24,780 nucleotides of DNA, from IMG/VR virus record IMGVR_UViG_3300022555_000015; one strand, written 5' to 3'. This document shows positions 1 through 24,780 of this stretch, in pieces; position 1 is the first letter of the stretch, and every line of letters starts with the position of its first letter. This DNA comes from a virus. Its lineage: Duplodnaviria; Heunggongvirae; Uroviricota; Caudoviricetes. Both the position numbers and the translations under genes were made by a program. Under the pieces are notes generated by a model. The model saw nothing but the letters and a program-made list of their open reading frames with translations. It made no database searches and was not told where the DNA came from.

Positions 1-81
1 TTTGAGAACATACTGGGTTTCTTGGAGAAATATGTTCCTGGAGATGCCAAACAGATTCGGGGTTGTGTGGTAGAGACATGA
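1..81 (+). CDS. 3' end of an upstream CDS (partial, unknown function)
   Basis: Frame 1 is open from the window edge (FENILGFLEKYVPGDAKQIRGCVVET*). Its TGA (79-81) overlaps the ATG at 78 in an ATGA coupling. Confidence 0.6.
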   Translation, partial: FENILGFLEKYVPGDAKQIRGCVVET

Positions 82-875
82 GCAACGGAGACCCTAAGTG
101 TGAGTTATGTCATGGTAGGGGAGCACTGGATCTACCCCCAGATGAGAATGGTATCCCCAGGACTCAACGATGTGAGTGTGTTCTCATCCGAGATGTTGTT
201 CGAAACGTAGAGAGAGGGTGGAAGAAGCTCATCAGGGCTCCGGTGCTCAATGGTCCATCACCCTTGACAGAGAATGAAGCCAAAGACCTTTGGGTTACAG
301 CAAGTATGGGGATGCTTCAGACACATCTTCGGCACGTTGCTGTTCGTATGGGTCCAGACTGGGGTTTCAAGGTAGTGACGGATTCAGACCTGATGGTGGC
401 ATGGTTAGCCAATGCTTCCATGAAAGGGGAACGTATTTTTGATCCTGAAGCCCAGGCACCTGTATCCCAAGAAGTGATGACTCTTGTAGACCTGATGGAC
501 CCCCCAGAACTCTTGATCATTCGTCTAGGGGTGAAGTCAGCTAGAAACGCTGCGATGAATGAGGTTTTCCTGGAAGCCCTTACGCATCGTGCTCATGCTG
601 GTAAGCCAACCTGGATTGTGGATTCACCCCAACAGCCATTAGGGGAAGGTCACTTATGTTGGTCCTATGCCGTGAGTGAGTTCTTGGTAAACTGGACACG
701 GGTGAACTTAGGGGTATCTCCTGAAGAGTTCTTAGCTAACAGCTTTACCCCTGCCTCTGACCTATCTCTGACTCCTACAGGAAATGGGGCAAACACAGGG
801 GGTACAAAGCGAGTTACCGTACCCGGTATTGAGACACCTACCACCAAAGACCGTTGGAGTAAGAAGAAGCAATGA
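78..875 (+). CDS. DnaC/IstB-like helicase loader homolog with N-terminal Zn motif and degenerate Walker A/B
   Basis: CELCHGRG...RCEC zinc motif, then DLWVTASMGMLQTHL (Walker A position), PELLIIRLG (Walker B position) and FLEALTHRAHAGKPTWIV (resembles the DnaC C-terminal motif). Lies directly upstream of DnaB. ATG78 is preferred over the track's TTG63 because of the ATGA overlap. Confidence 0.65.
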   Translation: MSNGDPKCELCHGRGALDLPPDENGIPRTQRCECVLIRDVVRNVERGWKKLIRAPVLNGPSPLTENEAKDLWVTASMGMLQTHLRHVAVRMGPDWGFKVVTDSDLMVAWLANASMKGERIFDPEAQAPVSQEVMTLVDLMDPPELLIIRLGVKSARNAAMNEVFLEALTHRAHAGKPTWIVDSPQQPLGEGHLCWSYAVSEFLVNWTRVNLGVSPEEFLANSFTPASDLSLTPTGNGANTGGTKRVTVPGIETPTTKDRWSKKKQ

Positions 876-2392
876 AGTTACTCCTCCGATCCGTAGTCGC
901 CATTCCCCCGAATGACGATGAAGAGCTAGCCTTCAACAACTTCCTGGCTTTCCAGAGCTCAGGTTTAGGGTTTGATGTAGCAGAGGATGAAAGCATCTGG
1001 CAGTACATCCTGGAGTTTGCCAAGCTTCATCACCATTGCCCAAGCATCTCTACACTTCGGTCTCATTTCGAGCATTCCAAGCAGAATGAAGTCCTGGACA
1101 GGTTGGAACTCTTGTCCAACAGCCCAGCGATCTACCGTGGGGATTTTCTCAAAAGGTTGGAAGAGAAGTCTGAGGACCGCAGGATCAGGATGGTATCTGA
1201 CCTCCTTCGTGAGTCAGTACAGATTCTTCAGACAGGATTGGAAATCCGAGATGGCAAGAATGTCAAGCTCCTCAAGGGGCCTATGTCTGCCATCTATTAC
1301 ATTTCAGACAAGGCCCATGATATTGTAGCACCTACCCTTGGGGGCAAGATTTCAGGGGAGGCACTGTCAGATACCAAGGGTTTCAAGGATGAGTTTGATG
1401 CTGCCAAAGCATCCGGGAAAAGGACCGGACAGCATACAGGAATTCAGCAACTAGATGATTCTTTGAATGGTGCCTGGAAGAAGGAACTGTGGACTCATGC
1501 TGCCTTTACAGGGCACTTGAAGAGCACATTTGCCATCAACTTTGCCTACAATCAGGCTGTGTACTTCAAGTATGACTCCTGTATCTTCTCCCTGGAGATG
1601 CCCTATGAACAGGTTCGGAGGCTCCTGTTTGCCATCCATACCATGCACGGGAACTTCCGGGAGATTCGTAAGCAACTGAAGATTCAGGTTGGGGACACCG
1701 ATGTTGGGTTGGATTACGAAAAGATCCGAGATGGGACACTGAGCCCGATAGAGGAAAGGTTCCTCTTCGAATGGGTTGTCCCTGATCTTGACTCAGGGAA
1801 GTATGGGAAGATTCACATTGAGGTAGCGGACCCAAACAAGAGTGACTTCACCATTGCAGACCTTCAATCGAAGTCTGAGATTATCTATGCAAAGAGCCCC
1901 TTCCAACTTCTCATTGTAGACCATACAGGTCTGATGGCTCCTCGCAAGTGGGTGCCCAGTACCACTGAACGTCTCAATGAAGTTATCCGAGATTTGAAGA
2001 GACTCTCCATGTCTTTCAATCGTGGAGAGGGTATGGCTATTCTCAACCTTTTCCAGATCAGCCGGGAAGGCTTCAAATCTGCGGAAAAGAATGAAGGCAA
2101 ATACAATTTAACGCACCTGTCCTACTGTAATGAGTGCGAGAGGTCTTCGGACGTAGTTACGGCATCCTGGGTAGATGACAACCTTCGGAAGCAGAACAGG
2201 GGTGCCTTCCAGTGGCTCAAGACCAGAGACCGGCCACCTTTTGAAAGGTTCTACGTCAGGGTGGAATGGAAGTGTAGGAGACTTCTTACGTCCTATGATG
2301 TCCCCATGATTCCTTCGGATAAGAAGAAAATGGGAGACAAGATTGACTCCATCGCAAACATTAACAAGATCAACGAACTCCTAGATTCCTGA
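872..2392 (+). CDS. dnaB: DnaB-like replicative helicase
   Basis: AFTGHLKST (Walker A variant), IFSLEM, LLIVDHTGLM (Walker B), LNLFQISREG, CNECERSSDVV match the ordered DnaB/SF4 motifs. ATGA overlap with the upstream gene. Confidence 0.85.
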   Translation: MKLLLRSVVAIPPNDDEELAFNNFLAFQSSGLGFDVAEDESIWQYILEFAKLHHHCPSISTLRSHFEHSKQNEVLDRLELLSNSPAIYRGDFLKRLEEKSEDRRIRMVSDLLRESVQILQTGLEIRDGKNVKLLKGPMSAIYYISDKAHDIVAPTLGGKISGEALSDTKGFKDEFDAAKASGKRTGQHTGIQQLDDSLNGAWKKELWTHAAFTGHLKSTFAINFAYNQAVYFKYDSCIFSLEMPYEQVRRLLFAIHTMHGNFREIRKQLKIQVGDTDVGLDYEKIRDGTLSPIEERFLFEWVVPDLDSGKYGKIHIEVADPNKSDFTIADLQSKSEIIYAKSPFQLLIVDHTGLMAPRKWVPSTTERLNEVIRDLKRLSMSFNRGEGMAILNLFQISREGFKSAEKNEGKYNLTHLSYCNECERSSDVVTASWVDDNLRKQNRGAFQWLKTRDRPPFERFYVRVEWKCRRLLTSYDVPMIPSDKKKMGDKIDSIANINKINELLDS

Positions 2393-2970
2393 TGGCACTC
2401 TCACCCCGTAGTCAACGCAGAGTAGACCGTATCCATCAGGAGATACCTATTACACAGGTTCTCTCCACTTATGGTTACCTAGTCCATGGGGAGGGTGCCA
2501 GAGAAGAACAGTTTCCTTGTGACCTTCATGGTGACGGGCATGACTCCAAGCCGTCGGCTCGCATCTACCCAGAGAGCAACCAGTTCTTCTGTTTTGCTTG
2601 TGGTAAATCCAGGGATGCAATTCAACTGATTCGAGAGAAAGAGGGCATTCCTTTCACGGATGCCCTCAAACTCCTGGAGACTCGGTTCGGGTTGAGCCCT
2701 CTACCGTGGGAGGAAGAGGATAGGCCCACACAGGAGGTTTTCTTCAAGGACCAGCCTGCCCATACCTATGAAGAGGAAGCACATAGGGCAGAGAGACTAT
2801 TGATCAATCTAACGGATGAGCAAGAACTTCCGATGAAGACTCTTTTGGGTCTATGGGAAGCTTTTGACTTGGTACTGTATCAACGAGAGAAAGACGGGGA
2901 TGAGAGGCAACTCTTGGTGAGTATGACTAAGATCCGTCATAGGGCTCTGAAAGCTCTACAGGAACAGTGA
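2392..2970 (+). CDS. CHC2 zinc-finger protein (DnaG primase zinc-binding domain, no TOPRIM domain)
   Basis: FPCDLHGDGHDSKPSARIY...FFCFACGKSRDAIQLIREKEGIPFTDALKLL is a typical DnaG zinc-binding domain. The remaining ~85 aa are too short for a catalytic domain. Confidence 0.8.
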   Translation: MALSPRSQRRVDRIHQEIPITQVLSTYGYLVHGEGAREEQFPCDLHGDGHDSKPSARIYPESNQFFCFACGKSRDAIQLIREKEGIPFTDALKLLETRFGLSPLPWEEEDRPTQEVFFKDQPAHTYEEEAHRAERLLINLTDEQELPMKTLLGLWEAFDLVLYQREKDGDERQLLVSMTKIRHRALKALQEQ

Positions 2971-2976
2971 GGGATT

Positions 2977-3282
2977 ATGATTTGTACTAAGTGTGGTCAA
3001 AACTACGATAGTACCTTCCACATCTGCCCCAATGAGTTGATACACCAATATCCTCCTGGCACTATCCCAGAGAATGCTGCACCAGTCCCTAACCCTTTCC
3101 TTCAGTACAGGATTGAGGGTTTGGACAAGCTGGTAGTAGTTTTGAACCGACTAGCTCTTCTAGGTGAGAAACCTGGGAATGGGGACAGGATCGAAGCTCA
3201 ACTGGAGAGGGTTGCTGGTTCTTTGGAGAGAGTCAACTCTTCCCTGGAGAGGATTGTTTCTCTCCTGGATCGGATATCCTAG
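2977..3282 (+). CDS. Hypothetical protein with N-terminal Cys motif and C-terminal heptad repeats
   Basis: SD-like GAGGG before the ATG. CTKC...HIC at the N-terminus. LERVAGS-LERVNSS-LERIVSL-LDRIS heptads at the C-terminus. Confidence 0.65.
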   Translation: MICTKCGQNYDSTFHICPNELIHQYPPGTIPENAAPVPNPFLQYRIEGLDKLVVVLNRLALLGEKPGNGDRIEAQLERVAGSLERVNSSLERIVSLLDRIS

Positions 3283-3708
3283 GTGCAAGGGTTCGCTATA
3301 GGCACCCTCCCAGACCCAGCCTGGGGACACCCCAAGGTAGCCAGAGTCATACCCAAAGGAGAGGACCCTTGGGGTATTCTGGCACCCCTGAAGGGTTTGG
3401 AGCCGTGGGGTGACCTGATCCCGGTGATTTCTGAGGATATCTATGATCAAGCTGTTCGGGGGTATGTCACCCCTCTGATGAAGGTCATTGGGTATGCCCC
3501 GAAAGATTGTGCCAAGAAGGTTGCAGGGGAAGCCTCCTTTTGTAAGATCAGGAAGAAGTGTATCAATGCTTGTGAGGACTGCCATCCTGGGCCAAAGATG
3601 CCCGATTGTTGGGAAGCACCCCTCACGGACTTCTACACGTCCAATGCGGCTTCTTCCCTAGCCCGTCTTTGGAGAGATGGTATCTATGTGATCGTAGTAG
3701 GACTGTAG
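3283..3708 (+). CDS. Hypothetical Cys-rich protein
   Basis: 141-aa ORF with a GTG start and six Cys in the C-terminal half (CAKK...FCKIRKKCINACEDC...DCW). Fits the + strand operon. Confidence 0.6.
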   Translation: MQGFAIGTLPDPAWGHPKVARVIPKGEDPWGILAPLKGLEPWGDLIPVISEDIYDQAVRGYVTPLMKVIGYAPKDCAKKVAGEASFCKIRKKCINACEDCHPGPKMPDCWEAPLTDFYTSNAASSLARLWRDGIYVIVVGL

Positions 3709-4043
3709 AACATCATGTAGAAAGCCGCTGCGGGGCCACCAGTATCGTCGGGGCCTGAGTAGCGTCCCTTGGGGAGACCTACTTTGAACTTGCCCTTCCA
3801 AACCCTGCCATCCCCCCAGACAGCTTTGGGCATCCCTACAATCCTAGGTCCAATCCAGATTTCCCCGGTATCGTATCTAGCGACGGGGAGCCCCACCATG
3901 TAGGGGCCTACCCATACCGCACCGTTGGCAAAACGAGCGTCCGGGAGTCCTACAGCGAAGTTGTTCAGCCATAGAGAGGATTCCTTGTAGACAATCCTTG
4001 GCCGACCAACCATGTAGATACTGGGCCAGAAATAGTGAACCAC
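3684..4043 (-). CDS. Hypothetical protein made of five 19-aa repeats (VGxP...W)
   Basis: VGRP/VGLP/VGLP/VGMP/VGLP recur at an exact 57-nt period (plus-strand anchors 3999, 3942, 3885, 3828, 3771). The start is uncertain (GTG4043 or ATG4013). Confidence 0.6.
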   Translation of the reverse strand: MVHYFWPSIYMVGRPRIVYKESSLWLNNFAVGLPDARFANGAVWVGPYMVGLPVARYDTGEIWIGPRIVGMPKAVWGDGRVWKGKFKVGLPKGRYSGPDDTGGPAAAFYMMFYSPTTIT

Positions 4044-4068
4044 AAATCACCTGACTGATAGAGGGAAT

Positions 4069-4683
4069 ATGAAGACGAGAACCTGGGAATCGGTACTGAT
4101 CATGTACGTTGGCCCCATGTGGGGAGAGAAGAGTACCAATCTAGTACGGGAAGCCTCCAGGGCGAAGCGAGCTCAATGTAAGATTGATGTCTTTGTACCT
4201 GCCACTGATACCCGCAGTAAGGGGCAGGTAAGGACTCATACTGGAGTTGATCTCTCCACGATTGGGATTACCCCTAAGATAGTAAATAGTTCCAAGGATA
4301 TGTGGGTCCATCGCAAGAAGGATGCAGAACTCCATATCCTGGATGAAGTCCATCTCTGGGACGATGAGCTTCCCATATATGTTGAGAAACTTCTGGCTCT
4401 TGGGAAAGGTGTAGTCTGTGCCGGTTTAGATATGGACTCTGAAGGGAATCCCATTGGACCCGTTCCTACTCTTCTCTGTAGAGCACAGAAGATTGTCAAG
4501 TGTACAGCAATATGTTCCTGTGGGGCAGAGGCAGACAGGACTCTAGCTATTGTACCGAAGACCGGACAGGTACTTGTCGGTGCTGGGGAGTTCTATGTGC
4601 CAAAGTGCTTTGCTTGTTGGTCCCTTGCAATGAAGCACAGGAAACTCAAGGCTGCGGGTGTGCTGAAGGGTCATAGGGCGTAA
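4069..4683 (+). CDS. tdk: Thymidine kinase (TK1/type II family)
   Basis: GPMWGEKST P-loop, ILDEVH, VVCAGLDMDSEG, TAICSCG...VLVGAGEFYVPKCFAC zinc lasso. SD GAGGG. Confidence 0.9.
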   Translation: MKTRTWESVLIMYVGPMWGEKSTNLVREASRAKRAQCKIDVFVPATDTRSKGQVRTHTGVDLSTIGITPKIVNSSKDMWVHRKKDAELHILDEVHLWDDELPIYVEKLLALGKGVVCAGLDMDSEGNPIGPVPTLLCRAQKIVKCTAICSCGAEADRTLAIVPKTGQVLVGAGEFYVPKCFACWSLAMKHRKLKAAGVLKGHRA

Positions 4684-4712
4684 TAGATCAGTCAGGGGGC
4701 TAGGGAGAAAAC

Positions 4713-7412
4713 ATGGCCGAGCAGGATGTCTTTGCTTTTCTTGAGGATGCCCACAAGGTCAAGGTTACTCCAAAGCCGTGGATGACTTCTGGTGAGTTTA
4801 AGTTCGAACTTGTCACAACCAATACCCTCCCCTACATCATTGATCTCTGTATTGCTAGCAAGCAATACTCCTTGGACCTTGAAACCACTGGGCTCGATAA
4901 CCGGGTCTACGATGGTGAAACGGTCTGTAAAATTGTAGGTATCTGTCTTTCCCCGGATGGCAAGGCAGGGTACTACATACCTATCCGACACAAGGGAGAA
5001 GGGGAAAAGCACAACATCAGCTATACACTTGTCAAGAGTGAGATGCTGAGACTCATCAACTCAAACTCAATTGCCATCTTCCACAACGGCAAGTTTGATC
5101 AGGAATTCCTACAGTTCTGTGGGGGAGAGCCAATGGGAGAGTGGGATCAGCCCAAGAAGTGGGAAGATTCCATGATCCTTGCGTATCTGTGGGATTCAAG
5201 GATGAAGAGGAAGGGCCTCAAGCTCCTGTCAGGTGAGTACCTGCAAATGGAGATGATTGAGCTTGAGGAACTATTCCCAGAGGATCAACGGAAGATTGGC
5301 CGTCTGGACTTCTCCACACTGGACCCCTCTCAGGAATATGTCATCTGGTATGCCTGTTCGGATGCCATCTGTACCTTCAGGTTGAAGGATCGGTTCTATC
5401 CAGAAGTCATGGACAGAGGGGATGGGACTACTTCCCAGAGTGGTATCTACAATATCGAGAAGGGTTGTATTGCAGCAATCCGATGGATAGAACGTACTCG
5501 GGTTCTGATGGACCATGAGAAGACCAAGGATCTTATCCGTTTAGGTCAGAAGGAATGGTTTGATTCGCTGGAGGAAGTCTACAAAACTGCCAGTGAGATT
5601 TTAGGTAGGGATCTCAGACCTGGATACTACCGTTTGATGCGTGGGGATGTAGACACACAGCCCCCAGCCTACCCTACCTGTAAGTTTGATCCAAATGAAG
5701 TATCCCCTAAATACATGGATCAGGTGAACCGTGCTCGGGGGGCTTCGGCCAAGAATTACCTAGACCCTTTGGGTCCTAATGACAAGATACAGACGGTCAC
5801 AAAGCAAGTCCTGAAGCTTGCCAAGCCTCCAGAGAAGGGGCCTCATAAGAATGAGGAAAGGCAGAAGCCATCTAAGGAGATGGAGCCTGTGGAGTTCCCT
5901 GTAGTCTACGATGTTCTGGTAGCAGAGAAACTCGGGTTGCTCCTTCGGGAGCTACAGGTTCCAGGACTGGTTGCTACTGAGAAATCTGGGCAGGTAGCTA
6001 CCTCTGCCGAAGAGCTTGACAGGGTACTGGAAGAAGTAGGAGACAAGTTCCCGTTTGCTGCCAAGGTCAAGCGATTTCGTGAGACTGCCAAGGCATTAGG
6101 GACATATTTGCTCCCTATCTTGGAGGACAGTGACAAGTATCATACTCTGAAGCCCAACTTTGAATCCCTGAGTGCAGATACCGGCAGGTTCACAGCCCCG
6201 GCTTCCAAGCATCCAGAGATTGATGGGGGTACATCCTTCCCCTTCCATGGGACACCCTCTACTTACGACCCTAAGCGACCGGAGTGCCTGGGGCGTATTC
6301 GGGAGTGTATTATCCCACGTCCTGGGAAGTTCATTGTTGCTCTTGACTTTGCGGGTGAGGAACTTCGTATTGTCACAAATCTTTCTTGTGAACCTCTCTG
6401 GCTAAACGAGTTCTTCAGGTGTAGTAGTTGCAGTCTTGTCTTTGACCGTGGGGATGGGAAAACTACTCCGAAAGCACCCCCACATTTCTGTCCCAAGTGT
6501 GGGTCAGACAAGATAGGTGATCTCCACACCCTGACGGCACTGAATGTCTACGGTCCAGATTCGATAAAGCAGCCAAATTGGAAGGATCTTCGACAAAACG
6601 GGAAAACTTGTAACTTTGCCCTAGCTTACGGAGGTTCTGGGCACGCTGTCTGTGCAGCTACGGGTTGCCATCGAGAAGAGGGCTATCGGATCAAGGACCA
6701 GTTCGATAAGACCTACACGGGTCTTCGAACTTGGTGGGATACGATGGTGGCTTTTGCCAAGAGGTATAAGTGCATTGTCACATCTTTTGGTAGAAGATAC
6801 CCATTACCGGATATAGACCATGAGCTTGGAGGTTTCAGAGCCAAAGCTGAACGGAATGCGGTGAATGGTCCTGTGCAGGCACTTGGGGCCGACATGATCA
6901 AATTGGCTATGTTCTTGGTGTACAAGGAGTGTAAGGCCCGTAGTTGGTTGGAGAAGGTTCACATGCTTCTCACCATGCACGATGAACTTGTATTTGAGAT
7001 TGACTATGATATCATCGAGGAAGCTATTGATACCTTCATCCCAATTATGACTTCCAATCAGGCTATCATACGGCAGAATTGGCCCGTACCCTTTACATCT
7101 GACGTGGAACTCGGTAAGGACTACACAGTCAAATGGGATTTGCAGAAGATTGCCAAGTCAGGGGAGTGGCCGGAAGAACTCAAAGGTCTGTTCCCGAAGA
7201 GGCAAGCTCAAACAGCGAAGCCTAGGGAAGATGTACAGGGCTCAAAGTCTACTGAGACGAAAGACGAGAAAACCTATAAGGTAGAGAAGTGGGGTCCTGG
7301 AGAGATGGAGAGGATGGCAGCTTACATCGCAGAAAAGGGACTCCCGGAGAAGGTGTTAGGACCAGACGGTGAGGACTTCACGGTCTTCTTGAAGAGAGCC
7401 TGGGAAACATGA
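4713..7412 (+). CDS. polA: Family A DNA polymerase (3'-5' exonuclease plus polymerase, no 5'-3' exonuclease)
   Basis: ExoI LDLETTG, ExoII FHNGKFD, ExoIII YACSDA. TGRF, motif A ALDFAGEELR, motif B RQNGKTCNFALAYG, AERNAVNGPVQ, motif C LTMHDELVFE. Confidence 0.95.
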   Translation: MAEQDVFAFLEDAHKVKVTPKPWMTSGEFKFELVTTNTLPYIIDLCIASKQYSLDLETTGLDNRVYDGETVCKIVGICLSPDGKAGYYIPIRHKGEGEKHNISYTLVKSEMLRLINSNSIAIFHNGKFDQEFLQFCGGEPMGEWDQPKKWEDSMILAYLWDSRMKRKGLKLLSGEYLQMEMIELEELFPEDQRKIGRLDFSTLDPSQEYVIWYACSDAICTFRLKDRFYPEVMDRGDGTTSQSGIYNIEKGCIAAIRWIERTRVLMDHEKTKDLIRLGQKEWFDSLEEVYKTASEILGRDLRPGYYRLMRGDVDTQPPAYPTCKFDPNEVSPKYMDQVNRARGASAKNYLDPLGPNDKIQTVTKQVLKLAKPPEKGPHKNEERQKPSKEMEPVEFPVVYDVLVAEKLGLLLRELQVPGLVATEKSGQVATSAEELDRVLEEVGDKFPFAAKVKRFRETAKALGTYLLPILEDSDKYHTLKPNFESLSADTGRFTAPASKHPEIDGGTSFPFHGTPSTYDPKRPECLGRIRECIIPRPGKFIVALDFAGEELRIVTNLSCEPLWLNEFFRCSSCSLVFDRGDGKTTPKAPPHFCPKCGSDKIGDLHTLTALNVYGPDSIKQPNWKDLRQNGKTCNFALAYGGSGHAVCAATGCHREEGYRIKDQFDKTYTGLRTWWDTMVAFAKRYKCIVTSFGRRYPLPDIDHELGGFRAKAERNAVNGPVQALGADMIKLAMFLVYKECKARSWLEKVHMLLTMHDELVFEIDYDIIEEAIDTFIPIMTSNQAIIRQNWPVPFTSDVELGKDYTVKWDLQKIAKSGEWPEELKGLFPKRQAQTAKPREDVQGSKSTETKDEKTYKVEKWGPGEMERMAAYIAEKGLPEKVLGPDGEDFTVFLKRAWET

Positions 7413-8113
7413 AGCATCGAGGACCCCGTAGGCTACCTTCCGGTTGGATGGAGAATGTTCCCACGGGAGATGAACCTACCAACAAGCAAGACCTTCTAGG
7501 AGAGTGCAATACCCAAGGACTTGCTCCTCGGGATTTCATGTCGGTCTTCTGCCTACGATGTAGGAACCATGGGTGTTCCAACGCAGGTTGGGCTAACTCC
7601 AAGTGGGAAGCTCGAATGATGACTCAGGAGGAAAGACTCCTGTATAAGCCGAGCTTTGCAGACCCCGAAGATCCTAGGTTTCAACCTGTTCGGGAAGTTG
7701 ACTTCCCCTTGATATTGCAGGAAGCTATCAGGTTGGAGAGTAGACGGGGTAATGATGATTGGGACCTTATGCCTGAAGTTCAAGAAACCCTGCAAGTCCA
7801 ACCAGAACTTCCTGTGATTATCGTTCCAGTACCTAAGTCAGAGCCCACGGTTCAGACTCCTGTTCCTGTTCCTGTCCCTGTTCCTGTCCCCCTCCCTGCC
7901 CATGTTCCTCTCCCCGTTACGAATCCTCCAACACATTCAGTCGAGAATACTGATTTCCCGGAAGAAGGGGTGATGCTAGGTGGGGCACCCAAACCTCAAC
8001 CTCCTTCAGCAACCTCAACATCCCCTAGACCTACCCCTATAGCTGATCCTTGGGCACCCAAACCTAAAGAGAGGGTTGTAGCGCCTGGGGCTAAGATCAA
8101 GATGGGAGGGTGA
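7409..8113 (+). CDS. Hypothetical protein, Cys cluster plus Pro-rich C-terminus
   Basis: ATGA overlap with polA. C...FCLRCRNHGC motif and PV repeats. Confidence 0.7.
   Translation: MKHRGPRRLPSGWMENVPTGDEPTNKQDLLGECNTQGLAPRDFMSVFCLRCRNHGCSNAGWANSKWEARMMTQEERLLYKPSFADPEDPRFQPVREVDFPLILQEAIRLESRRGNDDWDLMPEVQETLQVQPELPVIIVPVPKSEPTVQTPVPVPVPVPVPLPAHVPLPVTNPPTHSVENTDFPEEGVMLGGAPKPQPPSATSTSPRPTPIADPWAPKPKERVVAPGAKIKMGG
7859..7888 (+). repeat. 5 x CCTGT(T/C) tandem repeat encoding (PV)5
   Basis: cctgtt cctgtt cctgtc cctgtt cctgtc read directly from the sequence. Confidence 0.85.
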
Positions 8114-8114
8114 C

Positions 8115-8468
8115 ATGGAAGTAGCCCTTATTCAACCTATTCAATATGCTGTCAAATATGCACAGAACCACAAAGTATGGGTTGTGGTTCTGGTGCCACC
8201 AAAGAACTTGGTTTCTGTTAGGGGAATTCTGATTGGGATTGTGGCTGGGAAATGCCAAGGCAGGACAGCCCTCTTGAGTGGTGGAGGCAAGATTTCGGTA
8301 ATCACTCCTGATACCTCCATAGATATCCCAGAAGGGTACTACAGTATCCGGGTAGGTTGGGGGGTTTCCACACCAGTAGAGGACACGGCAATCAAGAAAT
8401 GGGAAGCCAGTGCCATTAAGATACTGAGTGCCTTCAAGAATGATTTTGATACCCGTTCCTCTGACTAG
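8115..8468 (+). CDS. Hypothetical protein
   Basis: 117-aa ORF starting 1 nt after the upstream stop, with SD GGAGG. Confidence 0.65.
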   Translation: MEVALIQPIQYAVKYAQNHKVWVVVLVPPKNLVSVRGILIGIVAGKCQGRTALLSGGGKISVITPDTSIDIPEGYYSIRVGWGVSTPVEDTAIKKWEASAIKILSAFKNDFDTRSSD

Positions 8469-8491
8469 GGCGTCTATACGACACCAAAGGT

Positions 8492-8797
8492 GTGAGTATC
8501 AACCTTTGGTGGATTGATGGGCAGGGCAGGAACAACCTGGAGGTTGAGGGCCCTGATCTTATCCCCATCTTACCAGATGATGTAATCATTGGTTTCCTGG
8601 AGACAATCCCAGATGCCAGGACAAGTTTGACAGACCTTTACCCTACTATGACTCCAGATGGTAAGGCTAGGGTCGATGCTCTGTTGATAGCTTGTCCTAA
8701 TGCAATGATTCAAGACCCTGATCCTGGTATTGAGTCAGACAAGTTTCAACACAGGTCGAATACGATGGGTATTGTTGACCCTAATCGTTGGAGATGA
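8492..8797 (+). CDS. Hypothetical protein
   Basis: 101-aa ORF with a GTG start and AAGG upstream. Fills the gap in the + strand operon. Confidence 0.55.
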   Translation: MSINLWWIDGQGRNNLEVEGPDLIPILPDDVIIGFLETIPDARTSLTDLYPTMTPDGKARVDALLIACPNAMIQDPDPGIESDKFQHRSNTMGIVDPNRWR

Positions 8798-8800
8798 CAG

Positions 8801-9208
8801 ATGGCAGACCTGAAGTTGTCTGATATGGAACGGTCGTCACTCCAATCCAAGAAATTCCATGCGTACCTCCTAGCGGAGTTTACCTGGAAGATCATTCTTG
8901 GTTTGATGGTGTACCGTTGGGTAGATAAGAGAGCTTCCGTGATGATTGCTGTGATCATCATGGCTGGCTTCATCGAGTGTGGATACATTCTAGGGCAGGC
9001 TGCTCTGGATAGATATGTCAGGGTAACTGCTCTTCTACGGAAGAACGGTGTAACCCCAGAGCAACAGGATAGTGAAGTGGCTACAGGGGATGCTCCTGAA
9101 GCTCCTGTGGCTCCTGAAGCTCCTACTGCCCCCGTGGCACCTGAAGTTCCTGTAGTGACTCCTGATCCCCCTACACCCCCGGCAACTACGCCTGGGGCAA
9201 CTGGATAG
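8801..9208 (+). CDS. Predicted two-TM membrane protein with Ala/Pro-rich tail (holin-like candidate)
   Basis: Hydrophobic stretches FTWKIILGLMVYRW and VMIAVIIMAGFIECGYILG, followed by an APE/APV repeat tail. Confidence 0.6.
   Translation: MADLKLSDMERSSLQSKKFHAYLLAEFTWKIILGLMVYRWVDKRASVMIAVIIMAGFIECGYILGQAALDRYVRVTALLRKNGVTPEQQDSEVATGDAPEAPVAPEAPTAPVAPEVPVVTPDPPTPPATTPGATG
9092..9154 (+). repeat. 7 x 9-bp degenerate tandem repeat encoding APE-APV-APE-APT-APV-APE-VPV
   Basis: gctcctgaa gctcctgtg gctcctgaa gctcctact gcccccgtg gcacctgaa gttcctgta. Confidence 0.8.
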
Positions 9209-9226
9209 TACAGAAGGATGTAGACA

Positions 9227-9556
9227 ATGAGAGCTCTCTGTGTGTTGATGTTTTTGGTGATTGGCTGCGGAGCACATCTCCGTGATACAACCGTGTATCA
9301 GACTGAAGTCACGTTTGTTGACATGACCATCACTCAGCAGGCAGCTACGGCTAGGGAATACCTCCGTAGCCCGGTTTGTACCTGTGCCAATGATACTTGG
9401 GTACCAGCTAGTTGTGCTACGGCAGCGGACAACCTTGCTACGGTGAATGCCCGGTGGCAATGGCACAAGGCGATGATGCTGTACAATGCTAGCCTTGGGA
9501 ACGCTCCTGGTGCAACCCCAGCAATCCCGGCTGTAACCTGTGCGGTGGCTCAATGA
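9227..9556 (+). CDS. Predicted lipoprotein
   Basis: MRALCVLMFLVIG|C: basic residue, hydrophobic core and lipobox-like VIGC. SD AAGGA. Confidence 0.7.
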   Translation: MRALCVLMFLVIGCGAHLRDTTVYQTEVTFVDMTITQQAATAREYLRSPVCTCANDTWVPASCATAADNLATVNARWQWHKAMMLYNASLGNAPGATPAIPAVTCAVAQ

Positions 9557-9927
9557 GTGAGAAGAGCGGAACTTCCGAGGAAATCATCGCTTTCCTCGAT
9601 GCACAGATCAAGGCACTTACCAGTTCCTTGACGGAACCGTGGCAGAAGGTATTGGTCCAAGCTGCAACGGAGCTCGTTGAGAAGAATGGACCGGCTGGTC
9701 TGGACATTCTCTCTGGCATCGTGACGGACATTTTCAGTAACAAACCCCCCAAGCTGGAAGGTCTCTCGCTCAGGACAGCCAGTGATATTCTGGCTGCAAT
9801 GGAGCGGGCCGAAGTAGACAAGCAAGCTCAGATCAATGCGTTCTTGAACGGAACGCTCAAGACCCTGGGGGAGATTCTAGTGAACATTCTCCTTACCATA
9901 CTGGGTCTTGCTATCAAGGCTATCTAA
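9553..9927 (+). CDS. Hypothetical helical protein with C-terminal hydrophobic anchor
   Basis: ATGA overlap with the lipoprotein gene. Ends ILVNILLTILGLAIKAI. Confidence 0.7.
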   Translation: MSEKSGTSEEIIAFLDAQIKALTSSLTEPWQKVLVQAATELVEKNGPAGLDILSGIVTDIFSNKPPKLEGLSLRTASDILAAMERAEVDKQAQINAFLNGTLKTLGEILVNILLTILGLAIKAI

Positions 9928-9950
9928 GTAGCCTACTAGGAGAGACTTCA

Positions 9951-10487
9951 ATGGTTGACCGTTCCCTCACAGTTGCCCCCATGGACATCTTCTCGGCTGA
10001 TGCCCCCAAGCCTATTCCTCCCGCACCACTCCCGAAACCTCGTGAGATGTGGTTCAATCCAACTCTCACAAAGCCTAGGCCCCTACCCGAGAATATCCCC
10101 GAGGAGTTAAAGGCAGAGGAAACGACCAAGGCATTAGTAATGCCTATTCAGGCACCATCGAAGCCTTCAATCAGAGAGCTACAGCCGCCGAAGGATATCC
10201 GGTCTGCTTTCTCTGGCGATACTTACAAGGCTCTCCCAATTGAGGGTGTTACCCATGCACCCCTTCCCACGATCCCGGCACCCCCAGTGAGCGTGACTGA
10301 AGCTCTGAAAACTGTTGAACCCGTGGAACCCGTGGAACCCGTAGAAACAACAGAGAAGAAGTGGTCTTCGGTAATGAAAAAGGATGAACTCCTGATGATT
10401 GCCAAGAGTAAGAACTTGGTTATCCCAGAGGGTGCAACCAAGGGCGATCTCATCCTTCTCCTCAAAGCTTCTGACACAGTAGAGTAG
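9951..10487 (+). CDS. Pro-rich protein with C-terminal HeH/Rho-N-like helical domain
   Basis: SD AGGAG. KWSSVMKKDELLMIAKSKNLVIPEGATKGDLILLL resembles HeH/LEM/Rho-N modules. Contains VEP repeats. Confidence 0.6.
   Translation: MVDRSLTVAPMDIFSADAPKPIPPAPLPKPREMWFNPTLTKPRPLPENIPEELKAEETTKALVMPIQAPSKPSIRELQPPKDIRSAFSGDTYKALPIEGVTHAPLPTIPAPPVSVTEALKTVEPVEPVEPVETTEKKWSSVMKKDELLMIAKSKNLVIPEGATKGDLILLLKASDTVE
10314..10346 (+). repeat. 9-bp tandem repeat encoding VEP-VEP-VEP-VE
   Basis: gttgaaccc gtggaaccc gtggaaccc gtagaa. Confidence 0.8.
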
Positions 10488-10495
10488 AGTACTGA

Positions 10496-10897
10496 GTGAC
10501 CTACAAGGTTGCTAAGTACATCCCTCAGAGCCTTTACGGATTTCTTGATGGGAACGGGCAATCCCTGTTCTTTCACCTAAGCTCCTTCAAACCTTACCAT
10601 GCTGAGACAGTTCCTCCTATTGCGGGGGAAACTGTAGATGTAACCCTCACTCCAGAGGGTAAGGTCAAAGAAATACATAGGACAGGTTTGCCTCTACCCC
10701 TTGAAGGGGTTGTGGTTACCTTCGATCAAAAGATGGGCTTCGGTTTTCTACGGTCGGAAGACAACCTACTGTTCTTCTTGCATCGTAGCGAAATCGTGGA
10801 TGGCAGGCTCCCTAGACCTCAACAAAGGGTAAGGTTCTATAGTGGTTCCAGGGATGGGAAGCTAAGAGCCTGTTACGTGGAGATTCTCAATGGATGA
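10496..10897 (+). CDS. Tandem cold-shock domain (CSD x2) nucleic-acid-binding protein
   Basis: RNP1/RNP2-like pairs LYGFL...LFFHLS and GFGFL...FFLHRS. GTG start. Confidence 0.8.
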   Translation: MTYKVAKYIPQSLYGFLDGNGQSLFFHLSSFKPYHAETVPPIAGETVDVTLTPEGKVKEIHRTGLPLPLEGVVVTFDQKMGFGFLRSEDNLLFFLHRSEIVDGRLPRPQQRVRFYSGSRDGKLRACYVEILNG

Positions 10898-11462
10898 AAA
10901 TGAGTTCGGAGGGAGGAATCCCAACTTCGTCTACACCCCCATGACGGAGGTAGAACAAGAAGTTGTCTCTCGGCTGGTTGAATCTGGGGAGCTTGTAGTG
11001 ATTCTCCATGGGTGGGGTTTCATGGAAAACCTTGCCATCGTATTCGGAGATGCTCGGATCAGTATTCCGATCAAGCTTACTTTCCATGCCCCAGAGACAC
11101 CAATAGCTGTGCCCTTCTTTGACCTGGAACTTCGTACCAGGAGTGGCATCACTCTCTTCCGAGAGAAGCAGTCCACGATGACTGGTGGACAACCTCTCCA
11201 GGTCTGTGAGGGTGTGACTGTAGAGATGATCTGGGACATCGGGATCAGAAAGCTGGACCCCGGATTGGTGAAGCTTATCAAGCCCGGTGCTACAGGTCTT
11301 ACCTCTCGACTCATTGACAAAGACACGGGAGATGAGACTCTCACCGGCAACATGAGTCTCTCTAACCATAAGAAGAACCTTCTACAGATGGTCCGAGAGG
11401 GTGAGGCTAGGGTGCGAAAATTCAATCAGGATCAGGTAGCTGAACTAGAGAAGAAGCCCTAG
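10890..11462 (+). CDS. Hypothetical protein
   Basis: 190-aa ORF overlapping the upstream stop by 8 nt. No recognisable motif. Confidence 0.7.
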   Translation: MDENEFGGRNPNFVYTPMTEVEQEVVSRLVESGELVVILHGWGFMENLAIVFGDARISIPIKLTFHAPETPIAVPFFDLELRTRSGITLFREKQSTMTGGQPLQVCEGVTVEMIWDIGIRKLDPGLVKLIKPGATGLTSRLIDKDTGDETLTGNMSLSNHKKNLLQMVREGEARVRKFNQDQVAELEKKP

Positions 11463-12064
11463 GGATCTACAGGTGCTTCAATACCACCCTCAGACGGGGC
11501 TTCATTTTGCTCAGTTTGCTCTTCCTGTTCCTGTTCCGTTAGAAGTACCCTTTTGTCTACCCGTTCAGACAGGTGCATGGCAAACTCAGGGCTATAGCCA
11601 CGGGTTCTGCGATGGAAGCACAATCCATAGCGAAACCGTCTGGTCGCACCTAGCCAAGTCCCACAGACCCGGTAACTAGTCGCAAGAGCACTGGCAGCAT
11701 GGTTGGGAGTCCCTGCCGTGTGCCTTCTGGTTCGGCTGATGGGTGCTCCCCAGTTCCCGCCCTCCCCGTGATCACAACCCCAGTGCGTTTCCAGTAGGGC
11801 TATGGTCAGGAGAAGGGACACCGGCACATTGTAGAGCCTAGAGCCTTCTTCGGCCCGTTCAGCGATCCTTTCACGGGTCCGTTCGAAGCATCCCCGTACT
11901 CTGGCAGGTAACCTTGGGATGAGACTCACAAGAGCCGTAAGTGACCTCTGTGCCTGTGTCTGTTGGACCTGTATCTCTTGAACAGAACCCCTTACCGTCT
12001 CAGTAGCCTCCAGAGAAGCTACTGAAATGATGAGGGATAGCATCATGGGCCATTGAGATAACAT
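11459..12064 (-). CDS. Secreted lysozyme-like / lytic transglycosylase (SLT)-like protein
   Basis: SD GGAGG before ATG12064. N-terminal hydrophobic segment. SRLYNVPVSLLLTIALLETHWG resembles the SLT helix carrying the catalytic Glu. Confidence 0.55.
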   Translation of the reverse strand: MLSQWPMMLSLIISVASLEATETVRGSVQEIQVQQTQAQRSLTALVSLIPRLPARVRGCFERTRERIAERAEEGSRLYNVPVSLLLTIALLETHWGCDHGEGGNWGAPISRTRRHTAGTPNHAASALATSYRVCGTWLGATRRFRYGLCFHRRTRGYSPEFAMHLSERVDKRVLLTEQEQEEQTEQNEAPSEGGIEAPVDP

Positions 12065-12119
12065 TACGCCTCCAGGTAGGTGTTTACCGTACCCGATACT
12101 TACTCTTTCATAGGGAATT

Positions 12120-12566
12120 TCAGGATTTGACTTTGATGTACCTGAGTTCGTTCTTCAACTCAGGATGGGGGGTGCGGTCAACATCATGGATCACCCCACC
12201 TGTCAGCCCTAGTTGATCTTGCAGAACAGATACTACTTTGTGAGGGTCAAAATCTTTGCAAGAATAGAGGTCAAAACTGAGACGGTCATGGAGGGGCCAT
12301 GTGTGGATTGAAACATGACTAGTACTGAGAATAGCATGTCCTACTGTGAAACCAGTCACACCACCACAATCCTTCGGACTACTAGCGTCTTCTGGACTCA
12401 GGTCTACTGTCACCATCTGTGCAGGTTTGAGAATTTCCATCTTAACCTCTTTGATCAAGCGGTTAAGTAGCGTAGAGAGGTATACTTCATCATTGGCTTT
12501 CTCCCTGAAATCAGGGTGAAAGAACCCAGTGACGAGTAGATGCCTACCCGTGGCGGTGTTGTCCAT
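12120..12566 (-). CDS. speD: S-adenosylmethionine decarboxylase (SpeD class 1B)-like pyruvoyl proenzyme
   Basis: GRHLLV at the N-terminus. LSTSHVSIHTWP self-cleavage motif. SFDLYSCKDFDP. SD GGAGG. Confidence 0.85.
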   Translation of the reverse strand: MDNTATGRHLLVTGFFHPDFREKANDEVYLSTLLNRLIKEVKMEILKPAQMVTVDLSPEDASSPKDCGGVTGFTVGHAILSTSHVSIHTWPLHDRLSFDLYSCKDFDPHKVVSVLQDQLGLTGGVIHDVDRTPHPELKNELRYIKVKS

Positions 12567-12652
12567 CTGGCCTCCAAATGAGCCTCAAAAGGTTCATGGC
12601 TGGGAAACTCCTGTGATGGTTCATTCCCTATAAGCAATCTGTTGTGAACCCT

Positions 12653-15600
12653 ATGAACGACCAAGACTTTACCGTCCTTGCTGCGGAACTCCTGGAAGAT
12701 GCTGATAACCAGGAAGAGGAAAAGAAGCTCGTTGGTGGGCTTTCTGAAAGGTTCCTTATCCAGACCAAGAGAACTCTAGGGCCCTATGCTATCCCCTTCT
12801 TTGAGTTCTATAATACCGCTTGGAGGGTAGCAGAAGGTGTATCCCCAATTCCCGAGAAGGGACTACTCTTTGAGTTCAAGTTCGTAACCCGTAAGATTCA
12901 ACCTATCCTGAACAAGCGACTTGGAATTCAGATCAGTGACGTAAATAACATCATTCAGGATGCTATCACAGACGTTCGGCCCTACATCGAGAGAATTGCA
13001 ACCAACCCTACCATAGCTCGCAGGGTTGGTTTGACCCTCTCCAAGATGTATGAACAGTTGGGGTCTTTTCTAGGGTATTCACTGGGAAGATTCCCTGGCA
13101 GACCTCCTATTGGGTGGCCCATCCTTCGTAAGTTGAGTTCGAAGGAGAAAGACCTGGAGAAGCTCAAGGCAACAAACCCTGGGCTATATCAATCCATCGT
13201 AGACCGCAAAACCGAGATTGAGAAGACTCGGAACGGGATCATTGGACACCTGGAAGGGAATGGTTGGACCGTTTCCCGTCAGAGGGTGCTGGGCTCACCT
13301 GAGATTATTGCTTCGGACCCTAGGACTGGGGAGAAATGGGTTCACACCTTAGATGGTAGGATTCTGTCTATTGAAACTAGAGAAAAGGAACTCCAGGCAA
13401 AGGAAGAATCCCGTAAGAAGTCCACCAGGATTTTTCCTGGAGGGCTTCCAACTGAGAAAGATCCGGGCCTTTCCCTGGAGGGTATCCGATCCGTTGACCC
13501 CAACAAGATCGAAGAATTCATTCCAGCGGGGCAGACCTCACGTTGGGTGGCTTTGACTGACTCCCAGGTTCAAGACCCTGGTACCCGTATCTATGCCGTC
13601 AAGAGAGACAAGAATGGCAAGGACATTGTAACGGAGGGTCGGTTCAAGGGCATCTATATGGATGACCTTGTGAACCGTACAGGTAGGCTCATCGAAGGGG
13701 CTGCATTTGACTTCGATGCAATGGGTAAGCGTATTCCCTTTGAGACCCGTGGGGAAACTGGGGAAATCAACATAACAGTAAGGAAAGAGCCTTACGTCAC
13801 CATTGATAGCAGAGGACGCTTGATGGTGAAGTGTCCCTACAAGGGTGGTCGAGGAGTTGACCCCTTCACAGGGCCCCGGAACCATCTGGCTAGACTCTCT
13901 AGGGCCATACCTACCATTCAGTACGAAGAGGGCACCAACAAGACGACCTATACCTTTGAGCCGAAGGACTTCCCGGCTGTCCGATCTGCCCTAGGGGGGA
14001 TGTGTCTCTCTGGGGCTGCTTCAGACATGATCAAGGCTTTCTTCGATAAACTTTCACGTCAGGAGAGAGCACAGGATCAGGAGAATCTCAAGCATTATAC
14101 CAAGACTAGAATCGGGGGGTTCAAGATTGAAGAAGTCCTGGATGATAAGGGTCAACCTTATGATCCCCCCAGGTATCACCCAGAGTTGTTTGCCAAGCAA
14201 CGTCAGGGTCTTGCATGGCTTGAGTCCCGTGGGTATTCAGGAGTCTGTGCCCTTGATACTGGAGTAGGCAAAACAAGCGTGGCTATTGCTACAGCACAGA
14301 AGATGACCCGAGATGGTTTGGCAGAGCCAGGGTCTAGGTTCCTGTATGTATGCCCGGCTGCTTTGAAGGGTAACTTCTCCAAGGAAGCCAAGTTGTGGTT
14401 ATTGGAGAAGGAAGATATCTTAAACGATGAGGGCAATACTGTCACTACACATCCAGCACAAGACCTCCTGGATAGGGTAGATGTAATTTCCTATACCGAA
14501 TTCTCCAGAAGACGTTCAGAGGATGCTTCTTTCGGTGAGAACCCTCCGTATGCAGCGGTTTTCTTTGATGAGGCACAGGCACTCAAGAAGCACACGTCGA
14601 GTTCAGCTAAGGCAGTTACAAGTCTGAAGCATCCTCGGAAAATTCTCCTGACGGCTAGCCCAATGGAGACCAACCCTGACGAGATGTATACGTTAGTTGC
14701 GGTTGCACAGGGTCGTGACATGGAGGACCCGGAAGAAGTCCGGGAACTGGAGAGATTCCGTACTCGGTTCATGCTTCGAATCGGGGGACGGTCTATGGGG
14801 CTCAAGAAGCCTACTGATGAGGACCCCACGGTTCAAGAGGACTTCAAGACCTGGGTGAAGTCCAATCTCTACCATGCCAAGAAGACAGATGTAGTGGAGA
14901 TGCCTCTCCCTGAGCTCAATCGGGATGTGCGGGCACTCACGATGGAACCTGCGGTTGAGGCAGAATACCGGAAGGTCACAGAGGGTATCTCCAAGGTTCT
15001 AGCTGGACTTATCACTCGGTACCGTGACCTGAAGGATGTGCCTGGGGCAGACCTGAAGAAGTTGGTGACTTCTTTCCGGTTCAAACTGGCACCGGAACTT
15101 GCCAAACTCAATGCTCTGGCAAACTTCCCTGAAGAGTCCATTCCTGGTTCCAGGAGCCCCAAGGTTAGTGCTTCTCTTGACATCATTGGAGAGAAGATTG
15201 GGAGTCAGGGGAGGGTGCTACTCTTCACTGACTCTCTTGAGATGGCTAGGTTGACCATACAGAAAGTCTCTTCGGCTTTCCCAGGAGTCACCCATGCGGT
15301 AGCTCTAGCCAATGCCATTGAGATATGGTCCAAGGGTCAGAAGATCAGGAGCTATACACAGAAGTCCTACACGGATTCTACAGGGAAAGCTACCAAGCCG
15401 AAGGAGTGGAAAGTCTTCGTTCTCCAGGAGTACGTCAACAAGGACAGCAATGTTAAAACCTGTATCTTGACCAAGAGTTATGTCCTTGGACAGAACATGC
15501 AAGCATTCAGTACGGTCATTCACCTGGACCGTGACAACTTCAACTCTGAAACAATGAAGCAACGGACAGCCCGTGCCTGGAGAACTGGGCAGGGCACTCC

Positions 15601-16045
15601 TGTAGAAGAAGTTACCTTGGATGTGACCTACTCCAGCACCAAGGATGACAAAGATGCTACGATGGATGAGATTCGTAGGGTCATGCAGGAGATGGAGGAG
15701 AGGTTCTTTGAGGAAGTGGTGGGGGGGTCCCAAGCAGCGGCTATCGGAACCGAATGGGGTGAGATGGGGGTTGCTTCGGCTGACTTCTTTGCTGTCAACC
15801 GTAATTTGACAGAACTAGCTCTGTCACCGACACCTTCCAAGGTTGCCAAGATTGCAGAGGATGACATCCTCAAACACGACCCAGGTTTCCATAGTTTCAT
15901 GGATGAGCGCAATCAGGATGCCTTGACCTACCAGATGAAAGAGGATGCTATTCAGAGCGGTGCTAGGGGTATGCCTGATATGAACTTTCTGATGGGACAG
16001 GGAAGGCCAGATGACCTTGAAACCATGTGGGGTCCGACTCTATGA
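12653..16045 (+). CDS. Large SNF2-family (SF2) ATPase/helicase with ~520-aa unknown N-terminal region
   Basis: FAKQRQGLAWL (Q motif), ALDTGVGKT, FLYVCP, FFDEAQ, LLTASPMET, QRTARAWRTGQ. ATG12653 is preferred; the track starts at GTG12644. Confidence 0.85.
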   Translation: MNDQDFTVLAAELLEDADNQEEEKKLVGGLSERFLIQTKRTLGPYAIPFFEFYNTAWRVAEGVSPIPEKGLLFEFKFVTRKIQPILNKRLGIQISDVNNIIQDAITDVRPYIERIATNPTIARRVGLTLSKMYEQLGSFLGYSLGRFPGRPPIGWPILRKLSSKEKDLEKLKATNPGLYQSIVDRKTEIEKTRNGIIGHLEGNGWTVSRQRVLGSPEIIASDPRTGEKWVHTLDGRILSIETREKELQAKEESRKKSTRIFPGGLPTEKDPGLSLEGIRSVDPNKIEEFIPAGQTSRWVALTDSQVQDPGTRIYAVKRDKNGKDIVTEGRFKGIYMDDLVNRTGRLIEGAAFDFDAMGKRIPFETRGETGEINITVRKEPYVTIDSRGRLMVKCPYKGGRGVDPFTGPRNHLARLSRAIPTIQYEEGTNKTTYTFEPKDFPAVRSALGGMCLSGAASDMIKAFFDKLSRQERAQDQENLKHYTKTRIGGFKIEEVLDDKGQPYDPPRYHPELFAKQRQGLAWLESRGYSGVCALDTGVGKTSVAIATAQKMTRDGLAEPGSRFLYVCPAALKGNFSKEAKLWLLEKEDILNDEGNTVTTHPAQDLLDRVDVISYTEFSRRRSEDASFGENPPYAAVFFDEAQALKKHTSSSAKAVTSLKHPRKILLTASPMETNPDEMYTLVAVAQGRDMEDPEEVRELERFRTRFMLRIGGRSMGLKKPTDEDPTVQEDFKTWVKSNLYHAKKTDVVEMPLPELNRDVRALTMEPAVEAEYRKVTEGISKVLAGLITRYRDLKDVPGADLKKLVTSFRFKLAPELAKLNALANFPEESIPGSRSPKVSASLDIIGEKIGSQGRVLLFTDSLEMARLTIQKVSSAFPGVTHAVALANAIEIWSKGQKIRSYTQKSYTDSTGKATKPKEWKVFVLQEYVNKDSNVKTCILTKSYVLGQNMQAFSTVIHLDRDNFNSETMKQRTARAWRTGQGTPVEEVTLDVTYSSTKDDKDATMDEIRRVMQEMEERFFEEVVGGSQAAAIGTEWGEMGVASADFFAVNRNLTELALSPTPSKVAKIAEDDILKHDPGFHSFMDERNQDALTYQMKEDAIQSGARGMPDMNFLMGQGRPDDLETMWGPTL

Positions 16046-16296
16046 TCAACCCAGAGACAACCCAGGAATGGGCCAAGTACATCACTGACCTCTCTGCCGA
16101 GGAACTCTTCGATCAGGCAGAGACCGCAGGAACTACTACCTTTGCAGACCTACTACGGGAAGAGGGCAAGAACCCACAGCAAATCCATGGGGTTCTTGTA
16201 TTGTTTGCACAGGAATTCCAGAAGAGAGGGTTGGAGCCACCGGGTAGGGCTAACGGCTGTTACGTTGACTTCAGACGTATCCTGACCATTGAATAA
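16042..16296 (+). CDS. Hypothetical protein
   Basis: ATG16042 overlaps the SNF2 TGA (ATGA). The track's 16027 start is less likely. Confidence 0.65.
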   Translation: MINPETTQEWAKYITDLSAEELFDQAETAGTTTFADLLREEGKNPQQIHGVLVLFAQEFQKRGLEPPGRANGCYVDFRRILTIE

Positions 16297-16299
16297 CCC

Positions 16300-17451
16300 A
16301 TGCTCCGATCAGCAGAAGATGTGACCCTGTATCTGAAGACCATCAAGGGTCTTCGGGTGTGGTGGAAGAAGGTATCAGATCCTTCTTTTATCCATAATGC
16401 CAAGGATATGGCAGGGGTTACCTCTGTACTTGAGAAATTACAGAAGAATGTAGGTCTTTTAGAGGAACATCTCCTGTTCGGCCACGGTCTAGCACTACCC
16501 TCCTGGGCAGACCTGGATGAGAAACTAGGGGTAAAGCCCAGCTATTTAGATGAGTTCAGGGCACGCATTCCCAAGCTCATTGAGCAAGCCAAGAGCTACT
16601 TGGGAGAAGGTATTGACTACAACAACTGGCTCCTGGAGATAGTTACCCCAGGCACCTATGCGTACACAGAGGGCAGGGGTACATACCGGGACGTTCAGAA
16701 GAAGCATGAAGAAAACCCTGCGAAGTTCCTGGATGGTGCAAAAGCCGCTGCTCAAGGAAAAGTAGCTCTGGCTGACAAGGAGATATCCGGCAAACTCTTC
16801 AGGATGATGACTGCTTTCTTGAATGAACATGATCCTACAGGTGAGGGGCTCAAGAAACTGAGTTTACCCATTGAAGCAAACATAGGTAAGGTCAAGGTTG
16901 TCTTCGAAGGGGGACAGAAAGCTTTGCTTTCCAAGGGGCTCACCCGGAGGGACCCTAGGGACTTGGATGCCTACCTGCCCTACCTCATAGAAGCCAAGCA
17001 ACGCCTGTCTAGCAAGGGCTTTGATGACCTGTGGTATGGTCCTATCTTCATCCAGTGTGAAGAGTGTGGGGGGAAGAATCCTTTAGGTGCTAGTTTTGGG
17101 GTGGGTGCCCACTACTTCCATAACCGTGACTACATCTTCATCTACATGGACCCACAGAGGGCAATCGTACCTCTAGTTATTCATGAGCTAGGTCACAGGA
17201 TGTATTACAAATTTCTCGACCTGAAGGATCGTTCCCAATTCAATAGTTACTTTGGGAAAGTCCCAGCTACTTCAAAGTACGGAGATACCACACCTAGCGA
17301 GGATTTTGCAGAGGTATTCAGTAGTTTTATCATGGGGAGGGACCTTACACGGGATCAAATTGAGAGATTCAAAGCGTTTCTGGGTAAACAAGCCCCTCGG
17401 GTTTCACGAGTGGTTGCAATGTTTCAGGAGATTGGGGTATATAGGCACTGA
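16300..17451 (+). CDS. Protein with C-terminal zincin-like metallopeptidase domain
   Basis: LVIHELGHR (HExxH) followed by SKYGDTTPSEDFAEVF supplying the distal Glu ligand, as in anthrax lethal factor-like zincins. Confidence 0.75.
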   Translation: MLRSAEDVTLYLKTIKGLRVWWKKVSDPSFIHNAKDMAGVTSVLEKLQKNVGLLEEHLLFGHGLALPSWADLDEKLGVKPSYLDEFRARIPKLIEQAKSYLGEGIDYNNWLLEIVTPGTYAYTEGRGTYRDVQKKHEENPAKFLDGAKAAAQGKVALADKEISGKLFRMMTAFLNEHDPTGEGLKKLSLPIEANIGKVKVVFEGGQKALLSKGLTRRDPRDLDAYLPYLIEAKQRLSSKGFDDLWYGPIFIQCEECGGKNPLGASFGVGAHYFHNRDYIFIYMDPQRAIVPLVIHELGHRMYYKFLDLKDRSQFNSYFGKVPATSKYGDTTPSEDFAEVFSSFIMGRDLTRDQIERFKAFLGKQAPRVSRVVAMFQEIGVYRH

Positions 17452-17477
17452 TACTAAGTTAATATCATACCAGTGGT

Positions 17478-18245
17478 GTGGACAAACCTTACGGTTCCAT
17501 CTACATTGCCATCTGTAAAATAAACGGGAAAGCCTATGTGGGCCAAACTACCTTTACTGTAGAGGAAAGATGGCAAAGGCATCTTGAGGACCATAAGGGG
17601 AAGTTTCTTTTCGGGAAGGCACTACTGAAACATGGATCTGAGAACTTCACCTTATGCACCTTGGACACGGCTTCGGATCAAAATGATCTGGACCAAAAAG
17701 AGATCCATTGGATTAAGGTCAAGGGAACTTTAGTTCCCCAGGGGTATAACTTAACTGAGGGGGGTCGGGGAGGGAAGCACTCTCAGGAGTCTAAGGACAA
17801 GATGAGTGCTAGTAGGAAAGGTAAACCTCTGTCAGAGGGACATCGTCTGAAAGTAGCAGCAGGGTTAAAAGCCAGATATGAATGGGAGAGATCACAAGGT
17901 ATTCATCGCCCCAAAACAGAAAAGCAATTACATCAACTCCGTACAGCTAACTTGGGAAAAACAGTTTCCCCAGAGGTTAGGGTACGAATGAGTGCAGCTA
18001 TGAGGGGTTTGAAACGGTCCCAAGAGGGATGTCTGAATATCAGTATTGGAAAGAAAGGTAAGTCCAATGGTCATGAGGGAAAGATGTTGACACCTGAAAC
18101 CAAAGCAAAAATAGGGTTGGCTAATACAGGGAAAAAACGTACCCCCGAAACTAAGGAAAAAATGCGGGAAGCTCAGATTCGTAGACAGGCTAAGAAACGT
18201 GCAGAAAAGATTTTGGGTCCAGGCTGGCTAGTGCCAGTCAGGTAG
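17478..18245 (+). CDS. Free-standing GIY-YIG homing endonuclease with NUMOD3 repeats
   Basis: GSIY...KAYVGQT...RWQRH...E...GYNLTEGG nuclease domain. Repeated HSQESKDKMS / SPEVRVRMS / TPETKAKIG / TPETKEKMR motifs. Confidence 0.85.
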   Translation: MDKPYGSIYIAICKINGKAYVGQTTFTVEERWQRHLEDHKGKFLFGKALLKHGSENFTLCTLDTASDQNDLDQKEIHWIKVKGTLVPQGYNLTEGGRGGKHSQESKDKMSASRKGKPLSEGHRLKVAAGLKARYEWERSQGIHRPKTEKQLHQLRTANLGKTVSPEVRVRMSAAMRGLKRSQEGCLNISIGKKGKSNGHEGKMLTPETKAKIGLANTGKKRTPETKEKMREAQIRRQAKKRAEKILGPGWLVPVR

Positions 18246-18248
18246 CTG

Positions 18249-18272
18249 CCCTCTGGTGTCTCCGCTAGAGGG
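18249..18272. other. Intergenic stem-loop downstream of the homing endonuclease
   Basis: CCCTCT-GGTG-TCTC-CGCT-AGAGGG forms a 10-bp stem on the + strand with two G.U pairs. No U-tract follows. Confidence 0.5.
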
Positions 18273-18320
18273 ATTATCATTCGGAATAGTTGACACCAAC
18301 AGTCAACCCCCAGAACTCAC

Positions 18321-19523
18321 ATGGAAAAGACAGCTTGTATCGTTGCGGTTGGTGTTTGGGCAAACAAGAAGTGTTTATTGAAAAATCGTGACCGTAACTA
18401 CACGCCCGAAGTTAAGATTGTCCATGATCTTGTAGACGGTGTTGAAATCGCTTATATGAATGACCTTGGCACCGATTGGTGCGAAGGAATGAATGAGCAT
18501 TCCATCGGGATCGTGAATGCAGCCCTGATGGTGGGTCGAGACGAAGCAGAAAAGAAGATTGTCAACACGGTAGGGAAGAAGTCTAAGGATGGGGAACGCA
18601 TCCTCAAGGCTCTATCCTCCAAGAATCTGGAAGAAGCTGTCAAGAGTGTGGTTGAATACAACAGCGGTGTGAAAGGTCATACCTTTGTTGCTGACAGGGA
18701 TTCAACTAAATCTATTGAGATGACTTCCAAGCATGAGGCTGTGGTGAAGACCCTCAAGGGAGGGGTGGTCCATGTCAGGACCAACCACGGTTTTGCTTAC
18801 CCCAATGCAGGATACACTGAGGGTCCTAACTATGTATCCTCAGTGGCACGTAGGGATCAGGCTATGGAGGTTCTTCGGGACGAGGTAACTGAACCTGAAG
18901 ATATTGTCCCTGAGTTGATGCAGCACCGTCACGAAGACCTGGATGATCCGAATAACATGGTCCGTGATACGGATAACATGGCTACCACGTCTCAGATGGT
19001 CCTGAACCTGACCGACCGTGAGATTCTCTTCTATTGTGTTGATAAGAACTGCCAGTGGAAGGGCATCGAAAACCGACTCCCTGGTGGTAGGGAACCTAAG
19101 ATCAAAGTTCAGGTGTTTGAGTTCAAAGGCGACTCTTCTAAGCCAGTGAAAGTACCCTACAAAGAGTTCAAAGCTGAGAAGTCCAAATCTAAAGAGGCAA
19201 GTATGGTTGACCTAGCATCGAAGATAGCATCTGAATACATGAAGCAGGCTTCTGGGGAGTATCGCCTCCACTTAGTCACACAGCAGGCCCGTCAGAAGCT
19301 CCTCAAGATACTTGCCGAACTGAATAGAGTTGACAAGGACTACAGGGAAGAACTAGATAAGTTCAAATTCCCTGGGATGCAGAAAGCTGGAGACCCTCTG
19401 GAAGCTACATCAATCCTCAAGGATGGGGATGATGCTGGTGACCCAAGTGGGGAACTTCAGAAGTACATTGACTTCATGGAGAGGTCCGAAAAGGAACTCT
19501 TCGCAGCTAGCGGATTGGACTGA
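18321..19523 (+). CDS. Ntn-hydrolase-fold protein (C45/NRDE-like) with additional C-terminal domain
   Basis: Cys6 begins CIVAVG. LLKNRD, EGMNEHSIGIVN and HVRTNH match the Cys-type Ntn-hydrolase pattern. A separate region follows KEASMVDLASKIASEYMKQAS. Confidence 0.7.
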   Translation: MEKTACIVAVGVWANKKCLLKNRDRNYTPEVKIVHDLVDGVEIAYMNDLGTDWCEGMNEHSIGIVNAALMVGRDEAEKKIVNTVGKKSKDGERILKALSSKNLEEAVKSVVEYNSGVKGHTFVADRDSTKSIEMTSKHEAVVKTLKGGVVHVRTNHGFAYPNAGYTEGPNYVSSVARRDQAMEVLRDEVTEPEDIVPELMQHRHEDLDDPNNMVRDTDNMATTSQMVLNLTDREILFYCVDKNCQWKGIENRLPGGREPKIKVQVFEFKGDSSKPVKVPYKEFKAEKSKSKEASMVDLASKIASEYMKQASGEYRLHLVTQQARQKLLKILAELNRVDKDYREELDKFKFPGMQKAGDPLEATSILKDGDDAGDPSGELQKYIDFMERSEKELFAASGLD

Positions 19524-19526
19524 ACC

Positions 19527-20645
19527 ATGAGACCTGATGCAATCAAAGTGGCCTATCAGCACTACCTCACTTCCAGGGAATTTACTGAGACCCCAGGGGC
19601 AAAGGTAGCTAATAGATACCTCAAGGCAGTATCTATTGAGGAAGACCTCCCAACTCTGGAGAAGGCTCTCCTGAACCTGGAGAACCTTGACATGACCCTG
19701 ACGGCTATCGAGGATACCTACAATGACCACATGACCGGGAAGGTGGCATCGGTAGATATCCCAGATGTAGGACCTTATGTTACGTCCCAGCTAGAATCCC
19801 TGACTAAATCTCAGGAAGGGTTGAAAGCAGCCCTCCAGATTGAAGCTTCGGTCAAGCAAATCCTGGTAATGGACCCGGAGAACAAAACTGCCCAGCGAAC
19901 AGCGACCGACGCTGCTACGATGGTCAAGAGGTTCAAGAAGCACGAGGAAGAAGCCCGTGCAATGATTCGGGATATAGCAAAGAAGAAGACCCCCCCTGCC
20001 TTGAAGAAGATGGGAGATGCCGTCTTGAAGATACTCAAGACAAGGTTGGTTGACCCTGAATCTGTGACAATGATTCCATGGGTAGACCCTAAGACACATT
20101 TTTACACAGGAGGTAGCATGTCCCCAAAAATAGGGGTTGGCTACCTCCTGGTATTCTCATTCCCCGGTGTGGAAAAGGCAAATCGTCCTACCCTGGTAGA
20201 GAGTACTATATCCAACATTGGTGTTGAACTTATCTATAGTAATACGTCAACTCCCGCAACCGACCCCAAGATAGTAACAGACCTAATAGTCAAGTATCTT
20301 GGTGAATGGAACGGCATCAAGGGCAAGGCTGAAGAGGGAGCCGGTAGGGCTGAACTAGCCAAGACTGTACTCGGCATCATGGAAAGCATGGGTCGCAGGC
20401 TTGGGGAGATTCGTAGGGATGAGAGTGAAGTTCTGGATAACAACCGGAATCTTAGTGTAACCTTCCGCACCAATCTCCGTACTGAAAATTACGGGGAATA
20501 TGATGATGAATGGCAGGAAATAGTAAGTAGAGAGTACACGCAGCCTCTCAAGAAGGCACTAGCATCTTACATGGACAAGATAAAATCAGTGGGTGTGGAA
20601 AACAATGAGAAGGGCTACTGGTCCTTCTACGTCACCTTGAAGTAG
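19527..20645 (+). CDS. Hypothetical protein with KVA-containing leader
   Basis: 372-aa ORF starting 3 nt after the upstream stop. IKVAY, AKVANRY and GKVASV lie in the first ~75 aa. Confidence 0.75.
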   Translation: MRPDAIKVAYQHYLTSREFTETPGAKVANRYLKAVSIEEDLPTLEKALLNLENLDMTLTAIEDTYNDHMTGKVASVDIPDVGPYVTSQLESLTKSQEGLKAALQIEASVKQILVMDPENKTAQRTATDAATMVKRFKKHEEEARAMIRDIAKKKTPPALKKMGDAVLKILKTRLVDPESVTMIPWVDPKTHFYTGGSMSPKIGVGYLLVFSFPGVEKANRPTLVESTISNIGVELIYSNTSTPATDPKIVTDLIVKYLGEWNGIKGKAEEGAGRAELAKTVLGIMESMGRRLGEIRRDESEVLDNNRNLSVTFRTNLRTENYGEYDDEWQEIVSREYTQPLKKALASYMDKIKSVGVENNEKGYWSFYVTLK

Positions 20646-20677
20646 TCACTCGGCCCCAAAATGGGGTAATAGATGGG

Positions 20678-21724
20678 ATGGCACCACATCTCGTCTCTAC
20701 CACCCTCCAGATCCTACAAATTGCAGATGACCTCCGGGGCTCTGGAGTGCCCGAAGAGGTTGTCCAACCCTGGCTCACCCAAGCTATGCGGGAGTGCCTG
20801 GGTGATACCTCCGAACCCCTGCACGGGTTTGTACCGACCAAGGCTCCCCTCACTGTGCCGAAGACGGAAGACAATTCCTTCCAAGTCATCTCTGGCACTA
20901 ACCCTGTGTTTCCTGAAGAGAAACTGGTAATTATGTCCCAGGGGAAGGAAGGGACCGTTCCGAAGGGCTTTCAAGACCTGGAACCCAAGCAGCCCATCAG
21001 GGATGGGATTGTAGCCAAGGTCCAGGAGAAGGGTATCTCCGATCCTGAGCCTGGAACTCCTACCCTCGTTCCGAAGCTGGTATTGAAGGATGGTAAGCTG
21101 GTAGAGGCAGTTCCAGGACAGCCTCTTGAGGATCAGCCCACGTTGGGAACACCCCCTGAGTACCCCTCCCCGTTCGCTAGCCTTCCCCTGGAAGATGCCC
21201 CAGCCCCTCCCCCTGAGTCTATAGTGGACCAGGAAGTCCAGAAGGCACTGGCAGACCTTGAGCCTCTTGTTGAAGTTACCCACAAGGGAGTCATCAAGGA
21301 TGGCACGGTATACCTCTGTGTGGAAGAGATCATGCGAGACATGGGGGTGCCCGAAGAATTCATCACGTCAGGTCACCAGAGGGGAATCTCCCGTGTGGCA
21401 CTGAAGTCCATCAAGAGCAAGCTCCTGTTCCGTTACATTCTGAGGGCTGTCAACAAGTCCGGTAGTGACGTGAACCACTTTGGGGGTCCTGCCCTGGATA
21501 TCCTTCGGGATGTGGTGACGGCATGGCTCGCATCCAACCGGAAGGCAATCCTCAAGGTCAATCTCACCAAGCAGTTGGCAGATCAGCAGAGGTTCACACA
21601 GGAGATTGCCCGTCAGCAGTACACCAACCTCCAGGATGTACCCACCAAGGTTCTCTCACAGGAACTCTTCGGTGATAAGTCTGAGGGTATTGAGAAGCTC
21701 TTCGCCCAGGACCATATCTCCTAG
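20678..21724 (+). CDS. Hypothetical protein with Pro/Glu-rich central region
   Basis: 348-aa ORF in the + strand operon with a helical-looking C-terminus. Confidence 0.7.
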   Translation: MAPHLVSTTLQILQIADDLRGSGVPEEVVQPWLTQAMRECLGDTSEPLHGFVPTKAPLTVPKTEDNSFQVISGTNPVFPEEKLVIMSQGKEGTVPKGFQDLEPKQPIRDGIVAKVQEKGISDPEPGTPTLVPKLVLKDGKLVEAVPGQPLEDQPTLGTPPEYPSPFASLPLEDAPAPPPESIVDQEVQKALADLEPLVEVTHKGVIKDGTVYLCVEEIMRDMGVPEEFITSGHQRGISRVALKSIKSKLLFRYILRAVNKSGSDVNHFGGPALDILRDVVTAWLASNRKAILKVNLTKQLADQQRFTQEIARQQYTNLQDVPTKVLSQELFGDKSEGIEKLFAQDHIS

Positions 21725-21748
21725 ATATCCTATGGGTATGGTAGGGGT

Positions 21749-22546
21749 ATGGCAGATACTCCTGTAATCATTCCTTCCTGGCTCAACCCCAATGTAGAGC
21801 GTCCCTTCCACAAGGAGGGTCTCACCAAGGAACAGTTCGTTCTTGGGTGCATGACCTGTCTCCTTCATATAGGATGTGACCCTTTCCAGTCAGCGGGTGT
21901 GACAGCTAATACCTGTAATGAAGCCGCTTGGGGAAGTGCTGTAGTTTGTGGTAATGCCTTCGGGTGGAAGATTACCCAGAACTATGCAGACCACTATCGT
22001 ATCAAGAACGGGAAGCCTGCCCCATGGTGGAAGGCACCCGGTCACGTTGCCAGTGGAGACCCTGAGTGGTGCTTCTACCGGGCGTTTGAAAGTTACACTG
22101 AGGGGTTGCCTGAATGGCTCAGTGCCTTCACCCCCAAGCCTTCGGAGCTACCCATAGTCCCTACCCCTCCTGCCAAGGATTCCTACATCTATCGGCAGAC
22201 TGGAGAAGCATTCTGGAGTGGGGGTGACTGGTTCCCCTTGCTCTGCAAGGCAGGGTACAAGGGCCCGATCACCAAGGCCAAGCCAGATGCTTCCATAGCC
22301 GAACACAAGTCAATTGTTCATACAGTGCTAGCCATGTGGGCACAGTCCAGATTGACCTTTCAAGTACAGAGTGCCATCACTGATTACCAGATTGAGCAAA
22401 AGCTCAAGGTGACAAATAGATTGATGGTAGATGGGGACATTGGCCCTCAATCCATCAATGCCATCAAGGCATTCCAGAGGATGAAGGGGATGCCAGTAAC
22501 AGGTACTATGAGCGATGCTTTGATACTAGCCCTTGCCTGTACCTAG
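21749..22546 (+). CDS. Endolysin-like peptidoglycan hydrolase: GH73 glucosaminidase-like domain plus C-terminal PG_binding_1 domain
   Basis: NEAAWG (cf. LESGWG), NAFGWK (cf. NLFGIK), YRAFESY (cf. FRAYDS), AGY. C-terminal VDGDIGPQSINAIKAFQRMKGMPVTG. Confidence 0.8.
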   Translation: MADTPVIIPSWLNPNVERPFHKEGLTKEQFVLGCMTCLLHIGCDPFQSAGVTANTCNEAAWGSAVVCGNAFGWKITQNYADHYRIKNGKPAPWWKAPGHVASGDPEWCFYRAFESYTEGLPEWLSAFTPKPSELPIVPTPPAKDSYIYRQTGEAFWSGGDWFPLLCKAGYKGPITKAKPDASIAEHKSIVHTVLAMWAQSRLTFQVQSAITDYQIEQKLKVTNRLMVDGDIGPQSINAIKAFQRMKGMPVTGTMSDALILALACT

Positions 22547-22587
22547 TCTCCAGCAAAACTAAAAGTGTCCTGGGTGTAGGTTCATAG

Positions 22588-22788
22588 GTGCCCTATGGCT
22601 TACACTTATCAGGAACCCTTGTCATGCCTGGAAATATGGAACATCCCCCTGAATGGGAACAGAACGTACTAGATTGTATCATGGGGCTAGATCAGGAATT
22701 GAAATCAGCAAATGAGGAGCACTACAGAATGCTCTTAATTCACCTGATTTTAGACCTGGAAGAAGTGCTCAGAAAGCACAGAGACTAG
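22588..22788 (+). CDS. Small hypothetical protein (start uncertain)
   Basis: 66-aa ORF with an amphipathic C-terminal half, converging on groES with a 4-nt overlap. Alternative ATGs at 22624 and 22636. Confidence 0.35.
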   Translation: MPYGLHLSGTLVMPGNMEHPPEWEQNVLDCIMGLDQELKSANEEHYRMLLIHLILDLEEVLRKHRD

Positions 22789-23054
22789 CAGTAGATACCG
22801 AGGATGTCTTCCTGCCGAACAAGGATGTAGTCCTTGCCGTCGATCTTGACATCATTCCCACAGTACTTGCCGATTAGAACCACCTGACCCACGGTAACAG
22901 CCATCTCGACATCCTTGGTACCGGGCCCTACGGCAATCACGGTTCCGAGAGTCTGCTTCTCCTGGGCTGTAGGGGGGATGATCAGACCACTGGGGGTCTT
23001 GGTCTCGTTGTCATTTCGCTGAATGAGAACACGGTCATTGAGAGGCTTGAGCAT
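22785..23054 (-). CDS. groES: Co-chaperonin GroES (Cpn10)
   Basis: LKPLNDRVLI...KTPSGLIIP...GTVIAVGPG...VTVGQVVLIGKY...YILVRQEDIL. SD AAGGA. Confidence 0.97.
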   Translation of the reverse strand: MLKPLNDRVLIQRNDNETKTPSGLIIPPTAQEKQTLGTVIAVGPGTKDVEMAVTVGQVVLIGKYCGNDVKIDGKDYILVRQEDILGIYC

Positions 23055-23095
23055 AGGACAGTCCTTCGTTGTGGGATTACCACTGAAACGATACC

Positions 23096-23124
23096 CAAGT
23101 AGTTACTCTTTGGGGGACTGTCAA
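23096..23124 (-). promoter_or_regulatory. Possible sigma70-type promoter of groES
   Basis: Perfect TTGACA (23124-23119), a 17-bp spacer and a weak -10 (TACTTG), in the intergenic region. Confidence 0.3.
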
Positions 23125-23140
23125 CCTGTGATTGAAACTT

Positions 23141-24013
23141 CTAGCTACAGTAAGCCAACTGCTTACGGATGTAGTTCTTGATCCATACCAGTTCTGACCG
23201 GAGCTTGGTCAAGTCAGGCAGGATACGAGAGACGGGCTGGCCCTGGATAGCCTTGATCCGACGCATGGCAGGCTGCATGATCTTTGCGATCACGTCACCC
23301 ATGCTACGGTTCAGTTCCTTGTCCATCGCATCAGGGTTCCGCATGAGGGCAGAGATGATCCTGTCTGCATTCTCCATGTCAGCCAGAATCTCAGGGAGGT
23401 CTTTGCCTTCATCGAGCTCTCGGATAGCCCCGTCCACCTTCTCCTGAAGGCTACGGAGGCCAGGGATACACATGGTAGCAGACTGAGTGCCCCAGCCGAA
23501 CCCAGGCTTCCTGGTAAGGCCCACAGGGTACTGTCCCATTGGAAGACGTTCACCCGTTGTAGGGGAAACGTGCATCTTGGGGTTGTAGGAGTCCAGGTAG
23601 CCCTTGCCTACCTTCTCCCGGTAAATCTTTGCCATCTGCATCTGAGCCTGGGGCATAGACTCAAAGAATTCATCCTTGCTGTCTACACGGCCACTCTCAC
23701 CAGAGTCCGTCAAGGCTCCCCACCGACGCTTCAGGACTACTGTGTTTGATTCCTGAACAATCAGCATCTCATAGAACTTGGAATGGTTCTTCTCGGCATC
23801 AATGAAGTAGAGCATGGAACCTCTACCTTCCTTGACAGCCTGGAGGTTCAACCCTTCCTTCTCCATGATCGGCTTGTGAGCCAACTTGACCTGAAGGGAA
23901 GCCATCCGGTCAACGGAGGCTACTCGATCTACAGTCAGGATCGGTAGTAGGTCGGAACGGAACTCGGGGTGTTCGGCTGCGAGCCGGATGATCTTGCCAC
24001 GGAGAGTATTCAT
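23141..24013 (-). CDS. WGR-domain protein with N-terminal leader
   Basis: MLYFIDAEKNHSKFYEM...VLKRRWGA...AKIYREKVGKGY is a WGR-type pattern. It is preceded by a ~45-aa leader ending RVASVDRMASLQVKLA. Confidence 0.7.
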   Translation of the reverse strand: MNTLRGKIIRLAAEHPEFRSDLLPILTVDRVASVDRMASLQVKLAHKPIMEKEGLNLQAVKEGRGSMLYFIDAEKNHSKFYEMLIVQESNTVVLKRRWGALTDSGESGRVDSKDEFFESMPQAQMQMAKIYREKVGKGYLDSYNPKMHVSPTTGERLPMGQYPVGLTRKPGFGWGTQSATMCIPGLRSLQEKVDGAIRELDEGKDLPEILADMENADRIISALMRNPDAMDKELNRSMGDVIAKIMQPAMRRIKAIQGQPVSRILPDLTKLRSELVWIKNYIRKQLAYCS

Positions 24014-24016
24014 TGT

Positions 24017-24034
24017 CCCTCTGTTCTCAGAGGG
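24017..24034 (-). promoter_or_regulatory. Hairpin sequestering the SD of the WGR gene
   Basis: Minus strand CCCTCTG-AGAA-CAGAGGG forms a perfect 7-bp stem whose 3' arm contains GAGGG, 3 nt before ATG24013. Confidence 0.55.
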
Positions 24035-24060
24035 GGGATAGGTAATCCAACGATGGGTGT

Positions 24061-24270
24061 CTAGCCCTTGCGCTGTACAAACTCGTACAGTTTCTCAGAC
24101 AGTTCGATGACTTCTTCTGCCGTAGGCGGGGTAGGCATAGGGAGAGGGTTATTTGCTCTCTTAGCATTATCTTCCAGGACTACCCTCTTTGCGTGCCAAC
24201 TTTCGAAGAGCATGTCCTTGGCAGCAATAAGAATAGACTGACGAATCTCGTAACCGTTGATCGAACTCAT
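24061..24270 (-). CDS. Small phage hypothetical protein (69 aa)
   Basis: ATG24270 with SD GAGG. The YEIRxxILxxAKDML...PTAEEVIxxxEKLYEFV pattern recalls small conserved myophage proteins (recollection, not searched). The track's start at 24333 runs through a hairpin. Confidence 0.65.
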   Translation of the reverse strand: MSSINGYEIRQSILIAAKDMLFESWHAKRVVLEDNAKRANNPLPMPTPPTAEEVIELSEKLYEFVQRKG

Positions 24271-24288
24271 GGGAACCTCTGTGTTCTG

Positions 24289-24338
24289 GGGTGGTGTGTG
24301 ATGTGGACGCCCCAGCCGTGCCACAACACACACTACCC
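24289..24338. other. Long imperfect intergenic stem-loop (~21 bp)
   Basis: GGGTGGTGTGTGATGTGG-ACG-CCCCAGC-CGT-G-CCACAACACACACTACCC pairs with one A.A mismatch, one bulge and one G.U. Confidence 0.65.
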
Positions 24339-24358
24339 TTGAACTTCATGGGTTGTGA

Positions 24359-24511
24359 TTAAAGCATAGTGTTCTCAAACTTCAAGAAGTCATCGTTCAG
24401 GTCATTGAACAGACCTTCACAGTTATCACAGTATTCAATGAGACTCAAGAGATCATCAATGAAGTCTCGGGTCCAGACCAGAGGGCGAGAGGCCAAACGT
24501 AGGATTCTCAT
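24359..24511 (-). CDS. Small hypothetical protein (50 aa), not in the ORF track
   Basis: MRILRLASRPLVWTRDFIDDLLSLIEYCDNCEGLFNDLNDDFLKFENTML*. The ATG lies 2 nt after the upstream TGA on the same strand. Confidence 0.5.
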   Translation of the reverse strand: MRILRLASRPLVWTRDFIDDLLSLIEYCDNCEGLFNDLNDDFLKFENTML

Positions 24512-24513
24512 GG

Positions 24514-24780
24514 TCAACCGTACACTTTCTGGACAAAGTCAGTCACCTGACGGGCAATCTCATACACGTCCATCCAATAGAAACCGGCACAACAAAAACA
24601 ATTGGTTTCAATCACCTTCAAACCATCAGGGGTGTCTGCCACGTCCAACATGAATAGGGGCTGTGGGGAATAAAGTCCAGCCATCTTTTCGGCAAACTGG
24701 ATGACAGTTTCGGGTACATCCCCGCCCTGATTGAACTTCCCTTCCACTCGGTAGGTACTAGCCGTGATGGCTTTGCCCTG
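24514..24780 (-). CDS. ATP-grasp domain protein (DUF4343-like), 5'-truncated by the window edge
   Basis: Frame is open to the edge (QGKAITASTYRVEG...). FMLDVADTPDGLKVIETNCFCCAGFY matches the ATP-grasp C-terminal D...IExN motif. Confidence 0.7.
   Translation of the reverse strand, partial: QGKAITASTYRVEGKFNQGGDVPETVIQFAEKMAGLYSPQPLFMLDVADTPDGLKVIETNCFCCAGFYWMDVYEIARQVTDFVQKVYG

Follow-up and report, generated by a model that had tools for sequence, protein, structure and literature searches.

A conserved basic-x-Ala motif at leader ends and linkers of unrelated proteins of an uncultured huge phage: a putative maturation site

INTRODUCTION

The head-maturation proteases of phage T4 (gp21) and of phiKZ and SPN3US cleave at x-x-E sites, and [LI]xE is the established gp21 motif. 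To the best of our knowledge, specificities of prohead proteases are known only for a few cultured phages (T4, the phiKZ-like phages and HK97), and uncultured huge phages cannot be run on a gel. The sites cut by herpesvirus assemblin follow the consensus (V/L/I)-x-A/S, and C45-type and related Ntn-hydrolases as a rule process themselves. In phiKZ (gp175) and SPN3US (gp245) a single protease carries out the maturation of many head and ejection proteins: it recognizes a three-residue motif, makes several cuts within propeptides, prefers Ser at P1' and cleaves itself (PMC10052503). For herpesvirus assemblin an R-site and a C-terminal Ala have been described (PMC4498786).

In this work we have analyzed a window of 24,780 nucleotides (IMG/VR record IMGVR_UViG_3300022555_000015) that belongs to an uncultured huge phage related to LR745208.1. 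A previous sequence-only reading had proposed that three non-homologous proteins encoded here share a [KR]xA pro-peptide signal, matured as in T4 or phiKZ by a protease of a different specificity. Our comparisons suggest a basic-x-Ala cut specificity that, to our knowledge, has not been described before, for an otherwise familiar kind of virus-assembly system.

RESULTS

The sites lie in leaders and linkers of three unrelated proteins

All the motif strings listed by the sequence-only reading were located in the genes it had assigned them to when the ORF translations were checked. The Ntn-hydrolase (18321-19523, + strand) has KTA before Cys6 and KEA-S, KIA-S and KQA-S at aa 291-311; the following protein, of unknown function (19527-20645, +; 19527 protein hereafter), has KVA at aa 7, 26, and 72; and the WGR protein (23141-24013, -), whose ATG at 24013 is preceded by a GAGGG ribosome-binding site, has RLA at aa 10, RVA-S at aa 30, RMA-S at aa 36, and KLA-H at aa 43. 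Part of these sites sits inside longer conserved modules, IRLA being in a hairpin tag and IKVA-Y and AKVA-NRY in two copies of an RVAxRY-type leader. The three genes adjoin replication genes and not head genes, in what is a replication/accessory region. A megablast search of the region against phages gave no match. The features are as follows.

18321..18335, +: five-residue leader of the Ntn-hydrolase, ending K-T-A immediately before Cys6 (translation; P1 and P3 counts in homologues)
18336..19175, +: Cys-Ntn-hydrolase domain, aa 6-285 (AlphaFold model, Foldseek, invariant Cys6, PF03417 in homologues)
19176..19256, +: inter-domain linker, aa 286-312, with KEA-S, KIA-S and KQA-S (translation, low pLDDT, excess of sites)
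19257..19520, +: C-terminal helical domain of the Ntn protein, 88 aa (tblastn to LR745208.1)
19527..19568, +: RVAxRY-type leader of the 19527 protein, copy 1, aa 1-14 (specific to the window by comparison with homologues)
19602..19622, +: RVAxRY-type leader of the 19527 protein, copy 2, KVANRYL, aa 26-32 (family conservation)
19740..19751, +: K-V-A-S of the 19527 protein, aa 72-75, closing a helical pro-region of ~45 aa (family consensus)
23933..24004, -: helix-Pro-helix hairpin tag of the WGR protein, aa 4-27, including IRLA (21 homologues and AlphaFold model)
23888..23932, -: disordered linker of the WGR protein, aa 28-42, with RVA-S and RMA-S (pLDDT, homologues)
23879..23887, -: K-L-A of the WGR protein, aa 43-45, where the folded part begins; predicted final cut site (homologue conservation)
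23144..23878, -: WGR domain and helical C-terminal region, aa 46-290 (PF05406, AlphaFold model)

The proteome-wide density test proposed with the motif gave a negative answer. Plain [KR]xA occurs in the window at 0.90 sites per 100 aa, with no excess over chance, and in LR745208.1, a 485-kb relative, it is at background as well (1339 sites against 1313 in shuffled sequences); in the three proteins the counts were 4 vs 4.2 in shuffled sequences (Ntn), 7 vs 3.8 (19527; p 0.07) and 4 vs 3.0 (WGR). Therefore, most plain occurrences are meaningless and the tripeptide by itself cannot predict sites, and the density test of the bare 3-mer was dropped as uninformative. The claim that the sites cluster at domain boundaries was borne out: the Ntn and WGR proteins have 8 sites between them, and every one is within their 79 leader or linker residues, where 1.6 were expected (P 2e-4; limits drawn from the AlphaFold models), and their 613 folded residues contain none vs 5.6 expected (P 0.004). 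The Ntn domain (aa 6-285) lacks the motif completely and so does the WGR protein at aa 46-290 (2.3 expected), while the Ntn linker alone has 3 vs 0.71 expected. That Ser often follows also holds: [KR]xA-S, a 4-mer defined on data independent of the window, is found six times in the three proteins vs 0.67 expected (P 7e-5), and in the remaining 27 proteins of the window the count is 5 vs 3.2 expected. Across sites the P1' residue is usually Ser, with Ala, Gly, Asn, His, and Cys also present. Absence of conservation had been named as a refuting outcome, and the boundary sites are in fact kept in the Ntn, 19527, and WGR families.

The residue preceding the catalytic Cys of the Ntn-hydrolase

The AlphaFold model of the Ntn domain (pLDDT 82.5) shows the alpha-beta-beta-alpha Ntn fold, with strand 1 at aa 7-12 and the Cys that starts it invariant (Cys6 in alignment A3), as in C45/AAT-like enzymes; the best Foldseek matches were IAT (2x1e and 2x1c), bile-salt hydrolases, NAAA, and PVA. 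PF03417 matches 22 of 35 homologues (E up to 0.1; best E 6.8e-8), the window protein itself has no Pfam match, PF03417 included, and PDB sequence and profile searches with the family gave nothing useful. Because the fold is that of Cys-Ntn-hydrolases, the invariant Cys must end up as residue 1, and we predict from the model that Cys6 is the N-terminal nucleophile. Among 119 homologues, whose leaders span 4-371 aa, the residue before this Cys is Ala in 94, all 94 of which have K/R at P3. Both of the tag types described below are found among these leaders, ending in [KR]xA-Cys.

The inter-domain linker has low pLDDT, and its KIA-S lies within an RVAxRY-like stretch, KIASEYM. Fused Ntn homologues have the same type of motif at junctions and tails. 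Over aa 317-393 the C-terminal domain is 38% identical by tblastn to a product of LR745208.1, where this counterpart is a separate small ORF (L001:5806-6228) with an N-terminal hairpin tag. As read from these sequences, the C-terminal domain has in this linker a leader of its own within the protein. In homologue P0143 a zincin is fused to the Ntn domain and the junction ends KNA-Cys. In two relatives the Ntn gene lies within the head module, adjoining the protease gene.

Two leader types are shared by non-homologous proteins

A leader nearly identical to copy 1 of the 19527 protein was found on the Ntn homologues P0157 and P0163, and it is missing from the 19527 homologues P0002 and P0003. In copy 2, V27, A28, and R30 are invariant (alignment A4), and among 59 representatives of the family 28 have an RVAxRY-like leader and 3 a hairpin. 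The K-V-A-S position is aligned across the family, with the consensus H-[FY]-[KR]-x-A-[AS] and Ala in 45 of 55 sequences.

In the WGR protein the hairpin consists of helices 4-14 and 16-27 in the AlphaFold model, and L11, A12, P16, and R19 do not vary among 21 homologues. It is followed by a stretch with pLDDT below 50 (aa 28-43), whose length differs between homologues and in which an R[LM]A[ST] element recurs; in homologues P0007 and P0010 the KLA-type site comes directly after the hairpin. A45 is invariant and K/R occupies P3 in 20 of 21 homologues. The assignment of the WGR domain is supported by PF05406 (aa 67-142; 36.1 bits, above the 22-bit cut-off).

Hairpins and RVAxRY leaders are thus common to the Ntn, 19527, and WGR families, and they are also present on many ORFs of LR745208.1. 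The proposal that the tripeptide itself acts as a tag needs to be divided: the longer leaders are shared, and 20 of 25 distinct hairpin tags are directly followed by [KR]xA-[AGS], but the tripeptide is a probable cut site, and it is more likely the helical hairpin or RVAxRY leader that serves as the address. Signal peptidase I leaders (A-x-A) were rejected, as the leaders are amphipathic and charged, without a hydrophobic stretch.

The tripeptide before Cys and the head-protease type co-vary

By the residues before Cys, the Ntn homologues can be sorted into three classes, with [KR]xA-Cys, [LIVM]xE-Cys, or Met-Cys. The cultured Chryseobacterium phage MA9V-1 combines an LNE-Cys Ntn-hydrolase with a gp21-type S77 protease. 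Over 20 contigs, S77 was present in 7 of 11 of the [LI]xE class and 0 of 6 of the [KR]xA class, and the protease type of LR745208.1 (LR-type) in 0 of 11 and 3 of 6, respectively. PF03420 (S77) detects the family in MA9V-1 and 10 other contigs and is absent from LR745208.1 and the 6 [KR]xA-class contigs; by this profile the LR-type protease is not of the S77 (T4 gp21) family. As [LI]xE is the gp21 motif, the position before Cys appears, at the sequence level, to report the specificity of the resident protease. This co-variation covers just two or three phage lineages, that is, few independent events.

Scaffold and protease of related phages are rich in the motif

The link to head proteins comes from relatives, whose replication genes are syntenic and 40-60% identical; the data do not include the protease and head module of the window phage itself. 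In 25 dereplicated scaffold homologues, [KR]xA occurs 495 times vs 208-230 expected and [KR]xA-S 161 times vs 17.6 expected, a 9-fold excess. KxA and RxA rank first and second among all i/i+2 pairs, and reversed or re-spaced versions of the motif are at background level, so that the excess is directional. The same pair-enrichment method recovered IxE and LxE in T4, used as positive control. The z-scores are inflated by sequence homology and the effect sizes are the safer figures. An excess of HxA in the scaffolds is explained by a conserved H-P-A motif and does not belong to the site; R-x-x-S is likewise enriched there. At the N-terminus of the scaffolds there is a conserved leader, basic in character, whose last residues before the bond are [KR]xA, with S or N next ([KR]xA-[SN]).

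The protease and p211 families of the relatives are also enriched, their major capsid protein shows no motif enrichment, and in p228 the motif is depleted. Of short motifs, [KR]xA-S is the leading one in both scaffold and protease proteins. Inspection of the protease N-terminus, which had been suggested as a check, agreed with the proposal: in relatives [KR]xA is conserved at two N-terminal positions of the LR-type protease, aa 5-7 and 25-27, and recurs directly after the catalytic domain (K-[AV]-A). A search of LR745208.1 with PF03420, PF04586, and PF00574 identified no protease, and the protease was located through PHROGs (L028:14989-16413 is one LR-type protease); its label rests only on PHROG 18299 (E 1.9e-10) and gene order. 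Sequence and profile searches found no Pfam or PDB match for the LR-type protease, Pfam searches of its homologues gave only zinc-ribbon and intein matches, and PHROGs gave no name for the unknown proteins richest in the motif.

DISCUSSION

From where the motif lies, how it is conserved and enriched, and how it co-varies with protease type, we consider it probable, although far from settled, that many unrelated proteins of this phage lineage are made as precursors carrying an address module and a [KR]xA site, cut after Ala most likely by the head-maturation protease. According to this model, two kinds of element would serve as the address module, the helix-Pro-helix hairpin and the short RVAxRY-type helix, and either would stand N-terminally or where two domains join. 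Self-trimming of the protease and breakdown of the scaffold would take place at [KR]xA too, by analogy with T4 gp21 and the phiKZ/SPN3US proteases, which do this at x-x-E. The Ntn-hydrolase would become active when loss of its five-residue leader bares Cys6, and its 88-aa C-terminal domain would be split off; the 19527 protein would lose its duplicated leader and pro-region of ~70 aa; and the WGR protein would lose hairpin and linker through Ala45. Cleavage of the sites, the identity of the enzyme, and carriage of the three proteins in the capsid are inferences only, without proteomic or biochemical data; for packaging, indirect support comes solely from the Ntn genes inside the head modules of two relatives.

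It is very improbable that these sites reflect chance alone. A three-residue pattern with one wildcard is indeed expected about once per 100 residues, the examples were picked post hoc, and both the counts in the three proteins and the proteome of the relative are at shuffled expectation; however, the placement is non-random (P 2e-4), the independently defined 4-mer is in excess (P 7e-5), and conservation in three families together with the directional scaffold excess means that the homologue data already contradict this explanation. We also find it quite unlikely that the motif is an uncut binding or structural element (a helix cap, a docking site, or a basophilic-kinase-type R-x-x-S) and that the Ntn-hydrolase activates itself by autoproteolysis. 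Such self-processing is normal for Ntn-hydrolases, the best fold matches are IAT in precursor and mature form, and the R-x-x-S enrichment of the scaffolds would fit a kinase site, but the fixed residue is Ala rather than Ser, which Cys, His, and Asn can substitute, and the kinase-site reading was rejected for this reason. Moreover, Ntn family members with [LI]xE or without a leader indicate that the fold needs no [KR]xA for activation, and self-processing offers no easy account of why S77 phages have exactly the gp21 motif instead.

Cleavage in the cytoplasm by another enzyme, either the HExxH zincin encoded at 16300-17451 or a host protease, acting on polyprotein-like fusions without any link to the capsid, seems unlikely to us. 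The zincin gene lies immediately upstream of the Ntn gene, the P0143 fusion joins the same two domains through KNA-Cys, and the window genes are in a replication/accessory region, all of which would be in line with this possibility. Nevertheless, it does not account for the 9-fold scaffold excess of [KR]xA-S, for the motif sites conserved at the ends of the head protease itself, for the way the tripeptide co-varies with head-protease type, or for the head-module Ntn genes of relatives. T4/phiKZ-like maturation of diverse enzymes with basic-x-Ala specificity, as originally inferred, is the reading best supported by the comparative evidence, including the invariance before Cys and the hairpin ends.

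We see about as much reason to accept as to doubt a broader proposal, in which a widespread lineage of uncultured huge phages would have an undescribed family of head-maturation proteases (no Pfam or PDB relative) cutting after [KR]-x-Ala, usually before Ser, and with two interchangeable leader types would load, release, and activate in the capsid a large swappable set of enzymes, including an Ntn-hydrolase whose catalytic residue that cut alone would unmask; in cutting between Ala and Ser such a protease would resemble herpesvirus assemblin. If [KR]xA-S is a cut site, mature ends, propeptides, and likely capsid-carried enzymes could be predicted across hundreds of huge-phage genomes, and the leader-plus-site cassette would be a defined means to load foreign proteins into capsids. 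The Ntn-nucleophile argument is a sequence-only readout of phage protease specificity. It yields the motif already known for T4, and with it a guess that could not be tested becomes a set of specific, inexpensive experiments; if correct, the tripeptide before the nucleophile would be a natural reporter of prohead-protease specificity in any phage with the enzyme.

Compared with known systems, the likeness to T4 is a short N-terminal leader on unrelated proteins that ends in the protease motif (the capsid-targeting sequence, CTS, of IPI-III and Alt, with gp21), and a motif that is dense in scaffold proteins and present at the protease's own ends; Ntn homologues of S77-protease phages even carry T4-style leaders of 7-12 aa ending [LI]xE. 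Unlike T4, the motif here is [KR]xA followed by Ser instead of [LI]xE, the leaders are longer (16-30 aa), of two types and not confined to N-termini, with further examples at domain junctions and in C-terminal tails, PF03420 is absent and the protease thus no S77 member, and experimental demonstration is lacking. The proposed single protease, three-residue motif, multiple cuts, P1' Ser, and self-cleavage are shared with phiKZ and SPN3US, whose proteases cut after A/S/G-x-E, whereas here P1 is Ala and P3 basic, in another lineage and protease family. Herpesvirus assemblin is similar in its Ala/Ser bond and in a site right after the protease domain that frees a scaffold-like C-terminal part (compare the phage K-[AV]-A); P1 Ala and P1' Ser fit an assemblin-type site, but P3 does not, being K/R here and hydrophobic in herpesviruses. 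Finally, Cys-Ntn autoproteolysis (IAT/C45, penicillin V acylase, NAAA) shares the fold and the need to expose Cys as residue 1, but in the phages the residues before Cys track the type of head protease and not the enzyme family, suggesting that the Ntn-hydrolase could be activated in trans.

Results

Gene content of the window

The window is a 24.8-kb phage replication and accessory region encoding a helicase loader, a DnaB-type helicase, a primase, a thymidine kinase, PolA, a SNF2 ATPase, a zincin-like protein and a GIY-YIG homing endonuclease, followed by the Ntn, 19527 and (at the end) WGR proteins, with a peptidoglycan-binding protein and GroES. The genes considered here are:

16300-17451, zincin-like protein
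17478-18245, GIY-YIG homing endonuclease, between the zincin and Ntn genes
18321-19523 (+), Ntn-hydrolase
19527-20645 (+), 19527 protein, function unknown
23141-24013 (-), WGR protein

The replication genes are syntenic with those of LR745208.1, an uncultured 485-kb phage, at 40-60% identity (PolA, 55%). PolA and DnaB have 1758 and 950 aa in LR745208.1 (284690-289966; 293815-296667) vs 899 and 506 aa in the window, and their alignments are fragmented in the pattern expected from inteins. A homologue, P0143, is a 690-aa fusion of zincin and Ntn domains whose junction ends KNA-Cys.

Density and placement of the motif

The sequence-only reading had proposed that a basic-x-Ala tripeptide, [KR]xA (P3 = K/R, P1 = Ala), is a maturation or packaging code shared by the Ntn, 19527 and WGR proteins. 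Every motif string that it quoted was found in them, but the density test that it asked for was negative, both in the window, with 0.90 sites per 100 residues and counts in the three proteins in line with the shuffled expectation, and in the 559 ORFs of LR745208.1 (1339 observed vs 1313 expected), in which K-x-A and R-x-A ranked 112th and 266th among 400 spaced pairs. Placement was non-random. With domain limits taken from AlphaFold models (WGR: hairpin aa 4-27, disordered 28-43, fold from about 45; Ntn: fold aa 6-285, low confidence beyond), all eight [KR]xA sites of the Ntn and WGR proteins lie within 79 leader or linker residues (1.6 expected, P 2e-4), and none in the 613 folded residues (5.6 expected, P 0.004). 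Furthermore, the 4-mer [KR]xA-S, defined independently of the window from head proteins of relatives, occurs six times in the three proteins (0.67 expected), the Ntn protein ranking first among 30 window proteins.

Head proteins of relatives

The LR745208.1 head module comprises the terminase, portal, a topoisomerase-HAD fusion, small proteins, the head-maturation protease (474 residues, PHROG 18299), a scaffold-like protein (422 residues), a hairpin-tagged ORF and the major capsid protein, and contributes four of the top nine ORFs when the 559 are ranked by composition-corrected [KR]xA excess. The capsid protein, which is highly conserved, was used to retrieve 80 head-module loci from IMG/VR. 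The 25 scaffold homologues that remained after dereplication contained 495 [KR]xA vs 208 expected, above expectation in all 25; KxA and RxA ranked first and second of all spaced pairs, the excess survived shuffling inside 15-residue blocks, and mirrored and re-spaced patterns stayed at background. Ser follows 33% of these sites (4.2-fold enrichment), and [KR]xA-S was found 161 times vs 17.6 expected (reverse pattern, 16). As a positive control, the pair test applied to T4 gp22, gp67, gp68 and gp21 ranked IxE and LxE above all other pairs, I/LxE being the known cleavage motif of gp21, an S77 protease.

An excess was also present in the protease (293 vs 163 expected) and p211 (128 vs 72) families; portal and topoisomerase had no significant [KR]xA excess, the capsid protein was under expectation and p228 was clearly depleted (12 vs 30). 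Conserved [KR]xA sites stand at residues 5-7 and 25-27 of the protease family and just past its catalytic domain. At scaffold N-termini a basic leader with [KR]xA-[SN] at its end is conserved, and of 25 distinct hairpin tags, 20 have [KR]xA-[AGS] immediately after the hairpin. Searches of Pfam and PDB gave no relative for this LR-type protease family.

Several other features of these loci were recorded. The head-protease gene of several relatives (L047, L052, L092, L112) contains Hint/intein insertions. The genome's strongest [KR]xA (19 vs 6.9) and [KR]xA-S (6 vs 0.6) excess belongs to a 614-aa LR745208.1 protein of no known family, encoded near the terminase gene (414655-416499 (-); L022:14655-16499), which is a candidate head-internal protein. 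The type IB topoisomerase-HAD fusion, encoded between portal and protease (LR745208.1 404201-405727 (-), L022:4201-5727; L196 16230-18989; L197 5529-9932), has RVAxRY-type helical elements at the C-terminus in LR745208.1 and at the N-terminus in two relatives, and is a candidate packaged DNA enzyme. The major capsid protein (L028:11418-12293 (-); L031:14024-14896) shows 88-94% identity between contigs that range from 200 to 620 kb; K-L-A-A-S, conserved at residues 25-29, may be where this protein is itself matured.

Leaders of the three families

The Ntn protein has a Cys-Ntn-hydrolase fold, with isopenicillin-N acyltransferase, bile-salt hydrolases, NAAA and penicillin V acylase as best Foldseek matches and a PF03417 match in 22 of 35 homologues. 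Such enzymes require the catalytic Cys as residue 1; here the invariant Cys is Cys6. Leader length ranges from 4 to 371 residues in 119 homologues; 94 of these have Ala immediately ahead of the Cys, and every one of the 94 has K/R at P3. In most leaders of at least 16 residues an RVAxRY-type helix lies a few residues upstream (in two there is a helical hairpin), and fused forms also have the RVAxRY-type element at junctions and tails. In the window Ntn protein the linker (KIA-S... KQA-S) repeats such a leader internally, and the 88-residue domain behind it is a separate hairpin-tagged ORF in LR745208.1.

In the WGR family the hairpin is conserved, linker length varies and the start of the fold is marked by [KR]xA-[HN]-[KR]-P, directly after the hairpin in two homologues; A45 is invariant, with K/R at P3 in 20 of 21. 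The public gene call P0004 (224 aa) begins at Met67 and lacks tag and linker. Two features identify the longer form as genuine: the upstream ATG, at 24013, is preceded by a GAGGG ribosome-binding site, and homologues conserve the first 45 residues. A Cys-containing module of about 35 residues (K-Y-P-W-D...C-I...Y-G-D...V-C-G; alignment A1), C-terminal in one of the WGR homologues P0010 and P0016 and between tag and domain in the other, looks like a further portable element.

Most of the 59 representatives of the 19527 family from a HMMER search begin with the RVAxRY-type leader and some with the hairpin. The family consensus H-[FY]-[KR]-x-A-[AS] aligns with K72-V-A-S of the window protein, which has an extra second leader copy at its extreme N-terminus.

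Co-variation with the head protease

The pre-Cys tripeptide of IMG/VR Ntn homologues is [KR]xA (12 loci), [LIVM]xE (50 loci) or a bare Met. Protease type was surveyed in 20 larger contigs. None of the six [KR]xA-class contigs had S77 and three had the LR-type protease, the remaining three being fragments 24-42% complete. Of the 11 [LI]xE-class contigs, seven had S77 and none the LR-type protease, and S77 was found in all three Met-Cys contigs. The cultured Chryseobacterium phage MA9V-1 has an LNE-Cys homologue and a gp21-type S77 protease. The head module itself contains the Ntn gene in two [KR]xA-class relatives; in one of them the Ntn gene opens a 2130-residue protein adjoining the p211, p193 and protease genes. 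Across loci L116-L195 the phage Ntn family has three apparent activation modes: a Met-Cys start, a T4-style [LI]xE leader of 7-12 aa and a [KR]xA leader.

Discussion

Because [LI]xE is the known S77 motif, the pre-Cys position appears to be a readout of the specificity of whichever head protease the phage encodes. Simple self-processing by the Ntn-hydrolase could also expose the catalytic Cys, but the co-variation with protease type argues against it. The contrast spans few lineages only, and is therefore a fulfilled prediction and not statistical proof.

The findings are explained most economically by an arrangement like that of T4 but with another cleavage specificity, in which cleavage is inferred and the protease of the window phage has not been seen. 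Address leaders would come first, followed by a [KR]xA cut, mostly ahead of Ser, made by the head protease, and the same enzyme would digest the scaffold and trim its own ends. The "code" of the sequence-only reading is best divided in two, with [KR]xA as the probable site and the longer modules as the tags.

Our literature search found no paper on [KR]xA cleavage specificity. Equivalent processing occurs in SPN3US and phiKZ at A-x-E with Ser favoured at P1' (PMC10052503), the same arrangement and P1' preference as proposed here with a different motif. Herpesvirus assemblin cleaves between Ala and Ser and has a release site behind its protease domain (PMC4498786).
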